In this document: positions 1-64,000 of the stretch, piece by piece
How positions within the stretch are numbered: the stretch's first letter is position 1
How the letters are laid out: every line of letters begins with the position of its first letter
Assembly: GCF_044324785.1 (NCBI RefSeq)
Contig: NZ_CP172127.1
Direction: 5' to 3' (one strand)
DNA length: 64,000 bases
Source of the DNA: Escherichia coli
Lineage (GTDB): Bacteria; Pseudomonadota; Gammaproteobacteria; Enterobacterales; Enterobacteriaceae
The notes under the pieces: generated by a model
What the model saw: the letters and a program-made list of their open reading frames with translations, nothing else
What the model was told of the DNA's origin: nothing
Databases searched by the model: none
Translations under genes and position numbers: made by a program

Positions 1-365
1 AGAAGCGTAGGGCGATAGGCAGTATTTTGAGAAAGCTGTGTGAGTGGAAAAGCGTACGGATTCTGGAAGCAGAGTGCTGCGCAGATCATATCCATATGCT
101 TGTGGAAATCCCACCCAAAATGAGCGTATCCGGCTTTATGGGATATCTGAAAGGGAAAAGCAGTCTGATGCTTTACGAGCAGTTTGGGGATTTGAAATTC
201 AAATACAGAAACAGGGAGTTCTGGTGCCGAGGGTACTATGTCGATACGGTGGGTAAGAACACGGCGAAGATACAGGACTACATAAAGCACCAGCTTGAAG
301 AGGATAAAATGGGGGAGCAGTTATCGATTCCATATCCGGGCAGCCCGTTTACGGGCCGTAAGTAA
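1..365 (+). CDS. tnpA: IS200 transposase TnpA (Y1/HUH family), 3' part; N-terminus lies outside the window
   Basis: ORF 27..365 is open to the window edge. Translation closely matches IS200 TnpA as I recall it, with an HUH motif (HIHMLVEIPP) and the tyrosine region (RGYYVDTVG). Confidence 0.85.
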   Translation, partial: KRRAIGSILRKLCEWKSVRILEAECCADHIHMLVEIPPKMSVSGFMGYLKGKSSLMLYEQFGDLKFKYRNREFWCRGYYVDTVGKNTAKIQDYIKHQLEEDKMGEQLSIPYPGSPFTGRK

Positions 366-441
366 CGAAGTTGAATGCAAATGTCAGATCGTATGCGCCT
401 GTTAGGGCGCGGCTGGTAACAGAGCCTTACAGGCGCATTTG
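1..441 (+). mobile_element. IS200 copy, right-hand portion; left end outside window, right boundary approximate
   Basis: Contains the tnpA 3' part and a subterminal inverted repeat around 388..434 (gcgcctgttagggc ... gccttacaggcgc). The exact end was not determined. Confidence 0.55.
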
Positions 442-465
442 AAAAACCTCCGGCTATGCCGGAGG
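442..465. terminator. Stem-loop at the IS200/ybiC junction; probable ybiC terminator
   Basis: Hairpin cctccggctatgccggagg; a TTTTT run follows it on the minus strand, about 10 bp after the ybiC stop. Confidence 0.45.
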
Positions 466-473
466 ATATTTAT

Positions 474-1694
<1,221 letters not shown>

Positions 1695-1699
1695 GAAAA

Positions 1700-2662
<963 letters not shown>

Positions 2663-2689
2663 TTACGACTCCTTACCTGACTCACATCA

Positions 2690-4840
2690 TTAACGCCGCC
2701 GACGGCGTGGGGATTTCGTTTTTTCTTTCTTTTTAACTATACCTTCAGGGACTTCCGGTTGCTCTATCGGAAATACCGGTAATGCATCCAGTAGCCGCTT
2801 GCCATAATTTTTGGTCAGCAAGCGTTTGTCGTAAATCACCACTTCGCCCCAGCAACCGTGGCTTCGAATCAGTCGCCCAACCTGCTGAATCAGGTTAAAC
2901 GAGGCGCTCGGCAGGCTTTGCACCTCAAACGGATAGCGGTTGAGGCTTTTCAGCCATTCTCCTTCGGTGATCACCACCGGGCTGTCGATGGGCGGAAAAG
3001 CGATTTTGTGGATATGCACCTGGCTGAGCAGATCGCCTTTCAAATCAAGCCCTTCGGCAAATGACTGCAAGCCCACCAGCACGCTACGCTCACCGTTGGC
3101 AACGCGTTTGCGGTGCAGTTCAACTAAACGGTAACGCGGCTGATCGCCCTGCACCAGCAACATCAGGCGTAAATCCGTCACATAGTCGAGAAACCGCTGC
3201 ATCGCCCGTCCGCTGGCAAACAGTACCAACATACCGAGATGTTTTTTGCTCTCCACCTGTTTACGGAAAAAGGCCGCCATTTCGGCAATGTGCTGCTCTT
3301 CGTTGTCGATGGAAGGCTCAACGCGCATCCGGGGAATAACAATTTTGCCCTGTTCGCAGTGGTTAAAGGGCGAATCCAGCGCCACAAAGCGGTCGCCCGC
3401 TTTCTCTTTCAGCCCGCTCATCTCCTGCAAACGCGAAAAACTGTTCAGCGAACGCAAGGTTGCGGAAGTGACAATAATGTGCGGAATACTGCGCCACAGC
3501 AGCCTTTCCAGCTGATCGCTGACACGAATACCCACGCAGTGAAACCAGAGATGCAGCTGCCCTTCGCGCTCTTCCCGCGTCGCCCATTTGGTCACCGGCG
3601 CACCGGAAGATTGCGCCAGAGACGCCAGCCGCCAGAGTTTGCTTTGCGCCTCGAACATCCCCAGCGCGCGGTTCATCTGCAAAATCAACCGATGCAGACG
3701 TACAATGTCATGGCTGCCGGTTTTCTCACTTAAATCGTTAAGAAATAACTCCGCCAGACCACGCAGCATCTCGGTGAGTTTTGCCAGCCGTTGGCAGATC
3801 TCCAGCACTTCATCAGGCAGTTCGCCCATCGCAAAACGGTGCTCTGCCTCCTGCCCGGCAGGCATGTAGAGGTTGAGAATGTTGTTTAACGAGGCGATAA
3901 GCTCATACAACTCTTCACAATGGGCATTCAAACGCTCGGGGATCGCCAGCGGAGGGATGGTCTTCGGGCGAAACTGCTCCATACAGGTAGCGACCAGTTT
4001 CGTGAACAAGTCCAGCTGTAGCCGATACCAGGGCGCGGTGATTTCGGCGCTCATCTCCAGCGCATCCCGTGCCACATCCGGCAGGTGATGACCTTCGTCC
4101 AGCACCAGCAGTAAATTTTTCGGGTCAGGCAATACGGCTTCGCTTTCCATCGCCGCCATCACCAGCGCATGGTTTGCCACTACAACTTCCGCTTCCTGAA
4201 TTTCCCGACGAGCGACAAAAAACGGGCATTCGCGATAGTAATAACAGTTGCGGTTGAGGCAGCTGGCTTTGTCGGTACTCAACCGACGCCAGAGATCATC
4301 ATCAATGGCGATATCCGTATGATCGCGCAGACCATCCCATTTATAAGTGTCGAGATCGCCCTTCAACTTTGCACAACGCTTTTGCTCTTCCTGATTGTTC
4401 GGCGTCAGCTCGTCGTCAAGAAACGCCAGCAGATCCTGTTGCGTGGGTTCAGTACTGGCAAGCGCTGTCAGATTACGCGGGCAAACGTAGCGCCCACGCC
4501 CAAAAGCGGCAGTGAATTTAAGATCGGGAATGATCTTTTTCAGCAATGGTAAATCTTTGCTGTAGATCTGATCCTGCAACGCCACGTTGGCGGTACTCAC
4601 CACCAACGTTTTTTGCTCTTCGCGGGCAATGGCGATGCCGGGAATCAAATAGGAGAGCGTTTTCCCAACGCCGGTGGGTGCTTCAATCGCCAGATGCCGC
4701 CCTTCTTCTCCGGCCAGCGTTTTGGCGACGTCCGCAATCATCTGCCGCTGCGGCGCACGGGGAATAAAGTCGGGGATCTGTTCCTGAAGCGCCTTATACC
4801 AGGCGGCAATTTGCGCTTTAAGCGCGGCGGTTAATGCCAT
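2690..4840 (-). CDS. dinG: ATP-dependent DNA helicase DinG
   Basis: 716-aa ORF with helicase motifs (GVGKT Walker A, DEGH box) and cysteine-containing region; a LexA box lies upstream. Confidence 0.95.
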   Translation of the reverse strand: MALTAALKAQIAAWYKALQEQIPDFIPRAPQRQMIADVAKTLAGEEGRHLAIEAPTGVGKTLSYLIPGIAIAREEQKTLVVSTANVALQDQIYSKDLPLLKKIIPDLKFTAAFGRGRYVCPRNLTALASTEPTQQDLLAFLDDELTPNNQEEQKRCAKLKGDLDTYKWDGLRDHTDIAIDDDLWRRLSTDKASCLNRNCYYYRECPFFVARREIQEAEVVVANHALVMAAMESEAVLPDPKNLLLVLDEGHHLPDVARDALEMSAEITAPWYRLQLDLFTKLVATCMEQFRPKTIPPLAIPERLNAHCEELYELIASLNNILNLYMPAGQEAEHRFAMGELPDEVLEICQRLAKLTEMLRGLAELFLNDLSEKTGSHDIVRLHRLILQMNRALGMFEAQSKLWRLASLAQSSGAPVTKWATREEREGQLHLWFHCVGIRVSDQLERLLWRSIPHIIVTSATLRSLNSFSRLQEMSGLKEKAGDRFVALDSPFNHCEQGKIVIPRMRVEPSIDNEEQHIAEMAAFFRKQVESKKHLGMLVLFASGRAMQRFLDYVTDLRLMLLVQGDQPRYRLVELHRKRVANGERSVLVGLQSFAEGLDLKGDLLSQVHIHKIAFPPIDSPVVITEGEWLKSLNRYPFEVQSLPSASFNLIQQVGRLIRSHGCWGEVVIYDKRLLTKNYGKRLLDALPVFPIEQPEVPEGIVKKKEKTKSPRRRRR

Positions 4841-4854
4841 GAGAAAACCTGAAA

Positions 4855-4874
4855 TACTGTATAAACAGCCAATA
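4855..4874 (-). promoter_or_regulatory. dinG SOS (LexA) box, non-canonical
   Basis: Minus strand reads tattggctgtttatacagta, which is the dinG LexA operator as I recall it, 15 bp upstream of the dinG ATG. Confidence 0.7.
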
Positions 4875-5010
4875 TTGTGGCATTTTTCGGTTTTCAGGGG
4901 TAATGGTTTTTCTGTTTCTGGAAAGCGGCTCGCAATAACGTTTTCTGGAAGTGAGATTTTCCCGCAGCAGAAGAAACATCATTGCGTAGTAAAAGACAAT
5001 GCACGCAGGC

Positions 5011-5292
5011 TTATTGCGCTGGTGGCCATTGCAGGGCGGTATGCAAAACACGCAGTACCGAGAGCGTATCGCCCTCCACTTGGTAGATCAGCACATAATG
5101 CGGTCTGACAACGGCTTCATGAGTGCCAGCGACTCGTCCGGCCCGATACATCTGCGGGCGTTCACAAACCTGTTCCGCAATGGCTTCAAATTGATTATCA
5201 AGGGCAATTGCCGCTTGCGGATTATCTTTACTGATGTATACCATGATTTGCTCCCTGTCAGACAGGGACATTGGCTTCCATTCCAGACGCAT
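5011..5292 (-). CDS. ParE/RelE-family type II toxin (ParE2-like)
   Basis: 93-aa ORF with ParE-like features (C-terminal ...LIYQVEGDTLSVLRVLHTA). Its ATG overlaps the upstream gene's stop as TAATG. Confidence 0.75.
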   Translation of the reverse strand: MRLEWKPMSLSDREQIMVYISKDNPQAAIALDNQFEAIAEQVCERPQMYRAGRVAGTHEAVVRPHYVLIYQVEGDTLSVLRVLHTALQWPPAQ

Positions 5293-5732
5293 TAATCCCC
5301 CTTCAACAAGGCTTTTTTACGGGCAGCAAATAGACTTTTGGCCTCTTCATGAGAGAGCGCTGGGCGTGGATCGTCAATGGCGGCCTGCACCTGCTCTCGA
5401 AACCAGGCATCATACGCGGCAGCTTCATGAGCTCGTTTTAATGCCTCTGCCCTGTCAGGTCGGGTCGTTTTCTTCTGACCATCCGGGTCGTAATTAGAGG
5501 CGTCGACTTCAAACCGGGCAATACCAACATCTTTCAGGTAGTTGACAACCGTTTCCAGCCGTTTGAACAGGCGGATTTGCCGACTGCGTTGTGCTGCAAG
5601 AGGCCGTTCAGTGTGGCCGTATTTCACGGTCAACGACCAGCCTCCCTGGGTGCCAATAACGTGTGCTGCATCCACTACGCCAGACTCAACCAGTTTATGT
5701 AAGGTTGAGTGATCGATCGTTTCTGGTGCCAT
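5292..5732 (-). CDS. Putative antitoxin: roughly 100-aa N-terminal domain of unknown function fused to a PaaA2/ParD-like C-terminal tail
   Basis: 146-aa ORF translationally coupled to the toxin. The C-terminal AYDAWFREQVQAAIDDPRPALSHEEAKSLFAARKK resembles the PaaA2-type ParE-neutralising motif as I remember it; I do not recognise the N-terminal domain. Confidence 0.55.
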   Translation of the reverse strand: MAPETIDHSTLHKLVESGVVDAAHVIGTQGGWSLTVKYGHTERPLAAQRSRQIRLFKRLETVVNYLKDVGIARFEVDASNYDPDGQKKTTRPDRAEALKRAHEAAAYDAWFREQVQAAIDDPRPALSHEEAKSLFAARKKALLKGD

Positions 5733-5760
5733 AATGCGCTAACCTCTTTGTATACAGCAT

Positions 5761-5824
5761 GCAATTTATAATTAAAGATAGCGCAATTAATAATTAAAGA
5801 TAGCGCAATTAATAATAAATTGCA
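5761..5824 (-). promoter_or_regulatory. Putative promoter/operator of the toxin-antitoxin operon: tandem 22-bp direct repeats carrying four AATTGC half-sites
   Basis: aattaaagatagcgcaattaat occurs twice in tandem, with a flanking GCAATT-N7-AATTGC palindrome, 30 to 90 bp upstream of the antitoxin start. Confidence 0.45.
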
Positions 5825-5909
5825 TTTTTTGATCGTAAATTGTCCAGGGTGAAATTGCGGTAGAAAGAGACTTGTTGCGAAGATGCCGGGCATCGCCCGG
5901 CATAAAAAG

Positions 5910-7271
5910 TTACTGCGCAGCGGCAGGTTTACGCGGACGGCGGCGACGTTGTTGTTCGCCTGCCGGTTTGGCATCGCCGAGACGACGAGACGGTTTTTCT
6001 GCAGGTTTTGCGCTTGCAGATTTTGCACCACCTTCAGCGCGGCGTGGTTGCTGTTGACCGCGACCACCGCCTTGTCCACGACCGCCGCCACGTTGCTGGC
6101 GACCATTCTGGATCGGTTCGGCTTTGATTGACGGGTCCGGCTCATAGCCCGGAATCGCAATGCGCGGGATCTCTTTTTTCAGCAGTTTTTCGATATCACG
6201 CAGCAGTTTGTGTTCATCCACACACACCAGCGATAACGCTTCACCGGTGGCTGCGGCACGACCGGTACGCCCGATACGGTGGACATAATCTTCCGGTACG
6301 TTTGGCAGTTCATAGTTGACCACGTGCGGCAGCTCTTCAATATCCAGGCCGCGCGCAGCGATGTCAGTTGCCACCAGTACACGAATATCGCCCGATTTAA
6401 AATCGGCCAGCGCACGGGTACGCGCACCTTGCGATTTATTACCGTGGATCGCCGCACTGCGGATGCCATCTTTATTGAGCTGTTCAGCCAGATGGTTAGC
6501 GCCATGTTTGGTACGGGTAAACACCAGCACCTGCTGCCAGTTCCCTTTCCCAATCATGTGCGACAGCAATTCGCGTTTGCGTTTCTTATCAACAAAGTGA
6601 ACATGCTGGGTCACCTGATCAGACGCGGTATTGCGGCGTGCCACTTCGATTTCCAGCGGGTTGTGCAGCAGTTTTTCCGCCAGGTTTTTAATATCGTCAG
6701 AGAAAGTGGCGGAGAACAACAGGTTCTGGCGCTTCGCTGGCAGCTTAGTCAACACACGACGGATATCGTGGATAAAGCCCATATCGAGCATGCGGTCAGC
6801 TTCATCGAGGACGAGAATTTCAACCTGATCCAGCTTCACTGCATTCTGATGTTCCAGGTCCAGCAAACGTCCCGGCGTTGCCACCAGCACATCAACGCCA
6901 CCGCGCAGCTTCATCATCTGCGGGTTGATGCTGACGCCACCAAACACCACCAGCGAACGAATGTTCAGGTATTTGCTGTAATCACGGACGTTTTCGCCAA
7001 TCTGCGCCGCCAGTTCACGGGTCGGGGTAAGAATGAGCGCACGTACCGGACGACGCCCTTTGGCGTGCGGCTGGCGAGTGATCAGGTGTTGCAACAGCGG
7101 CAGCGTAAAGCCCGCTGTTTTGCCGGTACCGGTCTGGGCACTGGCCATCAGGTCGCGGCCCTCCAGCACCGCAGGGATCGCCTGCTGCTGAATAGGGGTG
7201 GGTTCACGGTAACCCTGCTCGGCAACGGCGCGCAGGATATCAGGGCTTAAACCCAAAGAATCGAAAGACAT
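5910..7271 (-). CDS. rhlE: ATP-dependent RNA helicase RhlE (DEAD-box)
   Basis: 453-aa ORF with DEAD-box motifs ([23 protein letters not shown]) and an Arg/Gly-rich C-terminal tail. Confidence 0.95.
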
Positions 7272-7464
7272 AACTACTCCGAACCGCCCCGACCGTTACC
7301 GGTGTAGTTTTCAGGGAGATACTGAAAAGGAAAATGACAAAAACCACAATGTCATGAGGGAGCGGAGTGTAGCAGTTTTTGTGACGCAGCGCATAAATTA
7401 TCCCTGTGACTGGCGTAGCTAAAATTCTTAGCCATACTGGACAACTCCCCTATGGAGTCATAAT

Positions 7465-7486
7465 CTTAATCAATCATTTGATTAAG
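7465..7486. promoter_or_regulatory. Palindrome in the rhlE-cecR divergent region; candidate CecR (TetR-family) operator
   Basis: cttaatcaa-tcat-ttgattaag, with perfect 9-bp arms, 17 bp upstream of the cecR start. Confidence 0.4.
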
Positions 7487-7502
7487 AATGGACTGTGTGA
7501 TG

Positions 7503-10890
<3,388 letters not shown>

Positions 10891-10898
<8 letters not shown>

Positions 10899-12024
10899 TC
10901 CGATCCTGTCCTGGCGTCGCGTGCGGGCACTGTGCGTCAAAGAGACGCGGCAGATCGTTCGCGATCCGAGTAGCTGGCTGATTGCGGTGGTGATCCCGCT
11001 GCTACTGCTGTTTATTTTTGGTTACGGCATTAACCTCGACTCCAGCAAGCTGCGGGTCGGGATTTTACTGGAACAGCGTAGCGAAGCGGCGCTGGATTTC
11101 ACCCACACCATGACCGGTTCGCCCTACATCGACGCCACCATCAGCGATAACCGTCAGGAATTGATCGCCAAAATGCAGGCAGGGAAAATTCGCGGTCTGG
11201 TGGTTATTCCCGTGGATTTCGCCGAACAGATGGAGCGCGCCAACGCCACCGCACCGATTCAGGTGATCACCGACGGCAGTGAGCCGAATACCGCTAACTT
11301 TGTGCAGGGGTATGTCGAAGGGATCTGGCAGATCTGGCAAATGCAGCGGGCGGAGGATAACGGGCAGACTTTTGAGCCGCTTATTGATGTACAAACCCGC
11401 TACTGGTTTAACCCGGCGGCAATAAGCCAGCACTTTATTATCCCCGGTGCGGTGACCATTATCATGACGGTCATCGGCGCGATCCTCACCTCGCTGGTGG
11501 TGGCGCGAGAATGGGAACGCGGCACCATGGAGGCTCTGCTCTCTACGGAGATTACCCGCACGGAACTGCTGCTGTGTAAGCTGATCCCTTATTACTTTCT
11601 CGGGATGCTGGCGATGTTGCTGTGTATGCTGGTGTCAGTGTTTATTCTCGGCGTACCGTATCGCGGTTCGCTGCTGATTCTGTTTTTTATCTCCAGCCTG
11701 TTTTTACTCAGTACCCTGGGGATGGGGCTGCTGATTTCCACGATAACCCGCAACCAGTTCAATGCCGCTCAGGTCGCTCTGAACGCGGCTTTTCTGCCGT
11801 CGATTATGCTTTCCGGCTTTATTTTTCAAATCGACAGTATGCCCGCGGTGATCCGCGCGGTGACGTACATTATTCCCGCTCGTTATTTCGTCAGCACCCT
11901 GCAAAGCCTGTTCCTCGCCGGGAATATTCCAGTGGTGCTGGTGGTAAACGTGCTGTTTTTGATCGCTTCGGCGGTGATGTTTATCGGCCTGACGTGGCTG
12001 AAAACCAAACGTCGGCTGGATTAG
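10891..12024 (+). CDS. ybhS: ABC-2 family permease YbhS
   Basis: ORF 10885..12024, polytopic membrane protein; synteny. Confidence 0.9.
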
Positions 12025-12034
12025 GGAGAAGAGC

Positions 12035-13141
12035 ATGTTTCATCGCTTATGGACGTTAATCCGCAAAGAGTTGCAGTCGCTGCTGCGCGAACCGCAAACC
12101 CGTGCGATTCTGATTTTACCCGTGCTGATTCAGGTGATCCTGTTCCCGTTCGCCGCCACGCTGGAAGTGACTAACGCCACCATCGCCATCTACGATGAAG
12201 ATAACGGCGAGCACTCGGTAGAACTTACTCAACGTTTTGCCCGCGCCAGCGCCTTTACCCATGTGCTGCTACTGAAAAGCCCGCAGGAGATCCGCCCGAC
12301 CATCGACACGCAAAAGGCGTTACTACTGGTACGTTTCCCGGCTGACTTCTCGCGCAAACTGGATACCTTCCAGACCGCGCCGTTGCAGTTGATCCTCGAC
12401 GGGCGTAACTCCAACAGTGCGCAAATTGCCGCTAACTACCTGCAACAGATCGTCAAAAATTATCAGCAGGAGCTGCTGGAAGGAAAACCGAAACCCAACA
12501 ACAGCGAGCTGGTAGTACGCAACTGGTATAACCCGAATCTCGACTACAAATGGTTTGTGGTGCCGTCGCTGATCGCCATGATCACCACTATCGGCGTAAT
12601 GATCGTCACTTCACTTTCTGTCGCCCGCGAACGTGAACAAGGTACGCTCGATCAGTTACTGGTCTCACCGCTCACTACCTGGCAGATCTTCATCGGCAAA
12701 GCCGTACCGGCATTAATTGTCGCCACCTTCCAGGCCACCATTGTGCTGGCGATTGGTATCTGGGCGTATCAAATCCCCTTCGCCGGATCGCTGGCGCTGT
12801 TCTACTTTACGATGGTGATTTACGGTTTATCGCTGGTGGGATTCGGTCTGTTGATTTCATCACTCTGCTCGACACAACAGCAGGCGTTTATCGGCGTGTT
12901 TGTTTTTATGATGCCCGCCATTCTCCTTTCCGGTTACGTTTCTCCGGTGGAAAACATGCCAGTATGGCTGCAAAACCTGACGTGGATTAACCCTATTCGC
13001 CACTTTACGGACATTACCAAGCAGATTTATTTGAAGGATGCGAGTCTGGATATTGTGTGGAATAGTTTGTGGCCGCTACTGGTGATAACGGCCACGACAG
13101 GGTCAGCGGCGTACGCGATGTTTAGACGTAAGGTGATGTAA
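12035..13141 (+). CDS. ybhR: ABC-2 family permease YbhR
   Basis: 368-aa membrane protein ORF; synteny. Confidence 0.9.
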
Positions 13142-13513
13142 CTTCTTATCTTTCGCCAGCAAAGACACTACCGCCGGGCCGGCAAGGATTGCCAGCCCTG
13201 CAATTGCCAGCAAAAAGTTGTTTTCCAGTACGCGGGACAACAGCCACAGCACAATCAGCGCTGCGCCAAAATACCAGGTCGTAGTCAGCTCTTCCAGCAC
13301 GTCTGCCACCTCACGCCAGCGTTGCTCGGGGTGGCGCTGAAACACCAGCATCATCACTACCGTGACACAATACAGTGCGCATAATCCCACGCCGACGTGA
13401 ACCAGAGTCTTACTCATCCAGCCCACCACCAGCAGCGCCACTACCAGTAAATGCAACATAATCTGCCAGCAACTTAGACCCGTTGCGACACGAACACGTT
13501 GTTGCCACTTCAT
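13103..13513 (-). CDS. ybhQ: Inner membrane protein YbhQ
   Basis: 136-aa hydrophobic ORF convergent with ybhR; synteny. Confidence 0.85.
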
Positions 13514-13645
13514 GGCTTCTCTCCTGAAGAATTTATCTCTACTTACTCAGAGTACCGAACTTTACGGAAAATTCCGTAAGACCGCACCTTTTTGTGACGC
13601 CGACTACACTATTTCAATGAGATAAGAGGCAAAGACAGGAAAATT

Positions 13646-14407
13646 ATGCCCGATCAAACACAACAATTTTCGTTCAAGGTGCTCACCATCAATATTCACA
13701 AAGGCTTTACCGCGTTTAACCGACGCTTCATTTTGCCGGAACTTCGCGACGCCGTGCGTACCGTCAGCGCCGATATTGTTTGCCTGCAGGAAGTGATGGG
13801 CGCGCACGAAGTTCATCCGCTGCATGTGGAAAACTGGCCCGATACTTCGCACTACGAGTTTCTCGCCGACACTATGTGGAGCGATTTTGCCTATGGTCGC
13901 AATGCCGTATACCCGGAAGGGCATCACGGTAACGCGGTTCTTTCACGTTATCCCATTGAACATTATGAGAATCGTGATGTTTCGGTCGATGGTGCGGAAA
14001 AGCGCGGCGTGCTCTACTGCCGCATTGTGCCGCCGATGACCGGGAAAGCGATTCATGTGATGTGTGTACATCTGGGCCTGCGTGAGGCGCACCGTCAGGC
14101 GCAGCTTGCGATGCTCGCCGAATGGGTGAATGAGCTGCCGGACGGCGAACCGGTATTGGTGGCGGGTGATTTCAACGACTGGCGGCAAAAAGCTAATCAT
14201 CCGTTAAAAGTGCAGGCCGGGCTGGATGAGATATTTACCCGCGCCCACGGACGCCCGGCGCGCACGTTTCCGGTGCAATTTCCTCTACTACGACTGGACA
14301 GGATCTACGTCAAAAATGCCAGCGCCAGCGCGCCAACCGCGTTGCCGCTGCGGACATGGCGACACCTTTCTGATCATGCCCCTTTAAGTGCGGAGATTCA
14401 TTTATGA
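13646..14407 (+). CDS. ybhP: Endonuclease/exonuclease/phosphatase-family protein YbhP
   Basis: 253-aa ORF; stop overlaps the clsB start (ATGA). Confidence 0.9.
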
Positions 14408-15645
14408 AATGTAGCTGGCGCGAAGGCAATAAGATCCAGTTGCTGGAAAACGGCGAGCAATATTATCCCGCGGTGTTTAAGGCGATTGGCGAGGCACAAG
14501 AACGCATCATTCTTGAAACGTTTATCTGGTTTGAGGATGACGTCGGCAAACAGCTGCATGCGGCGCTACTGGCAGCAGCGCAACGCGGGGTAAAAGCGGA
14601 AGTCTTGCTGGATGGCTACGGTTCGCCGGATCTCAGCGATGAGTTTGTCAATGAACTGACGGCAGCTGGCGTGGTGTTCCGCTACTACGATCCCCGCCCT
14701 CGCCTTTTTGGTATGCGCACCAATGTGTTTCGCCGGATGCATCGCAAAATTGTGGTGATCGACGCGCGTATTGCCTTTATTGGCGGGTTGAACTACTCCG
14801 CCGAGCATATGTCCAGCTACGGTCCGGAGGCTAAACAGGATTACGCGGTACGCCTCGAAGGGCCGATTGTCGAAGATATTCTCCAGTTTGAGCTGGAAAA
14901 CTTGCCAGGACAAAGCGCGGCACGACGCTGGTGGCGACGTCATCATAAAGCGGAAGAAAATCGCCAGCCGGGAGAAGCGCAGGTATTGCTGGTCTGGCGC
15001 GATAACGAAGAACATCGCGATGATATCGAACGCCACTATCTGAAAATGCTCACTCAGGCGCGGCGGGAAGTGATTATCGCCAACGCCTACTTCTTCCCCG
15101 GCTATCGATTTTTACACGCCTTGCGTAAAGCGGCACGGCGCGGGGTGCGGATCAAACTGATCATTCAGGGCGAACCGGATATGCCGATTGTCAGAGTCGG
15201 TGCACGCTTGCTGTATAACTATCTGGTTAAAGGCGGCGTTCAGGTGTTTGAGTACCGCCGCCGTCCGCTACATGGCAAAGTGGCATTGATGGACGATCAC
15301 TGGGCGACGGTAGGGTCCAGTAATCTCGATCCGCTCAGTTTGTCACTGAATCTCGAAGCAAATGTCATCATCCACGATCGTCATTTTAACCAGACGCTGC
15401 GTGATAATCTGAACGGCATTATCGCCGCAGACTGCCAGCAGGTGGATGAAACCATGCTGCCCAAACGCACCTGGTGGAATCTGACCAAAAGCGTGCTGGC
15501 GTTCCACTTTTTACGCCACTTCCCGGCGCTGGTCGGCTGGCTTCCGGCACACACACCACGTCTGGCGCAGGTTGACCCGCCCGCTCAGCCGACAATGGAA
15601 ACGCAGGATCGGGTAGAAACTGAAAACACGGGGGTAAAACCCTGA
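14404..15645 (+). CDS. clsB: Cardiolipin synthase B (phospholipase D family)
   Basis: 413-aa ORF with two HxK(x4)D motifs ([17 protein letters not shown]). Confidence 0.9.
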
Positions 15646-16601
15646 TGAGTAAATCACACCCGCGCTGGCGCTTAGCAAAGAAGATCCTCACCTGGCTGTT
15701 TTTTATCGCGGTGATTGTGTTGCTGGTGGTCTACGCCAAAAAGGTGGACTGGGAAGAGGTCTGGAAGGTCATCCGCGACTACAATCGCGTTGCGCTGCTT
15801 AGTGCGGTCGGGCTGGTGGTCGTCAGTTATCTGATTTACGGCTGCTATGACCTGCTCGCCCGCTTTTACTGCGGTCACAAACTGGCGAAGCGCCAGGTGA
15901 TGCTGGTGTCGTTTATCTGCTACGCCTTCAACCTGACGCTCAGTACCTGGGTCGGCGGCATTGGTATGCGCTATCGTTTGTACTCCCGGCTAGGGTTACC
16001 GGGCAGCACCATTACGCGGATTTTCTCGCTGAGTATTACCACCAACTGGCTGGGCTATATTTTACTGGCGGGGATTATCTTTACCGCGGGCGTGGTGGAG
16101 CTGCCGGATCACTGGTATGTCGATCAAACTACACTGCGTATTCTCGGCATTGGCTTATTGATGATTATCGCGGTTTATTTGTGGTTTTGCGCTTTCGCGA
16201 AGCACCGCCATATGACCATCAAAGGGCAAAAACTGGTGCTGCCTTCATGGAAATTTGCCCTCGCCCAGATGCTGATTTCCAGCGTTAACTGGATGGTAAT
16301 GGGAGCGATTATCTGGCTGTTACTCGGTCAAAGCGTAAACTATTTCTTTGTACTGGGTGTGTTGCTGGTTAGTAGCATTGCTGGCGTCATCGTGCATATT
16401 CCGGCGGGAATTGGTGTGCTGGAAGCGGTATTTATCGCGCTACTGGCTGGGGAGCATACCTCCAAAGGCACAATTATCGCCGCCCTGCTCGCTTACCGTG
16501 TGCTGTATTACTTTATCCCACTGCTGCTGGCGCTGATCTGTTACCTGCTACTGGAAAGTCAGGCGAAGAAGCTACGGGCGAAAAATGAAGCGGCGATGTG
16601 A
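15645..16601 (+). CDS. ybhN: Inner membrane protein YbhN (lysylphosphatidylglycerol synthase-like TM region)
   Basis: 318-aa polytopic ORF; start overlaps the clsB stop. Confidence 0.9.
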   Translation: MSKSHPRWRLAKKILTWLFFIAVIVLLVVYAKKVDWEEVWKVIRDYNRVALLSAVGLVVVSYLIYGCYDLLARFYCGHKLAKRQVMLVSFICYAFNLTLSTWVGGIGMRYRLYSRLGLPGSTITRIFSLSITTNWLGYILLAGIIFTAGVVELPDHWYVDQTTLRILGIGLLMIIAVYLWFCAFAKHRHMTIKGQKLVLPSWKFALAQMLISSVNWMVMGAIIWLLLGQSVNYFFVLGVLLVSSIAGVIVHIPAGIGVLEAVFIALLAGEHTSKGTIIAALLAYRVLYYFIPLLLALICYLLLESQAKKLRAKNEAAM

Positions 16602-16636
16602 AGTTTAGTTAAGTTCTTTAGTATGTGCATTTACGA

Positions 16637-17047
16637 CTAATGAAAAAAACGCGTATGCCTTTGCCAGACAAGCGTTATCGCTATTGCTGCAAGAATCCCA
16701 AAGAAGCCGATAAAATAGTAATAGAGTGTTAATGCACCTGTAACAGCGCAACGAACCGGACTCCACAATTCTTCGCTATGGCATTTTCCTGCCAGTTCAA
16801 GGAGCTTATTTCGTCCATGCGAGATAATGCCTGACCATAAAACAATCATTAAGCAACTTATTACCCAAATGGGCCGTTCACTCATTAATGCGGCATTCAC
16901 GATGATCACCAGGGCCAACCCTGTCAACGTCATCATAATGATAAAACGGTGAGAACCAGGATCAACATTAAATAATAAACCGGCCAGCATACTGATTAAA
17001 AACATCGCGCCCGCAGTGCTGAACACAAGGATAATGGCAGATACAGG
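16637..17047 (-). pseudogene. ybhM: ybhM C-terminal fragment (BAX inhibitor-1 family), separated from its 5' half by an IS insertion
   Basis: ORF 16637..17086 encodes the C-terminal portion of a BI-1-like membrane protein; its first ~11 codons read out of the IS end. Confidence 0.7.
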
Positions 17048-17089
17048 AAGTGACTGCTCCCCGTCCTGTCGGGCGAGGCTTCCCACTTC

Positions 17090-18259
17090 TTAAGCCGCAA
17101 CCGTCTGTGTGACGGATTTATGCTGGCCTCCATGGGCAGAAACGACGAGTCCCGCCGCTTGTAATTCCAGTATGCCCTTGCGTTTGATGTTGAGCGCCGC
17201 GTTGATATCGCGGTCATGTTCAACTCCACACTCTGGACACTGCCAGATGCGCTTACGTAATGGCATCTCCGACATTTTGTGACCGCAGCAGTGGCAGGTT
17301 TTCGAACTGGCGAACCATTGATCCAGTTTCACCAGATGCACACCTTTCTCTGCTGCTTTATATTCCAGTTTTGTGATGAATCCAGACCATCCAGCATCGC
17401 CTATCGCACGAGCCAGATGGTGATTTTTCATCATATTTGCCGTTTTCAATTTCTCGACAATTACCGCTTGGTTTTCGTCAACAATTGCGCGAGATAACTT
17501 GTGCTGGAAATCGGCACGGGCACTGGCTACCCGTTCGTGAACGGCTGCAAGTTGTATTCTGGCTTTGCGCCTGTTTGCGCTCCCTTTTTTCTTACGGGAC
17601 AGTGCTTTCTGCTTCCGGCGCAGGTTGCGACTTGCATTGATTAGGTGGCGGGGACTGGCAATTTTATTGCCGTCCGATTTGATGACAAAATGCGCCAGCC
17701 CCATATCCAGCCCTGTCACATTTGATATCAGTGCGGGCTTTGCCGGCGCTTCCATCCCGTCGTCACAGAGTAACGACGCGTAGTATTTCCCGGTTGCGCT
17801 GCGGCTCAACGTGATACTTTTCAGCATTCCCGTAATTTCACGATGTAAACGCGCTTCAATCGGCAAGATTTTCGGTATTTTTATCGCACCATCAAGGACT
17901 TTTATGCCAACACAATGATAGCTCGATTGTCTGCCGTGTTTACTTTTAAAGGTAGGTTTACCTGCTTTCAGTTTCGGATTGAAAAAGTTAGAAAAAGCCA
18001 CGTCGAGGTTAATTACCGCCTGCTGCAACGCAATAGAATCATATTCTTTAAGCCATCCATACCGGCGGGATTTCTTCGCCACTGCAAGCAGTGGTTTGAG
18101 GTCTTTACGCGGGTTTAAATTTACGCGGTGCCGCTGGTAAGAATGTTTCTTGATATGCAGAGCTTTGTTGTACGCAAAACGCACTGCACCGAACTGGGCG
18201 TTGATAAATTCAGCCTGTTCTGGTGTCGGGTAGATGCGTACTTTTGTTGCTCTTAACAT
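17090..18259 (-). CDS. tnpB: TnpB (IS605 OrfB family; RuvC-like RNA-guided endonuclease)
   Basis: 389-aa ORF with RuvC-I (GLDMGL), RuvC-II (VIVEKL), a CxxC...CxxC zinc finger (CHCCGH ... CPECG) and RuvC-III (HDRDINAALNI). Confidence 0.9.
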   Translation of the reverse strand: MLRATKVRIYPTPEQAEFINAQFGAVRFAYNKALHIKKHSYQRHRVNLNPRKDLKPLLAVAKKSRRYGWLKEYDSIALQQAVINLDVAFSNFFNPKLKAGKPTFKSKHGRQSSYHCVGIKVLDGAIKIPKILPIEARLHREITGMLKSITLSRSATGKYYASLLCDDGMEAPAKPALISNVTGLDMGLAHFVIKSDGNKIASPRHLINASRNLRRKQKALSRKKKGSANRRKARIQLAAVHERVASARADFQHKLSRAIVDENQAVIVEKLKTANMMKNHHLARAIGDAGWSGFITKLEYKAAEKGVHLVKLDQWFASSKTCHCCGHKMSEMPLRKRIWQCPECGVEHDRDINAALNIKRKGILELQAAGLVVSAHGGQHKSVTQTVAA

Positions 18260-18315
18260 AATCAGCGCTCATTGATATAATGCTTTTATTTTAACACTTT
18301 AGGTGAATATATCAA

Positions 18316-18741
18316 TTGAGTAATCATGATGATTTACTGGCGGGATTTCTCCGCAAACGACACAGTGTCAGTAAGCTGGTTGTGCACCTTATTTTTACGA
18401 CAAAGTATCGACGCAAACTATTCGACAGTCAGATGATCGCTCAGTTGCGTGAGGCTTTTGGCTCCGCTGCGGCAAAGCTTGAATGCGAAATTATTGAGAT
18501 GGACGGGGAGCCAGACCATGTACACCTGCTGGTGGCCTACCCGCCAAAACTGGCGGTCAGTGTGATGGTCAATAATTTAAAATCGGTATCATCACGTTTG
18601 CTACGCCAGCAGAACGCGCATTTACGTATGCAGAGTAAAACGGGGCTTTTGTGGTCGAGATCGTACTTTGTCTGTAGCACCGGAGGGGCAACGATTGAAA
18701 CGCTCAGAGCCTACGTTCAGAGTCAGTCAACACCTGATTGA
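18316..18741 (+). CDS. tnpA: IS200/IS605-family Y1 transposase TnpA
   Basis: 141-aa ORF with an HUH motif (HVHLLV) and a catalytic-Tyr region (SRSYFVCSTGG); divergent from tnpB. Confidence 0.9.
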   Translation: MSNHDDLLAGFLRKRHSVSKLVVHLIFTTKYRRKLFDSQMIAQLREAFGSAAAKLECEIIEMDGEPDHVHLLVAYPPKLAVSVMVNNLKSVSSRLLRQQNAHLRMQSKTGLLWSRSYFVCSTGGATIETLRAYVQSQSTPD

Positions 18742-18813
18742 TCTTTAAAGCCCTGCGGGCTTTTCGCCTTATATCCCCGCCCGCATTGGGCGAGGGTTTA
18801 CGGCGTTTTTCGC

Positions 18814-19113
18814 TAAACTTGCAACGACAATCGCCACCAAAGAGAGTAAAAACAGATATATTACGCCTGCGATGGCGGCATTTATCTTGTTGATATCCTT
18901 ACTTAAGCCATACATACAAAGTAATAATAACCCTATGGCGACATACATTGGTGGTGAATCATATTTGGTTGCCGTAATTTCGAGATACTTAGCTCCCCAG
19001 GCCAGTCCTGCGGTTGCCACCAAACCTAAAGCGGTAATGAGCCATATACCGTTTAATATCCTGGCCTCGTGCTGAAAATCTAATTTATTGCTGTTTTGCG
19101 AGTATGATTCCAT
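18814..19113 (-). pseudogene. ybhM: ybhM N-terminal fragment (BAX inhibitor-1 family), truncated by the IS insertion
   Basis: ORF 18769..19140; BI-1-like N-terminus from MESYSQNSNK to ...VVASL, then 14 IS-derived codons and a stop. Confidence 0.7.
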
Positions 19114-19274
19114 TCTTTTAGTTGTCCTTAGAAAAAACATTAATATTTACCATCAATAAATTTAAAGCCACGCATACAAAATACTTTTTTATTTATGGAT
19201 ACGGAAAACGCTTCCGCTCGCTCATAAGGCATATTTTATACCTGGTACTTGTTAAGTGTCGTTTTTTCGTAAGA

Positions 19275-19300
19275 AAAAATCCCGACACATGGCCGGGATA
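19275..19300 (-). terminator. Rho-independent terminator downstream of ybhL
   Basis: Minus strand reads atcccggccatgtgtcgggatttttt. Confidence 0.5.
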
Positions 19301-19318
19301 TTGATGGTGAAAAAAGAA

Positions 19319-20023
19319 TTAACGGCGGTTGCCGAAGATCCGCAGCAACATCAGGAACAGGTTGATGAAGTCCAGATACAAGGTTAACGCGCCAAGAATG
19401 GAATATTTGCGCAGGTTCGACGTGTCGCGGGTATCAATCTGCTCACCCATATTTTTCAGTTTCTGCGTGTCATACGCCGTCAATCCGACAAAGACAATCA
19501 CGCCGATGTAGGTGACTGCCCACATCAATGCTTCGCTTTTCAGCCAGAAGTTGACCAACGATGCCAGCACAATGCCGATTAACGCCATAAACAGCATATT
19601 GCCAAAGCCGCTTAGATCGCGCTTCGTGGTGTAACCGTACAGGCTCATTGCGCCAAACATCCCGGCAGTAACGACGAAAGTACTGGCGATAGAAGCAGCG
19701 GTATAGACAATGAAAATACTGGAAAGCGTAAGACCCGTCAGCGCCGAATAAAGCATAAAGAGCATCGTCGTCACACCTGCGCTCAGCTTTTGAATCATCG
19801 CTGATAACACAATAACCAATGCTAATTGCGCGATGATCAGACCGATTAAAAAGACACGGTTAGTGAACAACAGCTCCATCACGGCCGCGGAATTAGCCGC
19901 ATACCAGGCAACAAATGCGGTCAGCAACAAGCCAACGGTCATCCAGCCATAGACTTGCGCCATATAAGTTTGCAAGCCAGCCCGGGGTTGTACAATTGAA
20001 TCAGAACGTGGGAATCTGTCCAT
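19319..20023 (-). CDS. ybhL: BAX inhibitor-1 family inner membrane protein YbhL
   Basis: ORF 19319..20104; start trimmed to MDRFPRSD (about 234 aa). Confidence 0.85.
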   Translation of the reverse strand: MDRFPRSDSIVQPRAGLQTYMAQVYGWMTVGLLLTAFVAWYAANSAAVMELLFTNRVFLIGLIIAQLALVIVLSAMIQKLSAGVTTMLFMLYSALTGLTLSSIFIVYTAASIASTFVVTAGMFGAMSLYGYTTKRDLSGFGNMLFMALIGIVLASLVNFWLKSEALMWAVTYIGVIVFVGLTAYDTQKLKNMGEQIDTRDTSNLRKYSILGALTLYLDFINLFLMLLRIFGNRR

Positions 20024-20119
20024 GATGATCTCCTGAAGATATAAGGAATATCTTAAGGATACTGCAAAATGATGAGGCTGTGCATCGACGCAGCGTAAAC
20101 GCATGTACTGAGCGGTGAA

Positions 20120-20150
20120 ATTGCCGGACGCAGCGGTGCCTTATCCGGCT
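20120..20150. repeat. REP-like palindromic unit
   Basis: gccggacgcagcggtgccttatccggc resembles the E. coli REP consensus; lies between ybhL and moaE. Confidence 0.4.
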
Positions 20151-20159
20151 AACAAAAAA

Positions 20160-20612
20160 CTACCAGCGTTTTGCCGCCTGCTGATCGCTCTCCCGAGCTT
20201 CAACCCAGCGGTCGCCTTCCGGCGTGGCTTCACGCTTCCAGAACGGTGCGCGGGTTTTGAGATAATCCATAATAAACTGCCCGGCTTCAAACGCACTGCT
20301 GCGATGCGCACTGGTGACACCGACAAAAACGATTTCATCTCCCGGCCATAATTCCCCGATGCGGTGAATCACCGTGACGCGCCCCAGCGGCCAGCGGTTA
20401 CGCGCTTCATCGACAATTTCTGCCAGTGCTTTTTCAGTCATCCCCGGATAGTGTTCGAGGGTTAATGCTTTGACGCTGTCGCCAAGGTTATGGTTGCGCA
20501 CCTTACCGGTAAAGGTGACTACCGCACCGTCTTCATCACGCTCCGCCAGCCACGGATACTCTTCTCCTACGCTGAATGGCTGCGGGCCGACAACAATTTT
20601 GGTTTCTGCCAT
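20160..20612 (-). CDS. moaE: Molybdopterin synthase catalytic subunit MoaE
   Basis: 150-aa ORF, last gene of moaABCDE. Confidence 0.95.
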   Translation of the reverse strand: MAETKIVVGPQPFSVGEEYPWLAERDEDGAVVTFTGKVRNHNLGDSVKALTLEHYPGMTEKALAEIVDEARNRWPLGRVTVIHRIGELWPGDEIVFVGVTSAHRSSAFEAGQFIMDYLKTRAPFWKREATPEGDRWVEARESDQQAAKRW

Positions 20613-20613
20613 C

Positions 20614-20859
20614 TTAACCTCCGGTTACCGGCGGGAAGAAAGCCACTTCGTCGCCGTCAGTCAGCGGATGGTCAAAACTCACCAGCGTCTGGTTGACGGC
20701 AGCCAGCAATTTGCCATCTTCCAGCGCCAGCGCCCAGCGATCGCTCTGCGCAGCCAGATGTTGGCGTAACGCTTCAACGGTTGGGAAATCCGCAGCCACT
20801 TCGGTTGCATCTGTTCCCACCAACTCGCGCACCTGGGCGAAAAAAAGAACTTTAATCAT
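20614..20859 (-). CDS. moaD: Molybdopterin synthase sulfur-carrier subunit MoaD
   Basis: ORF 20614..20922 trimmed to MIKVLFFAQ... (81 aa) ending in the conserved GG. Confidence 0.9.
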
Positions 20860-21337
20860 CCGCTTCCACCTTAAAGTCACCCGACTTGCCGCCGCTCTTT
20901 GCCAGCAAACGTACCGGACCAATCACCATATCTTTTTGCACCGCTTTGCACATGTCATAAATGGTCAGCGCCGCCACGGAGGCCGCGGTTAATGCTTCCA
21001 TTTCGACACCGGTTTTCCCGGTCAGGCGGCATAAGGTTTCTATACGTACCCGATTGTGCTCCGGCTCGGCCTGTAAATTGACTTCAACTTTGCTGAGCAT
21101 CAGCGGGTGACAGAGCGGGATCAGATCCCAGGTGCGTTTTGCCGCCTGAATACCGGCAATACGCGCAGTGGCAAATACGTCGCCTTTGTGGTGGCGACCA
21201 TCAATAATCATCGCCAGCGTCTCGCTGCGCATGGTGACAAAGGCTTCGGCGCGCGCTTCACGCACGGTTTCCGCTTTGGCGGAGACATCCACCATGTGCG
21301 CTTCGCCAGCGGCGTTGATATGGGTCAGTTGCGACAT
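20852..21337 (-). CDS. moaC: Cyclic pyranopterin monophosphate synthase MoaC
   Basis: 161-aa ORF; synteny. Confidence 0.95.
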
Positions 21338-21339
21338 AC

Positions 21340-21852
21340 TTATTTCTTCAAATGTGGATGGAAATTACACGGACGCGTACGGGCATCCAGCTGCGGCGCG
21401 ATGATATTTTCCCATGCGGTACGGCACGCTTTGGTCGAACCCGGCATGGCGAAAATCAGCGTTTTGTTAGCGACGCCCGCTACCGCACGAGATTGCAACG
21501 TGGAAGTGCCAATCTCTTCAAACGACAACATACGGAACACTTCACCAAAACCTTCAACTTCACGGTCGAACAACGGCAGCAATGCTTCGGGAGCCTGATC
21601 ACCTTCCGTCAGGCCAGTCCCCCCCGTAATCAACACCACTTGTACATCGTCGCTGGCGATCCACGCAGATACCTGAGCGCGAATAGCGTAGCGGTTTTCT
21701 TTCACAATGGCTTTATCGACAACGTGATGGCCCGCTTCTTGCGCCGAATCGCGCAGATAGTGACCGGAGGTATCGTCTTCTTCACCGCGACGATTAGAAA
21801 CCGTAAGAATAGCAATACGGGTCGGGATAAATTCAGTGCTTACCTGACTCAT
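21340..21852 (-). CDS. moaB: Molybdenum cofactor biosynthesis protein MoaB
   Basis: 170-aa ORF; synteny. Confidence 0.95.
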
Positions 21853-21873
21853 CTGATCTCTCCTTTTGACGTT

Positions 21874-22863
21874 TTAGCCGCCAATGTACGATAAGTTTTG
21901 CGTAATACCGGTGTTGTTTTGATGCAGGAAATGGGTCTGTTTCTTCTCCCGCAGCGCCGCTGAAATACGCGCTTCCAGCGCCTGTTGCTGGGTATCGTCT
22001 TCCAGCAGATCGCGCAGGTTAACGCCGCCTTCACCAAACAGGCAGAGATGGAGTTTACCAGTGGAGGAAACGCGCAGGCGGTTGCAAGTGGCGCAGAAGT
22101 CTTTTTCATACGGCATGATAAGGCCAATCTCTCCGGCGTAATCCGGATGACAAAAGACTTGCGCGGGACCGTCGCTGCGTTGACGTAATTGGTGGATCCA
22201 GCCGCGACGCAGTAGCTCGTCACGCAGAACCTGACCAGAGATGTGATGCTTACGGAAGAGCTCGCTGCCCTCGCCCGTTTCCATCAATTCGATGAAACGC
22301 AGCTGGATAGGGCGATGCTGGATCCAGTTCAGAAAGGTGTCGAGCTGATGATGATTAACATCACGCATCAGCACGGTATTGACTTTGACCTTCTCAAAAC
22401 CGGCCTCAAATGCAGCATCGATCCCTGCCATGACCTGGTTGAATTTATCCTGCCCGGTAATGGCATGAAACTGGCGAGCGTCAAGGCTATCAACGCTGAC
22501 GTTGATGCCAGTAAGTCCCGCATCGCGCCAGTTCGCCACATCGCGTTCCAGACGGTAACCATTGGTGGTGACCGCAATCTGGCGGATAGCGTCGTTTTCC
22601 CGCACAGCGACGATGATATCGGTAAAGTCGCGGCGTAAAGACGGCTCACCGCCTGTCAGGCGCACTTTTTCGGTGCCCAGACTGGCAAAGGCGCGCGTAA
22701 CCCGGCGAATTTCATCGACGGTAAGAAAGCCTTTATTGGTGACGCCGCTCGGTTTGTAGCCATCCGGCAGGCAGTAGGTGCAACGAAAGTTACACACATC
22801 AGTAATCGACAGGCGCAAGTAGTAAAACTTACGCGCAAATGCATCAGTCAGTTGTGAAGCCAT
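21874..22863 (-). CDS. moaA: GTP 3',8-cyclase MoaA (radical SAM)
   Basis: ORF 21874..22944 trimmed to MASQLTDAF... (329 aa); CxxxCxxC motif (CNFRCTYC). Confidence 0.95.
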
Positions 22864-22865
22864 GT

Positions 22866-23000
22866 ACACCTTTCCAGATACGGGAGGCGAAGTCATTTCT
22901 TCCTTCGCCCTGGTGGCAATCTTTACGAGCATTGTCACGGCCAAAGCACCGTATCAGTTGACCCAGGTGCAGAGGCTAGAGTGTTTAGTGGTTAAGCCGA
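22866..23000 (-). ncRNA. Moco (molybdenum cofactor) riboswitch candidate in the moaA 5' leader
   Basis: Position immediately upstream of moaA; leader contains GCCUCCC and GGAAAGG elements next to the start codon. The fold was not checked. Confidence 0.45.
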
Positions 23001-23199
23001 TACTAGCGTGTAAATGAGATTTTTACCATCCACACTTTCGCTATGTAATCATGTATATAGCGTCATGATCGTGCTATTTCGCTACAGAATAAGGGAAAAT
23101 GGCGGTTTTACTTTGATATACATCATCAGGAAGGCATAGCGTACATCGTCCTTTAGAGGTAGAAGAAAATAGTTTGTATCCTCAATATTGGCAGGTTAA

Positions 23200-24168
<969 letters not shown>

Positions 24169-24205
24169 CACGAAGCCGGAAGAATATTCCGGCTTCGTCA
24201 TCTTG

Positions 24206-26227
24206 TCACGACGCGGCAATAAACAACTCACGCAGCTGATGCAACTGGTCACGAATTTGCGCCGCTTCTTCGAACTCCAGATTTTGCGCGTGTTGCATCA
24301 TCAGCCCTTCCAGTTCATGGATTTTCTGCTGCAACGCTTTCGGCGACATATCCATCGGCACATTATCCGGCTCAACAATCGGTCGCGCTTTTCCTCTGCC
24401 CTTCGCTTTGGTTTTGGCAATGTTCTGCCCCAGCGCCAGGATATCGACCACTTTCTTGTTCAAGCCCTGCGGCGTAATACCGTGTTCCTCGTTGTACTTC
24501 TGCTGTTTCTCGCGGCGACGTTCGGTTTCGCCAATCGCTTTCGCCATTGACGGGGTGATCTTATCGCCGTAGAGAATCGCTTTACCGTTAACGTTACGCG
24601 CCGCACGACCAATAGTCTGGATCAACGAACGTTCAGAACGCAGGAAGCCTTCTTTGTCGGCGTCGAGGATCGCCACCAGCGAAACCTCCGGCATATCCAG
24701 ACCTTCGCGCAGTAAGTTGATCCCCACCAGCACGTCGAACTCGCCCAGACGCAAGTCGCGGATAATCTCCATACGTTCGACGGTGTCGATATCTGAGTGA
24801 AGATAACGCACGCGCTCGCCGTGTTCTTCGAGATATTCCGTGAGATCTTCCGCCATTCGCTTGGTCAGTGTGGTGACCAGCACGCGTTCGTTAATTGCCG
24901 CTCGCTGACGAATCTCCGATAGAAGATCATCGACCTGTGTCGCCACTGGCCGCACTTCGATAATCGGATCAAGCAATCCGGTTGGACGCACCACCTGATC
25001 CACCACATCGCCGCCGGATTTTTCCAGCTCGTAATTACCCGGCGTCGCCGAAACATAGATGGTTTGCGGCGCTAATGCTTCGAACTCTTCAAATTTCAGC
25101 GGACGGTTATCCAGCGCTGATGGCAGGCGGAAGCCATACTCCACCAGCGTCTCTTTACGCGCCCGGTCACCGCGATACATGCCGCCAATTTGCGGAATGG
25201 TAACGTGAGATTCATCGACCACCAGCAGCCCATCGGCAGGCAGGTAATCAAACAGCGTCGGCGGTGGCTCACCCGGTCCACGACCGGAGAGGAAGCGCGA
25301 GTAGTTCTCAATCCCGGAACAGTAGCCCAGCTCGTTCATCATCTCCAGATCAAACTGGGTACGCTGGGTCAGCCGCTGCTCTTCAAGCAACTTGTTGTTC
25401 TCCAACAGCACTTTGCGTCTGGCGGCCAGTTCTTCTTTGATCTCTTCCATCGCCTGTACGATGCGCTCGCGCGGCGTGACGTAGTGCGTTTTCGGGTAGA
25501 TGGTAAAACGTGGAATAGTGGAAACAATCTGCCCGGTGAGCGGGTCAAATAACGACAATCGTTCCACTTCCTCGTCAAACAGCTCCACGCGAAGTGCAAT
25601 GTCATCCGATTCTGCCGGGAAGATATCAATCACCTCACCACGAACGCGGAAAGTACCACGCTGGAATGCCTGATCATTACGAGCGTATTGCAGCTCCGCC
25701 AGTCGGCGCAGGATCGCGCGCTGATCGATAATCATGCCGACCGTGAGATGGAGCATCATCTTGAGATATAAATCAGGATCGCCCAGACCATAAATCGCGG
25801 AAACAGACGCCACCACAACCACATCACGCCGCTCCAGCATCGCTTTGGTAGCGGACAAACGCATCTGCTCAATATGTTCGTTTACCGAGGCATCTTTCTC
25901 AATGAAGGTGTCGGAACTCGGTACATAGGCTTCCGGCTGATAGTAGTCGTAGTAGGAGACGAAATACTCCACCGCGTTTTCCGGGAAGAACTCTTTCATT
26001 TCGCCATACAGCTGGGCCGCCAGCGTTTTGTTGGGCGCAAGTACCATGGTAGGGCGCTGAAGGTCAGCAATGACATTGGCAATGGTGAAGGTTTTCCCGG
26101 AGCCAGTCACGCCAAGTAACGTCTGGTGCGCCAGGCCATCTTCCAGCCCCTCTTCGAGACGTCGAATCGCCTCTGGCTGATCGCCAGAAGGTTTAAAAGC
26201 GGAATTCAGTTTGAACGGTTTACTCAT
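24206..26227 (-). CDS. uvrB: Excinuclease ABC subunit B
   Basis: 673-aa ORF with Walker A (GVTGSGKT) and a DESH box. Confidence 0.95.
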
Positions 26228-26292
26228 GAGTCGCTACCTGAAGGAGTTGGGCGGGCAGGTATGTAATTTTACTCGTCGTACTTAATTATGCC

Positions 26293-26310
26293 AACAAATT
26301 ATACTGGATA
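26293..26310 (-). promoter_or_regulatory. uvrB SOS (LexA) box
   Basis: Minus strand reads aactgtttttttatccagtataat, a CTGT-N8-CAGT box, about 70 bp upstream of uvrB. Confidence 0.7.
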
Positions 26311-26742
26311 AAAAAACAGTTCCTCACCATAATATTTCTGTTACAGCGTAAACTCCGCTGTCAATCATGAGCAAAATTTACTCTGTGGCGAGATAAAACT
26401 CCGGCCTTACCGGGTTATCCCCAAAGCAACGGCTTTTTTAACATTTGTCAAGATGAGTGATGACAGTTTTATGGCAAGAGATGCCTCTTCAGTGACTGCC
26501 ATTGCAATTATCTAACCAGTTAAAAAATAAAAGATATTTCTTTAAGCCGTCTTTAACGCCAATTCGCGTGCAAGCCGCGTATTCTCTCGCTTGCCTCGTG
26601 TTTTCTAACTCTAATACACATGGTTATCCACAGGAATAGTGGATAACTGTCTGCAGCCCCTATCCCCCGCCGCCTGGGCAATTCCCACATTCATCGCATG
26701 ATGCGGAAGTAAAATTTTTTTCGTGATTATTTTAGAATTTAA

Positions 26743-26794
26743 TTGGTTAAATTGCAGTCAACCGAAGACGCGATCTCGCTCGCAATTTAACCAA
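26743..26794. repeat. Perfect 13-bp inverted repeat (ttggttaaattgc / gcaatttaaccaa) with a 26-nt spacer, downstream of bioD
   Basis: Read directly from the sequence; function unknown. Confidence 0.5.
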
Positions 26795-26805
26795 ATACAG
26801 GATGG

Positions 26806-27489
26806 CTACAGCAAGGCAAGGTTTATGTACTTTCCGGTTGCCGCATTTTCTGGATTTTCTGCAAGCCAGGGGATCTCTCCCAGCAGCGGCGCGGGAATCA
26901 TGCGGGTGAGCGTGGCCATATATTCAGCGTGACGTTTTCCAGGAGGCGTGACATCATTCGCCACCCAACCTGCCAGAGTCAGTCCGGCGTGTTGTATTGC
27001 CTGTGCCGTCAACATCGCGTGATTAATGCAGCCGAGTTTCACGCCAACTACCAGTATCACCGGCAGTTGTTCCTGTGTTACCCAATCCGCAAAAGTGAAA
27101 GTGTCAGAAAGCGGCGTAAACCAGCCGCCAGCACCTTCCACTAACACCCAGTCAGCCTGTTGTTCAAGCGCGCGTAATCCGGCGCTCATTACCAATGATT
27201 CTATCGGCCTGCCCTCTTGTGCGCTGATGATGTGCGGCGAAGTGGGTTCTGCGAAGGTGTAAGGATTTACCGTTGCGTAATCCAGCTGCAGGCTACTGTT
27301 GCGCTGTAACGCCAGCGCGTCACTATTACGTAAGCCTTTCGGGGTCTTTTCGCTGCCAGAGGCGACCGGTTTATAACCTGCCGTCCGATAACCTGCTACC
27401 TTCGCGGCTTGTAAAAGTGCACAACTGGCGACAGTTTTCCCCACTTCGGTATCTGTTCCGGTGACAAAATAACGTTTACTCACGAGCAA
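26806..27489 (-). CDS. bioD: Dethiobiotin synthetase BioD
   Basis: 227-aa ORF with P-loop GTDTEVGKT; the true start may be 2 codons inside. Confidence 0.9.
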
Positions 27490-28231
27490 TTACTCCCAAA
27501 AAAAGATGATACGTCAGAGGATATCGCCCCTGTTGTTGCGGCCAAGCCAGTTGTAATCGCTGCAACTGCGAACGCGTTAATATTCGCGGGTCGCGCCCTT
27601 CATGAAGATGCGTGGCACCGATGCCTTTCAGCGAACGCATGGCACTGAGCGCATCAGCAAACCACAGCGTGATGGGCTGAATATGATGTTGATAATCCAC
27701 GCCGTTCAGCGACTGTTCGATTTCATCTGGCGGTAAAAAGCGATTAGCATGCGGGCGCTCGTCCACCGCCTGCCACGCCTGATGTAATTCAGGGAGCGAT
27801 CCCTGCACCAGCGTGGTAAACGCGACCACGCCTCCGGGGCGCACCACCCGATACAGCTCGCGAAGTGCCGTGGATAAATTACCGCACCACTGTACCGCGA
27901 GATTGCTCCATGCAAGATCGAAGGTTGCAGTCGCTAACGGCAGGGATTCGATATCTCCCGCCAGATAATGGTCTGCGGCATCCTTCTGGCGAGCCTGAAC
28001 AAGCATTGGCGGCGAGAGATCTAACGCCGTCACCTGCGCGTGACGTTCCCGCCAATGGCGGCTCATCCAGCCAGGTCCACAACCCGCGTCCAGTACGTGG
28101 GTGTATTTACGCTGTGGGAGCATTGCCAGTAAGACGTCAGCACTCTGGCGCTGTAACTCTGCGTGTTGCTCATAGTGCGCGGCTGCCCGACCAAATGCCG
28201 CTGCAATGGCTTGTTTATTAACCGTTGCCAT
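27476..28231 (-). CDS. bioC: Malonyl-ACP O-methyltransferase BioC
   Basis: ORF 27476..28270 trimmed to MATVNKQAI... (about 251 aa); SAM-methyltransferase motif LDAGCGPG. Confidence 0.9.
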
Positions 28232-29372
28232 GCAGCACCTCCAGCAGACGGTCGATATCCTGCATTTCATGCGCGGCGGTTAGTGTCAAGCGCAGTCGCG
28301 CAGTACCAGCGGGTACGGTTGGCGGGCGAATCGCCGTGACCCAGCAGCCTTGCTGGCGCAGTTTTTCTGCCAGTTGTAACGCACGGCTGTTATCACCGAC
28401 GATCAATGGCTGGATGGCGCTGCATGAATCAGCCAGCGTAAACGGCAAATCCTGTACTCCGGCACGAAAACGCGCAATGAGTGACACCAGTTTTTCGCGC
28501 CGTGCATCACCCTCATCACAGCGAATGACCGCCAGCGACGCACGTAATGCCTGCGCCTGAGCGGGCGGCATACTGGTGCTGTAGATAAGATGGCGGGCGA
28601 ATTGCAGCAGATAATCCGCCACCGTACTGGAGCAAAGCACCGCTGCCCCGCTGACGCCAAATCCTTTGCCAAAAGTCACCACCAGCAATTCTGGTTTTAC
28701 CTTTTGCAGCCAGCAGCTGCCACGCCCCTGCTCCCCGATAACGCCCGTGCCGTGGGCATCATCAACCATCAACCAGCCATTGTGCTGTTGCGTTACCTGC
28801 TGGATTTCCGCCAGTGGCGCACTATCGCCGTCCATGCTGAACACGCCTTCTGTCACCACCAGTTGCTGCCCCGGACAGGGGGAAGCAAGCAGTCGCGCCA
28901 GATGAGCGACATCGTTATGGGTAAAACGTCGAAGCTGCGACGGGCTTAAACTGGCAGCCTCCAGCAATGAGGCATGGCTAAGCCGGTCGGCAACAATACG
29001 GTCCTCTTTCGCCATCATCGCGGCAATGACTGCCTGATTAGCGGCAAAACCAGAGATAAACAGCAGTGCCCGCGAATAGCCCAGCCACTCGGCCAGTTCT
29101 TCTTCCAGCGCCTGATGTGCCACGCTATAACCGCTGACGTGACCGGAACCGCCGCTACCGACGCCAAATTGCTCCGCTCCCTGCTTCCATGCACGAATGA
29201 TGTCCGGATGATGGCTTAAGCCGAGGTAATCATTGCTGGAAAAGTTCAGATACTGGCGATCATCCGCCACCAGCCAGCGTCCGGCCCCTTGCGCCACTGG
29301 ATAACGGCGACGCAGGGCATCGGCAGCACGCCGCGCATCGAGCGCCGCGTTGATTTTCTCCTGCCAGCTCAT
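28218..29372 (-). CDS. bioF: 8-amino-7-oxononanoate synthase BioF
   Basis: 384-aa PLP-enzyme ORF; synteny. Confidence 0.95.
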
Positions 29373-30409
29373 AGTGCTGCCGCGTTGTAATATTCGTCAG
29401 TGTCCGGGGTCATCAGTGCCTGCTCCAGACGCTGCTGTTGTTCGTTATCCCCTGCCAGCACGGCAGTTTGCTGCGGATTTAGCCCCAGTTTGCGGAACAG
29501 TTGCAGGTCTTTATCTTCTTCCGGATTCGGCGTGGTTAGCAGTTTGCAACCGTAGAAAATTGAGTTAGCCCCGGCCATAAAGCACATCGCCTGAGTCTGT
29601 TCATTCATCTGCTCGCGTCCGGCAGAAAGGCGCACGTATGAGGTCGGCATCATGATCCGCGCTACGGCAATGGTGCGAATAAAATCAAAGGCATCGACAT
29701 CATCGTTATCCGCCAGTGGAGTGCCTTTCACCTTCACCAGCATGTTGATTGGCACGCTTTCCGGCGGCGTCGGCAGGTTTGCCAGTTGCAGTAATAATCC
29801 GGCGCGATCTTTCACCGTTTCGCCTAAGCCCACAATGCCACCTGAGCAGACTTTGATCCCGGCATCGCGCACTTTTTCCAGCGTATCAAGGCGTTCCTGA
29901 TAAGTGCGTGTGGTGATGATATTGCCGTAAAACTCCGGCGAGGTGTCGAGGTTGTGGTTGTAGTAATCCAGCCCGGCGTTCGCAAGGCGCTGCGCCTGAG
30001 ATTCACTCAACGTACCCAGCGTCATACACGCCTCCAGCCCCATCGCTTTTACTCCCTGCACCATTTGTTCCAGGTAGGGCATATCGCGTTCGTGGGGATT
30101 CTTCCACGCCGCGCCCATACAGAAACGTGTTGATCCCGCCGCTTTCGCTTTGCGCGCCGACTCCAGCACCTGTTCAACTTCCATCAGCCGCTCGGCTTCC
30201 AGCCCGGTTTTATAGCGCGAGCTTTGCGGGCAATATTTGCAATCTTCCGGACAAGCTCCGGTTTTAATCGACAGCAAAGTGCTGACCTGCACCTGACGTG
30301 GATCGAAATGCTGACGATGCACCTGCTGCGCTTCAAACAGCAGATCCAGCAACGGTTTTTCAAATAATTCTGTGACTTGCGACAATGTCCAGCGTGGGCG
30401 GTGAGCCAT
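29369..30409 (-). CDS. bioB: Biotin synthase BioB (radical SAM)
   Basis: 346-aa ORF with CPEDCKYC motif. Confidence 0.95.
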
Positions 30410-30451
30410 GGGGCTTCTCCAAAACGTGTTTTTTGTTGTTAATTCGGTGTA

Positions 30452-30490
30452 GACTCGTAAACCTAAATCTTTTCAATTTGGTTTACAAGT
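30452..30490. promoter_or_regulatory. bio operator (BirA binding site) in the bioB-bioA divergent promoter
   Basis: Near-palindrome gtaaacctaaatcttttcaatttggtttac. Confidence 0.7.
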
Positions 30491-30495
30491 CGATT

Positions 30496-31785
30496 ATGAC
30501 AACGGACGATCTTGCCTTTGACCAACGCCATATCTGGCACCCATACACATCCATGACCTCCCCGCTACCGGTTTATCCGGTGGCGAGCGCCGAAGGTTGC
30601 GAGCTAATTTTGTCTGACGGCAGACGCCTGGTTGACGGTATGTCGTCCTGGTGGGCGGCGATCCACGGTTACAATCACCCGCAGCTTAATGCGGCGATGA
30701 AGTCGCAAATTGATGCCATGTCGCATGTGATGTTTGGCGGTATCACCCATGCGCCAGCCATTGAGCTGTGCCGCAAACTGGTGGCAATGACGCCGCAACC
30801 GCTGGAATGCGTTTTTCTCGCGGACTCCGGTTCCGTAGCGGTGGAAGTGGCGATGAAAATGGCGTTGCAGTACTGGCAAGCCAAAGGCGAAGCGCGCCAG
30901 CGTTTTCTGACCTTCCGCAATGGTTATCATGGCGATACCTTTGGCGCGATGTCGGTGTGCGATCCGGATAACTCAATGCACAGTCTGTGGAAAGGCTATC
31001 TGCCAGAAAACTTGTTTGCTCCCGCCCCGCAAAGCCGCATGGATGGTGAATGGGATGAGCGCGATATGGTGGGCTTTGCCCGCCTGATGGCGGCGCATCG
31101 TCATGAAATCGCGGCGGTGATCATTGAACCGATTGTCCAGGGCGCAGGCGGGATGCGCATCTACCATCCGGAATGGTTAAAACGAATCCGCAAAATGTGC
31201 GATCGCGAAGGTATCTTGCTGATTGCCGACGAGATCGCCACTGGATTTGGTCGTACCGGCAAACTGTTTGCCTGTGAACATGCAGATATCGCGCCGGACA
31301 TTTTGTGCCTCGGTAAAGCCTTAACCGGCGGTACAATGACCCTTTCCGCCACACTCACCACGCGCGAGGTTGCGGAAACCATCAGCAACGGCGAAGCCGG
31401 TTGCTTTATGCATGGGCCAACTTTTATGGGCAATCCGCTGGCCTGCGCGGCAGCAAACGCCAGCCTGGCGATTCTCGAATCTGGCGACTGGCAGCATCAG
31501 GTGGCGGCTATTGAAGTACAACTGCGCGAGCAACTTGCCCCCGCCTGTGACGCCAAAATGGTTGCCGATGTGCGCGTACTGGGGGCAATCGGCGTGGTCG
31601 AAACCACTCGTCCGGTGAATATGGCAGCGCTGCAAAAATTCTTTGTCGAACAAGGTGTCTGGATCCGGCCTTTTGGCAAACTGATTTACCTGATGCCGCC
31701 CTATATTATTCTCCCGCAACAGTTGCAGCGTCTGACCGCAGCGGTTAATCGTGCGGTGCAGGATGAAACATTTTTTTGCCAATAA
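30496..31785 (+). CDS. bioA: Adenosylmethionine-8-amino-7-oxononanoate aminotransferase BioA
   Basis: ORF 30385..31785 trimmed to MTTDDLAFD... (429 aa). Confidence 0.95.
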
Positions 31786-31843
31786 CGGGAAGTCAGCGTG
31801 AGGGTTTCTGGCTACACTTTCTGCAAACTAGAAAGGAGGGTTC

Positions 31844-32320
31844 ATGAAACTCATCAGTAATGATCTGCGCGATGGCGATAAGTTGCCGCATCGTCATGTC
31901 TTTAACGGCATGGGTTACGATGGCGATAATATTTCACCGCATCTGGCGTGGGATGATGTTCCTGCGGGAACGAAAAGTTTTGTCGTCACCTGCTACGACC
32001 CGGATGCGCCAACCGGCTCCGGCTGGTGGCACTGGGTCGTTGTTAACTTACCCGCTGATACCCGCGTATTACCGCAAGGGTTTGGCTCTGGTCTGGTAGC
32101 AATGCCAGACGGCGTTTTGCAGACGCGTACCGACTTTGGTAAAGCCGGATACGGTGGCGCAGCGCCGCCGAAAGGCGAAACCCATCGCTACATTTTTACC
32201 GTTCACGCGCTGGATGTAGAACGTATTGATGTCGATGAAGGTGCCAGCGGCGCGATGGTCGGGTTTAACGTCCATTTCCACTCTCTGGCAAGCGCCTCGA
32301 TTACTGCGATGTTTAGTTAA
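31844..32320 (+). CDS. ybhB: YbhB, PEBP/RKIP-family protein
   Basis: 158-aa ORF; synteny. Confidence 0.9.
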   Translation: MKLISNDLRDGDKLPHRHVFNGMGYDGDNISPHLAWDDVPAGTKSFVVTCYDPDAPTGSGWWHWVVVNLPADTRVLPQGFGSGLVAMPDGVLQTRTDFGKAGYGGAAPPKGETHRYIFTVHALDVERIDVDEGASGAMVGFNVHFHSLASASITAMFS

Positions 32321-32326
32321 TCACTC

Positions 32327-32352
32327 TGCCAGATGGCGCTATGCCATCTGGT
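32327..32352 (+). terminator. Hairpin after ybhB
   Basis: gccagatggcgctatgccatctggt immediately after the ybhB stop. Confidence 0.4.
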
Positions 32353-32471
32353 ATCACTTAAAGGTATTAAAAACAACTTTTTGTCTTTTTACCTTCCCGT
32401 TTCGCTCAAGTTAGTATAAAAAAGCAGGCTTCAACGGATTCATTTTTCTATTTCATAGCCCGGAGCAACCT

Positions 32472-33755
32472 GTGAACACATTTTCAGTTTCCCGTCTGGC
32501 GCTGGCATTGGCTTTTGGCGTGACGCTGACCGCCTGTAGCTCAACACCGCCCGATCAACGTCCTTCTGATCAAACCGCGCCTGGTACCTCTTCTCGCCCG
32601 ATTCTGTCGGCAAAAGAAGCGCAGAATTTCGATGCTCAACACTATTTTGCATCCCTGACACCAGGTGCGGCAGCGTGGAATCCTTCCCCGATTACCCTGC
32701 CTGCACAACCTGACTTTGTTGTCGGCCCGGCGGGTACTCAAGGTGTAACGCATACCACGATTCAGGCGGCGGTAGATGCGGCAATTATCAAGCGTACCAA
32801 CAAGCGCCAGTATATTGCCGTGATGCCTGGTGAGTATCAGGGAACGGTATATGTCCCTGCCGCTCCGGGTGGAATTACTCTGTACGGTACAGGTGAAAAA
32901 CCGATTGATGTGAAGATTGGGCTTTCCCTTGATGGGGGCATGAGCCCTGCCGACTGGCGTCATGACGTCAACCCGCGCGGCAAATATATGCCAGGTAAAC
33001 CAGCGTGGTATATGTACGATAGCTGCCAGAGCAAACGCAGCGACAGTATCGGTGTTCTCTGCTCTGCGGTCTTCTGGTCACAAAACAATGGCCTGCAACT
33101 GCAAAACCTGACCATCGAAAACACGCTGGGCGATAGCGTAGATGCGGGTAACCATCCGGCGGTGGCACTGCGTACTGATGGTGACCAGGTACAGATTAAC
33201 AACGTTAACATTCTCGGTCGTCAGAATACCTTCTTTGTCACCAACAGTGGTGTGCAAAACCGTCTGGAAACCAACCGTCAGCCGCGTACTCTGGTGACCA
33301 ACAGTTACATTGAAGGGGATGTGGATATCGTTTCTGGTCGCGGCGCAGTGGTGTTCGATAATACCGAATTCCGCGTGGTGAACTCACGTACTCAGCAAGA
33401 AGCGTATGTGTTTGCACCGGCAACACTGTCTAACATCTATTACGGTTTCCTCGCCGTAAACAGCCGTTTCAATGCTTCCGGTGATAGCGTGGCGCAACTG
33501 GGCCGCTCGCTGGATGTTGATGCTAATACCAACGGTCAGGTGGTGATCCGTGATAGCGCCATCAACGAAGGTTTTAATACGGCTAAACCGTGGGCCGATG
33601 CGGTGATTTCCAATCGTCCGTTTGCGGGTAATACTGGCAACGTTGATGATAACGACGAAGTACAGCGTAATCTGAATGACACTAACTACAACCGCATGTG
33701 GGAATACAATAACCGCGGCGTGGGTAGCAAAGTGGTTGCAGAGGCGAAGAAGTAA
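32472..33755 (+). CDS. ybhC: YbhC, pectinesterase-like outer-membrane lipoprotein
   Basis: 427-aa ORF with a lipoprotein signal (LTACSS) and pectin-lyase-fold-like repeats. Confidence 0.9.
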   Translation: MNTFSVSRLALALAFGVTLTACSSTPPDQRPSDQTAPGTSSRPILSAKEAQNFDAQHYFASLTPGAAAWNPSPITLPAQPDFVVGPAGTQGVTHTTIQAAVDAAIIKRTNKRQYIAVMPGEYQGTVYVPAAPGGITLYGTGEKPIDVKIGLSLDGGMSPADWRHDVNPRGKYMPGKPAWYMYDSCQSKRSDSIGVLCSAVFWSQNNGLQLQNLTIENTLGDSVDAGNHPAVALRTDGDQVQINNVNILGRQNTFFVTNSGVQNRLETNRQPRTLVTNSYIEGDVDIVSGRGAVVFDNTEFRVVNSRTQQEAYVFAPATLSNIYYGFLAVNSRFNASGDSVAQLGRSLDVDANTNGQVVIRDSAINEGFNTAKPWADAVISNRPFAGNTGNVDDNDEVQRNLNDTNYNRMWEYNNRGVGSKVVAEAKK

Positions 33756-33824
33756 AAAAGAAAACCCGATAGTCTGAACCATCGGGTTAATGAAACAGGG
33801 CGCTATATTTCATAGCGCCTTTTT

Positions 33825-36086
33825 TTACATCTGACGGTTTTTATTGAAGTTAATCAAACTACCCGCCTTGATAATCTCGCGTTCTTCAGCAGTCAGACTT
33901 TCCATATAGAGCGTAATCTCTGTTACCGGCGCATCTTCATGGATCACATAACCTTTAAACGTCGTACCCGGATTATCCAGCGCCGCTTTAATGCCAGGGA
34001 TGTAAATGTAATCCCCCACTTCAAACGCTGGTGCTTCCGCCATTTGCAGCGGTAACATCCCCCAGTTGATGACGTTAGAACGGTAGCGTTTAGTCGCGTA
34101 TTCCTCGGCAATATTCGCCAGACCGCCAATCACACGCTGGCAGCTCGCCGCCTGCTCACGCGCAGAACCATCGCCTGGTTTCACCGCATAGACCATGCTG
34201 CCAATTTCAGTTTGCAGCGGATCAATATGCTCCTGACCAGCAATCTGCTTAATGCGCGCAAACACCTCTGTCAGCTCACTGACATTCCCCGCCAGACGCT
34301 GATTTTCCAGCTCAGCAGTCGCTTTACTTCTGCCAACATAACCTGGATCGCGGCGTGACAGGGTAAACTCCGCCAGACCAATCGGATTTGAACGATAAGA
34401 AGATGTTTCACCGGAAGGAATCAGTTCGTCGGTGGTGGTCACTTCGTCGAGGATCTTCGAGCACACTTTGAGGACGATATTGTCAGTCAGCGCACCCAAT
34501 TCCGGCCAGTCTTTAATGTTCGGTCCGTAAATCAGCGGTTGCTGGGTCGCCCCTTTCACAAAGCCCTGATAAACACGGTTTTTATACGGCGTTACATCGA
34601 AGGCGTACTCCGGCACGTTGTCCCAGCAATCCAGCTCGCTGGCAGAGGTTAAATAGCCACCGTTTGCCGCAGTCGCAGCGATGGAACGAGCGTCCATCAA
34701 CGCCACTGCTGACATCTGCCCATTGGCTGGCTTAGAGCCTTCGCGGTTCGGGAAGTTACGCGTGGTGTGGCGAATACTCAAACCGTTGTTGATTGGCGTA
34801 TCGCCCGCGCCGAAGCATGGGCCGCAGAACGCGGTTCTGATGATTGCGCCTGCGCCAATCAAATCTGCTACCACGCCTTTTTTGGCTAAATCCATAAACA
34901 CCGGCTGTGATGACGGGTAAACCGCCAGCGAGAAGGTGTCATTGCCACAGGATTGACCGCGCAGTGCATTCGCCGCCGCGATGACGTTTTCGTAGTTACC
35001 GCCAGAACAGCCCGCGATAATCCCCTGCTGCACTTTCAGGCGACCATTTTCCACTTTATCCAGCAGCGAGAGTTTGGCTTTACCGTGCGCCACGCGTTCG
35101 GACTCAATTTCAATCTCACGCAGAATGTCGGTCAGGTTCTGGTTCAGCGTGTCGATTTCATACACGTTGCTCGGGTGGAACGGCAGCGCAATCATTGGTT
35201 TGATGGCGCTTAAATCAACGCTGATGCAGCCATCGTAGTACGCCATCGGTTGAGGGTTAAGCTGGCAGTAATCCTGGCCGCGACCGTGCAGCGCCAGCCA
35301 GTTATGGACTTCTTCATCGGTTTGCCAGATAGAACTTAAACAGGTCGTTTCAGTGGTCATAACGTCAACGCTGTTACGGAAATCGGTAGAGAGCGCAGCA
35401 ACACCGGGACCTACGAATTCCATCACTTTGTTTTTGACGTAGCCGTTTTTGAACACGGCACCGATGATAGCCAGCGCCACATCCTGTGGCCCCACATACG
35501 GCGCAGGTTTTCCGGTCAGATGCACCGCAACAACTCCCGGATAGTCGATATCCCAGGTGTCATTAAGCAGCTGTTTTACCAACTCACCGCCACCCTCACC
35601 GACTGCCATTGTCCCTAATGCACCGTAACGGGTGTGGCTGTCTGACCCGAGGATCATTTTGCCCCCGCCTGCCATCATCTCACGCATATATTGATGGATG
35701 ACCGCAATATGCGGAGGCACAAAAATACCGCCATAACGCTGAGCTGCCGATAAACCAAAAACATGGTCATCACCGTTAATGGTGCCGCCGACGGCGCAGA
35801 GTGAGTTATGGCAGTTGGTCAGCACATACGGCAGCGGGAAACGTTCCATACCGGACGCTTTAGCGGTCTGTACAATACCAACAAAGGTAATATCGTGAGA
35901 GGCTAATGAATCAAACTTAATTTTAAGTTTATCCATATTTCCGGACGTATTATGAGAAGAGAGAATAGACCAGGCAATAGTGCCTTTTTTTGCTTCTTCT
36001 TTTTTAATTTCGCCGGTGAAATGTTCTTCGGCAATTATTTCGTTATTACTGGCGAGAAACACGCCTTTTTCAGATAACTTGATCAT
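33825..36086 (-). CDS. ybhJ: YbhJ, aconitase-family protein
   Basis: ORF 33825..36110; start trimmed to MIKLSEKG (about 753 aa). Confidence 0.88.
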
Positions 36087-36139
36087 CAAATGCTCCAGAT
36101 ATCTGCGCACCGTGAAGTGCGCAGAAAGATAATAAATGG

Positions 36140-36273
36140 ATATACTCTAAATAATTCGAGTTGCAGGAAGGCGACAAGCGAGTGAATCCCCAGGAGCTTA
36201 CATAAGTAAGTGACTGGGGTGAGCGAACGCAGACGCAGCACATGCAACTTGAAGTATGACGAGTATATTTACA
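36140..36273. repeat. ERIC (IRU) element
   Basis: Contains gtgaatccccaggagcttacat and aagtaagtgactggggtgagcg, which match the two standard ERIC primer sequences as I recall them, within an imperfect ~130-bp palindrome. Confidence 0.75.
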
Positions 36274-37702
36274 GCATGTTCCAGCCGATCAGCATATTCC
36301 ACCACCACACTCCGAGGGTGATATGCACCAGGAAGGTTAATATCGTCAGTACCGCACCGACCAACCACCAGGATTTAATATCGTTGTAACCCACGCCAAA
36401 GATGACCGGACCTGCCGCGCCGCCATAGTGAGTAACCATGCCGCCATAGGAGTTGGAGAACAACAGTGCCAGCGCGGTTAACATTAACGGTGCGCCGGAG
36501 ACGTTCGCCAGCATGGCAAATACCGGTAACATGGCAACGATATAGGCACTACCGGAAGCGAAGAAATAACGCACGATAATGCTGAGGAAAATAATAACGA
36601 AGAAAGCAACGTTACCGTGACCATCAAATGCCAGGTTATTTTTAAAGACTTCAGCTAACCATTCGAAGAATTTCACTTTCGATAATAAGGAGCTTAAGCC
36701 GATAATACCGCCGTACCAGATTAAGGTATTCCAGCCGCCTTTATTTTTAACCACGTCTTCCCAGGTAACGATACCCAGCAGCAGCATAGTCGCCATAACA
36801 ACGATTGCCACGGTGGATTCATCAACCCCCAGTGACTTACTGAAAATCCAGCCCAGTAGCGCCAGCACAAAGACACCGAGCAGCATTTTTTCGCGGATTT
36901 TCATCGGTCCCAGTTCGGCAAGGCCCGCTTTGGCGATGGTTTTGTTATCCACCTTCTTAATTTCTGGCGGATACATGGTGTAAATCACCAGCGGGGTGAC
37001 CAGCAGCATAATGATACCCGGCAATCCAGCGGCCAGCGCCCATCCACCCCAGCTAATTTGCAGGTGCAGAATGTCGTTGATCATTTTCAGCGCCAGAATG
37101 TTCCCCGCCATTGCGGTAAAGAACATATAGCTGGTGGTTTTGGTGACCATGTAAATGGACATCATCAGGTAATGTCCGACACGACGCGGACTTTTTTCCG
37201 GTTCGGACCCCAAAGCCACCGCCACACTGTTGATGATCGGTAACACAATGCCGCCCGCACGCGCGGTGTTAGACGGTGTTGCCGGAGCCAGTACCAGATC
37301 GAGGAATACCGTAACGTAACCCAGACCCAGCGTGGTGTTACCGATTTTACCAATCAGCAGATAGGCTATACGTTTGCCTAAGCCGGTGGTCACAAATGCG
37401 GCGCTTAAGGTGAACGCCGAGAACACCAGCCAGGTGGTACCTGAAGAGTAACCGCTTAATACGGCGGTGGTCTTAAACGCACCGTCGGATAAGTTACCGA
37501 CCACCACCATTGAGGCAGCAACGGCAATTAACAGTACGACAGGTTCCGGGAAAGGCTTGATAACCAGCCCCACAATGGCCGCCAGGTAAATACCAAAAAG
37601 CACCCACGCCAGTTCGCTTAATCCTGCCGGAGCTGGCATAAAGCCAATAATACATGGGATCGCTAATATCAGAATTAGCTTCCATAACGATTTTTTATTC
37701 AT
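36269..37702 (-). CDS. ybhI: YbhI, DASS-family anion transporter
   Basis: 477-aa polytopic ORF; synteny. Confidence 0.9.
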   Translation of the reverse strand: MNKKSLWKLILILAIPCIIGFMPAPAGLSELAWVLFGIYLAAIVGLVIKPFPEPVVLLIAVAASMVVVGNLSDGAFKTTAVLSGYSSGTTWLVFSAFTLSAAFVTTGLGKRIAYLLIGKIGNTTLGLGYVTVFLDLVLAPATPSNTARAGGIVLPIINSVAVALGSEPEKSPRRVGHYLMMSIYMVTKTTSYMFFTAMAGNILALKMINDILHLQISWGGWALAAGLPGIIMLLVTPLVIYTMYPPEIKKVDNKTIAKAGLAELGPMKIREKMLLGVFVLALLGWIFSKSLGVDESTVAIVVMATMLLLGIVTWEDVVKNKGGWNTLIWYGGIIGLSSLLSKVKFFEWLAEVFKNNLAFDGHGNVAFFVIIFLSIIVRYFFASGSAYIVAMLPVFAMLANVSGAPLMLTALALLFSNSYGGMVTHYGGAAGPVIFGVGYNDIKSWWLVGAVLTILTFLVHITLGVWWWNMLIGWNML

Positions 37703-37777
37703 TTAAAATCCTGTTCTTTCTGTATGACTCATACAGAAGTCCTTTATTGATTGTCCTTATCCTGACAACGAATTTTT

Positions 37778-38830
37778 TCAGGGAAGAAAAACTTCACCGG
37801 AAAATATTTTTCTGGTTGTCCGAATAACAGATGCGCGTAACGTCGTGGCATCCTGACCTTCATTACTTAAATGAACGTCGAGCGCACCACTGGGGTGTTC
37901 AATATTGATATTGCCGTATCCTACAGAAGGGACGATTTGTCGGGTGACGGTGCCTTCCAATGCACAACTACTGGAAATGGCAATAGCTCCGGTTATCGCC
38001 AGAGCGCGATGGCAAGAATGCGGCATAAAATAACGCACATTAATTGCTCCGCCTTTCTGCGCTGGAGAAATAAGCACAGGTTTAGGGATAACCATATTAC
38101 TGACATCGCCTAAGCCCATTGCTTTACCCGCTTGTAGACGGATAGATTCAATGCGGGCTAATAATGCTTTGTCAGCATCCAGCTCCGTCGGTAATTCATA
38201 GCCTGTTTTTCCCAGATATTCAGCAGGAATAATAACAACTGGCATCGCCATATCGATACAGGTCACCGGGACATCGTCAAAATAATCAATCTGATTATCA
38301 GTCGGGAAGACTTTTCCGGTTTTGGTTCCGGCGGCATTCAGGAAAGTGAGCGCAACCGGTGCGGCAGTACCCGGTACGCCGTCAATTCTGGCGCTACCCT
38401 CGTACTCGACAACACCATTTGGCGTTTGCACATCAGCTTCGATGAACGTACCCGTATTGACGTTGCGGATACGTACGCGGGTAACTGGCGAAGTCGCTGC
38501 AATCAAACCATTTTCAATGGCGAATGCCCCAACGCCAGACAGCATATTGCCGCAGTTAGGCGTGGTATCGACACGTTGCTCATGGACGATAACTTGAGCA
38601 AACAGATAATCGACATCTGCACGCGGATCGCTGGAGCGGCTAATAATGGCGACTTTACTGGTCAGCGGATTACCGCCGCCAATACCGTCAATTTCCAGAT
38701 CGTTACCGGAACCCATAATTGCCATCAATATTTTATCGCGCTGCGTTTGATCTTCGGGTAAATGTTCCGCTAACAAGAACGCGCCCCTCGAGGTTCCACC
38801 TCGCATCATCACGCAGGGTATTTTTTTCAT
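37778..38830 (-). CDS. ybhH: YbhH, PrpF-family isomerase
   Basis: 350-aa ORF; synteny. Confidence 0.9.
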   Translation of the reverse strand: MKKIPCVMMRGGTSRGAFLLAEHLPEDQTQRDKILMAIMGSGNDLEIDGIGGGNPLTSKVAIISRSSDPRADVDYLFAQVIVHEQRVDTTPNCGNMLSGVGAFAIENGLIAATSPVTRVRIRNVNTGTFIEADVQTPNGVVEYEGSARIDGVPGTAAPVALTFLNAAGTKTGKVFPTDNQIDYFDDVPVTCIDMAMPVVIIPAEYLGKTGYELPTELDADKALLARIESIRLQAGKAMGLGDVSNMVIPKPVLISPAQKGGAINVRYFMPHSCHRALAITGAIAISSSCALEGTVTRQIVPSVGYGNINIEHPSGALDVHLSNEGQDATTLRASVIRTTRKIFSGEVFLP

Positions 38831-38914
38831 AATAATGCCCTCAATTTAAAAACATAACTTATTGCGATATGGTTACATTAAGGGCAAAGCATCTCTAATG
38901 ACTTTAGCTCAACG

Positions 38915-38937
38915 ATTAATAACATTTTTTCATTAAT
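38915..38937. promoter_or_regulatory. ATTAAT-N11-ATTAAT dyad (LysR-type T-N11-A motif) in the ybhH-ybhD divergent region
   Basis: attaataacattttttcattaat, about 75 bp upstream of ybhD. Confidence 0.35.
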
Positions 38938-39013
38938 TTAAGTTGGCTAAATGCAGTTAAAATTTTTAACGGCCAGCCACCCAAAATCGAGGCTTCCATT
39001 TTCCGGAGTAATA

Positions 39014-39967
39014 ATGAAGCATGAATTATCAAGTATGAAGGCATTTGTCATACTGGCAGAGTCCAGTTCATTTAACAATGCCGCTAAATTACTCAATATT
39101 ACGCAACCTGCATTAACGCGAAGAATAAAAAAGATGGAGGAAGATTTACATATCCAACTATTTGAGCGTACAACTCGCAAGGTTACGTTAACAAAAGCAG
39201 GAAAAAGGTTGCTCCCGGAGGCGCGGGAATTAATAAAAAAATTCGATGAAACACTTTTTAATATTCGTGATATGAATGCTTATCATCGTGGTATGGTGAC
39301 GTTAGCGTGTATTCCGACCGCGGTATTTTATTTTTTACCATTGGCAATCGGTAAATTTAATGAGCTGTATCCCAATATTAAAGTGCGGATTCTGGAACAA
39401 GGCACGAATAATTGCATGGAATCGGTGCTGTGTAACGAATCAGACTTTGGCATAAACATGAACAACGTCACAAATTCATCCATTGATTTTACCCCACTGG
39501 TCAACGAGCCGTTCGTGCTGGCCTGTCGGCGTGACCATCCATTGGCCAAAAAGCAGCTTGTAGAATGGCAGGAGTTAGTGGGTTACAAAATGATTGGCGT
39601 ACGCTCCTCCAGCGGCAACCGACTGTTGATAGAACAACAGCTAGCCGACAAGCCCTGGAAGCTGGACTGGTTTTACGAAGTGCGTCATCTTTCGACGTCA
39701 TTAGGACTGGTGGAGGCGGGACTGGGGATTTCGGCGCTTCCTGGTCTGGCAATGCCCCATGCACCCTATTCTTCGATTATTGGTATCCCGCTGGTGGAAC
39801 CGGTTATACGTCGGACATTGGGGATTATTCGCCGCAAAGATGCCGTGCTTTCTCCGGCAGCTGAACGCTTTTTTGCCTTGCTGATTAATTTGTGGACTGA
39901 CGATAAAGACAATTTGTGGACCAATATCGTCGAACGCCAGAGACATGCGTTACAGGAGATAGGTTAA
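39014..39967 (+). CDS. ybhD: LysR-family transcriptional regulator YbhD
   Basis: ORF 38951..39967 trimmed to MKHELSSMKAF (about 317 aa); N-terminal helix-turn-helix. Confidence 0.85.
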   Translation: MKHELSSMKAFVILAESSSFNNAAKLLNITQPALTRRIKKMEEDLHIQLFERTTRKVTLTKAGKRLLPEARELIKKFDETLFNIRDMNAYHRGMVTLACIPTAVFYFLPLAIGKFNELYPNIKVRILEQGTNNCMESVLCNESDFGINMNNVTNSSIDFTPLVNEPFVLACRRDHPLAKKQLVEWQELVGYKMIGVRSSSGNRLLIEQQLADKPWKLDWFYEVRHLSTSLGLVEAGLGISALPGLAMPHAPYSSIIGIPLVEPVIRRTLGIIRRKDAVLSPAAERFFALLINLWTDDKDNLWTNIVERQRHALQEIG

Positions 39968-40007
39968 TACACCGGCGCAGGAGAGACTGCGCCGGGTAAA
40001 TCAGCGG

Positions 40008-41039
<1,032 letters not shown>

Positions 41040-41157
41040 CTAAAATTAGTCGCTTTTGGCGGTGAATGCTGAATTAAAACGCAGAATTTTGTCCGATAGT
41101 GGTATCGGTGTACCATTCGCGCAGACGAAAATTCTTAACCTTAATCTGGAATACGCC

Positions 41158-41976
41158 ATGACCACACGCGTGATTGCTCTCGACTTAGACGGCACCTTAT
41201 TGACCCCGAAAAAGACCTTGCTTCCATCATCGATAGAAGCCCTGGCCCGCGCTCGCGAAGCAGGCTATCAATTAATCATCGTCACAGGTCGCCATCACGT
41301 CGCTATTCATCCTTTTTATCAGGCGCTGGCGCTGGATACACCTGCTATTTGCTGTAATGGCACCTATTTGTATGATTATCATGCAAAAACCGTGCTGGAA
41401 GCGGACCCAATGCCCGTTAATAAAGCCCTGCAACTCATTGAGATGCTGAATGAACACCACATTCACGGTCTGATGTATGTCGATGATGCAATGGTCTATG
41501 AGCACCCGACCGGGCATGTCATTCGCACGTCTAACTGGGCGCAAACCCTGCCGCCGGAACAGCGTCCGACTTTCACACAAGTCGCTTCTCTGGCTGAAAC
41601 GGCGCAACAAGTTAACGCCGTATGGAAGTTCGCCCTGACGCACGATGACCTGCCGCAATTGCAGCATTTTGGTAAGCATGTCGAACATGAACTGGGACTG
41701 GAGTGTGAATGGTCCTGGCACGATCAGGTTGATATTGCACGCGGCGGCAACAGCAAAGGTAAACGTTTGACGAAATGGGTTGAGGCGCAAGGCTGGTCGA
41801 TGGAAAACGTCGTGGCGTTCGGCGATAACTTTAATGATATCAGTATGCTGGAAGCCGCTGGTACAGGCGTGGCGATGGGCAACGCCGATGACGCAGTAAA
41901 AGCGCGCGCCAACATTGTGATTGGTGATAACACCACCGACAGCATTGCCCGGTTCATTTATAGCCACCTGATTTAA
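41158..41976 (+). CDS. ybhA: Pyridoxal phosphate phosphatase YbhA (HAD superfamily, Cof-type)
   Basis: ORF 41056..41976 trimmed to MTTRVIALDLDGTLL (272 aa); HAD motif I DLDGT. Confidence 0.85.
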   Translation: MTTRVIALDLDGTLLTPKKTLLPSSIEALARAREAGYQLIIVTGRHHVAIHPFYQALALDTPAICCNGTYLYDYHAKTVLEADPMPVNKALQLIEMLNEHHIHGLMYVDDAMVYEHPTGHVIRTSNWAQTLPPEQRPTFTQVASLAETAQQVNAVWKFALTHDDLPQLQHFGKHVEHELGLECEWSWHDQVDIARGGNSKGKRLTKWVEAQGWSMENVVAFGDNFNDISMLEAAGTGVAMGNADDAVKARANIVIGDNTTDSIARFIYSHLI

Positions 41977-43035
41977 TCAGGCGGTTATCGACACACTTTT
42001 AATTTGCGCATACAGCCACAGGCCAGGTTTGATCGCCAGTTCATCCCTGGCCCACGGGCTGATACGCGCCCACAGCGTTTTACCGCCGACTTCCAACTCC
42101 ACTTCCACCTGGCCGTTGTCGTCATAACTATTAACAACTTTTGCCCGCAATACGTTACGAATGCTGGTTTGCTGCGGCGGTTGTAAAACCAGCGAGACAT
42201 CGGAAGCCTGAATGCGGATACGTAGCGCAGCTTGCAGCGGTTCGTCCAGCTTATTGACCCACAAATGCTGATCGCCCAGCGCCAGCGCAGTCATCGCGTA
42301 ATGCGGATGATGCTCAAGTACCGTCACTTTCAGAATGCTACTTTGTTGCTCTTTCGGCAGCCACGGATTCATCACGCTACTGCCCCAGACTTCTTCCAGC
42401 GCGCCAAAGGCTTTCACCTGACCGTTTTCCAGTACCATCACTCTGTCTGCCAGATGGAGGATCTCATCCAGCGAATGGCTGACATACAACATCGGAATGT
42501 TGATTTCCCGTGTCAGCCGTTGCAGATAAGGCAACAGTTCGCGTTTACGCGGAATATCCAGTGACGCCAGCGGTTCATCCAGCAACAGCAATTCCGGTGC
42601 TGTCAGCAAAGCCCGACCAATCGCCACGCGCTGTTTTTCGCCTCCGGAAAGACTGCCCGGTAAACGCTCAAGCAACGGTTCAATGCCTAAAAGCGTCACC
42701 AGCTTATCGAACTGATCGACCATGCTTTTCGCCATGCCGTAGCGCAAATTGCCACGCACTTTATAATGCGGAAACAGCCGCGCATCCTGAAACACATAGC
42801 CTACGCGACGCTTTTCCGGCGTCAGGCAGATACCTTTATCGGCGTCATTTAGTACCCGACCATTGAGGACAATCCGCCCCTTTTGCGGACGTGTCAGCCC
42901 ACTGATGGCGTTAATCAGCGAGGTTTTTCCGGCACCAGAGACACCAAAAATAGCGGTGATGCCATTGGCGGGCAGCGTTTCATTAATAGTCAGGCAATGG
43001 TTGCCCAACGTCTGGGAAAAATTCAGTTCCAGCAT
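41977..43035 (-). CDS. modC: Molybdate ABC transporter ATP-binding protein ModC
   Basis: 352-aa ORF with Walker A (GVSGAGKT) and LSGGEKQR signature. Confidence 0.95.
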
Positions 43036-43037
43036 GA

Positions 43038-43727
43038 TTAGCGCCCCGCCCGTTCACGGCTGATTCTGGCCAGCCATTCTGAAATCAACAGGGAGATCAT
43101 CGCCAGCGCAATAGAAATAATACACAGTCTCGCCGCGCCACTTTCCCCGCCGGGAGTCTGGATCAGGGTATACATGGCAGAAGGAATGGTTCGCGTTTCA
43201 CCAGGAATGTTAGAAACAAAGGTTATGGTTGCACCAAACTCACCGAGCGAACGTGCGAATGCCAGTACCGTACCAACAATAATTCCCGGTAAGGTCAGCG
43301 GTAACGTGATAGTAAAGAAAACGCGCCAGCGCCCCGCCCCCAGTGTTCTTGCGGCCTGCTCCAGTTTGATATCAACCCCTTCCAGCGCCAGACGAATCGC
43401 CCGCACCATCAGCGGAAAAGACATGACAGCGGCAGCGAGAACCGCACCGCGCCAGCTAAACGCGAAAGAAAGACCAAACCAGTCATACAGACGTTCACCG
43501 ATAAATCCGCGCCGTCCCATCGAAACTAATAATAAGTAACCGACGACCACGGGCGGTAACACCAGCGGTAGATGCAGTACGCTATCGAGCAGAGCTTTGC
43601 CCGGAAACGTGCAACGTACCAGTAACCAGGCAAAAAAGATCCCAAACGGCAGGCTAAACAGCACAGCCAGGGAAGAAACTTTCAGGCTTAATAAAACTGC
43701 CTGCCATTCTGGATCGGTCAGTATCAT
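43038..43727 (-). CDS. modB: Molybdate ABC transporter permease ModB
   Basis: 229-aa membrane ORF; synteny. Confidence 0.95.
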
Positions 43728-44500
43728 TACTTGGTTGTAAATCCGTAACGTTTAAAGATTTCCGCAGCCTGCGGCCCTTTCAAATAATCATAAAATGCTT
43801 TCACTGTCGCATTGTTATGCCCTTCCACAACAGCAACCGGGTATTCCACTTTTTTATGCGAATCTTCCGGGAAGGTGGCGACCACTTTTACCCCTTTGCT
43901 GGCAACTGCGTCAGAACCGTAAACTATGCCCAGCGGCGCTTCATTGCGTTCGACCAACGCCAGCGCGCCACGAACATCTTCCGCCGGAGCCAGTTTCGGG
44001 GAGAGCGTATCCCATGCGCCCAGTTTTTGCAGTGCTTCTTTCGCATAAATGCCAGCAGGGACATGTTCCGGATCACCAACCGCGAGGCGACCGCCATTCA
44101 GCAGCGAAGTCCAGTTGGTTTTGCTGTCGATGGTGAAATCTTTCTGCTCGCTGGCTTTCGGTGCTACAACGACCAGGCTATTGCCGAGCAGTGTCTGGCG
44201 CGAAGCCGTATCGATCGCTTTTTTATCAACCGCATAATCCATCCATTTCTGATCGGCAGAAATAAACAGATCCGCAGGCGCACCCGCTTCAATCTGACGG
44301 GCCAAAGTAGATGACGAAGCGAAAGAAGAAACCACATCCACGCCTTTCTCTTTTTTATACTGCGTAGCAATGTCCTGCATTGCGTTAGTCAGTGATGCGG
44401 CGGCGAACACCGTGATTTTCCCTTCATCTGCCAGTGCATTGCCAGCAACAGCGAAAGTGAGTGCCGCCCCGGTAAACAAGTTCAACCATTTACGAGCCAT
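43727..44500 (-). CDS. modA: Molybdate-binding periplasmic protein ModA
   Basis: 257-aa ORF with signal peptide; synteny. Confidence 0.95.
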   Translation of the reverse strand: MARKWLNLFTGAALTFAVAGNALADEGKITVFAAASLTNAMQDIATQYKKEKGVDVVSSFASSSTLARQIEAGAPADLFISADQKWMDYAVDKKAIDTASRQTLLGNSLVVVAPKASEQKDFTIDSKTNWTSLLNGGRLAVGDPEHVPAGIYAKEALQKLGAWDTLSPKLAPAEDVRGALALVERNEAPLGIVYGSDAVASKGVKVVATFPEDSHKKVEYPVAVVEGHNNATVKAFYDYLKGPQAAEIFKRYGFTTK

Positions 44501-44519
44501 TGGTAACCCCTTAATCTAA

Positions 44520-44543
44520 CGTTATGTAGGCGTCAATATAACG
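44520..44543 (-). promoter_or_regulatory. ModE operator at the modA promoter
   Basis: Minus strand reads cgttatattgacgcctacataacg, an inverted repeat (CGTTATAT ... ACATAACG), 20 bp upstream of modA. Confidence 0.6.
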
Positions 44544-44625
44544 GCAAGTTCGGAATTTTCCCAGCAGTTATTGCTAACCTTTGTGAGGTAGATAAGAAAA
44601 AATATCGGCAGGAAAAGCAGGAAGT

Positions 44626-44656
44626 TGAGAAAAAGAAAATGCCCGACTAAGCGGGC
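44626..44656 (-). terminator. Rho-independent terminator after acrZ
   Basis: Minus strand hairpin gcccgcttagtcgggc followed by attttcttttt. Confidence 0.45.
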
Positions 44657-44666
44657 ATTCAGGGAA

Positions 44667-44834
<168 letters not shown>

Positions 44835-44944
44835 TCATGAGACTATTCTAACCGCTAAGCACAGAAAAGCACTCCCCTTTTGTGCGGTCAGCTTTGCGTG
44901 GCGTTCGTTTTCCGTCACAATAAGACTTTTGCCAGGATATTGTT

Positions 44945-45733
44945 ATGCAGGCCGAAATCCTTCTCACCCTTAAGCTCCAACAAAAATTATTCGCCGACCC
45001 GCGCCGCATTTCGCTACTAAAACACATTGCGCTTTCCGGTTCCATTAGCCAGGGAGCGAAAGATGCCGGTATCAGCTATAAAAGCGCCTGGGATGCCATT
45101 AACGAAATGAATCAGTTAAGTGAGCATATTCTGGTCGAGCGCGCAACAGGCGGTAAAGGTGGCGGCGGCGCAGTACTGACCCGCTATGGTCAGCGACTGA
45201 TTCAGCTCTATGACTTACTGGCGCAAATCCAGCAAAAAGCCTTTGATGTGTTAAGTGACGATGACGCCCTGCCGCTGAACAGCCTGCTGGCCGCGATCTC
45301 ACGTTTTTCACTGCAAACCAGCGCCCGTAACCAATGGTTTGGCACCATCACCGCCCGCGATCATGATGACGTTCAACAGCATGTTGATGTCTTACTGGCT
45401 GACGGAAAAACACGCCTGAAAGTCGCAATTACCGCACAAAGCGGCGCGCGTCTGGGGCTGGATGAAGGCAAAGAAGTGTTGATATTGCTAAAAGCGCCGT
45501 GGGTAGGCATTACTCAGGACGAAGCTGTCGCACAAAACGCCGACAACCAATTACCGGGTATTATTAGTCATATTGAGCGCGGCGCAGAGCAGTGCGAAGT
45601 ATTAATGGCGCTACCCGACGGGCAAACACTGTGCGCCACAGTGCCGGTAAATGAAGCGACTTCTCTTCAGCAAGGACAGAATGTCACGGCCTACTTTAAT
45701 GCCGACAGCGTGATTATCGCCACGCTGTGCTAA
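44945..45733 (+). CDS. modE: Molybdate-responsive transcriptional regulator ModE
   Basis: 262-aa ORF; synteny. Confidence 0.95.
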   Translation: MQAEILLTLKLQQKLFADPRRISLLKHIALSGSISQGAKDAGISYKSAWDAINEMNQLSEHILVERATGGKGGGGAVLTRYGQRLIQLYDLLAQIQQKAFDVLSDDDALPLNSLLAAISRFSLQTSARNQWFGTITARDHDDVQQHVDVLLADGKTRLKVAITAQSGARLGLDEGKEVLILLKAPWVGITQDEAVAQNADNQLPGIISHIERGAEQCEVLMALPDGQTLCATVPVNEATSLQQGQNVTAYFNADSVIIATLC

Positions 45734-45800
45734 GCGTGTTGACAATTTGTTATGAAACACGTATCCCTGTCAGTAATCGCTGCACAAAATGGGATATAAA

Positions 45801-47273
45801 ATGTCATCGTTGCAAATTTTGCAAGGCACGTTTCGTCTTGGCGACACAAAAACGCTGCAATTGCCTCAGCTAACGTTAAACGCGGGTGATAGTTGGGCGT
45901 TTGTCGGTTCGAATGGAAGCGGGAAATCGGCCCTGGCCCGCGCGCTGGCGGGGGAACTTCCGCTTTTGAAAGGTGAACGGCAAAGCCAGTTTTCCCACAT
46001 CACTCGTCTCTCCTTCGAGCAATTGCAAAAGCTCGTCAGCGACGAATGGCAGCGGAATAACACCGATATGCTCGGCCCTGGCGAAGATGACACCGGACGC
46101 ACTACGGCTGAGATCATTCAGGATGAAGTAAAGGATGCACCGCGTTGCATGCAACTGGCGCAGCAGTTCGGTATTACCGCCCTCCTCGACCGACGCTTTA
46201 AATACCTTTCCACTGGCGAGACGCGAAAAACCCTGCTGTGTCAGGCGCTGATGTCGGAGCCTGACTTGTTGATTCTTGATGAGCCGTTCGATGGCCTGGA
46301 TGTTGCCTCACGTCAGCAGCTGGCTGAGCGACTCGCCTCGTTACATCTGTCCGGTATTACTCTGGTACTGGTGCTCAATCGCTTCGATGAGATCCCGGAA
46401 TTTGTCCAGTTTGCTGGCGTGCTGGCGGATTGCACGTTAGCGGAAACTGGCGCTAAAGAGGAACTGCTCCAACAAGCACTCGTCGCTCAACTGGCGCATA
46501 GTGAACAGCTTGAAGGTGTGCAACTGCCGGAGCCGGATGAACCTTCAGCACGTCACGCCTTACCCGCCAACGAACCGCGCATTGTGCTGAACAATGGCGT
46601 GGTTTCTTATAACGATCGCCCCATTCTTAATAACCTTAGCTGGCAGGTGAATCCAGGTGAACACTGGCAAATTGTCGGGCCAAATGGCGCGGGAAAATCG
46701 ACGTTATTAAGCCTGATTACTGGCGATCATCCGCAAGGTTACAGCAACGATTTGACGCTTTTCGGACGACGTCGTGGCAGCGGCGAAACCATCTGGGATA
46801 TCAAAAAGCATATCGGTTACGTCAGCAGTAGTTTGCATCTGGAATACCGGGTCAGTACTACTGTGCGTAATGTGATTCTTTCTGGCTATTTTGATTCGAT
46901 TGGCATTTATCAGGCCGTTTCGGATCGCCAGCAAAAACTGGTGCAGCAGTGGCTGGATATTCTCGGCATTGATAAACGCACGGCTGACGCTCCTTTCCAT
47001 AGTCTTTCCTGGGGACAGCAGCGTCTGGCGCTGATCGTCCGCGCACTGGTGAAACATCCGACGTTGCTTATTCTCGATGAACCACTACAGGGGCTTGATC
47101 CGCTCAATCGCCAGCTTATCCGCCGTTTTGCTGATGTGCTGATTAGCGAAGGTGAAACGCAATTGTTGTTTGTTTCGCACCACGCTGAAGATGCGCCTGC
47201 CTGTATTACCCATCGTCTTGAGTTCGTGCCGGACGGTGACTTTTATCGCTATGCGCTGACAAAAATAAACTGA
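45801..47273 (+). CDS. modF: ModF, ABC-type ATPase (two ABC domains)
   Basis: ORF 45789..47273 trimmed to MSSLQILQ (490 aa); Walker A motifs GSNGSGKS and GPNGAGKS. Confidence 0.9.
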   Translation: MSSLQILQGTFRLGDTKTLQLPQLTLNAGDSWAFVGSNGSGKSALARALAGELPLLKGERQSQFSHITRLSFEQLQKLVSDEWQRNNTDMLGPGEDDTGRTTAEIIQDEVKDAPRCMQLAQQFGITALLDRRFKYLSTGETRKTLLCQALMSEPDLLILDEPFDGLDVASRQQLAERLASLHLSGITLVLVLNRFDEIPEFVQFAGVLADCTLAETGAKEELLQQALVAQLAHSEQLEGVQLPEPDEPSARHALPANEPRIVLNNGVVSYNDRPILNNLSWQVNPGEHWQIVGPNGAGKSTLLSLITGDHPQGYSNDLTLFGRRRGSGETIWDIKKHIGYVSSSLHLEYRVSTTVRNVILSGYFDSIGIYQAVSDRQQKLVQQWLDILGIDKRTADAPFHSLSWGQQRLALIVRALVKHPTLLILDEPLQGLDPLNRQLIRRFADVLISEGETQLLFVSHHAEDAPACITHRLEFVPDGDFYRYALTKIN

Positions 47274-47440
47274 GTCGGTAATGCTGACTGTACCGGAGGC
47301 GGCCTAAGCGCCCTCTCCGGCCTACAGTTCGACGCATCCAGGCATGAAACCGCGTCTTTTTTTCAGATAAAAAGCGCAATCATTCATAAACCTGCTGTTT
47401 TATAATCACTTAATCGCACATAAAAAAAGGCTAAACTCTT

Positions 47441-47456
47441 GTGTAAACGATTCCAC
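47441..47456. promoter_or_regulatory. gal external operator OE (GalR/GalS site)
   Basis: gtgtaaacgattccac, upstream of the galP1/P2 -10 region (tatgctatggtt). Confidence 0.7.
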
Positions 47457-47534
47457 TAATTTATTCCATGTCACACTTTTCGCATCTTTGTTATGCTATG
47501 GTTATTTCATACCATAAGCCTAATGGAGCGAATT

Positions 47535-48551
47535 ATGAGAGTTCTGGTTACCGGTGGTAGCGGTTACATTGGAAGTCATACCTGTGTGCAATTACTGCAA
47601 AACGGTCATGATGTCATCATTCTTGATAACCTCTGTAACAGTAAGCGCAGCGTACTGCCTGTTATCGAGCGTTTAGGCGGCAAACATCCAACGTTTGTTG
47701 AAGGCGATATCCGTAACGAAGCGTTGATGACCGAGATCCTGCACGATCACGCTATCGATACCGTGATCCACTTCGCCGGGCTGAAAGCCGTTGGCGAATC
47801 GGTACAAAAACCGCTGGAATATTACGACAACAATGTCAACGGCACCCTGCGCCTGATTAGCGCCATGCGCGCCGCGAACGTCAAAAACTTTATTTTTAGC
47901 TCCTCCGCCACCGTCTATGGCGATCAGCCCAAAATTCCATACGTTGAAAGCTTCCCGACCGGCACACCGCAAAGCCCTTACGGCAAAAGCAAGCTAATGG
48001 TGGAACAGATCCTCACCGATCTGCAAAAAGCCCAGCCGGACTGGAGCATTGCCCTGCTGCGCTACTTCAACCCGGTTGGCGCGCATCCGTCGGGCGATAT
48101 GGGCGAAGATCCGCAAGGCATTCCGAATAACCTGATGCCATACATCGCCCAGGTTGCTGTAGGCCGTCGCGACTCGCTGGCGATTTTTGGTAACGATTAT
48201 CCGACCGAAGACGGTACTGGCGTGCGCGATTACATCCACGTAATGGATCTGGCGGACGGTCACGTCGTGGCGATGGAAAAACTGGCGAACAAGCCAGGCG
48301 TACACATCTACAACCTCGGCGCTGGTGTGGGCAGCAGCGTGCTGGATGTGGTTAATGCCTTCAGCAAAGCCTGCGGCAAACCGGTTAACTATCATTTTGC
48401 ACCGCGTCGCGAGGGCGACCTTCCGGCCTACTGGGCGGACGCCAGCAAAGCCGACCGTGAACTGAACTGGCGCGTAACGCGCACACTCGATGAAATGGCG
48501 CAGGACACCTGGCACTGGCAGTCACGCCATCCACAGGGATATCCCGATTAA
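47535..48551 (+). CDS. galE: UDP-glucose 4-epimerase
   Basis: ORF 47493..48551 trimmed to MRVLVTGGSGYIG (338 aa). Confidence 0.97.
   Translation: MRVLVTGGSGYIGSHTCVQLLQNGHDVIILDNLCNSKRSVLPVIERLGGKHPTFVEGDIRNEALMTEILHDHAIDTVIHFAGLKAVGESVQKPLEYYDNNVNGTLRLISAMRAANVKNFIFSSSATVYGDQPKIPYVESFPTGTPQSPYGKSKLMVEQILTDLQKAQPDWSIALLRYFNPVGAHPSGDMGEDPQGIPNNLMPYIAQVAVGRRDSLAIFGNDYPTEDGTGVRDYIHVMDLADGHVVAMEKLANKPGVHIYNLGAGVGSSVLDVVNAFSKACGKPVNYHFAPRREGDLPAYWADASKADRELNWRVTRTLDEMAQDTWHWQSRHPQGYPD
47554..47569. promoter_or_regulatory. gal internal operator OI, within galE
   Basis: gtggtagcggttacat, 19 bp into the galE coding sequence. Confidence 0.65.
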
Positions 48552-48560
48552 GGAACGACC

Positions 48561-49607
48561 ATGACGCAATTTAATCCCGTTGATCATCCACATCGCCGCT
48601 ATAACCCGCTCACCGGGCAATGGATTCTGGTTTCACCGCACCGCGCTAAGCGCCCCTGGCAGGGGGCGCAGGAAACGCCAGCCAAACAGGTGTTACCTGC
48701 GCACGATCCAGATTGCTTCCTCTGCGCAGGTAATGTGCGGGTGACAGGCGATAAAAACCCCGATTACACCGGGACTTACGTTTTCACTAATGACTTTGCG
48801 GCCTTGATGTCTGACACGCCAGATGCGCCAGAAAGCAAAGATCCGCTGATGCGTTGCCAGAGCGCGCGCGGTACCAGCCGGGTGATCTGCTTTTCACCGG
48901 ATCACAGTAAAACGTTGCCAGAACTGAGCGTTGCGGCATTGACGGAAATCGTCAAAACCTGGCAGGAGCAAACCGCAGAACTGGGGAAAACATACCCATG
49001 GGTGCAGGTCTTTGAAAACAAAGGTGCGGCGATGGGCTGCTCTAACCCGCATCCGCACGGACAGATTTGGGCAAATAGCTTCCTGCCTAACGAAGCTGAG
49101 CGCGAAGACCGCCTGCAAAAAGAATATTTTGCCGAACAGAAATCACCAATGCTGGTGGATTATGTTCAGCGCGAGCTGGCAGACGGTAGCCGTACCGTTG
49201 TCGAAACCGAACACTGGTTAGCCGTCGTGCCTTACTGGGCTGCCTGGCCGTTCGAAACGCTACTGCTGCCCAAAGCCCACGTTTTGCGGATCACCGATTT
49301 GACCGACGCCCAGCGCAGCGATTTGGCGCTGGCGTTGAAAAAGCTGACCAGTCGTTATGACAACCTCTTCCAGTGCTCCTTCCCCTACTCTATGGGCTGG
49401 CACGGCGCGCCATTTAATGGCGAAGAGAATCAACACTGGCAGCTGCACGCGCACTTTTATCCGCCTCTGTTGCGCTCCGCCACCGTACGTAAATTTATGG
49501 TTGGTTATGAAATGCTGGCAGAGACCCAGCGAGACCTGACCGCAGAACAGGCAGCAGAGCGTTTGCGCGCAGTCAGCGATATCCATTTTCGCGAATCCGG
49601 AGTGTAA
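48561..49607 (+). CDS. galT: Galactose-1-phosphate uridylyltransferase
   Basis: 348-aa ORF; synteny. Confidence 0.97.
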
Positions 49608-49610
49608 GAA

Positions 49611-50759
49611 ATGAGTCTGAAAGAAAAAACACAATCTCTGTTTGCCAACGCATTTGGCTACCCTGCCACTCACACCATTCAGGCGCCTGGCCGCGTGAAT
49701 TTGATTGGTGAACACACCGACTACAATGACGGTTTCGTTCTGCCCTGCGCGATTGATTATCAAACCGTGATCAGTTGTGCGCCACGCGATGACCGTAAAG
49801 TTCGCGTAATGGCAGCCGATTATGAAAATCAGCTCGACGAGTTTTCCCTTGATGCGCCCATTGTCGCACATGAAAACTATCAATGGGCGAACTACGTTCG
49901 TGGCGTGGTGAAACATCTGCAACTGCGTAACAACAGCTTCGGCGGCGTGGACATGGTGATTAGCGGCAATGTGCCGCAGGGTGCCGGGTTAAGTTCTTCC
50001 GCCTCACTGGAAGTCGCGGTCGGAACCGTATTGCAGCAGCTTTATCATCTGCCGCTGGACGGCGCACAAATCGCGCTTAACGGCCAGGAAGCAGAAAACC
50101 AGTTTGTTGGCTGTAACTGCGGGATCATGGATCAGCTAATTTCCGCGCTCGGCAAGAAAGATCATGCCTTGCTGATTGACTGCCGCTCACTGGGTACCAA
50201 AGCAGTCTCCATGCCGAAAGGTGTGGCTGTCGTCATCATCAACAGTAACTTCAAACGTACCCTGGTTGGCAGCGAATACAACACCCGTCGTGAACAGTGC
50301 GAAACCGGTGCGCGTTTCTTCCAGCAGCCAGCCCTGCGCGATGTCACCATTGAAGAGTTCAACGCTGTTGCGCATGAACTGGACCCAATCGTGGCGAAAC
50401 GCGTGCGTCATATCCTGACTGAAAACGCCCGCACCGTTGAAGCTGCCAGCGCGCTGGAGCAAGGCGACCTGAAACGTATGGGCGAGTTGATGGCGGAGTC
50501 TCATGCCTCTATGCGCGATGATTTCGAAATCACCGTGCCGCAAATTGACACTCTGGTAGAAATCGTCAAAGCTGTGATTGGCGACAAAGGTGGCGTACGC
50601 ATGACCGGCGGCGGATTTGGCGGCTGTATCGTCGCGCTGATCCCGGAAGAGCTGGTGCCTGCCGTACAGCAAGCTGTCGCTGAACAATATGAAGCAAAAA
50701 CAGGTATTAAAGAGACTTTTTACGTTTGTAAACCATCACAAGGAGCAGGACAGTGCTGA
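49611..50759 (+). CDS. galK: Galactokinase
   Basis: 382-aa GHMP-kinase ORF. Confidence 0.97.
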
Positions 50760-51793
50760 ACGAAACTCCCGCACTGGCACCCGATGGTCAGCCGTACCGA
50801 CTGTTAACTTTGCGTAACAACGCAGGGATGGTAGTCACGCTGATGGACTGGGGTGCGACTTTACTTTCAGCCCGTATTCCGCTTTCCGATGGCAGCGTCC
50901 GCGAGGCGCTGCTCGGCTGTGCCAGCCCGGAATGCTATCAGGATCAGGCCGCGTTTCTGGGGGCCTCTATTGGTCGTTATGCCAACCGTATCGCCAATAG
51001 CCGTTATACCTTTGACGCTGAAACCGTGACGCTTTCGCCAAGTCAGGGCGTTAACCAGCTGCACGGCGGCCCGGAAGGGTTCGACAAACGTCGCTGGCAG
51101 ATTGTGAACCAGAACGATCGTCAGGTACTGTTTGCCCTGAGTTCAGATGATGGCGATCAGGGCTTCCCGGGTAATCTCGGTGCGACGGTGCAATATCGTC
51201 TGACCGACGATAACCGTATCTCCATTACTTATCGCGCCACAGTTGATAAACCTTGCCCGGTGAATATGACTAATCACGTCTATTTCAATCTTGACGGCGA
51301 GCAGTCTGACGTGCGCAATCACAAGTTGCAGATTCTGGCGGACGAATATCTGCCGGTTGATGAAGGCGGCATTCCGCACGACGGCCTAAAATCTGTCGCC
51401 GGAACGTCTTTTGATTTCCGCAGCGCCAAAATCATCGCCAGTGAGTTTCTTGCCGACGACGATCAGCGCAAAGTGAAAGGTTACGATCACGCGTTCTTGT
51501 TACAGGCCAAAGGCGATGGCAAGAAAGTGGCGGCGCATGTCTGGTCAGCAGATGAAAAATTGCAGCTGAAGGTCTACACCACCGCTCCGGCTCTGCAATT
51601 CTACTCCGGCAACTACCTCGGCGGCACACCGTCGCGGGGAACCGAACCTTACGCCGACTGGCAAGGGCTAGCTCTGGAAAGCGAGTTTCTGCCGGACAGC
51701 CCGAACCACCCTGAATGGCCGCAACCGGACTGCTTCCTGCGTCCTGGCGAAGAGTATTCCAGCCTGACGGAATATCAGTTTATTGCTGAGTAA
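50753..51793 (+). CDS. galM: Galactose mutarotase (aldose 1-epimerase)
   Basis: 346-aa ORF overlapping the galK stop. Confidence 0.95.
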
Positions 51794-51797
51794 TGTT

Positions 51798-51819
51798 AAG
51801 CCCTCGTCATGAGGGCTTT
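51798..51819 (+). terminator. Hairpin after galM
   Basis: aagccctcgtcatgagggcttt; the following U-run is weak. Confidence 0.35.
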
Positions 51820-51944
51820 ATCCTCATATTGTTCAAATCACCAGCAAACACCGACATATTTGCAACTCAATATTCACAACAACCTTACACTGCGACACTA
51901 TTTTCGCTATGGTTATGCGTAAGCATTGCTGTTGCTTCGTCACG

Positions 51945-51970
51945 GCAATATAATGAGAATTATTATCATT
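51945..51970. promoter_or_regulatory. Fur-box-like sequence in the gpmA promoter
   Basis: gcaatataatgagaattattatcatt, an AT-rich hexamer array of GATAAT type. Confidence 0.45.
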
Positions 51971-51995
51971 AAAAGATGATTTGAGGAGTAAGTAT

Positions 51996-52748
51996 ATGGC
52001 TGTAACTAAGCTGGTTCTGGTTCGTCATGGCGAAAGTCAGTGGAACAAAGAAAACCGTTTCACCGGTTGGTACGACGTGGATCTGTCTGAGAAAGGCGTA
52101 AGCGAAGCAAAAGCAGCAGGTAAGCTGCTGAAAGAGGAAGGTTACAGCTTTGACTTTGCTTACACCTCTGTGCTGAAACGCGCTATTCATACCCTGTGGA
52201 ATGTGCTGGACGAACTGGATCAGGCATGGCTGCCCGTTGAGAAATCCTGGAAACTGAACGAACGTCACTACGGTGCGTTGCAGGGTCTGAACAAAGCGGA
52301 AACTGCTGAAAAGTATGGCGACGAGCAGGTGAAACAGTGGCGTCGTGGTTTTGCAGTGACTCCGCCGGAACTGACTAAAGATGATGAGCGTTATCCGGGT
52401 CACGATCCGCGTTACGCGAAACTGAGCGAGAAAGAACTGCCGCTGACGGAAAGCCTGGCGCTGACCATTGACCGCGTGATCCCTTACTGGAATGAAACCA
52501 TTCTGCCGCGTATGAAGAGCGGTGAGCGCGTAATCATCGCCGCACACGGTAACTCGTTACGTGCGCTGGTGAAATATCTCGATAACATGAGCGAAGAAGA
52601 GATTCTTGAGCTGAATATCCCGACTGGTGTGCCACTGGTGTATGAGTTCGACGAGAATTTCAAACCGTTGAAACGCTATTATCTGGGTAATGCTGACGAG
52701 ATCGCGGCGAAAGCAGCGGCCGTTGCGAACCAGGGTAAAGCGAAGTAA
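51996..52748 (+). CDS. gpmA: 2,3-bisphosphoglycerate-dependent phosphoglycerate mutase
   Basis: ORF 51981..52748 trimmed to [17 protein letters not shown] (250 aa). Confidence 0.95.
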
Positions 52749-52770
52749 ACGTCATTCGCTTAAAAATGAG

Positions 52771-52802
52771 AAAGCCGACTGCAAGTGAGTCGGCTTTTTT
52801 GT
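52771..52802 (+). terminator. Rho-independent terminator of gpmA
   Basis: aaagccgactgcaagtgagtcggctttttt. Confidence 0.6.
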
Positions 52803-52829
52803 TTGTCGTTGCTAACAATGGAGCACATT

Positions 52830-52870
52830 GCCTGATGCGACGCTGCGCGTCTTATCAGGGCTGCAAACGT
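52830..52870. repeat. REP element
   Basis: gcctgatgcgacgctgcgcgtcttatcaggg between the convergent gpmA and aroG. Confidence 0.5.
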
Positions 52871-52895
52871 ACAGTCATGGCGATTCGACTATAAA

Positions 52896-53948
52896 TTACC
52901 CGCGACGCGCTTTTACTGCATTCGCCAGTTGACGTAACAGAGCATCGGTATCATCCCAGCCAATGCAGGCATCGGTGATGCTCTTGCCATAGGCCAGCGG
53001 TTCCCCACTCTCGAGGCTCTGATTGCCTTCCACCAGATGGCTTTCCACCATCACGCCAATAATGGCCTTTTCGCCACCGGCAATCTGCTGGCAAACGTCA
53101 GTACAAACATCCATCTGCTTTTTGAATTGTTTGGACGAATTAGCATGGCTGAAATCGATCATCACCTGTGCTGGCAGGCCTGCTTTGTTCAGCCCTTCTT
53201 TCACTTCAGCAACGTGCTTCGCGCTGTAGTTAGGCTCTTTACCGCCGCGCAGAATGATATGGCAATCGCCGTTACCGCTGGTATTCACAATCGCCGAATG
53301 CCCCCATTTCGTTACGGACAGGAAGCAGTGCGGCGCACCGGCGGCATTAATGGCATCGATAGCCACTTTAATCGTACCATCAGTGCCATTTTTGAAGCCT
53401 ACCGGGCAAGAAAGCCCTGATGCCAGTTCGCGGTGCACCTGCGATTCCGTAGTACGTGCGCCAATTGCGCCCCAGCTCATCAGGTCAGCGAGATATTGTG
53501 GGGTGATCATATCCAGGAATTCACCCGCCGCTGGCAGACCGCTGTCGTTAATATCGAGCAGCAATTTGCGGGCAATACGCAGACCGTCGTTGATCTGGAA
53601 GCTGTTATCCATATGCGGATCGTTAATCAGCCCTTTCCAGCCCACCGTAGTACGCGGCTTTTCAAAATAGACGCGCATCACGATTTCCAGCTCATCTTGC
53701 AGCTCTTCACGCAGCGTCAGCAAGCGAGCGGCATACTCTTTAGCCGCGACAGGATCATGAATTGAGCACGGACCAATCACCACCAACAGGCGATCATCAT
53801 TACCTTTCAGGATTTTATGGATCGCTTTTCGGGCATGGGCGACCGTATTCGCGGCATTTTCAGTAGCGGGGAATTTTTCCAGCAATGCGACAGGAGGAAG
53901 TAACTCTTTGATTTCTTTGATGCGTAAATCGTCGTTCTGATAATTCAT
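52896..53948 (-). CDS. aroG: Phe-sensitive DAHP synthase
   Basis: 350-aa ORF; synteny. Confidence 0.95.
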   Translation of the reverse strand: MNYQNDDLRIKEIKELLPPVALLEKFPATENAANTVAHARKAIHKILKGNDDRLLVVIGPCSIHDPVAAKEYAARLLTLREELQDELEIVMRVYFEKPRTTVGWKGLINDPHMDNSFQINDGLRIARKLLLDINDSGLPAAGEFLDMITPQYLADLMSWGAIGARTTESQVHRELASGLSCPVGFKNGTDGTIKVAIDAINAAGAPHCFLSVTKWGHSAIVNTSGNGDCHIILRGGKEPNYSAKHVAEVKEGLNKAGLPAQVMIDFSHANSSKQFKKQMDVCTDVCQQIAGGEKAIIGVMVESHLVEGNQSLESGEPLAYGKSITDACIGWDDTDALLRQLANAVKARRG

Positions 53949-54018
53949 GTCTGTTCCAGTGTTGCCATACTTATCTTAGTGAATGCAATACTTCCAATCT
54001 ATATCTTCCGTCAGAATG

Positions 54019-54036
54019 TGTAAACGGGGTTTTACA
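54019..54036. promoter_or_regulatory. TyrR box at the aroG promoter
   Basis: tgtaaacggggttttaca (TGTAAA-N6-TTTACA). Confidence 0.6.
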
Positions 54037-54263
54037 CTATGAACGGATTAATCCTGGAATTAGCAAGAAAAACGCCAGATTGTCGCGAAAAACGAGATCT
54101 CTCCTACAATTTCTAACTGTAACTCCTTTGTTTGTTAATTATTTCAAGATTCTCTGCTGGGTATCTTTGCCTGGCTGAAATCTTAAACCATTGCCTTATA
54201 TTCACCTGCAAATGCACTGTTGGAAGAGGTTATCCGACATAACGACCATAACAGGAGCATCCT

Positions 54264-54644
54264 ATGAAAATGACAAAACTGGCCACACTATTTTTGACTG
54301 CCACTCTAAGCCTTGCCAGCGGTGCCGCACTGGCTGCCGATAGCGGAGCGCAAAGCAATAACGGCCAGGCAAACGCCGCAGCTGATGCGGGCCAGGTAGC
54401 CCCTGATGCCCGTGAAAATGTCGCGCCAAATAACGTCGACAATAACGGGGTAAATACCGGTTCTGGCGGCACAATGCTGCATCCGGATGGTTCTTCAATG
54501 AACAATGACGGCATGACCAAAGATGAAGAGCACAAGAACACCATGTGCAAAGATGGTCGCTGCCCGGATATCAATAAAAAAGTCCAAACCGGTGATGGCA
54601 TCAACAATGATGTCGATACCAAAACCGACGGTACCACGCAGTAA
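54264..54644 (+). CDS. ybgS: YbgS, secreted Gly/Asn/Asp-rich protein
   Basis: 126-aa ORF with signal peptide; synteny. Confidence 0.85.
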
Positions 54645-54757
54645 CCCTGCGAAATAGCCAATAATGGGAGAGCGGAGTCTCTCCCTTTTAATTTTTCCCT
54701 TCTAAAAGCAGTATGATGTCATAAAGTTAAGTGAGAATAATTAAGGGATGACTCGTC

Positions 54758-55693
54758 ATGGCGCACTCACACACTTCCTCACACCTGCCAGAAGATAATA
54801 ATGCTCGTCGCTTGTTGTATGCTTTCGGCGTGACTGCCGGGTTTATGCTCGTAGAAGTCATTGGTGGTTTTCTTTCCGGTTCTCTGGCATTGCTGGCCGA
54901 TGCGGGTCATATGTTGACCGATACTGCCGCCCTGCTTTTCGCCCTACTCGCCGTGCAATTTTCACGTCGACCTCCCACCATTCGCCACACTTTCGGTTGG
55001 CTAAGATTGACCACGCTCGCAGCATTTGTGAATGCTATCGCCCTGGTGGTGATTACCATTTTGATTGTCTGGGAGGCGATAGAACGCTTCCGCACACCGC
55101 GTCCGGTCGAGGGCGGCATGATGATGGCAATTGCCGTGGCTGGGCTGTTGGCAAATATACTTTCTTTCTGGTTACTTCATCACGGCAGCGAAGAGAAAAA
55201 CCTCAACGTGCGAGCAGCGGCACTGCATGTGCTCGGGGACCTGCTGGGTTCGGTTGGGGCTATTATTGCCGCGTTGATTATTATCTGGACCGGCTGGACA
55301 CCTGCTGACCCCATTCTCTCAATACTGGTGTCGCTTCTGGTTCTGCGTAGCGCGTGGCGACTGTTGAAAGATAGCGTGAATGAATTACTTGAAGGTGCAC
55401 CGGTATCGCTGGATATCGCCGAACTGAAGCGTCGTATGTGCCGGGAAATCCCGGAAGTCCGCAATGTGCACCATGTACATGTATGGATGGTAGGCGAGAA
55501 GCCGGTGATGACGCTGCATGTGCAGGTGATCCCGCCACACGATCACGATGCCTTGTTAGATCAGATCCAACACTACCTGATGGATCACTATCAGATTGAG
55601 CACGCCACTATTCAGATGGAATATCAACCTTGTCATGGGCCAGACTGCCACCTGAATGAAGGGGTGTCTGGCCATTCACATCATCACCATTAA
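54758..55693 (+). CDS. zitB: Zinc efflux transporter ZitB (cation diffusion facilitator)
   Basis: 311-aa ORF with His-rich N- and C-termini. Confidence 0.93.
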
Positions 55694-56409
55694 TGGGACA
55701 GCGCGCGTGAACCTCTTTCGCGTGCGCTGTTGATCCACATCCGGCTGCCGTTGAGGGCAATAAAGGTCAGGATGATGTACTCCAGAGACATGGCGTAAAC
55801 GCCCTGAAGTGCAAAAATAACGACGCTAATCACGTTAATAATCACCCACAACAGCCAGTTTTCCACATACTTACGCGTCATCAGAATCATTGCCACGATA
55901 GATAACACCATCATACAGGAATCCCAGAACGGGAAAGCGTCCGGTTGCAGTTCAGGCATCGCAACCTGTAATCCTAATGCTTGCATGATCATGACTGCCA
56001 CGCGGGTCAAAAATGCAAACACCGGATTGATAAATACCGTCATCAGACCAATCGAAACAACGCAAACCGCTAACCAGCTTAGCGCCTTCGGCAATGGCAA
56101 CCAGCGAATTTTCAACTCCGCCTCGTTCTGACTGGTTTGTCGCGACCACGCATACCAGCCGTAAATATTCGCGGCAAAGAAAAACACTTGTAAGAGCAGG
56201 CTGGCATACAGCTGAATCTGAAAGAAAATAATGCCAAACAAGGTGACGTTGATCAGGCCAAAGAAGTAGTTGCTGATCTTCTCCAGACTGGCAAGGCCAA
56301 TACACAGCAACCCGGCGATCGTGCCTACCGCTTCGATCCATGAGAGATCATAACCGCCTGCTCCTATTGGTATATGTACCAGGATATTCTGCACACTAAA
56401 AAAATCCAT
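55690..56409 (-). CDS. pnuC: Nicotinamide riboside transporter PnuC
   Basis: 239-aa membrane ORF downstream of nadA. Confidence 0.93.
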
Positions 56410-56446
56410 CTTTCCCCCAAAGCGTAACGTTACGCCTTATTATTCG

Positions 56447-57490
56447 TTATCCACGTAGTGTAGCCGCAAAATACAGCATACGATTGAGCGGCACTAGCGC
56501 CCTCTCTCGCAGCCTTTCATCAACATGAACCTCGTGATTGCTTCCTTCCTGTTCTAATGCCTCTGCGATGGCCTGAAGGCCATTCATGGCCATCCACGGA
56601 CAATGCGCGCAGCTGCGGCAGGTTGCACCCTCACCTGCGGTTGGTGCTTCCAGTAACTCTTTATCTGGCACCGCCTGCTGCATTTTGTAGAAAATACCCC
56701 GATCGGTTGCCACAATAATCCTCTGATGTGGCAATGTTTTCGCAGCAGCGATCAGTTGACTGGTGGAACCGACCGCATCCGCCATATCGACAATAGCGTG
56801 TGGTGATTCTGGATGCACCAGTATGGCAGCATCCGGGTATTCTTCTTGCAAGCGGGTTAACGCCTGAGTCTTAAATTCATCATGCACAATGCAGGCACCC
56901 TGCCAGCATAAAATGTCTGCGCCCGTCTGTTTTTGCACGTAACGCCCCAGATGTTTGTCGGGTGCCCAGATGATTTTTTCACCCAAACTATCCAGATGAT
57001 CAATAAGTTCGACGGCAATGCTTGAAGTTACCACCCAATCTGCCCGCGCTTTTACCGCAGCAGAAGTGTTGGCGTAGACGACGACAGTATGATCGGGATG
57101 GGCATCGCAAAATACGTTAAATTCTTCAACAGGGCAGCCGAGATCCAGTGAACATTCAGCCTGAAGTGTCGGCATCAGAATTGTTTTTTCCGGACTGAGA
57201 ATTTTGGCGGTTTCTCCCATAAATCTCACCCCAGCGACTAACAACGTAGAAGCGGGATGCTTTGCACCGAAGCGCGCCATTTCCAGAGAATCAGAAATAC
57301 AGCCACCGGTTTCTTCTGCCAGTTGTTGAATTTCGGGATCGGTATAGTAGTGGGCAACCATCACCGCATTACGTTCTTTTAGCAGACGTTTTATCTTCTC
57401 GCGGTAATACGCTTTTTCATCAATGCTTAACGGCGTCGGCTTCGGGGGGAAAGGATAAATCGCCGTGTCTGGATCAAACATCACGCTCAT
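56447..57490 (-). CDS. nadA: Quinolinate synthase NadA
   Basis: 347-aa ORF; synteny. Confidence 0.95.
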
Positions 57491-57562
57491 CTTACCATCT
57501 CGTTTTACAGGCTTAACGTTAAAACCGACATGAGCGTAATATTCGCTGTTATCGGTGAAATT

Positions 57563-57580
57563 TGTTTTATATGCTAAACA
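57563..57580 (-). promoter_or_regulatory. NadR operator at the nadA promoter
   Basis: Minus strand reads tgtttagcatataaaaca (TGTTTA-N6-AAAACA), about 70 bp upstream of nadA. Confidence 0.55.
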
Positions 57581-57706
57581 AGATAGTCGAATGGTGGGGA
57601 AAAGTCACTCGAATTACGCCTAATTCCACCGACGTAGAGTTGCTTGCAAAGTAAGCTCTGAAGATGTCATCAGGTTACAAAGTGAAATTGAGGATGCCTG
57701 AATAGC

Positions 57707-57737
57707 CAAAAAGCGCCTTTAGGGCGCTTTTTTACAT
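57707..57737 (-). terminator. Second copy of the tRNA-operon terminator hairpin, part of a duplicated unit
   Basis: aaaaagcgcctttagggcgcttttttacat, identical to the copy at 57863..57892. Confidence 0.5.
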
Positions 57738-57862
57738 TGGTGGGTCGTGCAGGATGACTCGCTTCGCTCGCCCTTCGGGCCGTCGCCGCGAGCGGCTCCG
57801 TTGTTTCGCTGCGCTCAACTCAAACCTGCTGCAGGTTCGAATCTTTGAGTATCGCAGATAGC
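57738..57862 (-). repeat. Degenerate tRNA-Lys-derived unit: 17-nt copy of the tRNA-Lys 3' end, then diverged sequence
   Basis: tggtgggtcgtgcagga is identical to the 3' end of the adjacent tRNA-Lys genes; the rest is no longer tRNA-like but keeps a T-arm-like ctgcaggttcgaatc. Confidence 0.6.
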
Positions 57863-57893
57863 AAAAAAGCGCCTTTAGGGCGCTTTTTTACAT
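57863..57893 (-). terminator. Rho-independent terminator of the lysT tRNA operon
   Basis: Hairpin gcgcctttagggcgc flanked by A/T runs, immediately 3' of the last tRNA. Confidence 0.65.
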
Positions 57894-57969
57894 TGGTGGG
57901 TCGTGCAGGATTCGAACCTGCGACCAATTGATTAAAAGTCAACTGCTCTACCAACTGAGCTAACGACCC
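57894..57969 (-). tRNA. lysQ: tRNA-Lys (UUU)
   Basis: 76-nt reverse complement matches E. coli tRNA-Lys with anticodon loop cuUUUaa and CCA end. Symbol assigned by position in the cluster. Confidence 0.93.
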
Positions 57970-58002
57970 CTTGCGGGATTATGCTGCTTTAATCATTCAG
58001 GA

Positions 58003-58078
58003 TGGTGGGTCGTGCAGGATTCGAACCTGCGACCAATTGATTAAAAGTCAACTGCTCTACCAACTGAGCTAACGACCC
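58003..58078 (-). tRNA. lysZ: tRNA-Lys (UUU)
   Basis: Identical 76-nt tRNA-Lys sequence. Confidence 0.93.
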
Positions 58079-58126
58079 ATACGGGTGTTACCTGAAAGAT
58101 TTCTACTCGGAACCAATCTTTAAAAT

Positions 58127-58224
58127 TGGTGGGTCGTGCAGGATGACTCGCTTCGCTCGCCCTACGGGCCGTTGCTGACGCAACGTTATCCTTCACGCTT
58201 AACATCTGAGTTTGATGTTAAAAT
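58127..58224 (-). repeat. Spacer unit with a 17-nt tRNA-Lys 3'-end stub and a conserved hairpin
   Basis: tggtgggtcgtgcagga followed by tgactcgcttcgctcgccctacgggccgttgctgacgcaacg... Confidence 0.6.
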
Positions 58225-58300
58225 TGGTGGGTCGTGCAGGATTCGAACCTGCGACCAATTGATTAAAAGTCAACTGCTCTACCAACTGAGCTAACGACCC
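58225..58300 (-). tRNA. lysY: tRNA-Lys (UUU)
   Basis: Identical 76-nt tRNA-Lys sequence. Confidence 0.93.
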
Positions 58301-58303
58301 GAG

Positions 58304-58379
58304 TGGTGGGTGATGACGGGATCGAACCGCCGACCCCCTCCTTGTAAGGGAGGTGCTCTCCCAGCTGAGCTAATCACCC
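58304..58379 (-). tRNA. valZ: tRNA-Val (UAC)
   Basis: Reverse complement is gggtgattagctcagctgggagagcacctcccttacaaggagggggtcggcggttcgatcccgtcatcacccacca. Confidence 0.93.
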
Positions 58380-58430
58380 GATACTGCGCTGGATACTACA
58401 AACTACTTCCACCGAACCCACCGTAATTAG

Positions 58431-58506
58431 TGGTGGGTCGTGCAGGATTCGAACCTGCGACCAATTGATTAAAAGTCAACTGCTCTACCAACTGAGCTAA
58501 CGACCC
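58431..58506 (-). tRNA. lysW: tRNA-Lys (UUU)
   Basis: Identical 76-nt tRNA-Lys sequence. Confidence 0.93.
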
Positions 58507-58508
58507 GG

Positions 58509-58584
58509 TGGTGGGTGATGACGGGATCGAACCGCCGACCCCCTCCTTGTAAGGGAGGTGCTCTCCCAGCTGAGCTAATCACCC
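58509..58584 (-). tRNA. valT: tRNA-Val (UAC)
   Basis: Identical 76-nt tRNA-Val sequence. Confidence 0.93.
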
Positions 58585-58619
58585 GATACTACGCTGGATA
58601 CTACAACTAACTATGTTAG

Positions 58620-58719
58620 TGGTGGGTCGTGCAGGATGACTCGACTTCGTCTCGCCCTTCGGGCCGTTGCTGATGCAACGTTATCCTTCACGTTTTACTA
58701 CCGCTTCCACCTTAGCGAT
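58620..58719 (-). repeat. Spacer unit with a 17-nt tRNA-Lys 3'-end stub and a conserved hairpin
   Basis: tggtgggtcgtgcagga followed by tgactcgacttcgtctcgcccttcgggccgttgctgatgcaacg...; closely similar to the unit at 58127..58224. Confidence 0.6.
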
Positions 58720-58795
58720 TGGTGGGTCGTGCAGGATTCGAACCTGCGACCAATTGATTAAAAGTCAACTGCTCTACCAACTGAGCTAACGACCC
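58720..58795 (-). tRNA. lysT: tRNA-Lys (UUU)
   Basis: Identical 76-nt tRNA-Lys sequence; first gene of the operon. Confidence 0.93.
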
Positions 58796-58913
58796 ACTTT
58801 TTCGTTGCTTTCGGTTTGTTTGATATCCCGTGGCAACGGCGGCATATATTACTGATTTCAGACTTGAGCGCAACAAAAATTTCGATGTAGATCACTCAAC
58901 TGCTTATGATTCG

Positions 58914-58952
58914 CACGACACGACCAGAAATAATGCGACTTCTGGTCGTGTG
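58914..58952 (-). terminator. Hairpin downstream of cpoB
   Basis: cacgacacgaccagaaataatgcgacttctggtcgtgtg, about 10 bp past the cpoB stop. Confidence 0.45.
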
Positions 58953-58959
58953 TTATGCA

Positions 58960-59751
58960 TTACATCGCGTTCAGACGTTTTTGCGCCTGTTTAGCGCCAT
59001 CAGTACCAGGATATTTACTGATAACCTGCTGGTATACGGCTTTCGCTTTTGCGGTGTCACCTTTGTCCTGCATGATGACGCCGACTTTAAACATCGCATC
59101 TGCAGCCTTTGGTGACTTCGGATAGTTTTTCACTACCGAAGCAAAATAGTACGCCGCATCATCTTTTTTACCCTTGTTGTAGTTTAACTGACCCAGCCAA
59201 TAATTGGCGTTTGGCAGGTAAGTTGAATCAGGGTAATTTTTGATGAAATTCTGAAATGCCACCATTGCGTCATCCTGGCGGGATTTATCCTGCACCAGCG
59301 CAATAGCTGCATTGTAATCCGTGTTTGCATCACCGCTTTTCACCGGCGCGCCAGCATTCGCAGTACCAGCATCAGCTGTCGGCGTCGTTGATGCCGCCGC
59401 ACCGCTTTGATCACCGCTGGTTGATTGCGCCGCTGCACCACCGCTGCTGAGGCTGTCGATCTGCAACAGGATCTGCTTTTGCCGCTCCACGACCTGATTC
59501 AGTTGATACTGATTTTCCTGAATCTGACCGCGCAGGGAATCAATATCGGATTGATTATCAGAGAGTTGTTGCTGGAGTTGGGTTAAAAGCTGGCTGTGAG
59601 CATTTGAAATACGCTCAAGTTGAGTGACGCGGTCTTCGACCGAGCCTGAGCCGACACTACTGATTGGTGCCTGAGCAAAAGCGGCCCAGGGGGCCGCTAT
59701 ACCAACCAGTAACGACAGACTCAATAGTTGATGTCTGAAGTTACTGCTCAT
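58960..59751 (-). CDS. cpoB: Cell division coordinator CpoB (YbgF), TPR-repeat periplasmic protein
   Basis: 263-aa ORF with signal peptide, coiled coil and TPR repeats, downstream of pal. Confidence 0.93.
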   Translation of the reverse strand: MSSNFRHQLLSLSLLVGIAAPWAAFAQAPISSVGSGSVEDRVTQLERISNAHSQLLTQLQQQLSDNQSDIDSLRGQIQENQYQLNQVVERQKQILLQIDSLSSGGAAAQSTSGDQSGAAASTTPTADAGTANAGAPVKSGDANTDYNAAIALVQDKSRQDDAMVAFQNFIKNYPDSTYLPNANYWLGQLNYNKGKKDDAAYYFASVVKNYPKSPKAADAMFKVGVIMQDKGDTAKAKAVYQQVISKYPGTDGAKQAQKRLNAM

Positions 59752-59760
59752 GCAATTCTC

Positions 59761-60306
<546 letters not shown>

Positions 60307-60316
60307 TTAATTATTA

Positions 60317-61609
60317 TCACAGATACGGCGACCAGGCAGGGAATTTGACCTGTCCATCAGTTGCCGGAAGACGCGCTTTGAAACGCCCATCTGTAGAAAC
60401 CAAATTCAGCACGGATCCCATCCCCTGAGAAGAGCTGTAGATTACCATAGTGCCGTTAGGTGCCAGACTTGGCGTTTCATCCAGGAACGTGGACGACAGA
60501 ACTTGTACGCCTCCCGTTGCCAGATCTTGTTTGGCAATGTGCTGCTGCCCACCATTGGAGCTGACCATTACCATAAATTTACCGTCGCTGCTGACATCCG
60601 CATCCTGGTTCTGCGAACCTTCCCAGGTAATACGTTGTGGCGCACCGCCGTTGATATTCACTTTATAAACCTGTGGACGACCGGCCTGGTCAGAAGTAAA
60701 TGCCAGGTTCTGGCTGTCCGGGAACCAGGTCGGTTCGGTATTGTTACTGCGACCATCCGTCACCTGGCGGATCTGACCAGAAGCCAAATCCATTACGTAC
60801 AGGTTCAGACTACCGGTTTTCGACAAGGCGAATGCCAGTTTGCTGCCGTCTGGCGAGAATGCAGGTGCACCGTTGTGACGCGGGAATGAAGCCACCTGAC
60901 GTACAGCGCCATTTGCCAGCGTTTGGATGACCAGCGCGGAACGACCGCTTTCGAAGGTCACATAAGCCAGTTTAGAACCGTCTGGTGACCACGCCGGAGA
61001 CATCAGCGGCTGCGGTGAACGGTGAACGACAAACTGGTTGTAACCGTCATAGTCAGATACGCGCAGTTCATACGGGAACTGACCGCCGTTGGTCTGAACA
61101 ACGTAGGCAATACGGGTACGGAACGCACCTTTAATGCCGGTCAGTTTTTCAAACACTTCATCACTGGCGGTATGACCAGCATAACGCAGCCACTGCTTGT
61201 TCACTTTGTACGAGTTCTGAGCAAGTACAGTACCCGGTGCGCCGCCAGTGTCAACAAGTTGATAAGCAACATTGTAAGAACCATCCGGATTCGGAGTGAC
61301 CTGACCGACAACTACAGCGTCAATACCCAGCGCAGACCATGCAGCTGGTTGTACTTCCTGCGCACTACCCGGCTGCTGTGGCAGACGAGCGCGATCTAAC
61401 GGATTAAATTTACCGCTGTTACGCAAGTCAGCAGCAACGATACCGCCAATATCTTCAGGTGCCGCACCAGGACCCGCCCACTGGAAAGGAACAACGCCAA
61501 TAGGACGACCGGAATCTACACCGCTGTCGATCACAATGCGGACTTCAGCATGCAGAACTGATGCCCACAGTATGAGAAAACCAAATGCTACTCGTAATGC
61601 CTGCTTCAT
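60317..61609 (-). CDS. tolB: Tol-Pal system periplasmic protein TolB
   Basis: ORF 60317..61612 (430 or 431 aa) with signal peptide and beta-propeller. Confidence 0.95.
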
Positions 61610-61741
61610 CATATCTCCCTTATCTGGACCGATGGCCCACGATAATTTAGCAGAATGTTAACAAACTAAAATACACAAAACTACCAGAACCCCGTGGCAA
61701 CCGGAGCCTGATGTTGACCGTCGGAACAGTCAGCATCGCGA

Positions 61742-63007
61742 TTACGGTTTGAAGTCCAATGGCGCGTTTTTGAACACTTCATATACTGCCTGGCTTGGTG
61801 GTTTCGGGATCTTCGCAAGTTTAGCTGCTGCCAACGCAGCCTGACAAAGTGCGGGATCGCCACCTTCAGGTTTGATATCCAGTAACATACCATCGGGTGC
61901 CAGTTTTATGCGCAGCGTACAGGTTTTGCCTGCATAGGACGATGCGTCATAGAACTTACTTTCGATAGCAGATTTAATCTGCCCGGCATAGTTATTGATA
62001 TCGGCCCCTGATGCGCCATTGTTTTTAGTATTACCACTCCCGGCTGGCGAAGCATTGTTCCCTTTCGCCCCTCCCCCCGTTTTCGGTGCATTCTTACCAG
62101 AGCTTAGCTCACCGAAAATATCATCTGCCTCTGCGGCCGCTTTTGCTGCAGCGGCTTTTTCAGCTGCTGCTTTTGCAGCTGCCGCTTTTTTGTCTGCGGC
62201 GGCTTTTTCTGCCGCTGCTTTCTTATCAGCTGCTGCCTTTTCAGCAGCCGCTTTTTCTGCTGCTTTTTTGTCGGCTGCAGCTTTCTCTGCTGCCGCTTTC
62301 TTATCAGCTGCAGCCTTTTCAGCAGCCGCTTTCTTCTCAGCTTCTGCCTTGGCTTTTTCAGCAGCTTCAGTTGCCGCTTTCTTTCTTGCTTCAGCTGCAG
62401 CTGCTTCTGCCGCTTCCGCTTTCTTCTTCAGTGCCGCCGCGGCTGCCTCGGCTTTTTTCTGCGCTTCGGCTGCGGCTTTGGCGGCTTCTGCTTCTGCTTT
62501 TTTCTTCGCGTCTGCAGCCGCTTTCTTCGCAGCTTCTTCCGCAGCTTTAGCATCCGCTTCGGCCTTCGCTTTAGCATCTGCCGCCGCTTTCGCTGCCGCC
62601 TCTTCCGCTTGCTTCTGCTTTAACTCGGCCTGTTTTGCGGCTTCTTCAGCCTGCTTTTTCTGCTCCTGAGCCGCTAACCGCTCTTTCTCAAGTTGCTTCA
62701 GGCGTTCCTGTTCAGCCGCTTGTTTCTCACGCAGTTCTTCAGCAGCCTGCTGTTCCTTCATCTTGCGCTGCTCATCAGAACGCTTCGCGCTTGATTCCTG
62801 GCTTTGCATGCGTTTGTACTGCTCAACTACCGCACCTGAATCAACCATGACAGCGTCGATGGACGAACCACCGCCGCCTCCGGCTGAAGCTTCTATATTC
62901 TCATCGAACGAACTCCAGATCAGCGCCGCAAATAAGATGACATGCAGCACTGCTGAAATAATTATCGCCCGCTTGAGCTTGTCGTTTTGTTCGGTTGCCT
63001 TTGACAC
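61742..63007 (-). CDS. tolA: Tol-Pal system protein TolA
   Basis: 421-aa ORF with N-terminal TM anchor, long Ala/Lys/Glu-rich helical domain II and C-terminal domain III. Confidence 0.95.
   Translation of the reverse strand: MSKATEQNDKLKRAIIISAVLHVILFAALIWSSFDENIEASAGGGGGSSIDAVMVDSGAVVEQYKRMQSQESSAKRSDEQRKMKEQQAAEELREKQAAEQERLKQLEKERLAAQEQKKQAEEAAKQAELKQKQAEEAAAKAAADAKAKAEADAKAAEEAAKKAAADAKKKAEAEAAKAAAEAQKKAEAAAAALKKKAEAAEAAAAEARKKAATEAAEKAKAEAEKKAAAEKAAADKKAAAEKAAADKKAAEKAAAEKAAADKKAAAEKAAADKKAAAAKAAAEKAAAAKAAAEADDIFGELSSGKNAPKTGGGAKGNNASPAGSGNTKNNGASGADINNYAGQIKSAIESKFYDASSYAGKTCTLRIKLAPDGMLLDIKPEGGDPALCQAALAAAKLAKIPKPPSQAVYEVFKNAPLDFKP
62100..62700. repeat. Degenerate tandem coding repeats in tolA domain II
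   Basis: Repeated gcagc/ctgc-rich units encoding the KAAAEKAAADKKAAAE periodicity; they generate long spurious plus-strand ORFs. Confidence 0.7.
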
Positions 63008-63071
63008 TCTCGGTTTCCAAAAACTGTTCGCCTGTTACCCGCTCTCTTTCAAGCAAGGGAAACGCAGATGT

Positions 63072-63500
63072 TTAGATAGGCTGCGTCATTAAACCAACCG
63101 ATTTCACACCCGCACTATGTAACAAGTTCAGTGCTTTAATTATTTCATCGTAAGGCACATCTTTTGCGCCACCGATCAGAAAGACCGTTTTCGGGTTGGC
63201 CTTGAAACGGCTGGACACTTCCGCCACCACCTGCTCTGGTGGTAAACGCTCCAGGCGATCTTTCTCAACCACCACGGTGTACTGACCAATACCAGACACT
63301 TCAACAATCACTGGCGGATTATCGTTACTGCTCACCGCCTGTGATTCAGTAGCGTCTGGCAGATCGACCTCCACGCTCTGGGTGATGATGGGCGCTGTCG
63401 CCATAAAGATCAGCAACAGCACCAGCAGTACGTCCAGCAACGGTACAATGTTGATTTCGGACTTGAGATCGCGACGACCCCGTCCACGCGCTCTGGCCAT
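63072..63500 (-). CDS. tolR: Tol-Pal system protein TolR
   Basis: 142-aa ORF; synteny. Confidence 0.95.
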   Translation of the reverse strand: MARARGRGRRDLKSEINIVPLLDVLLVLLLIFMATAPIITQSVEVDLPDATESQAVSSNDNPPVIVEVSGIGQYTVVVEKDRLERLPPEQVVAEVSSRFKANPKTVFLIGGAKDVPYDEIIKALNLLHSAGVKSVGLMTQPI

Positions 63501-63503
63501 GGC

Positions 63504-64000
<497 letters not shown>

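Follow-up and report, generated by a model that had tools for sequence, protein, structure and literature searches.

An ISEc46 insertion behind a TTAG motif splits ybhM next to an intact ybhL in Escherichia coli

The window, a 64-kb stretch of E. coli DNA, carries two neighboring genes whose products match the BI-1/YccA family (TMBIM, Pfam Bax1-I), which in E. coli also includes YccA. One of them, ybhL, is full length, as the sequence-only reading had described it. The other, ybhM, is interrupted by a complete insertion sequence after nucleotide 301, in codon 101 of 237 (Table 1). No further gene follows ybhM in its direction; it converges on ybhN, and ybhL lies upstream of it. The division of ybhM into two fragments by an IS had been recognized from the sequence at the right coordinates, and the fragments are colinear with intact ybhM.

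Table 1. Features of the interrupted ybhM locus (positions in the window)
Feature	Position	Strand	Remarks
ybhM, whole gene	ATG 19113 to stop 16637..16639	-	broken by 1763 bp at 17050..18812
ybhM 3' fragment, last two bases of codon 101 to codon 237 plus stop	16637..17049	-	Bax1-I profile 95-205/207
Predicted TnpB omega-RNA guide segment, 20 nt of ybhM abutting RE	17030..17049	-	expected from the family mechanism (PMC8612924, PMC10055086)
ISEc46, IS200/IS605 family, 1763 bp, complete	17050..18812	-	LE at 18812, RE at 17050; same direction as ybhM
RE subterminal hairpin CCTCGCCC-GACA-GGACGGGG	17059..17078	-	G>A at 17064, column elsewhere invariant
tnpB, 389 aa, intact, predicted RNA-guided endonuclease	17090..18259	-	Pfam HTH_OrfB_IS605, OrfB_IS605, Cas12f1-like_TNB
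Divergent promoter-like sites, tnpA-tnpB spacer	18253..18281; 18315..18288	+; -	11/12 and 10/12 matches, respectively; consensus matches only
tnpA, 141 aa, intact Y1 (HUH) transposase	18316..18741	+	Pfam Y1_Tnp 133.4 bits (cut-off 23)
LE subterminal hairpin CCTCGCCC-AATGC-GGGCGGGG	18775..18795	-	LE fold -19.4 kcal/mol, z = -3.8
Target motif 5'-TTAG-3' directly 5' of LE	18813..18816	-	belongs to ybhM itself, from the end of codon 100 to base 1 of codon 101
ybhM 5' fragment, codons 1-100 plus base 1 of codon 101	18813..19113	-	Bax1-I profile 3-87
Terminator-like hairpin after ybhL, dividing the ybhL and ybhM transcription units	19279..19299	-	8 pairs, 5 G-C, then T-run
ybhL, 234 aa, intact	19319..20023	-	Bax1-I 212 bits, profile 1-207/207

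The insert is 99.1–99.7% identical, across all 1763 bp, to copies annotated in RefSeq as ISEc46; we take the name from the annotation "ISEc46 family transposase" given there to tnpA in the matching copies. A literature search for ISEc46 returned only mobile-element listings within genome surveys. The boundaries of the element are the same at seven independent sites, namely ybhM, an iclR-like gene, oppD, the ptrB-yebE interval, an Arm-domain gene, the ybhL-moaE interval and a prophage. TTAG precedes LE at all seven, and the right end is constant (...CAGTCAC). Membership in the IS200/IS605 family is supported by a Y1 TnpA, subterminal hairpins and a fixed motif, together with the lack of terminal inverted repeats and of a target duplication. 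The top strand of the element lies on the G-rich strand (GC skew of the + strand is negative), which corresponds to the lagging-strand template, as expected for the family.

Both proteins of the element retain their characteristic motifs. TnpA, which is identical to that of L002 and of WP_000064874-type copies, also matches NCBIfam transpos_IS200 at 141.3 bits (cut-off 55). Its HUH motif, here HVH, lies at residue 68, and RAYVQ contains the C-terminal tyrosine. TnpB scores 341 bits against NCBIfam guided_TnpB (cut-off 100) and aligns to the ISDra2 TnpB structures with E = 6e-75, with conservation of the RuvC segments GLDMG, IVEKL and HDRDINAA; the D-E-D triad is intact, and the CxxC..CxxC zinc-finger motif is kept. 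The element is full length and, as far as can be read from its sequence, apparently functional.

In its ends, hairpins and TTAG target, the element in the window resembles known ISEc46 copies, from which it differs by an insertion site absent from 5,426 complete E. coli genomes and by four substitutions that are private to its lineage when compared with eight other copies: G>A at 17064 in RE, and T270K, H335R and R380H in TnpB. Across the copies, the RE hairpin reads CCTCGCCC-GACA-GG(G/A)CGGGG, with A in the lineage of the window and G elsewhere, and the fold of RE in the window is weaker than that of the consensus RE (−8.1 vs −11.1 kcal/mol). The change at 17064 could impair excision or the omega-RNA. 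The stronger proposal, that it immobilizes the element, was dropped as unproven: a prophage in another genome carries an identical copy, and at least one past move of this variant is therefore probable.

The junctions were compared by BLAST with the intact ybhM of strain AST215. Window positions 16501–17049 correspond to bases 1602–2150 of the AST215 locus and positions 18813–19300 to bases 2151–2639. The flanks thus adjoin at 2150|2151 with zero bases deleted or duplicated, and ybhM::ISEc46 has no target duplication. When 17050..18812 is removed in silico, a 237-aa YbhM reading frame results, of which residues 101–237 map to the 3' fragment by tblastn. It differs from the annotated YbhM by 8 residues in AST215 and by 3 in strain N3. 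Against Bax1-I, this rejoined protein reaches 74.6 bits (cut-off 34.1; residues 19–222, profile 3–205 of 207). Since excision in silico gives the full 237-aa Bax1-I protein, the IS is the sole lesion in ybhM. Taken singly, the 3' fragment scores 52.1 bits, whereas the 26.7 bits of the 5' fragment fall short of the cut-off; the two match complementary halves of the profile, and neither holds a complete Bax1-I domain. They are not unrelated reading frames but halves of one gene. No second ybhM copy lies within the 64-kb window, and across complete E. coli genomes the gene is nearly always single-copy (a median of one place per genome and at most two). The ISEc46 insertion inactivates ybhM, which is ordinary gene loss. 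With a seamless reconstitution and an intact ybhL, the locus represents a natural loss of one of two neighboring BI-1-family genes, as the sequence-only reading had proposed.

The allele recurs in public data. The truncated 114-aa 5' product is found, exactly, in 62 blocks of a public assembly collection; among its carriers are two large contigs (4.9 Mb, in GCA_964055045.1, and 5.7 Mb) and one metagenome contig with 0.8% divergence. Two carriers (L011 and L019) show 100% identity with the window across 7.2–7.3 kb, and further similar places exist. In every carrier examined, the ybhM halves still rejoin to a 237-aa reading frame. An exact look-up of the rejoined YbhM of the window found no record. 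The version rejoined from the metagenome carrier L021, which bears V203F, is on record once as an uninterrupted gene, on a metagenome contig; this contig was considered as a close sister with an empty site and ruled out, its flanks being only 96.9% identical. The insertion is present in 0 of 5,426 complete RefSeq E. coli genomes, and its exact junction has 0 matches among GTDB species-representative genomes. The nearest complete genomes, those of strain N3 and of O166:H15 strains, reach no more than 98.4% identity across 24.8 kb.

This distribution bears on two other origins of the allele. An IS copy might have been misplaced into ybhM during assembly, and in a related assembly (L012) the IS is indeed bordered by a ptrB flank on one side and the 3' flank of ybhM on the other, a hybrid that possibly reflects a misjoin across the repeat. 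However, both junctions recur in many independent assemblies, the two megabase-scale contigs and the metagenome contig among them, and they fit the ISEc46 TTAG rule exactly. An allele indexed in about 60 public assembly blocks is lineage-inherited, and an assembly artifact is effectively refuted. Alternatively, ISEc46 might have inserted repeatedly and independently at a TTAG hotspot in ybhM. The element is specific for TTAG, an independent insertion of ISEc46 in AST215 lies at a distance of 1.1 kb, in the ybhL-moaE interval, and L021 differs from the window at 8 IS positions and by 0.8% in the flanks. Yet position and orientation are the same across all carriers, the insertion is absent from the complete genomes surveyed, and three of the four private substitutions, the RE G>A among them, recur in L021, which points to common descent of one insertion. 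We therefore consider repeated insertion a decidedly unlikely alternative to a single ancestral event.

Insertion has left two open reading frames at ybhM. The 5' frame encodes 114 aa, of which the 14 that follow codon 100 are IS-derived (AKNAVNPRPMRAGI), with a stop at 18769. The 3' frame encodes 149 aa from GTG 17086, comprising 12 IS codons and one hybrid codon ahead of native ybhM sequence and the native stop. The earlier description of both fragments as ending in IS codons thus holds for the 5' fragment, whereas the 3' fragment begins with them. The 3' frame is co-directional with tnpB and shares its reading frame, and its GTG lies one codon past the tnpB TAA. A terminator scan found no convincing terminator between tnpB and the 3' fragment; a weak terminator-like hairpin inside ybhM (17028..17005) was set aside as being at chance level (4 sites found vs 3.2 expected). 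Expression of the 3' fragment from promoters of the IS, as the sequence-only reading had suggested, is therefore plausible at the transcript level.

One could envisage from this arrangement a functional rewiring, in which the 149-aa 3' fragment (TM4–TM7) or the 114-aa 5' fragment is made as an active or dominant-negative half-protein. The co-directional, in-frame position behind tnpB, without a strong terminator between, would be compatible with it, as would the ybhM promoter and start that are still present for the 5' fragment. However, direct reading of the sequence revealed no Shine-Dalgarno-like sequence at a workable distance from GTG 17086, a match of frames is expected by chance one time in three, processing into omega-RNA is the expected fate of transcripts crossing RE, and each half holds only part of the Bax1-I domain. 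We judge such a rewiring, by outward transcription from ISEc46 or translational coupling to tnpB, very unlikely.

The most probable course of events is the insertion of ISEc46 3' of TTAG at ybhM nucleotide 301 by single-strand "peel-and-paste", which very probably abolished YbhM. It would divide a predicted 7-TM protein near the boundary of the third and fourth membrane helices; a Kyte-Doolittle scan places hydrophobic blocks at residues 19–41, 74–129, 132–179 and 205–231 and does not separate single helices. Effects on neighboring genes are expected to be minimal because nothing follows ybhM before the convergent ybhN, and because ybhL, on the upstream side, has a terminator of its own.

In ISDra2, IS608 and the IS605-family elements of Geobacillus, as in ISEc46, a Y1 transposase is combined with a TnpB with an aligned RuvC triad, and no target duplication is made. 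ISEc46 also follows the ISDra2/IS608 paradigm in its position 3' of a short motif, which is predicted to double as the TAM of TnpB, and in a conserved block at the 3' end of tnpB and RE, where the omega-RNA scaffold is expected. It differs in the motif itself, which is TTAG rather than TTGAT (ISDra2) or TTAC (IS608), and in its divergent, IS605-like tnpA/tnpB layout, the two genes being co-directional in the comparison systems.

The established mechanism of IS200/IS605 elements includes a scarless donor joint, a shared TAM and TnpB-driven retention (PMC10055086, PMC8612924). By analogy, TnpA could excise ISEc46 scarlessly and restore ybhM, and since excision in this family is scarless, the loss is reversible in principle. 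The omega-RNA guide would consist of the adjoining ybhM bases 17049..17030 (TTCCTGTATCTGCCATTATC), a sequence that occurs once in the window. TnpB would then cut the restored donor joint of TTAG and guide, which would favor re-copying of the IS and stabilize the knockout, so that reversion is probably counteracted by TnpB and its guide RNA. Relatives with only ~80% identity over tnpB show hardly any variation in the final ~125 nt of the gene plus RE, which fits an overlapping constraint by omega-RNA and RE. In an alignment of six relatives, that block varies too little for covariation and contained no compensatory changes, the z-score of the fold of the omega-RNA region is only −1.6, and an Rfam search of 16000..20500 at a permissive E-value gave no match on the IS and one chance-level snoRNA in the ybhL-moaE spacer.

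Among carriers up to ~0.8% apart, neither ybhM half has acquired a disabling mutation. This has a bearing on the suggestion that ybhM::ISEc46 is a long-lived, reversible ON/OFF state and not a dead pseudogene, with TnpB and omega-RNA setting the rate of reversion. If true, this would make a selfish element the guarded genetic switch of a membrane protein of the BI-1 family; we regard this as highly improbable.

Although YbhM shares the Bax1-I match with YbhL, it is the divergent member of the pair (74.6 vs 212 bits), far less conserved and often lost. BLASTP aligns the two with 25% identity over 151 aa (E = 3e-12). The description of ybhL as a paralog of ybhM accordingly stands at the level of the family and not as a close relationship; from this alignment, the paralogy is distant and ancient, and at only 25% identity functional redundancy is not implied. 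The rejoined YbhM has no PDB sequence match at E ≤ 1 and no NCBIfam family. Literature searches yielded incidental mentions only and no functional study for ybhM, and nothing for ybhL together with yccA. YbhL is identical in amino-acid sequence to that of five other E. coli strains, and in the same strain pairs YbhM shows 3–8 changes.

A contiguous copy of ybhM is kept by 4788 of the 5426 complete E. coli genomes (88%), as compared with 5424 (99.96%) for ybhL; ~12% are without contiguous ybhM. Null alleles in genomes that retain ybhL include an IS1F insertion at about nt 172–182 (CUVET19-2242), a near-total deletion associated with IS1B, with 57 bp left (CUWW10), and an in-frame deletion of 324 bp with a 129-aa product (T-HYM1 and many others). 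These are either irreversible, as deletions, or accompanied by a target duplication, as with IS1, whereas the ISEc46 allele keeps both halves and could revert precisely. Several independent lesions, one of them a common allele, and the maintenance of the ISEc46 allele across backgrounds ~0.8% apart might indicate that loss of ybhM is adaptive and positively selected, here and in other losing lineages. Recurrent loss is, however, equally expected under relaxed constraint. YbhM varies more than YbhL, the large majority of genomes still keep the gene, and the literature holds no ybhM phenotype. Adaptive loss is therefore unlikely in our view, and neutral or near-neutral loss of a dispensable, weakly constrained paralog is the most likely explanation.

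The population context distinguishes the two neighbors: with ybhL near-universal and identical in six strains, and ybhM broken or missing in ~12% of genomes, YbhL appears as the constrained BI-1 homolog and YbhM as expendable. The biological weight of the event is small, as a catalogued IS disrupts a poorly characterized, dispensable gene. The locus is nonetheless a clean natural example of the ISEc46 TTAG target rule, and ybhM::ISEc46 offers a chromosomal donor site at which excision by TnpA and retention driven by TnpB could be measured through the restoration of ybhM.

The ybhM region lies in a block conserved in E. coli, with clsB-ybhN on the plus strand and ybhM-ybhL-moaEDCBA on the minus strand. 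A minus-strand ORF beginning at 19113 (MESYSQ...) runs for 100 native codons before entering foreign sequence and stopping at 18769; a second minus-strand ORF (17086..16637) terminates at the native ybhM stop. Comparison by BLAST with a strain carrying intact ybhM (AST215, locus L001) placed window pieces 16501-17049 and 18813-19300 on adjoining reference bases 2150|2151, which limits the insert to 17050..18812 (1763 bp). The target is not duplicated, and all host bases are kept. The insertion point follows nucleotide 301, within codon 101, in a long hydrophobic stretch (residues 74-129). In silico removal of the insert gives a 237-aa ORF with 8 residue differences from the annotated YbhM of AST215 and 3 from that of strain N3; it matches Pfam Bax1-I over residues 19-222 with 74.6 bits (cut-off 34.1). 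Since the rejoined ORF is intact and the fragments match complementary halves of the Bax1-I profile, the IS is the only lesion in ybhM, and the pieces represent two halves of a single gene rather than unrelated ORFs, the outcome that would have undone the sequence-only reading. Its claim that an IS inactivates ybhM holds: the insertion physically separates the gene into two halves, each with an incomplete domain.

Along its entire length, the insert shares 99.1-99.7% identity with RefSeq-annotated copies of ISEc46 (IS200/IS605 family). A full-length ISEc46 occurs in some 455 of the 5,426 complete E. coli genomes, mostly as a single copy. The divergent tnpA and tnpB both lie between the ybhM fragments. 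The TnpA sequence matches that of other copies exactly, and TnpB has three residue differences; the RuvC motifs and zinc finger of TnpB are conserved, and its alignment with ISDra2 TnpB structures spans the full length (E = 6e-75). At all seven independent insertion sites (ybhM, an iclR-like gene, oppD, ptrB-yebE, an Arm-domain gene, ybhL-moaE and a prophage), 5'-TTAG directly precedes the left end (LE; 18812 here). All copies terminate in ...CAGTCAC, and the subterminal hairpin stem CCTCGCCC/GGGCGGGG is common to LE and the right end (RE; 17050). The window element bears every defining mark of the family, namely the TTAG target, the constant end, the hairpins and TnpA/TnpB. Its top strand is the window minus strand, so that tnpB is co-directional with ybhM; the negative GC skew of the plus strand places that top strand on the lagging-strand template, reportedly the orientation expected for the family.

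Features of the window and ybhM lesions in other genomes
Feature	Location	Strand	Description
tnpA	18316..18741	+	Y1 transposase, 141 aa; domain match
tnpB	18259..17090	-	389 aa; domain match
ybhL	19319..20023	-	234-aa protein; Bax1-I over full profile, 212 bits
PaaA2-like antitoxin / ParE toxin ORFs	5292..5732 and 5011..5292	-	Pfam PaaA2 40.9 bits, ParE_toxin 51.7 bits
ybhM lesion, CUVET19-2242	L018 1201-2691		IS1F insertion near nt 172-182; complete E. coli genome
ybhM lesion, CUWW10	L017 1788-2557		IS1B-associated near-total deletion, 57 bp left; complete E. coli genome
ybhM lesion, T-HYM1	L016 1501-1890		Common 324-bp in-frame deletion, 129-aa product; complete E. coli genome

The window's lineage carries a G>A change at 17064 in the RE hairpin, in an otherwise invariant column, and the predicted stem is weaker. 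GCA_048598525.1 (L010 2444-4210) contains a copy of ISEc46 that matches the window's at 100% identity, RE G>A included. It follows ATTAG in a lambdoid-type prophage, with hok/gef and rusA/Q on either side, and the presence of this identical copy in another genome's prophage suggests that the variant remains mobile.

None of the 5,426 complete RefSeq E. coli genomes, the closest of which are 98.4% identical to the window over 24.8 kb, has an IS at this ybhM site, and the ybhM/ISEc46 junction was not found in GTDB species representatives. AST215, the single record covering the whole query, has its ISEc46 between ybhL and moaE instead; this independent insertion (L001 3487-5253; target GTTAG, same orientation) lies some 1.1 kb away from the site in ybhM. 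An exact-protein look-up with the window's TnpB variant returned a contig that matches 7,170 bp of the window without a difference, as well as 20 similar places, and the 114-aa shortened YbhM product occurs in 62 blocks of the public assembly collection, among them a 4.9-Mb contig, a 5.7-Mb contig and one from a metagenome. The same allele in so many assemblies excludes an assembly artefact. The metagenome carrier (L021) shows 0.8% divergence from the window in the flanks and 8 differences within the IS, and has three of the four substitutions otherwise private to the window's IS; this pattern fits a single, rather old insertion passed down within a clade better than repeated hits. Removal of the IS restores a 237-aa ORF in every carrier examined, which says little about selection because the 714 bp contain no more than about 3 differences. 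In GCA_040038515.1 (L012 2444-4210), a hybrid ISEc46 copy joins the LE flank of the common ptrB-yebE site to the ybhM 3' fragment at RE. It reflects either IS-IS recombination, with the junction arranged as in a duplication, or a mis-join made by the assembler at the repeat; in both cases, this genome has the two copies.

In the IS200/IS605 family, TnpA excises the top strand and the rejoined flanks form a scarless "donor joint", while the TnpB omega-RNA derives from the 3' end of tnpB plus RE, with a guide taken from the flank (PMC10055086, PMC8612924). By this mechanism, the donor joint at the window site would be intact ybhM. The predicted guide is flank 17049..17030, TTCCTGTATCTGCCATTATC, unique in the window; cutting at TTAG plus guide, TnpB would target precisely the restored ybhM, and repair would use the IS-bearing sister copy. 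Because TnpA excision would be scarless and the TnpB cut would force IS-templated repair, we infer that the knockout is reversible in principle, yet actively guarded. E. coli plasmids (L024-L027) carry tnpB-only ISEc46 relatives without tnpA and LE, one of them frameshifted, adjoining psiA, DUF1380 and antirestriction genes. The final ~125 nt of tnpB together with RE (window 17050-17175, minus strand; columns ~97-221 of alignment A1) are near-invariant, synonymous positions included, among plasmid-borne relatives that are only ~80% identical over tnpB; the window copy departs at one invariant column, 17064. This pattern suggests an overlapping omega-RNA/RE constraint on the tnpB 3' end. The alignment of relatives over tnpB 3'/RE yielded no countable covariation, and an Rfam scan gave no match within the element. 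That a TnpB-guarded reversible switch operates on ybhM is improbable. The same ybhM::ISEc46 allele occurs on a 5.68-Mb contig (GCA_053151395.1, L022 4355-6301) with an IS1 nested in tnpB; there TnpB is broken and the ISEc46 insertion is retained nonetheless.

The tnpA-tnpB spacer contains strong divergent promoter-like sites. As tnpB reads toward the 3' fragment of ybhM and the intervening sequence lacks a convincing terminator, read-through RNA into this fragment, as proposed earlier, is plausible. The 3' ORF is in the tnpB frame and its GTG (17086) lies one codon past the tnpB TAA, which makes termination-reinitiation conceivable; however, a usable ribosome-binding site is not apparent, the shared frame has a one-in-three likelihood of arising by chance, and only TM4-TM7 would be made. 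The 5' fragment still has the promoter and start of ybhM, from which a 114-aa product could be made.

Elsewhere, the window starts within an IS200/IS605-family tnpA (1-365), as judged by colinearity with strain N3 (99.6% identity; L014 494-952), so that a second, unrelated IS200-type element lies at the window edge. The dinG-rhlE interval (4936-5909) holds a two-gene PaaA2-like antitoxin/ParE toxin pair with overlapping stop and start; in strain N3, espX2 and a hypothetical gene (4.3 kb) occupy this interval. Identity to strain N3 changes across the dinG/rhlE junction from 99.6% (1-4935) to ~98% (5910-20369), suggesting a recombination mosaic in this region.

The neighboring ybhL is full length, as the sequence-only reading had stated, and its protein is identical to that of five other strains, with 5-14 silent nucleotide differences. 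The insertion cannot be polar on ybhL, because ybhL lies upstream of ybhM and is followed by a terminator-like hairpin (19299..19279). The proposed paralogy stands at the family level (25% identity over 151 aa, E = 3e-12), but recent duplication does not. Contiguous ybhM, defined as at least 80% coverage in one place, occurs in 4,788 of the 5,426 complete genomes (88%; ~12% without), an upper bound because the search tool's joining rule bridges IS1-sized insertions, versus 5,424 for ybhL (0.04% without). Over the same strain pairs, YbhM shows 3-8 amino-acid changes and YbhL none. Given these counts, the other lesions and the amino-acid changes, ybhM behaves as a gene under weak constraint that is often lost, and ybhL behaves like a core gene. 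The insertion is of an already known kind, a catalogued IS in a catalogued gene with a disruption typical of the family and no departure from it, and the ISEc46 allele is another case of recurrent ybhM loss.

Follow-up and report, generated by a model that had tools for sequence, protein, structure and literature searches.

In IS608, tnpA and tnpB are co-directional; in IS605 they are divergent, as they are in ISEc46, the element treated here. The target-adjacent motif of ISDra2 is TTGAT, against a predicted TTAG in ISEc46. The IS200/IS605 family prefers the lagging-strand template orientation. The omega RNA of TnpB overlaps the 3' end of tnpB together with the right end of the element and takes its guide from the flank (PMC8612924), transposition does not need TnpB (PMC8612924), and in related elements the donor joint has been reported to be cut by TnpB (Meers 2023). 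Experimental studies of ISEc46, or of a TnpB that recognises TTAG, were not found in the literature searched, in which ISEc46 figures only in lists of mobile elements.

Here we describe a copy of ISEc46 that interrupts ybhM in Escherichia coli. The window is the whole stretch of DNA analysed (64,000 nucleotides), and all coordinates and strands are those of the window.

Material and methods

To set the ends of the element, the window was aligned with an uninterrupted allele of ybhM (L002, NZ_CP100978.1) and with ten further copies of ISEc46, which lie at six other sites. For the comparative analysis of RNA structure, the last 240 nt before the tip of the right end were aligned from the window and 44 relatives (Photorhabdus, Serratia, Rahnella, Idiomarina, Halomonas, and others).

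Results

The insertion sequence element in ybhM occupies 17050..18812 on the minus strand (1,763 bp), both termini being unambiguous in the empty-site alignment and in the ten other ISEc46 copies. By its sequence it is ISEc46, a member of the IS200/IS605 family with the divergent layout of the IS605 type: over the full 1,763 bp it is 99.1-99.7% identical to copies labelled ISEc46 in RefSeq, where near-identical copies are annotated as 'IS200/IS605-like element ISEc46 family transposase' and 'RNA-guided endonuclease InsQ/TnpB'. The element is already known and named, and its presence is an ordinary catalogued event. The element, its parts and the interrupted gene are laid out as follows.

17050..18812, minus strand: complete ISEc46; its top, active strand is the one in the sense of tnpB, that is, the minus strand of the window.
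18813..18816, minus strand: target TTAG (CTAA on the plus strand), directly 5' of the left end; ybhM sequence; putative left cleavage site.
18742..18812, minus strand: left end (LE), with subterminal hairpin, predicted guide and second stem-loop.
18316..18741, plus strand: tnpA, Y1 HUH single-strand DNA transposase, 141 aa, TTG start.
18253..18315, no single strand: divergent promoter region between tnpB and tnpA, predicted by consensus scan.
17090..18259, minus strand: tnpB, RNA-guided endonuclease, 389 aa.
17050..17089, minus strand: right end (RE), conserved across 55 relatives.
18813..19113, minus strand: ybhM 5' fragment, 301 nt, codons 1-100 plus one base.
16637..17049, minus strand: ybhM 3' fragment, 413 nt.

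Read on the tnpB-sense strand, the order is TTAG/LE...RE/flank. TTAG stands at the left end at all of the distinct E. coli sites (7/7), at a prophage site, and at 54 left ends from relatives (Photorhabdus, Serratia, Idiomarina, Halomonas, and others). Since the CTAA at 18813..18816 is present in the empty site and beside every copy, it is the target and not a part of the element; TTAG is also predicted to be the target-adjacent motif of TnpB. Target-site duplication and base loss are both absent at ybhM (413 + 301 = 714 nt versus the empty site). Terminal inverted repeats are absent from the element; both ends instead carry similar subterminal imperfect palindromes on the same strand.

Joined at the junction ...AAGTTTAG/TTCCTGTATCTGCCAT, the two ybhM halves give 714 nt that encode an intact 237-aa protein with three amino-acid differences from L002, and comparison of the rebuilt gene with that allele disclosed no second lesion. 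ybhM, a non-essential membrane-protein gene, is inactivated by the ISEc46 insertion; its 5' fragment runs on into the left end to form a chimeric ORF of 114 aa (18769..19113). Neither fragment had a match in NCBIfam, so the identification as ybhM rests on the RefSeq annotation of intact alleles ('Bax inhibitor-1/YccA family protein'). The gene order clsB, ybhN, (ybhM), ybhL, moaE-A is the usual one in E. coli, and the window is collinear with E. coli 18KM2445, the ybhL-ybhM-ybhN neighbourhood being conserved. The only other insertion sequence in the window is a cut IS200 at its left edge.

TnpA matches NCBIfam NF033573 (IS200 transposase; E 1.8e-41) and aligns with IS608 TnpA (2a6m; E 3.5e-20), with H68, H70, Y133 and Q137 falling on H64, H66, Y127 and Q131. 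Its TTG start, preceded by AGGTG, is the start used by RefSeq, and several other copies of ISEc46 encode the very same protein (WP_000064874.1, 100% identity). TnpB matches NCBIfam NF040570 (E 9e-102) and aligns end to end with ISDra2 TnpB (8bf8; E 6e-75), with D185, E269 and D351 falling on D191, E278 and D361; the zinc finger is intact (C322, C325, C341, C344), and in a census of 70 relatives the RuvC triad and the zinc cysteines were invariant or nearly so. The two genes are divergent and both intact. Their spacer measures 56 bp, with two predicted strong promoters back to back, both with an extended -10 TG: for tnpA, plus strand, TTAACA-17-TATAAT (18253..18281; consensus score 11/12); for tnpB, minus strand, TTGATA-16-TAAAAT (18315..18288; consensus score 10/12).

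The first-pass annotation had placed the element in the IS200/IS605 family, with divergent full-length tnpA and tnpB and the motifs named above intact, had read the ybhM fragments as contiguous halves of one gene, and had noted that the family makes no target-site duplication; the profile matches, the aligned residues, the rebuilt gene and the empty allele, against which nothing was gained or lost at the junction, bear it out on all of these. Its ends, 17048..18813, were right in approximate position and 1-2 bases off the true 17050..18812. It carried neither the name ISEc46 nor the private changes at 17064 and T270K.

The left end holds an imperfect hairpin, CCTCGCCC-AATGC-GGGCGGGG (18775..18795; -8.8 kcal/mol by DNA folding), with the predicted left guide AAAC at 18796..18799 and a second stem-loop at 18747..18763, after the tnpA stop codon; folded as DNA, the whole end reaches -19.4 kcal/mol (z -3.4), and it is conserved in relatives. 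At the right end the subterminal hairpin lies at 17059..17078 (consensus CCTCGCCC-GACA-GGGCGGGG; -8.4 kcal/mol), with the predicted right guide GAAG at 17079..17082 and the predicted right cleavage site TCAC at 17050..17053. The same hairpin arms are thus found at both ends, on the tnpB-sense strand. Covariation was seen in the RE hairpin at pair 225/245 (C:G versus G:C in 17 sequences) and at pair 222/248 (in 3). The predicted guide tetranucleotides AAAC and GAAG are almost invariant within the clade, and their parallel with IS608 is one of sequence. A search of the window with the hairpin motif for miniature gene-less copies returned the LE itself as its single match.

A structured RNA is predicted over the tnpB 3' end, with the insertion flank as its continuation:

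17050..17160, minus strand: conserved structured region, predicted omega RNA scaffold, at least 111 nt, five helices, overlapping the tnpB 3' end and the RE.
17034..17049, minus strand: RE flank TTCCTGTATCTGCCAT, 16 nt, predicted to form the guide part of the omega RNA.

The five-helix structure was obtained with RNAalifold from 45 sequences (17160..17050, minus strand). In its curated form pairing holds in 97.6% of cells and compensatory changes occur at 15 of the 32 pairs, against at most four compensatory pairs and 35-54% pairing in slid controls (partners moved by 1-3 columns); the observed covariation and pairing values were reached by 0 of 500 shuffles. Single-sequence RNA folding of the tnpB 3' region gave a z of -0.6, the structure being visible only comparatively. 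Rfam returned no family in the element (gathering scan of the whole window; permissive scan of 16600..19200), and the omega RNA assignment therefore rests on covariation and analogy: the 111-nt covarying structure fits an omega RNA scaffold. TTAG and TTCCTGTATCTGCCAT together make up the restored ybhM site, and by analogy with published systems (Karvelis 2021, PMC8612924; Meers 2023) we infer that the TTCCTGTATCTGCCAT flank serves as guide.

Against the ten other ISEc46 copies the window copy shows four private substitutions:

17064, in the RE hairpin stem: T on the plus strand, where all ten comparison copies from E. coli have C; the top strand reads GGACG in place of GGGCG, and the resulting C·A mismatch, halfway along the stem, also falls in the predicted omega RNA scaffold.
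17451, in tnpB: T270K, beside the catalytic Glu.
17256, in tnpB: H335R, at a variable position.
17360: synonymous.

Of the 5,426 complete genomes of E. coli, 455 carry full-length ISEc46, most often in a single copy. At least seven E. coli sites harbour it; apart from ybhM these are, among others, an iclR-type regulator, the yebE-ptrB spacer, oppD, an integrase gene, a plasmid gene and the ybhL-moaE spacer. None of the 5,426 complete RefSeq E. coli genomes carries it in ybhM; AST215, the sole match with 100% coverage, proved to hold a separate insertion in the ybhL-moaE spacer, at a distance of 1.3 kb. The best identity of the window to these genomes was at most 98.7-98.9% over 12-20 kb. For this reason Shigella and a cryptic clade were weighed as host lineages and rejected, the window being collinear with E. 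coli and free of insertion sequences other than ISEc46 and the cut IS200. In public assemblies, the exact TnpB of the window occurs in 57 blocks; of the contigs read there, 24 in number, 21 show the ybhM context, and one of these 21 matches the window at 100% identity across 7,170 bp; the chimeric 114-aa YbhM-LE ORF occurs in 62 blocks, including contigs of 4.9 Mb and 5.7 Mb. An insertion present in about 60 blocks but in 0 of 5,426 genomes is therefore fixed in a single lineage of E. coli that is missing from the complete-RefSeq set, and at the ybhM site it acts as a stable marker of that lineage; the low best identity of the window to the complete genomes agrees with this.

A copy identical at 1,763 of 1,763 positions, with all four private changes, lies beside a different TTAG in a lambdoid prophage (L014), which implies at least one transposition after all four changes had arisen. 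Judged from this identity, the exact variant has moved recently; the evidence bears on TnpA and the ends, not on the activity of TnpB. The earlier suggestion that the copy is possibly still mobile is strengthened accordingly by the prophage copy, and the term 'recent', which it had also used, needs qualifying, since the ybhM insertion is fixed in the whole lineage.

Three further arrangements were observed. One member of the lineage has a tnpB that was later interrupted by IS1. Assembly L016 (GCA_040038515.1) contains a hybrid copy, with the ptrB-side flank at its left end and the ybhM flank at its right end. On P1-like phage-plasmids a solo, near-identical tnpB with its right end, and without tnpA, lies at a conserved place.

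Discussion

We consider it very probable that a complete ISEc46 entered ybhM by single-strand 'peel-and-paste' insertion 3' of TTAG and thereby inactivated the gene. The steps proposed here are drawn from work on IS608, ISDra2 and Geobacillus elements. TnpA would bind both hairpins on the top strand and would locate the cleavage sites by means of the guides, AAAC for TTAG at the left and GAAG for TCAC at the right. A single-strand circle would be excised on the lagging-strand template and ybhM resealed without a scar, the excised joint reading ...AAGTTTAG/TTCCTGTATC... TnpB, with an omega RNA carrying the guide TTCCTGTATCTGCCAT, would then cut the restored site of TTAG plus flank, and recombination with the sister chromosome would put ISEc46 back. 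The GC skew of the window's plus strand is -0.027; this negative value places the top strand of the element on the G-rich strand, that is, on the lagging-strand template. The orientation is consistent with the family bias and lends the proposed reading weak support.

The private substitutions suggest another reading, an intact-looking but dead relic in which the RE mismatch would block TnpA and/or T270K would cripple TnpB, leaving a frozen marker. Either change, at 17064 or at T270K, could lower excision or nuclease activity. The first breaks a pair that is C:G in 42 of the 45 sequences and weakens the RE hairpin from -8.4 to -4.7 kcal/mol, a cost of 3.7 kcal/mol, but the same GGACG variant is found independently in a relative (L055). 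The second replaces, beside the catalytic Glu, a Thr kept by 69 of 70 relatives, yet the residue at this place is His in the active TnpB of ISDra2, and TnpB is in any case dispensable for transposition (PMC8612924). Fixation of the insertion in many assemblies would suit a frozen marker; the prophage copy, identical at all 1,763 positions beside a different TTAG, speaks instead for transposition after the mutations, and we regard a dead relic as unlikely. A naturally attenuated TnpB system, of altered activity yet transposed at least once, seems to us quite improbable; if real, it would offer a small window on the drift of TnpB nucleases toward inactivity or domestication.

Could TnpB be on its way to domestication, as a guide-RNA-directed binder or regulator retained for reasons apart from retention of the transposon? 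T270K lies beside the catalytic Glu, and the solo tnpB of P1-like phage-plasmids indicates that the gene can persist without the transposase. TnpB keeps its whole RuvC triad and its zinc finger, however, tnpA and both ends are present, and the guide region is the mere insertion flank, as in an ordinary element, all of which makes such a role very doubtful. An error of assembly or scaffolding, with a misplaced repeat behind the split in ybhM, has next to no probability: IS copies are classic sources of mis-joins and L016 shows a ptrB/ybhM hybrid copy, but the same junctions recur, 100% identical over 7,170 bp, in independent assemblies (an ENA metagenome assembly among them, as well as the contigs of 4.9 Mb and 5.7 Mb), and both follow the family rule, with TTAG at the left end and no duplication.

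Read as insertion of a complete ISEc46, the case shows ybhM cleanly knocked out, and a lineage marked, by an insertion sequence that already has a name. Its importance beyond annotation is small, and it makes no question newly testable beyond IS608, ISDra2 and the Geobacillus elements. What has been added here are the ends, the target, the anatomy of the ends, a supported omega RNA structure, the distribution over lineages, and two private substitutions at sensitive places. For work that calls for an endogenous pair of TnpB and omega RNA, or for a marker in strain typing, the exact ends, target (TTAG) and predicted guide given here for a native E. coli TnpB may prove handy.

Comparison with known systems

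The ISEc46 copies annotated in RefSeq E. coli genomes and in phage RCS47 are like the window copy in layout, ends and TTAG flank; the window copy differs from them by its four private substitutions and by its ybhM site.

IS608 (Helicobacter pylori) shares with ISEc46 a Y1 HUH TnpA in which the H-U-H motif, the Tyr and the Gln align, imperfect hairpins near both ends on a single strand, a target of four bases 5' of the left end, and the lack of a target-site duplication. The cleavage sites and guides of IS608 are TTAC (CL) with AAAG (GL) and TCAA (CR) with GAAT (GR); those predicted for ISEc46 are TTAG with AAAC and TCAC with GAAG, so that the tetranucleotides differ only at the fourth position, complementarity being kept in both pairs. 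The target is accordingly TTAG in ISEc46 versus TTAC in IS608. The guides of IS608 lie 5' of the hairpin feet, and the same sequence pattern is seen in ISEc46. Spacing is also close: from the left cleavage site, predicted in ISEc46, to the hairpin foot, 17 nt in ISEc46 versus 19 nt in IS608; at the right, the cleavage site of IS608 lies 10 nt 3' of the hairpin, and TCAC of ISEc46 ends 9 nt past the foot.

ISDra2 (Deinococcus radiodurans) carries a TnpB whose catalytic triad and four zinc cysteines are matched in ISEc46. By analogy, ISEc46 would also resemble it in having a structured RNA that overlaps both the 3' end of tnpB and the RE and that takes the flank as its guide. Directly after the catalytic Glu, ISDra2 has His, the ISEc46 clade Thr, and the window copy Lys.

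Disruption of ybhM in Escherichia coli

Interruption of ybhM (window 16637..19113) is not confined to the ISEc46 copy of the window. The gene carries an IS1 in E. coli strain 410 (H10), is reduced to a remnant ORF of 390 nt in E. coli 18KM2445, and is covered only in part in several further genomes; this repeated disruption suggests that ybhM is dispensable. In E. coli AST215 (L001, 3287..5049), ybhM is intact and an independent ISEc46 lies in the ybhL–moaE spacer, approximately 1.3 kb from the ybhM site and again adjoining TTAG.

The ybhM::ISEc46 insertion itself is shared with assembly GCA_053151395.1 (L101), in which an IS1 insertion truncates tnpB at 151 aa. Enough time has therefore passed since ISEc46 entered ybhM for a second insertion to strike the locus.

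A hybrid ISEc46 was observed in assembly GCA_040038515.1 (L016, 2448..4210). Its left end is flanked by the ptrB site and its right end by the ybhM 3′ fragment; its first ~280 nt carry the alleles of the yebE–ptrB copy and the remainder those of the window copy. If the two parent copies are direct repeats, which we take to be the case from the gene orientation in K-12, the hybrid marks the junction of a duplication that arose by recombination, or else is a chimera of the assembly.

Promoter-like site within tnpB

One site inside tnpB resembles a promoter and lies ~500 nt upstream of the structured tnpB 3′ region.

17661..17688, minus strand, predicted promoter-like site TTGTCA-16-TAAAAT (10/12)

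It could be the source of an independent omega RNA transcript, or a chance match.

Host lineage and gene order

Among 5,426 complete RefSeq E. coli genomes, none exceeds 98.7–98.9% identity to the host sequence of the window over 12–20 kb, although the window is collinear with them; its lineage is unrepresented in that set. Two regions differ in content from E. coli 18KM2445.

1..470, IS200/IS605-family element, separate from ISEc46 and cut by the window start
27..365, plus strand, ORF for the C-terminal portion of an IS200-type TnpA (NF033573, E 2.9e-28)
4935..5910, region flanked by dinG and rhlE, with a toxin–antitoxin pair
5011..5292, minus strand, RelE/StbE-type toxin
5292..5732, minus strand, RelB/ParC-like antitoxin

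Hairpin-rich sequence follows the TnpA ORF of the left-edge element and adjoins hcxB. E. coli 18KM2445 has ybiJ/ybiE in place of this element, and the effector gene espX2 where the window has the toxin–antitoxin pair.

Relatives of ISEc46

P1-like phage-plasmids carry a solo tnpB with the right end, lacking both tnpA and the left end.

L104 (phage RCS47), 2501..3747, solo tnpB downstream of repL
H158–H177 (E. coli plasmids), solo tnpB, right end present, tnpA and left end absent

Identity of these solo genes to ISEc46 is 98.5%, and 79–84% for some; more distant matches were found on 392 Salmonella plasmids.

The element family is also present in two contigs that are assigned to metagenome-assembled genomes of unrelated taxa. 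L018 ('Collinsella sp.') is likely contamination or mis-binning, because it combines an E. coli ptrB flank with an ISEc46 of 99% identity; the TnpB of L020 ('Candidatus Paceibacterota') shares 88% identity with that of the window.

In Photorhabdus this IS clade has undergone a large expansion: one chromosome carries at least nine copies.

L039, L042–L049, L059, Photorhabdus thracensis copies (other Photorhabdus loci also carry the clade)

All Photorhabdus copies have the TTAG target; their right-end hairpin loop is TTTTTTA, whereas that of ISEc46 is GACA.

Follow-up and report, generated by a model that had tools for sequence, protein, structure and literature searches.

The molybdenum cofactor riboswitch of the moaABCDE leader in an Escherichia coli genome: position, architecture and regulatory context

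The stretch of DNA analysed here (the window, 64 kb of the Escherichia coli chromosome, contig NZ_CP172127.1, assembly GCF_044324785.1) carries the complete moaABCDE operon for molybdenum cofactor (Moco) biosynthesis on its minus strand. The individual genes, each assigned both by a protein equivalog match and by RefSeq, are as follows.

20160..22863, minus strand: moaABCDE operon; five of five proteins above the NCBIfam equivalog cut-offs, RefSeq concurring
22863-21874, minus strand: moaA
21852-21340, minus strand: moaB
21337-20852, minus strand: moaC
20859-20614, minus strand: moaD
20612-20160, minus strand: moaE

The ATG of moaA occupies 22863-22861 on the minus strand, in agreement with the RefSeq and K-12 annotations, and the 329-aa MoaA product matches the equivalog TIGR02666 at 369 bits. 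The neighbouring gene, ybhK/yvcK, is divergent; it lies on the plus strand and starts at 23260, leaving 396 nt between its start and the moaA ATG. The long leader described in the first-pass annotation of this DNA is thus present, and about 130 nt of the gap, counted from the proximal transcription start site (see below), would belong to the 5′ UTR. A perfect palindrome with 7-nt arms, GCGCTAC-N1-GTAGCGC, lies at 23220-23234, ~25 nt ahead of the start codon of ybhK/yvcK.

Other RNA features are found elsewhere in the window. The CpoB/ybgF ICR RNA thermometer (RF02782) has a full-length match at 59722-59860 on the minus strand, with 142.2 bits against a gathering score of 51. Seven tRNA genes lie at 57894-58795, also on the minus strand; five are tRNA-Lys(UUU) and two are tRNA-Val(UAC), an array of the lysT-valT-lysW-valZ-lysYZQ type. 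RtT RNA (RF00391) matches the same strand at 57738-57863, 58127-58293 and 58620-58788, with 46.7-60.2 bits against a gathering score of 45. All three occupy spacers between the Lys/Val tRNA genes and overlap genes of the array; RtT has been described for the tyrT operon, not for a Lys/Val array.

A full-length Moco aptamer upstream of moaA

Comparison of the whole window with Rfam 15 finds RF01055 (Molybdenum/Tungsten riboswitch aptamer, Moco RNA motif) on the minus strand, where 22995..22851 match with 103.4 bits and an E-value of 1.2e-24; the gathering score of the family is 36 bits. The match covers model positions 1-135 of 135 and is not truncated. In a permissive local scan of 22500-23400 the same family is found with an E-value of 1.7e-26, and no other family appears in that interval at E<=1. 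A covariance model of our own (R1, described below) gives the window copy 135 bits, and RefSeq carries a feature on the same 145 nt, labelled ‘molybdenum cofactor riboswitch’. The element can be listed as a single feature.

22851..22995, minus strand: Moco riboswitch aptamer with built-in expression platform; full RF01055 match, R1 match, RefSeq riboswitch at the same position

The first-pass annotation had proposed a Moco riboswitch in the moaA leader, at 22864-23005 with the strand unstated, and had named a search with the Rfam Moco motif model as the check. That search, now run, returned a significant full-length match, and the proposal is borne out by the 103.4-bit score, by the presence of moaA-E downstream, by the RefSeq label and by the identity of the sequence to the K-12 RNA that has been tested experimentally. 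The proposed span overlaps 132 of the 145 nt, and its bounds need correction: the element runs 13 nt past the lower one and starts 10 nt inside the upper one. The minus strand holds both sequence motifs that had drawn attention to the leader, GCCUCCC at 22888-22882 and GGAAAGG at 22875-22869; GCCTCCC-N(5-12)-GGAAAGG, the pattern that combines them, is found a single time in the 64 kb and in none of 100 shuffles. They had been described as adjoining the ribosome-binding site, which is correct as to proximity and can be refined, in that GGAAAGG ends inside the Shine-Dalgarno sequence, and its last bases also belong to the P1 3′ strand.

The element lies where a riboswitch of this class is expected, in the 5′ UTR of Moco biosynthesis genes, on their strand and directly before moaABCDE. 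The moaA leader is confirmed as the known E. coli Moco riboswitch, which is labelled in RefSeq, curated in Rfam and genetically characterised on an identical sequence, and which was already known. Our main reading, to which we give a probability of about 0.9, is that the moaABCDE leader acts in cis as a translational OFF riboswitch for Moco, encoded on the minus strand.

The family assignment has been set against the reading that the match arose by chance, that the region is mere promoter or spacer DNA, or that it is occupied by a 51-aa antisense ORF at 22862-23017 on the plus strand. Such an ORF does exist mechanically on that strand, but it is unannotated in RefSeq and in K-12. A chance resemblance is rejected because of the E-value of 1.2e-24 over the full model, the covariation among relatives (see below) and the identity to a functionally tested sequence; together with the published repression, these refute the reading, whose probability we regard as negligible.

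The element is highly conserved within the species. Of 5426 complete E. coli genomes, 5424 contain a 501-nt query taken round the leader, many of them with 100% identity, and 5396 have the 145-nt aptamer at 99% identity or more. The leader is absent from two of the 5426 complete genomes, and two of the leader matches in the genome collection lie on plasmids, not chromosomes.

From 22994 to 22851 the window is identical to K-12 MG1655. Over the 412-nt moaA-ybhK intergenic region only three differences from that strain are seen, at 23143, 23131 and 22995. The last is a U/A polymorphism relative to K-12 at the unpaired model position 1, ~1-2 nt upstream of the proximal start site S1, while the SNPs at 23131 and 23143 lie far upstream of the aptamer and upstream of the FNR-like site discussed below. 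Both cloning primers of Regulski 2008 match the window exactly, at 23252-23233 (minus strand) and 22850-22869 (plus strand). Because the sequence and the primers are identical to those of the leader used experimentally, the window holds the reference representative of the family. K-12 coordinates quoted in what follows were converted with the moaA ATG at K-12 817044.

Architecture of the aptamer and its covariation

The structure was projected onto the sequence from the cmscan alignment with RF01055. Five paired elements, P1-P5, arranged round a central multi-stem junction, all map onto the sequence. The main structural elements, all on the minus strand, are listed in 5′ to 3′ order of the RNA, with the P1 strands first.

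22979..22985, minus strand: inner P1, 5′ strand (AACAC.C), the anti-Shine-Dalgarno; cmscan projection, compensatory changes in relatives (helices 2-3)
22865..22870, minus strand: inner P1, 3′ strand (GGUGUA); projection, overlapping the Shine-Dalgarno sequence AAGGUG (22872-22867)
22857..22860, minus strand: outer P1 extension, 3′ strand, in moaA codons 2-3; partner at 22990-22993
22940..22976, minus strand: P2 hairpin; 22976-22966 with 22950-22940, distal part 22962-22960 with 22955-22953
22913..22938, minus strand: P3 hairpin; 22938-22934 with 22917-22913, 5 bp in the Rfam model
22885..22910, minus strand: P4 hairpin; 22910-22900 with 22895-22885, GAAA tetraloop at 22899-22896
22874..22884, minus strand: P5 mini-hairpin; CC at 22884-22883 with GG at 22875-22874

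The expression platform is coupled to P1, the GGUGU of the Shine-Dalgarno region being the P1 3′ strand; Regulski 2008 (PMC2408646) likewise place the ribosome-binding site within the nucleotides that form P1. The structured element does not end there, but takes in the start codon and reaches codons 2-4 of moaA. The moaA AUG (22861..22863) sits in an internal loop between inner and outer P1, and in the outer part 22993, 22992 and 22990 pair with 22857, 22858 and 22860, all three pairs being changed on both sides in relatives. A simple terminator scan of the leader found no intrinsic terminator.

The conserved junction blocks AGGG (before P4), GCCUCCC and GGAAAGG are exact. GCCUCCC comprises the end of the P4 3′ strand (GCCU) and the P5 5′ strand (the last CC), and GGAAAGG runs from the P5 3′ strand across an AAA junction into the P1 3′ strand, of which it supplies the first two bases. 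The first junction block, which follows the P1 5′ strand, reads CUCUAG against a consensus of CuC.CGAG, with one substitution, G to U. P3 can be extended from 5 to 8 bp with one A.C mismatch. P2 has an internal loop, UCU/UUU (22973-22971 / 22945-22943), and contains three non-canonical pairs in the E. coli copy. The position of its putative tetraloop receptor (22962-22966 / 22950-22954) reads CCUGGG/UACGG against the canonical 11-nt CCUAAG/UAUGG, a match at eight of the 11 positions as judged from sequence alone.

The projected structure was compared with relatives in an independent test. One genome per species was scanned for a 14-base pattern from the 3′ core, which returned 120 loci, ~100 of them chance matches; a script requiring an adjacent P4-GAAA hairpin kept 20. 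A covariance model was then seeded with three sequences, the window copy and leaders from Shewanella and Vibrio, using the projected structure. This model finds 21 relatives at E <= 1e-6 in addition to the single window copy; they span several phyla and include Shewanella, Vibrio, Kangiella, Psychromonas, Clostridia and Chloroflexi, among others. More than one Moco-type copy per genome was seen in Heliorestis acidaminivorans (L061, L062), an Anaerovorax MAG (L032, L033) and a Chloroflexi MAG (L118, L119).

In the resulting 22-sequence alignment, itself fitted to the model, standard pairs fill 87.4% of the pair cells, compared with 33-45% when the partners are slid by 1-3 columns. Compensatory changes on both sides occur in 31 of the 41 pairs, and none of 500 column shuffles reaches any of the observed measures. 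Covarying pairs are found in inner and outer P1, in P2, in P3 where it is present and in distal P4. Ten of the 11 pairs of proximal P2 (helix 4) covary, as do seven of the 11 in P4 (helix 7); the search pattern dictated P5, which is invariant, and the base of P4, and neither is therefore informative. The P4 loop is GAAA in all 22 sequences, and most of the 21 relatives have a CUAAG/UAUGG-like receptor. P3 is missing in ~14 of the 21 relatives, the type proposed to respond to the tungsten cofactor. Taken with these limits, the pattern of substitutions in an independent model supports helices P1-P4.

Moco-dependent repression and its outputs

Repression that depends on the Moco pathway and requires the P3 helix has been shown in the literature on the same sequence. 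In a lacUV5-driven translational fusion, the wild-type 149-nt leader gave >3-fold repression when moaABCDE was induced (Regulski 2008, PMC2408646). A mutant with P3 disrupted (M1) was derepressed and a compensatory mutant (M2) restored repression, and deletion of P3 from the E. coli RNA abolished regulation (Regulski 2008, PMC2408646). In the same study repression was lost in modC, mogA and moeA knockouts but not in a mobA knockout (Regulski 2008, PMC2408646); this pattern of dependence suggests Moco itself, rather than molybdate, MPT or bis-MGD, as the signal. The authors term the element an OFF switch (Regulski 2008, PMC2408646).

By inference, Moco itself would bind directly to the RNA. Regulski 2008 (PMC2408646) note that a binding test was prevented by the instability of the cofactor, a 2023 review cites only work on the Mg2+ pocket of the free RNA, and a 2024 paper still describes the exact regulating metabolite as unidentified. 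In the literature searched we found no report of direct Moco-RNA binding or of a ligand-bound structure, which leaves room for a different reading, in which the leader is a conserved RNA that conveys Moco feedback through a Moco-sensing protein or other intermediary rather than by binding the cofactor. A protein, CsrA, is indeed already known to bind within the aptamer. However, no Moco-sensing factor of this kind has been found since 1991-2000, and the element has a typical aptamer architecture, with a conserved multi-stem junction and a GNRA loop with a putative receptor. Its modular use with both RBS- and terminator-type platforms across phyla is hard to square with one partner shared from Proteobacteria to Clostridia and Chloroflexi, and the split between P3-containing and P3-lacking RNAs tracks molybdenum versus tungsten metabolism. 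We regard an intermediary as very unlikely, and retain the reading of a cofactor-sensing aptamer.

The features that bear on transcription and on protein binding in the leader are as follows.

22993..22994, minus strand: approximate proximal start S1, ModE-dependent; position derived from the 131-nt S1-to-start-codon stretch of Regulski and the Adams 2021 primer
22855, minus strand: abundant RNA 3′ end (Term-seq, K-12 817052); Adams 2021 supplementary tables, 2 nt beyond the outer P1 base
22901..22903, minus strand: GGA motif in distal P4, candidate CsrA site; motif count and CsrA review
22873..22875, minus strand: second candidate CsrA site; GGA motif of the P5 3′ strand and J5/1, immediately before the Shine-Dalgarno sequence
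23039..23062, no strand assigned: palindrome CGCTATGTA-N6-TATATAGCG with 9-nt arms (repeat I1), upstream of S1
23113..23126, no strand assigned: FNR-like site TTGATATACATCAT, differing from TTGAT-N4-ATCAA at one position; ~39 nt before the inferred S2

The palindrome at 23039-23062 matches the ModE consensus, and is probably the ModE operator. A ModE site upstream of S1 was reported by Regulski 2008 (PMC2408646), who also place a distal, FNR-dependent start, S2, 87 nt upstream of S1 (PMC2408646); this would put S2 at ~23080. The moaA fusion primer of Adams 2021 begins AACCACTAAAC, which corresponds to 22993, and a transcript from S1 would start at approximately the first nucleotide of the aptamer, the position of S1 being derived. 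The FNR-like site at 23113-23126 fits the FNR dependence of S2 by position only, since three FNR-like matches are found in the window against 2.4 expected by chance, a difference that is not significant. No promoter on the moaA strand came out of a simple sigma-70 scan, a method that carries no information on promoters that depend on an activator.

CsrA has been reported to bind two sites within the aptamer and to activate translation (Patterson-Fortin 2013, as summarised in a review, PMC7652899). GGA occurs exactly twice in the leader, at 22903-22901 and 22875-22873, and these motifs presumably correspond to the two reported sites.

The proposed sequence of events can be summarised as follows. 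A transcript would begin at S1 (~22993) or S2 (~23080), the two promoters being under the control of ModE-molybdate and FNR, and the first ~140 nt from S1 would fold into the P1-P5 aptamer, with the 3′ strand of P1 overlapping the Shine-Dalgarno sequence. Once Moco is made, by a signal that would need ModC, MogA and MoeA and not MobA, the folded state would be stabilised, ribosomes could not load and MoaA would not be made. CsrA, binding its two sites, would open the aptamer and activate translation. Untranslated moaA mRNA would be exposed to Rho-dependent termination within the ORF.

The last step can also be given more weight, and the main output in E. coli taken to be premature Rho-dependent transcription termination rather than a translational block as such. 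Adams 2021 report that expression of a moaA 5′UTR+ORF fusion is >2-fold higher in rhoR66S, and that a bicyclomycin-sensitive region lies inside moaA, at K-12 817336 (window ~22541, ~320 nt into the gene). The 3′ end at 22855, on the other hand, has a Rho score of 1.24 and is flagged ‘No’ in the same study, and no intrinsic terminator was found in the leader. Regulation is moreover seen in translational fusions with a constitutive promoter and only 21 nt beyond P1, and CsrA acts on the moaA leader at the level of translation. The action of Rho is most simply a consequence of the untranslated ORF, and termination as the primary output seems quite unlikely. With translational control as the preferred reading, we suggest that the ORF becomes accessible to Rho when translation is shut off, and that the 22855 end has been trimmed back to the aptamer or reflects a pause there.

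Predicted folding and relation to known systems

Nearest-neighbour folding of the E. coli sequence does not recover the consensus fold. The minimum free energy (MFE) of the leader is -42 kcal/mol (z = -1.57), compared with -26.6 kcal/mol for the consensus structure. The MFE structure keeps P3 and P4, and replaces P1, P2 and P5 by a 7-bp helix, in which the P2 5′ strand UGCACCU (22971-22965) pairs with the Shine-Dalgarno region AGGUGUA (22871-22865). Ensemble predictions leave the Shine-Dalgarno core base-paired whether the RNA folds freely, is constrained to the aptamer or has its P1 5′ strand blocked, and 22870-22866 have an unpaired probability of 0.0 once the aptamer fold is imposed. ON and OFF states cannot be told apart in the predicted ensembles.

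The alternative helix between the Shine-Dalgarno region and P2 appears in the MFE structure of two of the 22 sequences, while ~15 of the 22 pair the Shine-Dalgarno-like segment mainly with the P1 5′ strand. As it is seen in only two, this helix is lineage-specific or an artefact of the energy model, and not a feature of the family. The use of the plain MFE as evidence against a riboswitch was considered and rejected: the decisive evidence comes from the covariance model and the covariation, and nearest-neighbour energies take no account of tertiary or ligand contacts.

In-line probing by Regulski 2008 gave unexpected cleavage in P2 (PMC2408646), and more than one conformation has been reported for the Moco riboswitch in refolded RNA. 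The variant receptor and the alternative fold of the E. coli copy fit this P2 cleavage, the multiple conformations and the need for CsrA; the fit is not evidence of novelty. It could be taken further, to a three-state switch in which the E. coli apo leader is OFF by default and is opened by CsrA, with Moco choosing between two closed states; the ligand itself might be Moco, Mo-MPT or another species. The basis for such a model is that the predicted helix with P2 would hide the ribosome-binding site without P1, and that P2 of the E. coli copy is weakened and its receptor a variant. We consider it unlikely, and keep to the simpler translational OFF switch described above.

The present analysis establishes what the element is, where and on which strand it lies, how it is built and how far it is conserved, and the window adds nothing new on the Moco class. 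Its practical value lies in correct annotation, with a known cis-regulatory RNA at 22995-22851 on the minus strand that overlaps the first moaA codons. The E. coli copy also remains the reference substrate for the question of direct binding in this class.

Among known systems, the E. coli moaA representative of RF01055 (Regulski 2008, PMC2408646) is the same element, with P1-P5 including P3, GAAA on P4, the ribosome-binding site in P1 and moaABCDE downstream; there is no material difference between the K-12 moaA representative and the window copy. The P3-lacking RNAs proposed to sense the tungsten cofactor (Tuco/Wco) share the junction core, P1, P2, P4 with GAAA, and P5. In contrast with these, the window copy clearly possesses P3, with 5-8 bp, and its presence at 22938-22913 therefore assigns the element to the Moco type rather than the Tuco/Wco variant.

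The thiM TPP and btuB adenosylcobalamin riboswitches of E. coli are likewise cis-acting 5′ UTR aptamers that feedback-repress the translation of cofactor biosynthesis or transport genes, and secondary effects through Rho or RNA decay are common to these two and to the Moco element. The fold and ligand of the latter are unrelated to those of the TPP and cobalamin riboswitches, and it differs from them in that neither direct binding data nor a ligand-bound structure was found in the literature searched. Leaders activated by CsrA, such as ymdA, offer a further parallel: CsrA acting on GGA motifs likewise remodels a structure that sequesters the Shine-Dalgarno sequence, and activates translation. 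Unlike in ymdA-type leaders, the structure remodelled in the moaA leader is itself a riboswitch aptamer, which places moaABCDE under the dual control of a cofactor and a protein.

Follow-up and report, generated by a model that had tools for sequence, protein, structure and literature searches.

The 64-kb stretch of Escherichia coli DNA analyzed here (the window) carries the biotin genes bioB, bioF, bioC, and bioD and also uvrB, all on the minus strand. The main features of the region are as follows.

29369-30409, minus strand: bioB
28218-29372, minus strand: bioF
26806-27489, minus strand: bioD
26624-26632: consensus DnaA box of DARS1, with an inverted partner box at 26639-26647
26302-26321: LexA box, with uvrB promoters P1 and P2
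24206-26227, minus strand: uvrB

The bioD-uvrB intergenic region has been well studied. It contains uvrB promoters P1 and P2 with the LexA box, a third promoter (P3), and DARS1 (PMC6015884, PMC5742627). DARS1 is 101 bp long, with a core that has three DnaA boxes and a regulatory region of approximately 50 bp (PMC5742627). The 578-bp bioD-uvrB spacer had a match of at least 95% identity in 5,424 of 5,426 complete E. coli genomes. The DARS1 core (TTATCCACT-N7-TGTGGATAA plus the third box) and approximately 60 nt on either side of it (window 26590-26700) were near-invariant in all sampled Enterobacteriaceae, and this core region was far more conserved than the remainder of the spacer. In E. coli strain ZH063 (H30; NZ_CP014522.1), the match to the spacer is split between two locations and breaks off around query position 232 (approximately window 26460), which points to an insertion in that strain's uvrB promoter region.

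Geometry and predicted folding of the repeat

A preliminary description of this DNA had reported a perfect 13-bp inverted repeat with a 26-nt spacer in the bioD-uvrB intergenic region, and this proved to be exact. The arms, TTGGTTAAATTGC (26743-26755) and GCAATTTAACCAA (26782-26794), are exact reverse complements. On the bioD sense (minus) strand, the repeat starts 11 nt past the bioD stop. It is not part of DARS1, because it starts at 26743, approximately 95 bp outside the outermost DARS1 DnaA box (boxes at 26624-26647) and beyond the 101-bp element, and it contains no DnaA box. The repeat and its immediate surroundings are made up of the following parts.

26806..26808, minus strand: bioD stop codon TAG (the RefSeq bioD coding sequence ends at the equivalent position)
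26796..26797, minus strand: outer two stem pairs, 5' side (partners, 26740..26741)
26782..26794, minus strand: 5' arm of the RNA stem, UUGGUUAAAUUGC in the bioD-sense RNA, homologous to the ancestral flank and first CRP-type half-site (aTGGTGAAAATGC in Citrobacter)
26756..26781, minus strand: 26-nt spacer (loop), whose end bases G26781 and U26756 could form a 14th (G·U) pair
26743..26755, minus strand: 3' arm of the RNA stem, GCAAUUUAACCAA, with its complementary form in Escherichia only and cGTTAGCTGAtaaa at the same columns in other genera
26740..26741, minus strand: outer two stem pairs, 3' side, pairing with 26796-26797 across a 1x1 mismatch
26728..26742, minus strand: A/U-rich tail past the stem, UUAAAUUCUAAAAUA, with 4 U in the first 8 nt and no U-tract
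26769..26784, no strand assigned: inner CRP-type dyad, degenerate in E. coli, with TGCGA (26784-26780), N6, and TCGCG (26773-26769), 7/10 core positions

The window had no other perfect inverted repeat of at least 13 bp (spacer of 3 to 60 nt). Dinucleotide-preserving shuffles (200 of them) had on average 0.035 such repeats per window, and only 3% of the shuffles had any. The stem lengthens to 14 pairs through the G·U pair (26781/26756, minus strand) and to 16 if one mismatch is allowed. It is A/U-rich, with 4 G-C pairs of 13, and two mini-hairpins are predicted inside the spacer. The 58-nt element has a predicted folding energy of -20.8 kcal/mol (z = -4.2 versus shuffles). Only the 58-nt element itself is unusual, since the fold of its 116-nt sense context was ordinary (z = -1.2). 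We conclude that the repeat is real and non-random but of an ordinary kind. Other perfect inverted repeats in the window are 11 to 12 bp long. They are at 58918-58951, at 5759-5825, and at 57863-57889 (AAAAAAGCGCC...GGCGCTTTTTT), and the last of these looks like a bidirectional intrinsic terminator.

Several identities were considered and rejected. A permissive Rfam scan of 26100-27000 gave chance matches only, the best being to a miRNA model (E = 1.2; 19 bits, with the gathering score at 76). A REP/BIME, ERIC, MITE, or other mobile element was rejected, because the repeat is single-copy (one match in the window and a median of one location per genome across 5,424 E. coli genomes) and its 5' arm is homologous to ancestral sequence. 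A promoter scan of the hairpin called none, and RefSeq has no annotation at the repeat site.

The pairing is confined to Escherichia and maintained there

We compared 80 enterobacterial bioD loci. The stem was seen only in Escherichia (loci L007-L012 and the E. coli strains). At the homologous columns, 12 or 13 of the 13 pairs can form in Escherichia versus 4 to 8 of 13 in Citrobacter, Salmonella, Kluyvera, and locus L028. By this comparison, the 13-bp pairing is a derived state in Escherichia. It persists in seven species-level lineages of Escherichia, and each E. coli haplotype sampled among the 5,424 genomes retains it. Conservation of the arms in related genomes, on which the preliminary description had made its reading depend, was therefore found within Escherichia and not in other enterobacteria.

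We also aligned 13 Escherichia sequences. The main helix was 97% paired in this alignment, and 7 of 26 arm columns were variable versus 10 of 13 columns in the 3' half of the spacer (Fisher p = 0.017, calculated with 9/13 and hence slightly conservative). The 5' half of the spacer was conserved. The downstream A/T-rich block, with 7 of 18 variable columns, was about as conserved as the arms. Most arm substitutions were transitions, and only on the sense strand of bioD do these give G·U pairs. Counted over the arm cells of the alignment, the sense strand had 3 unpaired and 7 wobble cells, and the antisense strand had 9 unpaired and 1 wobble. One true stem mismatch occurred in each of three species (L007, L010, and L011).

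The innermost pair is C-G in most strains, U·G in a 52-nt haplotype found exactly in 376 genomes (ATCC 11775 among them), and U-A in a haplotype found exactly in 4 genomes. Only two positions distinguish the U-A haplotype from the U·G one. Read in this order, the haplotypes trace a stepwise compensatory path from C-G through U·G to U-A. However, the innermost C-to-T arm change also shifts the inner dyad toward TGTGA, so an explanation at the DNA level can be given too. Formal covariation was not significant in the 13-sequence alignment. There was one compensatory pair and four wobble-only pairs among these closely related sequences, and the observed scores were reached by 68/500 and 61/500 shuffles. 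In strain UTME-3, the arms are perfect and the inner dyad is altered. The dyad also varies in E. albertii, again with intact arms.

An older CRP-type dyad and an extra ABC-ATPase gene

A different symmetric element, with the CRP-type form TGTGA-N6-TCACA, overlaps the inner arm and the spacer. The 5' arm is homologous to this dyad region, as is the first half of the spacer, and in many Enterobacteriaceae the dyad is conserved in position. It reads AAATGTGATTAAGATCTCAC in Enterobacter, AAATGTGACCCAAATCACAT in Pluralibacter (L050, a perfect match), AAATGCGAGCAAGATCTCG in Citrobacter, and AATTGCGAGCGAGATCGCG in Escherichia. The center of the dyad is 129 to 131 nt from the DARS1 DnaA box in approximately 50 of 75 enterobacterial loci, and the distance is 130 nt in the window. 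It lies in the same intergenic region as DARS1 and keeps its spacing to the DnaA boxes across genera. In 34 loci, 8 to 10 of the 10 core positions match, and shuffles reached at least 8 only 6% of the time. The Escherichia dyad (TGCGA-N6-TCGCG) differs from such sites. It matches at 7 of 10 positions, which is about chance level and was often met by shuffles, it varies between strains, and it is a candidate site that concerns the spacer and not the 13-bp arms. CRP-site positions G5, G7, A8, T15, C16, and C18 are retained in the E. coli dyad. Among loci L013-L086, the dyad often has an AAA flank and an internal GATC at orthologous positions (L050, L033, L037, and L044 are examples).

In approximately 50 loci (Enterobacter, Klebsiella, Kosakonia, and many Citrobacter), an extra gene separates bioD from uvrB. 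It encodes a 240-aa UrtE/LivF-like orphan ABC ATPase, is convergent with bioD, and overlaps the bioD 3' end by approximately 35 nt (3665-4387, minus strand, in L023). Escherichia, Salmonella, and Kluyvera do not have it. Strong dyads (at least 8/10) were present in 31 of 50 loci with the extra gene versus 3 of 24 without it, as raw locus counts uncorrected for phylogeny. Because strong dyads track this divergent ABC-ATPase gene, the comparison suggests that the dyad is a decaying relic in Escherichia. The gene has a leader of approximately 200 nt with conserved GGTGCA...CAGTGC blocks. Rfam at the gathering threshold gave no match in three loci with the extra gene (L023, L044, and L037).

An A/T-rich block, TTAGCTGATAAAAATCAAAAAATAGCGATAAAAATTTTTT, was strongly conserved between the CRP-type dyad and DARS1 in L013-L086, approximately 60 to 110 nt upstream of the DnaA boxes. 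Its spacing is fixed across genera, and it loosely resembles an IHF-type site. The Escherichia counterpart, CAATTTAACCAATTAAATTCTAAAATAATCACGAAAAAAATTTT (window 26700-26742), has diverged. Our literature search found no paper tying CRP to DARS1 and no published description that matched the dyad and the A/T-rich block.

Transcript evidence at the bioD 3' end

The Term-seq tables of Adams et al. (2021), which cover growth in LB and M63, have no 3' end or Rho-termination region at 812,900-813,499 of NC_000913.3 and no bioD entry (PMC7815308). However, uvrB also has no entry in their 3'-end list. This makes the sensitivity for these genes doubtful and the negative result at bioD a weak one. The TERMITe and SMRT-Cappable-seq files covered by the analysis have no bioD entry. 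A computational long-read analysis placed bioBFCD and uvrB in one transcription-unit cluster (bioRxiv 10.1101/2021.01.02.425006). This implies read-through, so that any termination after bioD would be leaky. A literature search found no description of a bioD terminator or of the repeat.

Alternative explanations

The repeat might terminate the bio operon efficiently as a canonical intrinsic (Rho-independent) terminator. Like such terminators, it is a stable hairpin directly past the operon's last gene, followed by an A/U-rich hybrid region. Unlike them, it has a loop of 24 to 26 nt instead of 3 to 8, only 4 of 13 G-C pairs, and no U run. Its sense tail, UUAAAUUC, has 4 U in the 8-nt window, where the criterion is at least 5, and the terminator scan called the site on neither strand. 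This bears out the preliminary description, which had seen no clean U-run and doubted a simple terminator. Together with the lack of a listed Term-seq 3' end and the long-read signs of bioBFCD-uvrB read-through, it makes an efficient terminator very improbable. (A terminator d-score was discarded as uncalibrated; it was negative even for the obvious bidirectional terminator at 57863-57889.) The least probable explanation, in our view, is that a DNA-binding protein, such as a DARS1 accessory factor or a repressor like BirA, recognizes the 13-bp arms as its two half-sites. Their symmetry is perfect, and the region is rich in regulatory elements, with DARS1, three uvrB promoters, and LexA and DnaA boxes (PMC6015884, PMC5742627). 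However, the arms are 39 bp apart center to center, the 3' arm is conserved in Escherichia only, the substitutions spoil the DNA symmetry yet keep wobble pairs in the RNA of one strand, and approximately 95 bp separate the repeat from the outermost DnaA box of the 101-bp DARS1. The published map of DnaA and LexA sites and the footprinting of the clustered uvrB promoters name no site here in their text. The BirA operator also differs in half-site orientation and spacing. The bioO half-sites (TTGTAAACC and GGTTTACAA) have AAACC facing inward across a spacer of approximately 16 bp, whereas in the repeat GGTT faces outward, AACC stands at the far end, and the spacer is 26 bp long. The window's own bioO is TTGTAAACC-N16-GGTTTACGA (also read as TTGTAAACC...GGTTTAC). 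The protein-binding dyad that the preliminary description had offered as one option thus finds no support in the 13-bp arms, and the anciently conserved element here is the different, inner CRP-type dyad (TGYGA-N6-TCNCR).

That inner dyad (26769-26784) might itself be the functional element, at which cAMP-CRP or a related factor acts on uvrB P3 or DARS1, with the arms incidental. The fixed distance from the DnaA box, the strong core matches in 34 loci, and the CRP-site positions retained in E. coli speak for it. In Escherichia, though, the match is at chance level, strong sites go with the ABC-ATPase gene, and the dyad changes within E. coli (UTME-3) and in E. albertii while the arms stay. It would also lie an estimated 170 to 180 nt upstream of P3, which is neither a class I nor a class II position. 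A full-text literature search returned only the paper on RpoD constitutive promoters, so uvrB goes unmentioned in the CRP genomic SELEX paper. We consider a functional CRP-type site in Escherichia improbable. A stronger competitor, although still somewhat unlikely, is that the repeat has no function and is a quasi-palindrome that arose incidentally, through sequence turnover in a relic promoter region once the neighboring gene was lost. A template-switch (quasi-palindrome correction) mutation could have created or perfected it, and it could have persisted because the Escherichia lineages are young. This would fit a pairing that is confined to one genus, covariation that is not significant, three species with a mismatch, and a site with no listed experimental 3' end and no RefSeq annotation. 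It would also fit the downstream A/T-rich block being about as conserved as the arms (7/18 variable columns). Against it, going from 4 to 8 pairs to 13 of 13 requires many coordinated changes in both arms, the 3' half of the spacer is far more variable than the arms beside it, and substitutions are biased toward wobble pairs on the sense strand, with one compensatory pair.

A possible 3'-UTR stem-loop of the bioBFCD mRNA

The explanation that we tentatively favor, at somewhat less than even odds, is that the repeat forms an Escherichia-specific 3'-UTR stem-loop of the bioBFCD mRNA, assembled from the relic of a lost gene's upstream region. It would serve in 3'-end protection or as a leaky pause site or terminator, and it would partly insulate DARS1 and uvrB P3. 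The preliminary description had named an RNA element in the bioD 3' UTR as its other option. Of its two interpretations this is the better supported one, by the pairing in all sampled Escherichia lineages, the wobble bias on the sense strand, and the single stepwise compensatory change.

We infer both that the RNA folds in the cell and what function the fold has, and we propose the following. As RNA polymerase exits bioD on the minus strand, the transcript would fold, 11 nt past the stop, into an A/U-rich stem of 14 to 16 bp. This stem would close a 24- to 26-nt loop with two small hairpins, at about -21 kcal/mol. The stem-loop may then mark the biotin-operon message at its 3' end and protect it by blocking 3'-to-5' exonucleases, and it would be at most a weak, leaky terminator or pause site. 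Read-through from bio into DARS1 and the uvrB promoters, approximately 95 bp downstream, might be limited in this way. As for its origin, an ancestor probably had the orphan ABC-ATPase gene convergent with bioD and a CRP-type site upstream of that gene. In Escherichia, which has no such gene, the leftover upstream region would have come to adjoin the bioD stop, and substitutions in both flanks could then have created the complementary arms. Relatives that also have no ABC-ATPase gene have canonical terminator-like hairpins at the equivalent place (2033-2052 in Salmonella locus L051 and 3722-3736 in L028). In a terminator scan after E. coli bioD, there was no candidate besides this A/U-rich stem.

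If the stem-loop truly sets the 3' end of the bio mRNA, then a 3'-end hairpin arose within a single genus out of what remained of a deleted gene's promoter region, and a replication-control element, DARS1, would be insulated from a metabolically regulated operon. This would be a modest gain for E. coli annotation, with no new mechanism. A more speculative extension, to which we give a low probability, is that the Escherichia hairpin is the local version of a larger, unrecognized regulatory architecture upstream of DARS1, to which the fixed-position CRP-type dyad and the conserved A/T-rich block of Enterobacteriaceae would belong. In such an architecture, carbon status sensed through cAMP-CRP, perhaps with a DNA-bending protein, would be coupled to DnaA reactivation or uvrB P3, and the module would have been rebuilt in Escherichia as an RNA hairpin that shields DARS1 from bio transcription. 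The fixed-position CRP-type site upstream of DARS1 in many enterobacteria is a by-product of this analysis that is perhaps of more value to replication researchers.

The 3'-UTR stem-loop can be compared with a described class. Dar and Sorek (2018) reported protective 3'-UTR stem-loops of bacterial mRNAs at the processed ends of Rho-dependent or read-through transcripts (PMC6061677). Stem-loops of this class resemble the one proposed here in being stable hairpins that follow soon after the last stop with no U-tract. By comparison with them, the bioD stem is unusually A/U-rich, its loop is large and branched (26 nt), and the Term-seq tables list no 3' end for it. There is also a perfect 12-bp hairpin at the uvrB 3' end, just past the uvrB stop at 24206 (24170-24198, minus strand; ACGAAGCCGGAA...TTCCGGCTTCGT). 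It is G+C-rich, with a 5-nt loop and no U-tract, and it gives the window a second 3' end that has a hairpin only.

Follow-up and report, generated by a model that had tools for sequence, protein, structure and literature searches.

The genes ybhI and ybhJ lie side by side on the minus strand of the E. coli chromosome in the 64-kb window, that is, the whole stretch of DNA analysed here, and they are separated by a spacer of 182 nt (Table 1). A published study treats ybhHI as a conserved cluster that is controlled by the divergently placed regulator YbhD, and names the adjacent ybhJ separately (PMC9068703). In the K-12 reference record, where the ybhI–ybhJ spacer spans 803321-803502, no repeat feature is annotated in it.

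Table 1. Features of the ybhI–ybhJ spacer and of the genes on either side of it (positions in the window)
Feature	Position	Strand	Remarks	Basis
ybhJ	33825..36086	-	downstream gene; aconitase-family hydratase; ATG at 36086-36084	753-aa annotated start in K-12
ybhJ Shine-Dalgarno GGAG	36094-36097	-
Small perfect 9-bp hairpin	36102..36125	-	between ERIC element and ybhJ ribosome-binding site	inverted-repeat search
Terminal inverted repeat arm, ybhJ side	36140..36165	.	26 nt, 81% complementary to 36243-36268; 3' arm in mRNA sense
ERIC / IRU / RU-1 element	36141..36267	+	127 bp including TA at each end	gap-free consensus alignments; ends from empty-site alleles
TA, ybhJ side	36141..36142	.	one copy of duplicated target dinucleotide	empty versus occupied comparison
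AAUUA	36152..36156	-	RNase E-like motif RAUUW, putative role; 3' arm in mRNA sense	motif scan
Conserved ERIC core	36182..36225	+	44 bp, both primer sites adjacent	exact matches
Central hairpin	36188..36219	.	14-nt arms, 4-nt loop	inverted repeats and folding
Terminal inverted repeat arm, ybhI side	36243..36268	.	5' arm in mRNA sense; starts 2 nt after the stop
TA, ybhI side	36266..36267	.	other copy of duplicated target dinucleotide	empty versus occupied comparison
ybhI stop codon TAA	36269..36271	-	context, outside the ERIC element
ybhI	36269..37702	-	upstream gene; anion permease / putative tricarboxylate transporter	ORF

Between the two genes lies a full-length, 127-bp copy of ERIC (also called IRU or RU-1), a small non-coding mobile element. 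An ERIC element had been proposed here in the initial annotation, and the primer sites, the full-length alignment and the inverted repeats all bear this out. Both of the standard primer motifs reported there are exact: the reverse complement of ERIC1R (GTGAATCCCCAGGAGCTTACAT) stands at 36182-36203 and ERIC2 (AAGTAAGTGACTGGGGTGAGCG) follows immediately at 36204-36225, the primer sequences agreeing with those printed in PMC3696847. Each site is found a single time in the window even when three mismatches are allowed (0.00 expected in shuffles); hence, by primer-site search, the 64 kb hold one ERIC copy only. The consensus orientation, taken as the sense of the ERIC2 primer, is that of the plus strand, and a ybhI-ybhJ mRNA would carry the reverse complement.

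Alignment to the ERIC consensus, which had been put forward as the check on this identification, is gap-free over the entire length, with 113 of 127 positions identical to the published E. coli consensus and 119 of 127 identical to the Salmonella reference copy SeRU-1, the best of 1000 shuffled controls reaching 79; the poor alignment that would speak against ERIC is not what is seen. Both references, the former being the 127-nt consensus of Wilson & Sharp, were taken from Table 1a of Delihas 2007 (PMC2759123). Because the consensus alignment holds from end to end, the ybhI–ybhJ copy is a full-length one. An independent consensus was derived by scanning metagenome contigs with a 20-nt core pattern; 76 different flank contexts were recovered, along with 53 full-length sites. 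The resulting sequence (approximately 50 independent sites) is again 127 bp long, runs from TATAC to GTATA and aligns with the ybhI copy end to end. The latter departs from this broad consensus at about 12-14 positions, which are common to other E. coli-type copies such as that between cusF and cusC, and this comparison places it in a nearly uniform ERIC subfamily of the E. coli type.

Such elements are present in multiple dispersed copies in an E. coli genome, with a median of 5 and a maximum of 11 places detectable by megablast. A scan of viral contigs for independent ERIC copies was uninformative, all five of its matches being this same ybhI–ybhJ locus. At gathering thresholds, an Rfam scan of the whole window returned nothing in the ybhI–ybhJ spacer; the best scores below threshold were those of V_AS5 (Vibrio AS5; 46.9 bits against a threshold of 96) and of the Salmonella family isrH (17.5 bits), and both probably reflect ERIC-derived segments inside those families. 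In line with a MITE, what distinguishes the occupied from the empty allele is the element together with one TA, and 127 bp are too short to encode a transposase.

The boundaries of the element are given by alleles that do not carry it. The clean empty site, CTGTAAATATCC, reads CTG TAA A TA TCC; with the element in place, the sequence is CTG TAA A TA-TACTC...GAGTA-TA TCC. The insertion took place at a TA one base downstream of the ybhI TAA and added 125 bp, composed of a 123-bp body and one duplicated TA, so lengthening the spacer between the ybhI stop and the ybhJ ATG from 57 nt in the empty allele to 182 nt in the occupied one. TA termini and duplication of a TA target are properties of the ERIC family (PMC2759123, PMC3184786). 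The extent first given as 36140-36273 is accordingly corrected to 36141-36267.

With these ends, the overlap with the ybhI stop codon claimed in the initial annotation disappears. The element ends at 36267 and the TAA occupies 36269-36271; the single base 36268 separates them, and the first base of the element in the direction of transcription lies 2 nt past the stop. In the string formerly quoted as the right end of the element, gagtatatttaca, only gagtata belongs to it, the last six bases being the spacer base 36268, the minus-strand TAA and part of the final Leu codon, and these six bases are unchanged in genomes without the element. The same TAA is kept in element-free genomes, namely E. 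coli GF4-3, two divergent Escherichia lineages and Citrobacter, and the YbhI C-terminus reads ...GWNML* with or without the element in the Escherichia genomes and in several Citrobacter. Since TAA already stands in the empty-site alleles, the ybhI stop codon predates the insertion. The insertion changed neither the ybhI stop codon nor the YbhI protein, and both the stop-codon overlap and an altered C-terminus are rejected, other genera having the same TAA as well. Thus, of the two differences for which strains lacking the copy were to be checked, a different C-terminus is not seen and a different 3' UTR, or spacer, is.

The imperfect palindrome of about 130 bp described at the outset is real and consists of the two 26-nt terminal arms, 81% complementary to each other, together with the central hairpin. 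In the mRNA sense the predicted fold has an energy of -45 kcal/mol (z -6.3 against shuffles), and in the other strand of -57.4 kcal/mol (z -9.7). The same hairpin is predicted for the element alone and inside the whole spacer (about -43 to -45 kcal/mol; z -5 to -6.3). Both the small 9-bp hairpin (36125-36102) and the region of the ybhJ Shine-Dalgarno remain outside this fold. The small hairpin predates the ERIC insertion, being found in empty-site alleles too, and compensatory changes in it are seen in Citrobacter. The RNase E-like motif RAUUW occurs once in the spacer, as AAUUA at 36156-36152. A long-range interaction, in which the ybhJ ribosome-binding site would base-pair with the final codons of ybhI, was considered as well and dropped, as it is not conserved in E. 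albertii.

Occupancy of the site was surveyed in 5426 complete E. coli genomes with a 231-bp query built so that the flanks alone or an ERIC alone fall below 80% coverage. The occupied locus is present in 5331 of the 5426. The ybhI 3' end is itself retained in only 5333-5336 of these genomes, about 90 being without the locus, and the element therefore stands in 5331 of the approximately 5333 that could carry it. In the sole locus-less genome examined, RM14721, ybhH-ybhI were removed by an IS1-associated deletion, which left the element and ybhJ in place and is unrelated to the element. A second, 42-nt junction query, which cannot be seeded by occupied genomes, recovered exactly one empty-site E. 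coli, strain GF4-3; the other empty-site junctions sought in E. coli, with the common CCATTT flank or of the L004 remnant type (see below), had no match in complete genomes. GF4-3 is a genuine E. coli, its ybhI being 98.1% identical to that of the window, and it shares three SNPs next to the junction with a divergent Escherichia lineage, L003. Its empty allele probably arose either by short-tract recombination, an origin to which the SNPs in common with L003 point, or by deletion between the flanking ATAT direct repeats. GF4-3, a natural E. coli, does without the element; in strain GF3-3, which has the same host source, the site is occupied.

Orthologous loci from other species were collected with the YbhI protein as query. 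The same site is occupied, in the same orientation, in E69 (another E. coli lineage), in E. albertii and in E. whittamii. The element is absent from two divergent Escherichia genomes, L003 and L004, and from Citrobacter, Klebsiella and others; Klebsiella indica has only a 22-nt ERIC-end fragment, at a different position downstream of its own ybhI. The identity of ybhI to the window is 94.7-94.8% in E69 and E. whittamii, 93.7% in L003, 92.1% in L004 and 89.4% in E. albertii, and the element-free lineages are therefore nested among element-bearing ones. In L004 the site reads CTGTAATTATTTAAAAATATCC, of which AATTATTTA matches the subterminal part of the ybhJ-side arm and looks like a remnant of the element end after an internal deletion. 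The simplest history has a single old insertion that predates the divergence of E. coli from E. albertii; the element was then probably lost on two occasions, one of which would have left the remnant. Given its near-universal presence in E. coli and its occurrence also in E. albertii and E. whittamii, the insertion is old and effectively fixed.

The sequence of the element has changed far less than its surroundings. All 127 bases are identical in the window, E69 and E. albertii; the E. whittamii copy (124/127) differs by a single patch of 3 bases, through which the central hairpin becomes perfect, and the K-12 copy (126/127) by a variant that breaks a terminal pair. Between the window and E. 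albertii, ybhI and ybhJ differ at 9.0% of all sites and at 23.2% of third codon positions, so that the probability of finding 0 differences in 127 is 7e-6 at the former rate and 3e-15 at the latter. SNPs specific to E. albertii are found close to the element, at about 20 nt on its upstream side and at 30-60 nt on its downstream side, and any recently transferred tract would therefore have to be very short. Neutral concerted evolution homogenises the copies within a species and does not slow divergence between species; for this reason, the identity across species between diverged flanks suggests that the whole element sequence is under constraint. Strong sequence conservation is, however, a long-noted trait of ERICs in general. 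At the cusF–cusC site the copy is identical at 126 of 126 positions, and 0-4 differences are counted in several further copies of the E. coli type. As the conservation is common to other copies and not specific to this locus, it may reflect a process acting on the whole family and not a function in ybhI-ybhJ. Variants within E. coli do not support selection for structure. One candidate compensatory pair among them (the haplotype C36179T + G36232A) was rejected, since the two positions do not pair together.

As to the transcript, a consensus scan of the spacer from 36087 to 36268 found neither a sigma-70-like promoter nor an intrinsic-terminator-like site, and the stem of the predicted hairpin is A/U-rich at its base, not the G+C-rich stem followed by a U run that defines an intrinsic terminator. 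With no such signal in the spacer, transcription probably runs on from ybhI into ybhJ, and the element probably forms part of a ybh(H)IJ message, in its reverse-complement orientation. In this regard, ERICs of Yersinia are co-transcribed with the flanking genes and destabilise upstream transcripts, and the model proposed for them invokes an RNase E site that is exposed in a ribosome-dependent manner and for which orientation matters (PMC2229807, PMC10969869, PMC3184786). An analogous course of events can be pictured for ybhI–ybhJ. The transcript would carry a hairpin of approximately 127 nt, its base 2 nt after the ybhI stop, which would act both as a barrier and as a processing point, so that the ybhI segment and the ybhJ segment could differ in amount. 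On reaching the ybhI TAA, a terminating ribosome would occlude and unfold the 5' arm and thereby set the 3' arm free; RNase E could then reach the single AAUUA in that arm, and cleavage at this motif would yield a ybhJ segment beginning just upstream of the older small hairpin, which would stand at its 5' end.

A cis effect on the processing of the ybhI–ybhJ mRNA fits this anatomy and would be the most likely consequence of the insertion; the possible effect on ybhI 3'-end processing put forward in the initial annotation is likewise compatible with it and a reasonable suggestion. Taken together, our findings lead us to favour, on balance and with some reserve, the view that an old and fixed ERIC insertion is co-transcribed as a hairpin, acts in cis on the mRNA and is constrained in sequence. 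A stronger form of this proposal, in which the element would have been domesticated as an intercistronic RNA element under strong purifying selection, setting the YbhI:YbhJ ratio through translation-dependent exposure to RNase E while the hairpin at 36102-36125 protects the ybhJ message, appears unlikely to us. As for orientation, the one with the RNase E site in the right-hand arm was reportedly named 'B' in the Yersinia work. In our independent metagenome sites, no clear orientation preference was found for ERICs within 10 nt of a stop codon (7 versus 5); within 20 nt the counts are 13 versus 6, if anything in favour of the orientation opposite to that of the ybhI type.

The only serious rival to a constrained element acting on the mRNA is a neutral relic, and we hold it to be a real possibility, if not a probable one. 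Here the ERIC insertion would be genuine and devoid of any locus-specific function, a self-folding palindrome that disturbs nothing in the spacer, and its identity across species would come from conversion between copies or from short-tract interspecies recombination. The near-identity of the cusF–cusC and other E. coli-type copies agrees with this, as does the 3-base patch of E. whittamii, which copies one arm of the central hairpin onto the other in a conversion-like manner; the GF4-3 allele, lacking the element and sharing junction SNPs with a divergent lineage, indicates that short-tract allele exchange occurs at this place; the element was lost in two Escherichia lineages, and no compensatory changes are seen in it. 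On the other hand, concerted evolution would leave between-species divergence unslowed, yet 127 of 127 bases are preserved against a 23% divergence at third positions, the E. albertii SNPs close by would demand a very short transferred tract, and near-fixation in E. coli (5331 of ~5333) also speaks against a relic.

It is improbable, in our judgement, that the element works at the level of transcription instead, the hairpin and the U-rich UCCAUUUAUUAUCUUUCU forming a partial terminator or pause that lowers ybhJ relative to ybhI and leaves ybhHI and ybhJ semi-independent. A stable hairpin is indeed predicted, a U-rich tract does follow it, and the published ybhHI cluster, with ybhJ named apart (PMC9068703), would suit such an arrangement. 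Nevertheless, no terminator-like site emerged from the consensus scan, and the stem differs from those of intrinsic terminators in being A/U-rich at its base (UAUACUC/GAGUAUA) and interrupted by internal loops. The U-rich tract was not brought by the element, because the empty-site alleles have it too, and no promoter-like site was found for ybhJ, as efficient termination would require.

A different history, in which the same TA was entered independently in E. coli, E. albertii and E. whittamii as a hot spot and the element-free state is ancestral, would account for identical, young-looking copies in lineages with diverged flanks. It agrees with the existence of a clean empty site, with the frequent location of ERICs within a few bases of stop codons and with the ERIC-end fragment found at another position downstream of ybhI in Klebsiella indica. 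We nonetheless regard recurrent insertion as very unlikely: the same TA, orientation and subfamily would be needed three or more times, the apparent remnant in L004 implies loss and not primary absence, and deletion between the flanking 4-bp ATAT direct repeats explains the empty site equally well. Moreover, we know of no transposase and of no ongoing mobility for ERIC in E. coli.

Finally, a coding role, in which read-through or a small ORF would couple translation into ybhJ, since the frame after the ybhI TAA stays open for 60 codons through the element to a TGA overlapping the ybhJ ATG (TGATG at 36088-36084) and the reverse complement of ERIC is known to have an open frame that is sometimes fused to genes (PMC2759123), has next to no chance of being correct, given that the open frame is intrinsic to ERIC in this orientation and the other 18 codons would be open by chance in ~40% of cases, that no Shine-Dalgarno or ATG lies in frame inside the element, that TAA followed by A is a strong stop context, and that the frame relation differs in the empty allele and is thus not conserved.

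Both the family of this element and the kind of place in which it lies were already known, and apart from its unusually strong conservation it is a plain member of ERIC. As such, the result tidies the annotation of one E. coli spacer and corrects the notion of an element touching the ybhI coding sequence, which matters little. Of wider use, an orthologous copy that is identical across species between diverged flanks offers a clean and quantified example of the long-noted conservation of ERIC, for which our literature search found no relevant published explanation. In addition, the occupied allele of nearly all E. coli and the empty one of GF4-3 form a natural pair that would be well suited to study how a stop-proximal ERIC affects the relative expression of two genes. 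To our knowledge, such an effect on co-transcribed genes has so far been demonstrated only in Yersinia.

Among known systems, the closest is the ERIC / IRU / RU-1 family of Enterobacteriaceae itself, reportedly described by Sharples & Lloyd in 1990 and by Hulton et al. in 1991, with an E. coli survey by Wilson & Sharp in 2006. The ybhI–ybhJ copy matches it in the 127-bp length, the 44-bp core, the inverted repeats and the TA ends with their duplication, and also in its dispersed multi-copy distribution, its intergenic position at a gene end and the long hairpin predicted for its RNA; there is no difference in kind. With regard to function, De Gregorio et al. are said to have found in 2005 that stop-proximal ERICs of Yersinia enterocolitica lower the upstream transcript by way of an RNase E site whose exposure depends on ribosomes. 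The ybhI–ybhJ copy resembles these in following directly after a stop codon between co-oriented genes and in having a hairpin with an RNase E-like AAUUA in the 3' arm. By contrast, our non-Yersinia sample of ERICs near stops is without orientation bias.

More distant parallels are found in the Correia/NEMIS elements of Neisseria, which are cleaved by RNase III, and in the pneumococcal RUP and BOX, all of them MITEs acting on co-transcribed mRNAs (PMC2229807, PMC10969869). They too are small, non-autonomous palindromic insertions that end in TA, are transcribed as part of operons and form long hairpins, but their sequences are unrelated and the nucleases and hosts are others. The REP/BIME sequences of E. 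coli, such as that of malE-malF, are likewise intercistronic repeats able to set the relative stability of mRNA segments. REPs, however, are G+C-rich palindromes of ~35 bp, often clustered and of RAYT transposase origin, whereas the ybhI–ybhJ spacer holds a single 127-bp ERIC.

The small hairpin that precedes ybhJ is found in all Escherichia, whether or not the ERIC element is present in the ybhI-ybhJ spacer, and it holds the same position in the comparison loci L003-L006 and L019. At this position Citrobacter youngae carries CUGUGCUC-n6-GAGCACAG, a sequence that differs from that of Escherichia and still pairs, indicating that pairing has been preserved despite changes on both sides. Two-sided change with pairing kept is seen at least once for 8 of the 9 predicted pairs. 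The ybhJ message may carry this hairpin as a conserved stem-loop at its 5' end. Its coordinates are collected below, together with the features of the window that match Rfam families.

Structured RNA features of the window
Feature	Window position	Strand	Remark
Perfect 9-bp hairpin, UCUGCGCAC-n6-GUGCGCAGA	36102-36125	minus	4 nt upstream of ybhJ Shine-Dalgarno
Molybdenum cofactor riboswitch	22851-22995	minus	Rfam match at gathering level
Seven tRNA genes (cluster) and three RtT repeats	57738-58795	minus	Rfam match at gathering level
cpoB/ybgF thermometer	59722-59860	minus	Rfam match at gathering level

Pairing was also predicted on the minus strand between the last ybhI codons (AUGCUG, 36272-36277) and the ribosome-binding region of ybhJ (…GGAGCAU, 36089-36097). 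Because ERIC folds on itself, the same pairing is predicted in the occupied allele, where the element lies in the spacer, and in the empty allele, which lacks it (likewise in locus L054). In E. albertii (GGAGUUUUUG) the pairing is lost, and it is therefore probably not meaningful.

With respect to the reading frame, that of ybhI remains open after the TAA for 60 codons across the entire ERIC (window 36086-36268, minus strand) and closes with a TGA at 36088-36086, which shares bases with the ybhJ ATG (TGATG). The two genes lie in one frame in the empty allele, being separated by the TAA and 19 sense codons.

In two E. coli strains ybhI is altered: (i) CP52E (L001) has an in-frame 18-nt deletion at the ybhI 3' end, equivalent to approximately window 36277-36300, which falls between direct repeats TGGAAYATGCTG and costs YbhI six codons of its repeated C-terminal motif (...WWNMLIGWNML*), and (ii) RM14721 (L180) carries IS1 in place of ybhH and most of ybhI, so that what is left of the region is the final 52 nt of ybhI together with the spacer and ybhJ.

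E. coli strain H2 has an ERIC copy between cusF and cusC (L053:2501-2626) that is identical to the ybhI-ybhJ copy at 126 of 126 positions; the left flank of the cusF-cusC copy is CA, not TA. Compared to the E. coli copy, that of E. whittamii (L018:4436-4562) differs by only three bases (GCTCC to GTGAC), a change that renders the central hairpin of the element a perfect palindrome and looks like the copying of one hairpin arm onto the other. Klebsiella indica (L015:4453-4474) has a 22-nt fragment with 21 bases identical to the ERIC end (ATACCCGTCATATTTCAAGTTG). This fragment is in the same orientation, 19 nt past the ybhI stop of that species, and is followed by sequence that is not ERIC.

Among metagenome contigs, L127, L155, L170, L175 and L089 have an ERIC whose left flank belongs to one known site and whose right flank belongs to a different one, the joined flanks including that of ybhI or ybhJ. 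Either these contigs were assembled as chimeras across the repeat, or they reflect real recombination between copies.

Rfam contains no ERIC family. Below threshold, window 36131-36269 matches Vibrio RNA AS5 at 46.9 bits (gathering 96) and Salmonella isrH at 17.5 bits, which suggests that both families contain ERIC-derived sequence. In other metagenome contigs (L073, L093, L117, L132 and L147, among others), alignment to ERIC is confined to the central core, and shared extra sequence interrupts the arms (e.g., GACAAATTCGTCGGGAACGAAT and GGGATGAGCCGA). Such interrupted arms fit the variants with internal insertions that have been described in the ERIC family.

Follow-up and report, generated by a model that had tools for sequence, protein, structure and literature searches.

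The 183-bp spacer between the divergent genes ybhD and ybhH of Escherichia coli contains an interrupted dyad, ATTAAT-N11-ATTAAT, which from its conservation beside YbhD orthologues is almost certainly the site that the LysR-type regulator YbhD binds to control ybhH. Together with box 1, a third half-site lying seven nucleotides from the dyad on the ybhH side, it very likely constitutes the operator of YbhD in the control region shared by ybhD and ybhH, working by the mechanism proposed below. YbhD belongs to the LysR regulators of E. coli K-12 that are still uncharacterised, and the sole genome-wide binding experiment on it missed its own control region. That YbhD regulates ybhH is not new because the up-regulation of ybhH in a ybhD deletion has already been published (PMC9068703). 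What is added here is a precise, cross-validated three-box operator at 38893-38937 with a predicted promoter geometry, as well as a candidate effector, trans-aconitate, and a candidate activity, aconitate isomerase, both drawn from characterised orthologues. The regulatory principle is a textbook one, that of an ordinary LysR operator of a poorly characterised regulator, and the motif provides a handle for recognising this regulon in Pseudomonas, Halomonadaceae and Azospirillum.

All positions refer to the window, that is the whole 64-kb stretch of DNA that was analysed. The genes, the three boxes and the predicted promoter elements are the following.

39014..39967, plus strand: ybhD, LysR-type regulator of 317 aa (NCBIfam, Pfam, orthologue alignment)
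37778..38830, minus strand: ybhH, PrpF-family isomerase, first gene of the regulated unit (NCBIfam, match to PDB 6OTV, Pseudomonas orthologue)
36269..37702, minus strand: ybhI, DASS-family anion transporter (TIGR00785, 553.9 bits)
38915..38937, no strand: predicted recognition-site dyad of YbhD, RBS-type (sequence, cross-species conservation, matrix tests)
38915..38920, no strand: ybhH-proximal hexamer ATTAAT (consensus ATTAWT, with GCG often next)
38932..38937, no strand: ybhH-distal hexamer ATTAAT (consensus ATYAAT; overlaps the predicted ybhD -35 region)
38893..38907, minus strand: box 1, activation-site-like third half-site, CTAAAGTCATTAGAG in the ybhH orientation (family consensus aTaTTTGCATTgGA)
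38869..38877, minus strand: predicted extended -10 of the ybhH promoter, TGtAACCAT (TG at 38876-38877, hexamer AACCAT at 38869-38874)
38958..38963, plus strand: predicted -10 of the ybhD promoter, TAAAAT, 20 nt beyond the dyad

The dyad and the genes on either side

The initial annotation had pointed to an ATTAAT-N11-ATTAAT dyad between ybhH and ybhD, and the sequence bears this out: positions 38915-38937 read ATTAATAACATTTTTTCATTAAT, with copies of the self-complementary hexamer at 38915-38920 and 38932-38937 and 11 nt between them. The 15-bp core within the dyad, ATAACATTTTTTCAT, holds T-N11-A (inner T38920 and A38932). The same annotation had described the divergent gene pair with its T-N11-A as the classic LysR layout; this is equally correct, the dyad being placed between ybhH on the minus strand and ybhD on the plus strand, so that an interrupted dyad with T-N11-A lies, as in LysR operators, in the spacer shared with the divergent gene. 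The 64-kb window contains the exact pattern a single time, and 100 dinucleotide-preserving shuffles, which were built on whole-window composition, contain it nowhere; AT-only hexamers in an AT-rich spacer surprise less than these shuffles imply. When two mismatches were allowed, four copies were found in the window against 2.4 expected, which is no enrichment. Because the spacer is AT-rich and the two-mismatch pattern is unenriched, the shuffle statistics by themselves are weak.

The RefSeq E. coli annotation agrees on the order and strands of ybhI, ybhH and ybhD. YbhD gives full-length matches to many LysR-family NCBIfam models, none of them above an equivalog cut-off, and an identical protein (P0001) carries the precomputed domains PF00126 and PF03466 (HTH_1 and LysR substrate-binding), which places YbhD in the LysR family. 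All orthologues in the alignment (A1) share its initiating methionine at 39014. An in-frame upstream ATG, with an extension covering 38951-39013, gives a 338-aa ybhD frame, and the gene is annotated in this way in O157:H7 strain SS52. Since the orthologues all start at the 39014 methionine and the extension contains the predicted ybhD -10, the 338-aa form is probably an annotation artefact. The YbhD protein encoded here is 100% identical to an O157:H7 protein, and the operator is identical in K-12 and O157:H7; the best match of a 4.2-kb piece of the window to any complete RefSeq E. coli genome is 99.1%.

YbhH scores 514.8 bits with NCBIfam NF033377 (cut-off 440) and 186.6 bits with PrpF, and it matches PDB 6OTV, which is titled "putative isomerase YbhH". 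The next gene, ybhI, is probably co-transcribed with ybhH; the gap between the two is 75 nt, and a search of this gap for a minus-strand terminator-like site found none. Beyond ybhI lies ybhJ (33825-36110), which encodes an aconitase-family hydratase and follows ybhI only in Escherichia, Edwardsiella and Citrobacter. Its co-transcription is uncertain because 158 nt separate it from ybhI. The pairing of an aconitase-family hydratase with a PrpF-family isomerase (ybhJ and ybhH) recalls AcnD/PrpF of the methylcitrate cycle.

Conservation of the three boxes among YbhD orthologues

From an alignment of 17 YbhD orthologues and a scan of a single genome for each species we obtained 80 loci with YbhD identities from 97 down to 49%. 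They span Escherichia, Edwardsiella, Citrobacter, Klebsiella, Dickeya, Phytobacter, Kosakonia, Enterobacter, Celerinatantimonas, Salinicola, Azospirillum and Bradyrhizobium, with about 50 of the 80 coming from Pseudomonas. A YbhH homologue (54-99% identity) is divergent from and adjacent to the YbhD relative in 79 of the 80 loci, in gammaproteobacteria as well as alphaproteobacteria. In the clades examined a carboxylate transporter gene always lies 3' of the isomerase gene, and its family differs by clade. Escherichia, Citrobacter, Edwardsiella and Klebsiella carry a DASS transporter; Enterobacter, Dickeya and Celerinatantimonas carry one of the MFS type, with an FAA-hydrolase-family gene behind it (checked in Enterobacter and Celerinatantimonas); and Pseudomonas and Azospirillum carry one of the DctA type.

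Out of the 79 spacers flanked by both a ybhD-like and a ybhH-like gene, 77 yielded the dyad and box 1 with an ungapped matrix. The hexamer pair follows the family consensus ATTAWT-N11-ATYAAT. Among 78 sites (the 77 loci and the window), 61 have ATTAAT or ATTATT as the proximal hexamer, which never departs from ATTAAT by more than two mismatches and carries 1.3-1.9 bits of information per column; at the distal hexamer, 43 have ATTAAT or ATCAAT. Box 1 was not part of the initial annotation and completes the operator. On the plus strand it reads CTCTAATGACTTTAG in E. coli, with the family consensus TCCAATGCAAAtATC; its AATG core on that strand is present in 76 of the 78 sites, and the corresponding profile columns (p38-41) are 0.92-0.99 conserved after weighting for redundancy. 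In the other orientation its GCATT-type core (TCATT in E. coli) repeats the core of the proximal half-site 21 bp, or two helical turns, closer to the promoter. Mean pairwise identities, computed over the 76 distinct sites, separate the boxes from the DNA between them.

Proximal hexamer: 0.86
Distal hexamer: 0.74
11-nt spacer within the dyad: 0.48 (53 distinct versions)
Box 1: 0.73
6-nt linker scored between box 1 and the dyad: 0.35

The site thus travels with YbhD orthologues and is conserved while the flanking DNA diverges. The inner 15 bp correspond to the standard LysR box, reading ATAC-N7-GTAT in one Enterobacter sp. (L016) and ATA-N9-CAT in E. coli, and the strongest conservation reaches four bases beyond this box on both sides (ATTA...TAAT). 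The distance from the dyad to the ybhH start codon is 77-120 nt (median 95, and 84 in E. coli) and that to the ybhD start codon is 11-134 nt. As the first is nearly fixed and the second variable, the element is anchored to the ybhH promoter. Within the species, a 51-bp operator segment is found in 5301 E. coli genomes and shows at least 99% identity in 5135 of them, K-12 and O157:H7 included, and the whole 183-bp spacer reaches at least 99% identity in only 351 E. coli genomes.

Matrices built from separate clades recovered the same site. A combined 46-nt matrix scored 33.0 bits at 38893-38938 and no more than 2.7 bits at any other position of the window; on that value we rejected a second site, ahead of ybhI, that Rodionova et al. 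(PMC9068703) count as predicted. With a matrix made from non-enteric sites only, the E. coli site ranked first on both strands of the 64-kb window at 11.5 bits, the next distinct site reaching 6.7 bits over a background with a mean of -60 and a standard deviation of 13.9. Conversely, with an enteric-only matrix the spacer site outscored the rest of the locus in 59 of the 61 non-enteric loci.

Given the conserved hexamers and the variable spacer in orthologous intergenic regions, the dyad is more than a chance occurrence. One could still read the repeat as a random AT-rich palindrome or as nothing more than parts of the two divergent promoters, and suppose that no regulator binds it. The spacer is indeed AT-rich, ATTAAT is self-complementary and the two-mismatch pattern is unenriched in the window; moreover, the distal hexamer of Bradyrhizobium, TATAAT at 11-14 nt ahead of the ybhD-like start, may double as a -10. 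The conservation data already contradict such a reading: the dyad is found in 77 of 79 loci over a large evolutionary distance with 53 different spacers, the matrices are specific across clades, the half-site is repeated at 21 bp, and a distance of 11-134 nt to the ybhD start would be intolerable for a ybhD promoter element. We give this reading next to no credence.

Individual loci provided further observations. A match to the operator matrix was sought in the spacers of K. oxytoca (L009) and K. michiganensis (L010), which carry the same genes, and none was found. In these two loci YbhD, YbhH and YbhI are 65%, 68% and 80% identical, respectively, and the spacer measures 279-280 bp; K. oxytoca has an ATTAAT-N16-ATTAAT near the ybhD side and K. 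michiganensis a near-identical ATTAAT-N16-TTAATA. In E. coli strain E69 (L002, CP089930.1) an IS1-like insertion at about 2920-3800 lies in the 5' part of ybhH, adding about 770 bp so that residues 42-350 alone align, and the operator is intact.

Predicted promoter geometry and control of ybhH

In RNA-seq of a ybhD deletion ybhH was strongly up-regulated, and a malate-dependent growth phenotype was reported alongside these data (Rodionova 2022, PMC9068703); no YbhD site or motif is given in that paper. The suggestion of the initial annotation that YbhD controls ybhH(-ybhI) is supported by the conserved pairing of the two genes in 79 of 80 loci, by the linkage of the dyad to the pair and by this published RNA-seq. 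A ChIP-exo experiment with 8xMyc-tagged YbhD in glucose M9 yielded a single weak peak with a signal/noise of 3.57 (Gao 2021, PMC8464067), and the ybhD-ybhH control region is not among the YbhD peaks reported there. The peak (K-12 4066599-4066632) falls inside yihP; it was considered as a source of a YbhD motif and rejected, its best matrix score being -17.5 with no resemblance. In the literature searched we found neither a gel shift or footprint of YbhD on ybhD/ybhH DNA nor a description of a YbhD operator.

It is conceivable that the dyad serves mainly another protein, such as Nac, CRP or an AT-favouring nucleoid protein, and that YbhD acts elsewhere or indirectly. The Nac consensus is ATA-N9-TAT, from which the E. 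coli core ATA-N9-CAT differs by one base, and ybhH is a predicted CRP target by genomic SELEX. Regulation of ybhHI by Nac is stated in PMC9068703, citing EcoCyc, and the YbhD ChIP-exo data came without this region (PMC8464067). Against this, what is conserved are the outer hexamers and box 1 and not the ATA-N9-TAT core, which elsewhere reads ATGCG...CACAT or TTGCG..., and the motif accompanies YbhD orthologues as far as Pseudomonas, Salinicola, Azospirillum and Bradyrhizobium. The YbhD-like regulator is also the only neighbour of the ybhH-like gene that recurs in every locus, the transporter gene on the other side being of a different family from clade to clade. Nucleoid proteins, for their part, yield no base-specific conservation with a free spacer. 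We consider it very improbable that the dyad belongs mainly to such a protein. CRP-like and Nac-like readings of the spacer were also inspected by eye and rejected, neither being conserved beyond Escherichia.

Since a consensus scan of the spacer for a sigma-70 promoter found none, the promoter calls were drawn solely from cross-species conservation. Downstream of box 1 the weighted ungapped profile of the 78 sites is flat except for T61 (0.82), G62 (0.71), A65 (0.92) and T69 (0.89). We infer that this conserved TGn-nAnnnT is the extended -10 of ybhH, with a predicted transcription start near 38862. Such a start would place the centre of the dyad at -64 and box 1 at -45 to -32, the canonical LysR layout. 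On the other side of the dyad, TAnAnT is found at the position of the putative ybhD -10 in 6 of 7 Escherichia, Edwardsiella and Citrobacter spacers, and TAAAAT is taken as the predicted -10 of ybhD. As deduced from the position of this predicted -10, the ybhD -35 region would overlap the distal hexamer, which fits autorepression.

In canonical LysR promoters (BenM/CatM and CbnR type, ATAC-N7-GTAT) the recognition site is found at about -65 and the activation site at about -35. The ybh control region resembles them in its divergent regulator gene, in its T-N11-A dyad, in a weaker site 21 bp nearer the promoter over the predicted -35, and in a recognition site that overlaps the regulator's own predicted promoter. 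It differs in that only one half of the activation site is conserved and in that the dyad is 23 bp wide with hexamer centres 17 bp apart; this width is visible because the best-conserved bases lie four positions outside the 15-bp box.

The mechanism that we propose is as follows. One YbhD dimer would occupy the dyad, its centre at about -64 relative to a weak extended -10 promoter of ybhH, and the second dimer of a YbhD tetramer would contact box 1 at -45 to -32. In the uninduced state this complex would keep transcription from the ybhH(-ybhI) promoter low, consistent with the published rise of ybhH in a ybhD deletion; by also covering the ybhD -35 region it would bring about autorepression. 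With inducer, the promoter-proximal dimer would shift and transcription would rise, as in the sliding-dimer model for LysR proteins. The inducer would most likely be trans-aconitate or a close tricarboxylate, imported by YbhI and isomerised to cis-aconitate by YbhH, a route modelled on TarR/TarA/TarB of Bacillus velezensis and on the active Pseudomonas orthologues described below. Several observations run against the operator model. The 17-bp separation of the hexamer centres is wider than the usual 15-bp LysR box, so that the fit rests on the inner core, and the E. coli deletion derepresses ybhH whereas TarR is a pure activator. The E. coli cluster also departs from the tar type in its DASS-family transporter and its extra gene ybhJ, and the published phenotype concerns malate, so that the effector may be other than trans-aconitate. 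The ChIP-exo result for this region, the consensus scan that found no sigma-70 promoter and the two Klebsiella loci lacking the motif count against the model as well.

A simpler arrangement would have YbhD act as a plain repressor on the dyad, with a ybhH promoter that overlaps the dyad, a leader of about 80 nt and occlusion of the polymerase, and with no activating mode. This would agree with ybhH going up and not down in the ybhD deletion (PMC9068703). Moreover, E. coli positions 38916-38924 read aaaTGtTATTAAt in the ybhH orientation, an extended -10-like string overlapping the proximal hexamer, and the inverted repeats between the called -10 and the ribosome-binding site (TGCCCT/AGGGCA in E. 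coli, GACTCTTG/CAAGAGTC in Pseudomonas) would be transcribed only from such a further-upstream start. The TGtTATTAA string is nevertheless unconserved even in Citrobacter or Enterobacter, whereas TGn-nAnnnT at p61-69 is conserved across clades. In addition, the homologous TarR system is an activating one (PMC11495376) and the spacing of the dyad and the third half-site fits activating LysR promoters. Altogether a plain repressor seems unlikely to us, and we favour the operator with two occupied sites and an inducer-dependent shift.

Further repeats were seen on the ybhH side of the spacer. In E. coli an inverted repeat, TGCCCTCAATTTAA / TTACATTAAGGGCA, of 14 nt and 86% complementarity, occupies 38836-38849 and 38873-38886; its arms cover the ybhH ribosome-binding site and the predicted -10, a placement like that of the Pseudomonas repeat. 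The Pseudomonas loci (L019-L068) have a second dyad, [G/A]TTGAT-N11-ATTGAT, 14-40 nt upstream of the ybhH-like start codon, inside the predicted leader and in the same 17-bp register, which is flanked by the above-mentioned inverted repeat joining the predicted -10 to the ribosome-binding site. This second dyad could be a second operator or an RNA/DNA hairpin, and dyads and repeats of the Pseudomonas type are missing from most enteric loci. A leader hairpin that sequesters the ribosome-binding site was considered and rejected, being clear in Pseudomonas, present in E. coli and missing in most enterics; it was left out of the mechanism because transcription is predicted to start only after its 5' arm.

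Related systems and the probable substrate of YbhH

Among known systems the nearest is TarR/TarA/TarB of Bacillus velezensis FZB42, in which tarR encodes a divergent LysR regulator, tarA a PrpF-family aconitate isomerase and tarB an MFS importer (Zheng 2024, PMC11495376). TarR binds trans-aconitate as well as two promoter regions with three essential TTATAA palindromes, and Table S6 of the same paper lists Shigella homologues with 40.5% (TarA) and 35.6% (TarR) identity. As in the tar locus, a divergent LysR gene is paired in the ybh locus with a PrpF-family isomerase gene and then an importer gene, an order kept in all clades examined, and the shared control regions are of similar length (173 bp for tar and 183 bp for ybh). 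The TarR operator consists of three TTATAA hexamers in two regions and the proposed ybh operator of two palindromic ATTAAT hexamers and a third, related half-site, a comparison of the elements themselves. The active Pseudomonas TarA homologues are themselves the ybhH orthologues of the loci examined. The two systems differ in that TarR is an activator that growth on trans-aconitate requires, whereas in E. coli deleting ybhD derepresses ybhH, and in that the tar importer is of the MFS type whereas the E. coli one belongs to the DASS family and is followed by the aconitase-family gene ybhJ. We also scanned metagenomes for the B. velezensis tar promoter with primer-derived patterns; the first scan gave 0 matches and the second a single chance match (L082) that is not tarA.

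The initial annotation had stated that the substrate of the ybhH-ybhI pair is not established, and this is now partly outdated: the Pseudomonas orthologues of YbhH are measured aconitate isomerases (PMC11495376). The primers that were published for the active isomerases AI-7-1, 16-1, 41-1 and 32-1 match Pseudomonas ybhH-like genes with zero mismatches, those of AI-7-1 at both ends in two loci (L060 and L061), and the primers for the weakly active second homologues of the same study had no match in the ybhH-like genes of the Pseudomonas loci. The enzymes that correspond to the Pseudomonas orthologues show 88-102% of the forward-reaction activity of TarA (PMC11495376). YbhH is 59% identical to the L060 protein and 59-63% identical to the Pseudomonas orthologues that correspond to these enzymes. 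By analogy with these enzymes, YbhH probably isomerises trans-aconitate.

These data allow a broader reading, which we put forward tentatively and with somewhat more doubt than confidence. The three boxes might be a family-wide "aconitate box" extending from alpha- to gammaproteobacteria, and ybhD-ybhH-ybhI, perhaps with ybhJ, might form a so far unrecognised module that senses trans-aconitate, or a closely similar tricarboxylate from plants or microbes, takes it up and isomerises it, with YbhD repressing in its apo form and activating in its holo form. If true, three or four y-genes of K-12 would gain a function and a RefSeq name would be corrected.

The name in question is "4-oxalomesaconate tautomerase", that of model NF033377. 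YbhH passes this model, and LigU, which with GalD represents the 4-oxalomesaconate isomerases, is the nearest solved relative of YbhH after YbhH itself, at a clearly lower similarity (315-318 bits versus 770 for YbhH). Unlike GalD and LigU, ybhH does not lie in a gallate/protocatechuate 4,5-cleavage cluster: gallate or protocatechuate cleavage genes were sought in the neighbourhoods examined and none was found, the neighbours being a transporter gene, an aconitase-family hydratase gene, pgl and, in some clades, an FAA-hydrolase-family gene. NF033377 also scores above its cut-off on the ybhH-like proteins of two Pseudomonas loci (L056 and L020), where the AI-7-1 and AI-32-1 forward primers match exactly. 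Because gallate/protocatechuate genes are absent nearby and the model passes proteins from loci matched by primers for active aconitate isomerases, the RefSeq name has probably been over-propagated and is probably wrong for the YbhH subfamily.

Follow-up and report, generated by a model that had tools for sequence, protein, structure and literature searches.

RtT RNA, that is, rtT (or rttR) of the tyrT operon, was reportedly described by Bösl and Kersten in 1991. As cited by Stenum et al. (2021, PMC8144298), the tRNA-linked repeats (TLRs) were first described in 1978 by Egan and Landy, and Rudd (1999) counted 22 of them in K-12, distributed over ten loci that hold between one and five each. 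[quoted passage not shown] According to the same authors TLRs have no known function, none having been demonstrated for any TLR of a tRNA operon, and the phenotype originally attributed to rtT RNA has since been retracted. In rrn operons the TLRs rrA, rrB and rrF are located between the terminators T1 and T2; their RNAs arise from read-through of T1 (Stenum et al., 2021, PMC8144298). Transcripts of tRNA-Lys operons have also been characterized. The full-length lysT and valU transcripts (about 1,100 nt and 438 nt, respectively) are single species ending at the terminator, and the terminators of lysV and lysQ are identical, a probe against them detecting full-length transcripts only. This terminator is removed by RNase P, whose cleavage site lies between a U and a G, 3 nt downstream of CCA (Agrawal, Mohanty & Kushner 2014, PMC4176162).

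Here we analysed a 64,000-nt stretch of Escherichia coli DNA (the window) that carries the lysT operon and nadA. Results show that a unit located between two copies of the lysT-operon terminator is a TLR. The observation of such a unit in the original prediction is confirmed, but since the layout and the core are shared with rrnB, and TLRs have a literature of their own, the element was already known. It is also annotated: most of the RefSeq E. coli records listed carry an ncRNA feature, ‘RtT sRNA’, placed here by the NCBI pipeline (for example in NZ_CP031609.1). We put the probability of the whole explanation at about 0.85, namely that this is a tRNA-Lys-derived copy of the TLR/RtT repeat, bracketed by duplicated terminators, gained and lost by recombination between repeats, and without a function of its own.

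The terminator-flanked unit downstream of lysQ

The lysT operon and nadA lie on the minus strand throughout. ARAGORN placed seven tRNA genes between 58795 and 57894 on this strand, in the same gene order as in K-12 MG1655. The last of the seven is lysQ, and the unit is located 36 nt beyond it. The nadA gene, which encodes an intact protein of 347 aa, starts at 57490, 247 nt downstream on the same strand.

A terminator hairpin had been predicted to occur twice in this interval, and this was borne out by the 30-mer AAAAAGCGCCTTTAGGGCGCTTTTTTACAT, which is present exactly at 57708–57737 and 57864–57893 (plus strand), the two starts being 156 nt apart; 100 shuffles yielded no match. The full direct repeat extends over 54 nt (57702–57755 and 57858–57911, 98% identity) and joins the final 18 nt of tRNA-Lys to the terminator and GCTAT. 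Each copy, as transcribed, reads ATCCTGCACGACCCACCA (the tRNA-Lys end), AUGUAAAAAAGCGCCCUAAAGGCGCUUUUUU (the terminator) and GCUAU. A terminator pattern scan listed neither the first terminator (T1) nor the second (T2), because A/U pairs were absorbed into the stem, and folding was therefore used instead. The T1 hairpin has a folding energy of −19.1 kcal/mol (z = −6.7) and is followed by U6; that of T2 has −15.3 kcal/mol and U5. In K-12, both copies carry UUUUUUG. T1 and T2 each possess the G+C-rich hairpin and U tract of an intrinsic (Rho-independent) terminator, and the sequence identical to T1 after lysV and lysQ has been treated as one (Agrawal et al. 2014, PMC4176162). The features of the locus are collected in Table 1.

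Table 1. Features of the lysQ–nadA interval and related repeats of the lysT operon in the window
Feature	Position	Strand	Basis or remark
lysQ tRNA-Lys	57894–57969	minus	ARAGORN; Rfam tRNA model, 79.2 bits; gene order as in K-12
First terminator, T1	57858–57893	minus	Sense sequence AUGUAAAAAAGCGCCCUAAAGGCGCUUUUUUGCUAU; directly after the lysQ CCA; exact repeat
RtT-matching unit, 126 nt	57738–57863	minus	Rfam RF00391; equals the ‘RtT sRNA’ feature of RefSeq genomes
5' piece of the repeat body, 28 nt, CTGCGATACTCAAAGATTCGAACCTGCA	57830–57857	minus	Holds the left arm of hairpin H1
GCAGGTTTGA	57820–57829	minus	tRNA-Lys nt 49–58 (5' strand of the T-stem and T-loop), 9/10; right arm of H1
Family core, 64 nt	57756–57819	minus	Hairpins H2, H3 and H4; Rfam RtT alignment and per-sequence folds
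Last 18 nt of tRNA-Lys, exact, ATCCTGCACGACCCACCA	57738–57755	minus	Hallmark of tRNA-linked repeats
Second terminator, T2	57702–57737	minus	T1 copy; a single U is replaced by G in the U tract (UUUUUGG)
Short tRNA-linked repeat, lysY–lysZ spacer	58127–58224	minus	RtT, 55 bits; same final 18 nt
Short tRNA-linked repeat, lysT–valT spacer	58620–58719	minus	RtT, 60.2 bits; same final 18 nt

The DNA between the terminators had been described as starting with a 17-nt copy of the tRNA-Lys 3' end, keeping a T-arm-like motif and being otherwise not a tRNA. The last point held, as ARAGORN called no tRNA in 57700–57893 and no Rfam tRNA match was found there at E ≤ 1. The copy of the tRNA 3' end is indeed exact, extending to 18 nt (TGGTGGGTCGTGCAGGAT, 57738–57755) and matching tRNA-Lys nt 59–76 at all 18 positions. 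Because operon and nadA are read from the minus strand, however, the unit ends with this sequence rather than starting with it, and the second terminator comes next. The T-arm-like motif likewise exists as an exact 13-nt match (GCAGGTTCGAATC, 57831–57843), but on the plus strand, antisense to all five tRNA-Lys genes. As the left arm of a hairpin, it pairs with its sense-strand counterpart GCAGGTTTGA (57829–57820), the right arm. The core that follows contains three hairpins, H2 (GCCG CUCG CGGC), H3 (GCCC GAA GGGC) and H4 (GC GAA GC). As part of the whole explanation, and judging from sequence, the unit very probably derives from a copy of a tRNA-Lys gene that lost its 5' part and carries the structured 64-nt insertion of the family after T-loop nt 58.

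The unit matched the full Rfam model RtT (RF00391; positions 1–130) with 46.7 bits, the gathering score being 45 (E = 6.6e-6 for the entire window), and two more RtT matches were found in spacers of the operon (Table 1). It has the features by which TLRs are recognized: it belongs to a tRNA operon and lies downstream of a stable RNA gene, its last 18 bp equal the 3' end of that gene, and its core is shared. Its 64-nt non-tRNA core is also found downstream of tRNA-Tyr, of other tRNA-Lys genes and of 5S rRNA, and aligns with the tyrT repeats, the lys spacer repeats, rrB of rrnB and 203 covariance-model matches in other genera. K-12 MG1655 has an identical unit after lysQ, an identical terminator–unit–terminator module after lysV, and four spacer units. 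Its lysT operon yields five RtT matches with the lysQ unit included, in agreement with the maximum of five TLRs per locus stated by Rudd.

Structure of the repeat family and its spread in other genera

Folds of individual cores gave the same three hairpins with differing sequences. Across units the H2 stem appears as GCCG/CGGC, GUCG/CGAC, GUUGCC/GGCAAC or GCCA/UGGC, and the H4 stem has 2 to 6 bp or is absent. When 41 distinct terminator-flanked Lys units were aligned with MAFFT (alignment A1), RNAalifold recovered only two helices from the plain alignment because the H2 and H4 loops vary in length. A five-helix structure was therefore written by hand and tested on A1 and on a model-based alignment. 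In A1, 82% of cells were paired, compared with at most 41% when partners were slid, and eight pairs carried changes on both sides, compared with 3.8±0.9 in shuffles; H1 was paired in 94% across the 41 homologues. A covariance model built from A1 gave 203 matches in 882 kb, the best 150 of which were taken as alignment A2. Here 85% of cells were paired (30–39% when slid), and changes on both sides were observed in 25 of 31 pairs (13±1.9 in shuffles, 9–13 when slid), all 8 pairs of H2 being compensatory; this covariation is overstated to an unknown degree because A2 was fitted to the hand-written structure and the sequences are related. The result nevertheless agrees with the unfitted test on A1. 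Counts of G·U against A·C in the helices were 59 and 60 overall, 17 and 0 in H1, and 18 and 9 in H2, a pattern compatible with sense RNA, antisense RNA or DNA hairpins. The conservation of these hairpins by compensatory change over six families of Enterobacterales argues for selection on the structure of the family.

The sense strand of the lysQ unit folds with −46.4 kcal/mol (z = −2.4). The inner hairpins are kept, and six positions of the outer stem are non-canonical in the Rfam alignment. In our alignment, three of eight outer-stem pairs are possible, and in the minimum free energy fold a long H1 hairpin takes their place. The E. coli copy reads CTCAAAG on the 5' side of the outer stem, which cannot pair, and accordingly the RtT score is 46.7 bits as against 80–83 bits for units of Erwinia and Pantoea.

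To find relatives of the unit, one genome of each species was scanned for copies of the 18-mer that lack the A found before it in the tRNA itself. At least 120 stretches were found; among the matches listed, nearly all are from Enterobacterales, in six families, and no Salmonella is present. In Photorhabdus the repeat unit resembles an entire tRNA-Lys gene: the 27 units analysed consist of tRNA-Lys nt 1–58 (49–57 identities), an insertion of 63–65 nt and nt 59–76. P. caribbeanensis has an array of 14.8 tandem copies of 174 nt, each scoring 80–89 bits against RtT, and ARAGORN called no unit of this array as a tRNA. One Pectobacterium unit retains tRNA sequence beginning with the anticodon arm. 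The 5' piece of units in Erwinia, Pantoea and others reads cGTGCAGG, with a 7-nt loop after it, and can pair with the 3' sequence CCTGCACg, which corresponds to tRNA nt 5–7 and the T stem. The tyrT repeats pair likewise (GGGGAAGG with CCTTCCCC). Other genera have one to three tandem periods. A terminator–unit–terminator arrangement beside nadA recurs in Citrobacter, Enterobacter, Pluralibacter, Mixta and Pantoea (in three copies), and many species are without it at nadA.

These comparisons bear on the proposal that the unit is an eighth tRNA gene with its own terminator, decayed at random and private to this operon. Descent from tRNA-Lys is upheld by nt 49–58 (9/10) and nt 59–76 (18/18), by the tandem 156-nt period in which they stand, and by the Photorhabdus units, which keep the whole tRNA body; the lack of a detectable tRNA in the unit is also as expected from decay. 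The part that is not tRNA, however, is non-random. It recurs behind tRNA-Tyr, other tRNA-Lys genes and 5S rRNA, it has 203 covariance-model matches across Enterobacterales with compensatory changes, and an identical unit is present at a second locus, lysV. A conserved and covarying non-tRNA structure, which the original prediction named as a refutation, is thus found at the level of the family. We therefore regard random, local decay as very improbable: the unit belongs to the TLR/RtT family.

A coding role also finds little favour. The tyrT repeat contains an annotated 29-aa ‘protamine-like protein’, Tpr, and the lysQ unit could by comparison encode a small arginine-rich protein. It has a 28-aa reading frame with a TTG start (57732–57818, minus strand; MSAAKQRSRSRRRPEGRAKRVILHDPPM), whose frame relative to the core is that of Tpr (…RRQRPEGRSAQR). 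The ATG of Tpr lies in an ATGAGAA loop, but this loop is ATTCGAA in the lysQ unit, and that ATG is present in only 10 of 41 homologues. The reading frame is not kept either, as the distance across the core modulo 3 is 0, 1 and 2 in 23, 14 and 4 units, respectively. Some units have in-frame stops, and length changes of 2 and 4 nt follow hairpin H4. A Tpr-like peptide, barely credible on these grounds, was rejected on start codon and frame in the 41 homologues.

Variation among strains and the gain and loss of units

The interval 57560–58000 was held to at least 80% in one place by 2,336 of 5,426 complete E. coli genomes, a share of at least 43% that is a lower bound because divergent flanks on the nadA side reduce coverage. 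The remaining genomes cover at most 77% of it, in spans of 285 or about 315 nt. In strain E17 (L002) exactly one 156-nt period is missing. The 102-nt body of the repeat was found in 3,242 genomes, with at least 99% identity in 3,095 records; the median number of sites in a genome is two (lysQ and lysV) and the maximum five. TLR units within the operon number three in the window, five in K-12, one in L002, four in L003 (none of them after lysQ) and none in L004. The repeat of the lysY–lysZ spacer is missing in L002 and L004, and that of the lysT–valT spacer in L004; all TLR sites in the lysT operon vary between strains. Overall, the lysT-operon spacers and 3' end differ between strains by whole repeat units, and such differences in length do not reflect errors of assembly. 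For E. coli the lysQ unit is dispensable, and this copy is in part degenerate.

The tandem duplication suggested in the original prediction is well founded, given a 156-nt period within 54-nt repeats, strains that lack exactly one period and genera that have two or three. Judging from these end states, the module would comprise the body, the 18 nt and the terminator, bounded by the 54-nt direct repeats. Unequal homologous recombination between these repeats, or slippage between them, would account for its gain, loss and amplification. Comparison of strains and species suggests that gene conversion between the lysQ and lysV loci may spread the module as well.

Presence and absence at five tRNA-Lys genes, together with direct repeats of a tRNA 3' end on either side of the unit as at tRNA integration sites, could also mean that an integrative element once inserted into the tRNA-Lys 3' end and left a scar or part of its attachment site, or that the unit is a miniature element driven by a transposase. 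Yet the genes flanking the unit (cpoB, nadA and pnuC) include no integrase, transposase or other mobile-element gene. Moreover, the flanks always match the upstream RNA gene, be it Lys, Tyr or 5S, while the core is common to all, and tandem arrays with differences of exactly one period fit homologous exchange. An integrative or transposed origin appears highly improbable, in favour of recombination between the repeats.

It is possible that the selected feature is the second terminator, a fail-safe that insulates the NadR-regulated nadA gene, with the repeat body as a passenger. The nadA start is close by and codirectional, T1 and T2 both form strong hairpins with U tracts and are nearly identical, and the arrangement recurs at nadA in the five genera named above. 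One terminator nevertheless suffices in many strains and species, the same module follows lysV, where the next gene, xapR, is convergent, and the U tract of T2 is weakened in the window. Selection for the terminator is therefore unlikely in our view. Under the TLR explanation, the sole likely by-product of the unit would be back-up termination, giving nadA added protection from the strong tRNA operon.

Expression, possible roles and comparison with known systems

In published northerns the main 3' ends of the operon are at the first terminator (Agrawal et al. 2014, PMC4176162), and expression of the unit, including the short structured transcript suggested in the original prediction, would therefore need read-through. 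A pattern scan of 57400–59200 found no sigma-70 promoter, a weak negative because the same scan missed the known lysT and nadA promoters. Transcription of the unit would accordingly depend on RNA polymerase passing T1, and T2 would then end the transcript. As the last 18 nt and the trailer are identical to those of lysQ, the RNA would probably be trimmed in the same way, by an RNase P cut 3 nt after CCA and then by exonucleases, to give a product of roughly 125 nt with a CCA end.

By analogy with RrA, RrB and RrF of rrnA, rrnB and rrnD, such a product might be a functional small RNA whose level tracks transcription of the tRNA operon. The layout is that of rrnB (5S–T1–TLR–T2), with a common core; the structure is conserved with covariation; the sense strand folds with the energy noted above; and RtT RNAs are differentially expressed in a Klebsiella transcriptome. 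Against this, the unit is missing at the lysQ site in up to 57% of E. coli genomes and at the nadA site in many species, its outer stem is degenerate in E. coli with the reduced RtT score that goes with it, and the main transcripts end at T1. In addition, no CsrA binding is predicted for 19 tRNA-operon TLRs (probability < 0.01) and the rtT phenotype has been retracted (Stenum et al., 2021, PMC8144298). A functional RNA from the lysQ copy is consequently quite unlikely, and we retain the reading of a functionless TLR copy.

The verdict of ‘no function’ may be wrong for the TLR family, if not for the lysQ copy. The 64-nt core might be a structured module inserted after T-loop nt 58, the family producing functional tRNA-like or minihelix-like RNAs with CCA ends, the lysQ copy doing so through T1 read-through, and the arrays of about 15 copies in Photorhabdus representing the intact form. 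We give this proposal a slim chance. If it were true, possible roles would be those of decoys or regulators of enzymes that act on tRNA-Lys, or of growth-rate reporters. The question of function is thus tied to the TLR family, with its compensatory hairpins and the T-loop-interrupted tRNA-Lys-like arrays of some genera, rather than to the lysQ copy. The lysQ unit itself matters little: by the account in Stenum et al. (2021, PMC8144298) such repeats were described in 1978 and catalogued in 1999, and they are modelled in Rfam and labelled automatically in RefSeq. Given its public annotation, its presence in some strains only and the absence of a known function, the finding is real but ordinary.

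Compared with other TLRs, the lysQ copy sits after a terminator and not directly after CCA, and its repeat is therefore 54 nt rather than 18–19 nt; otherwise nothing essential differs. It resembles RtT of tyrT in hairpins H2–H4 and in the tRNA-like CCA end. Unlike RtT, it ends in the 3' end of tRNA-Lys rather than tRNA-Tyr, has an unpaired 5' strand of the outer stem and no tpr ATG, and scores 46.7 bits compared with 133–137 bits for the tyrT copies.

The order found in rrnA, rrnB and rrnD, with a last stable-RNA gene, a terminator, a TLR ending in the 3' end of that gene and a second terminator, is the order found here, and the core is common to the lysQ unit and the rrnB repeat (for example AACGTTGCGAAGCAACGGCCCGGAGGG in rrnB). 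The rrn terminators T1 and T2 differ in sequence, whereas at lysQ T2 is a copy of T1, and rrB is unmatched by the RtT model at E ≤ 0.01 whereas the lysQ unit is matched. Binding of Hfq and CsrA has been shown for RrB but is predicted to be absent for the TLRs of tRNA operons (Stenum et al., 2021, PMC8144298). Furthermore, rrA, rrB and rrF are reported to be well conserved, in contrast to the polymorphic lysQ unit. The sponge RNA 3'ETS-leuZ of glyW–cysT–leuZ is likewise a non-tRNA segment 3' of the last tRNA in a tRNA operon, but it is upstream of its terminator and made with every transcript, whereas the lysQ unit lies beyond the first terminator.

Strain-dependent repeats in the lysT operon

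Comparison of window positions 57700-58800 with the corresponding loci of K-12 and strains E17, DETEC-E223 and TUM13066 showed that each site occupied by a tRNA-linked repeat (TLR) in the lysT operon is strain-dependent, the repeat being either present or absent. The operon carries three TLRs in the window, five in K-12, four in DETEC-E223, one in E17 and none in TUM13066. Because the presence of the repeats differs by strain, the operon spacer lengths vary in steps of about 100 nt. In the window, the repeats of the lysY-lysZ and lysT-valT spacers begin directly 3' of the tRNA-Lys CCA and occupy the spacer, and both end in the same 18 nt of tRNA-Lys as the unit after lysQ. An Rfam match to YrlA (Y RNA-like) spanning lysQ-lysZ (57918-58058, minus strand) scored 44 bits, below the gathering score of 69, and is most likely due to the tRNA-like module of the YrlA model.

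Rfam-matched features in the window
Feature	Coordinates	Strand	Match
TLR, lysY-lysZ spacer	58127-58224	-	RtT, 55 bits
TLR, lysT-valT spacer	58620-58719	-	RtT, 60.2 bits
CpoB/ybgF thermometer	59722-59860	-	142 bits, gathering-score match; unrelated to lysQ unit
Molybdenum cofactor riboswitch	22851-22995	-	103 bits, gathering-score match; unrelated to lysQ unit

The second terminator and the nadA side

In the window, the second terminator has a U replaced by G in its U tract, giving UUUUUGG (57707-57708, compared with 57863), and the predicted hairpin weakens from -19.1 to -15.3 kcal/mol. In K-12 the tract reads UUUUUUG in both terminators. Between the second terminator and nadA, K-12 and DETEC-E223 have 29 extra nucleotides that the window lacks, the insertion site falling between window positions 57590 and 57620. 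Repeats of ATTAGGCGTAA lie on either side of the inserted stretch, within which CATCCTGCAC matches 10 nt from the 3' end of tRNA-Lys. The window nadA (56447-57490) reads through to encode 347 aa, unlike that of strain N3 (89-1131 of the N3 locus), which is annotated as frameshifted; the 441-nt region of N3 is identical to the window.

The lysV locus and relatives in other genera

The valU-valX-valY-lysV operon of K-12 (730-960 of the extracted locus, L127) ends in a terminator-repeat-terminator module as at lysQ. The repeat body there is identical to that after lysQ in K-12, which suggests that the two loci, 1.7 Mb apart, have undergone gene conversion.

In Photorhabdus caribbeanensis (L007, 5407-7983) and at two further loci (L034 and L035), two intact tRNA-Lys genes are followed by tandem arrays of up to 14.8 units of 174 nt. 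Each unit comprises a complete tRNA-Lys-like gene with a structured insertion of 63-65 nt after T-loop nucleotide 58. The Photorhabdus units score 80-89 bits against RtT, and ARAGORN called no tRNA in them. One Pectobacterium zantedeschiae unit (L064, about 3026-3172 in sense coordinates) retains the tRNA-Lys anticodon arm (with TTC where tRNA-Lys has TTT), variable loop and 5' strand of the T-stem, fused to a shortened core. This unit is intermediate in form, standing between the Photorhabdus units and the truncated version of E. coli.
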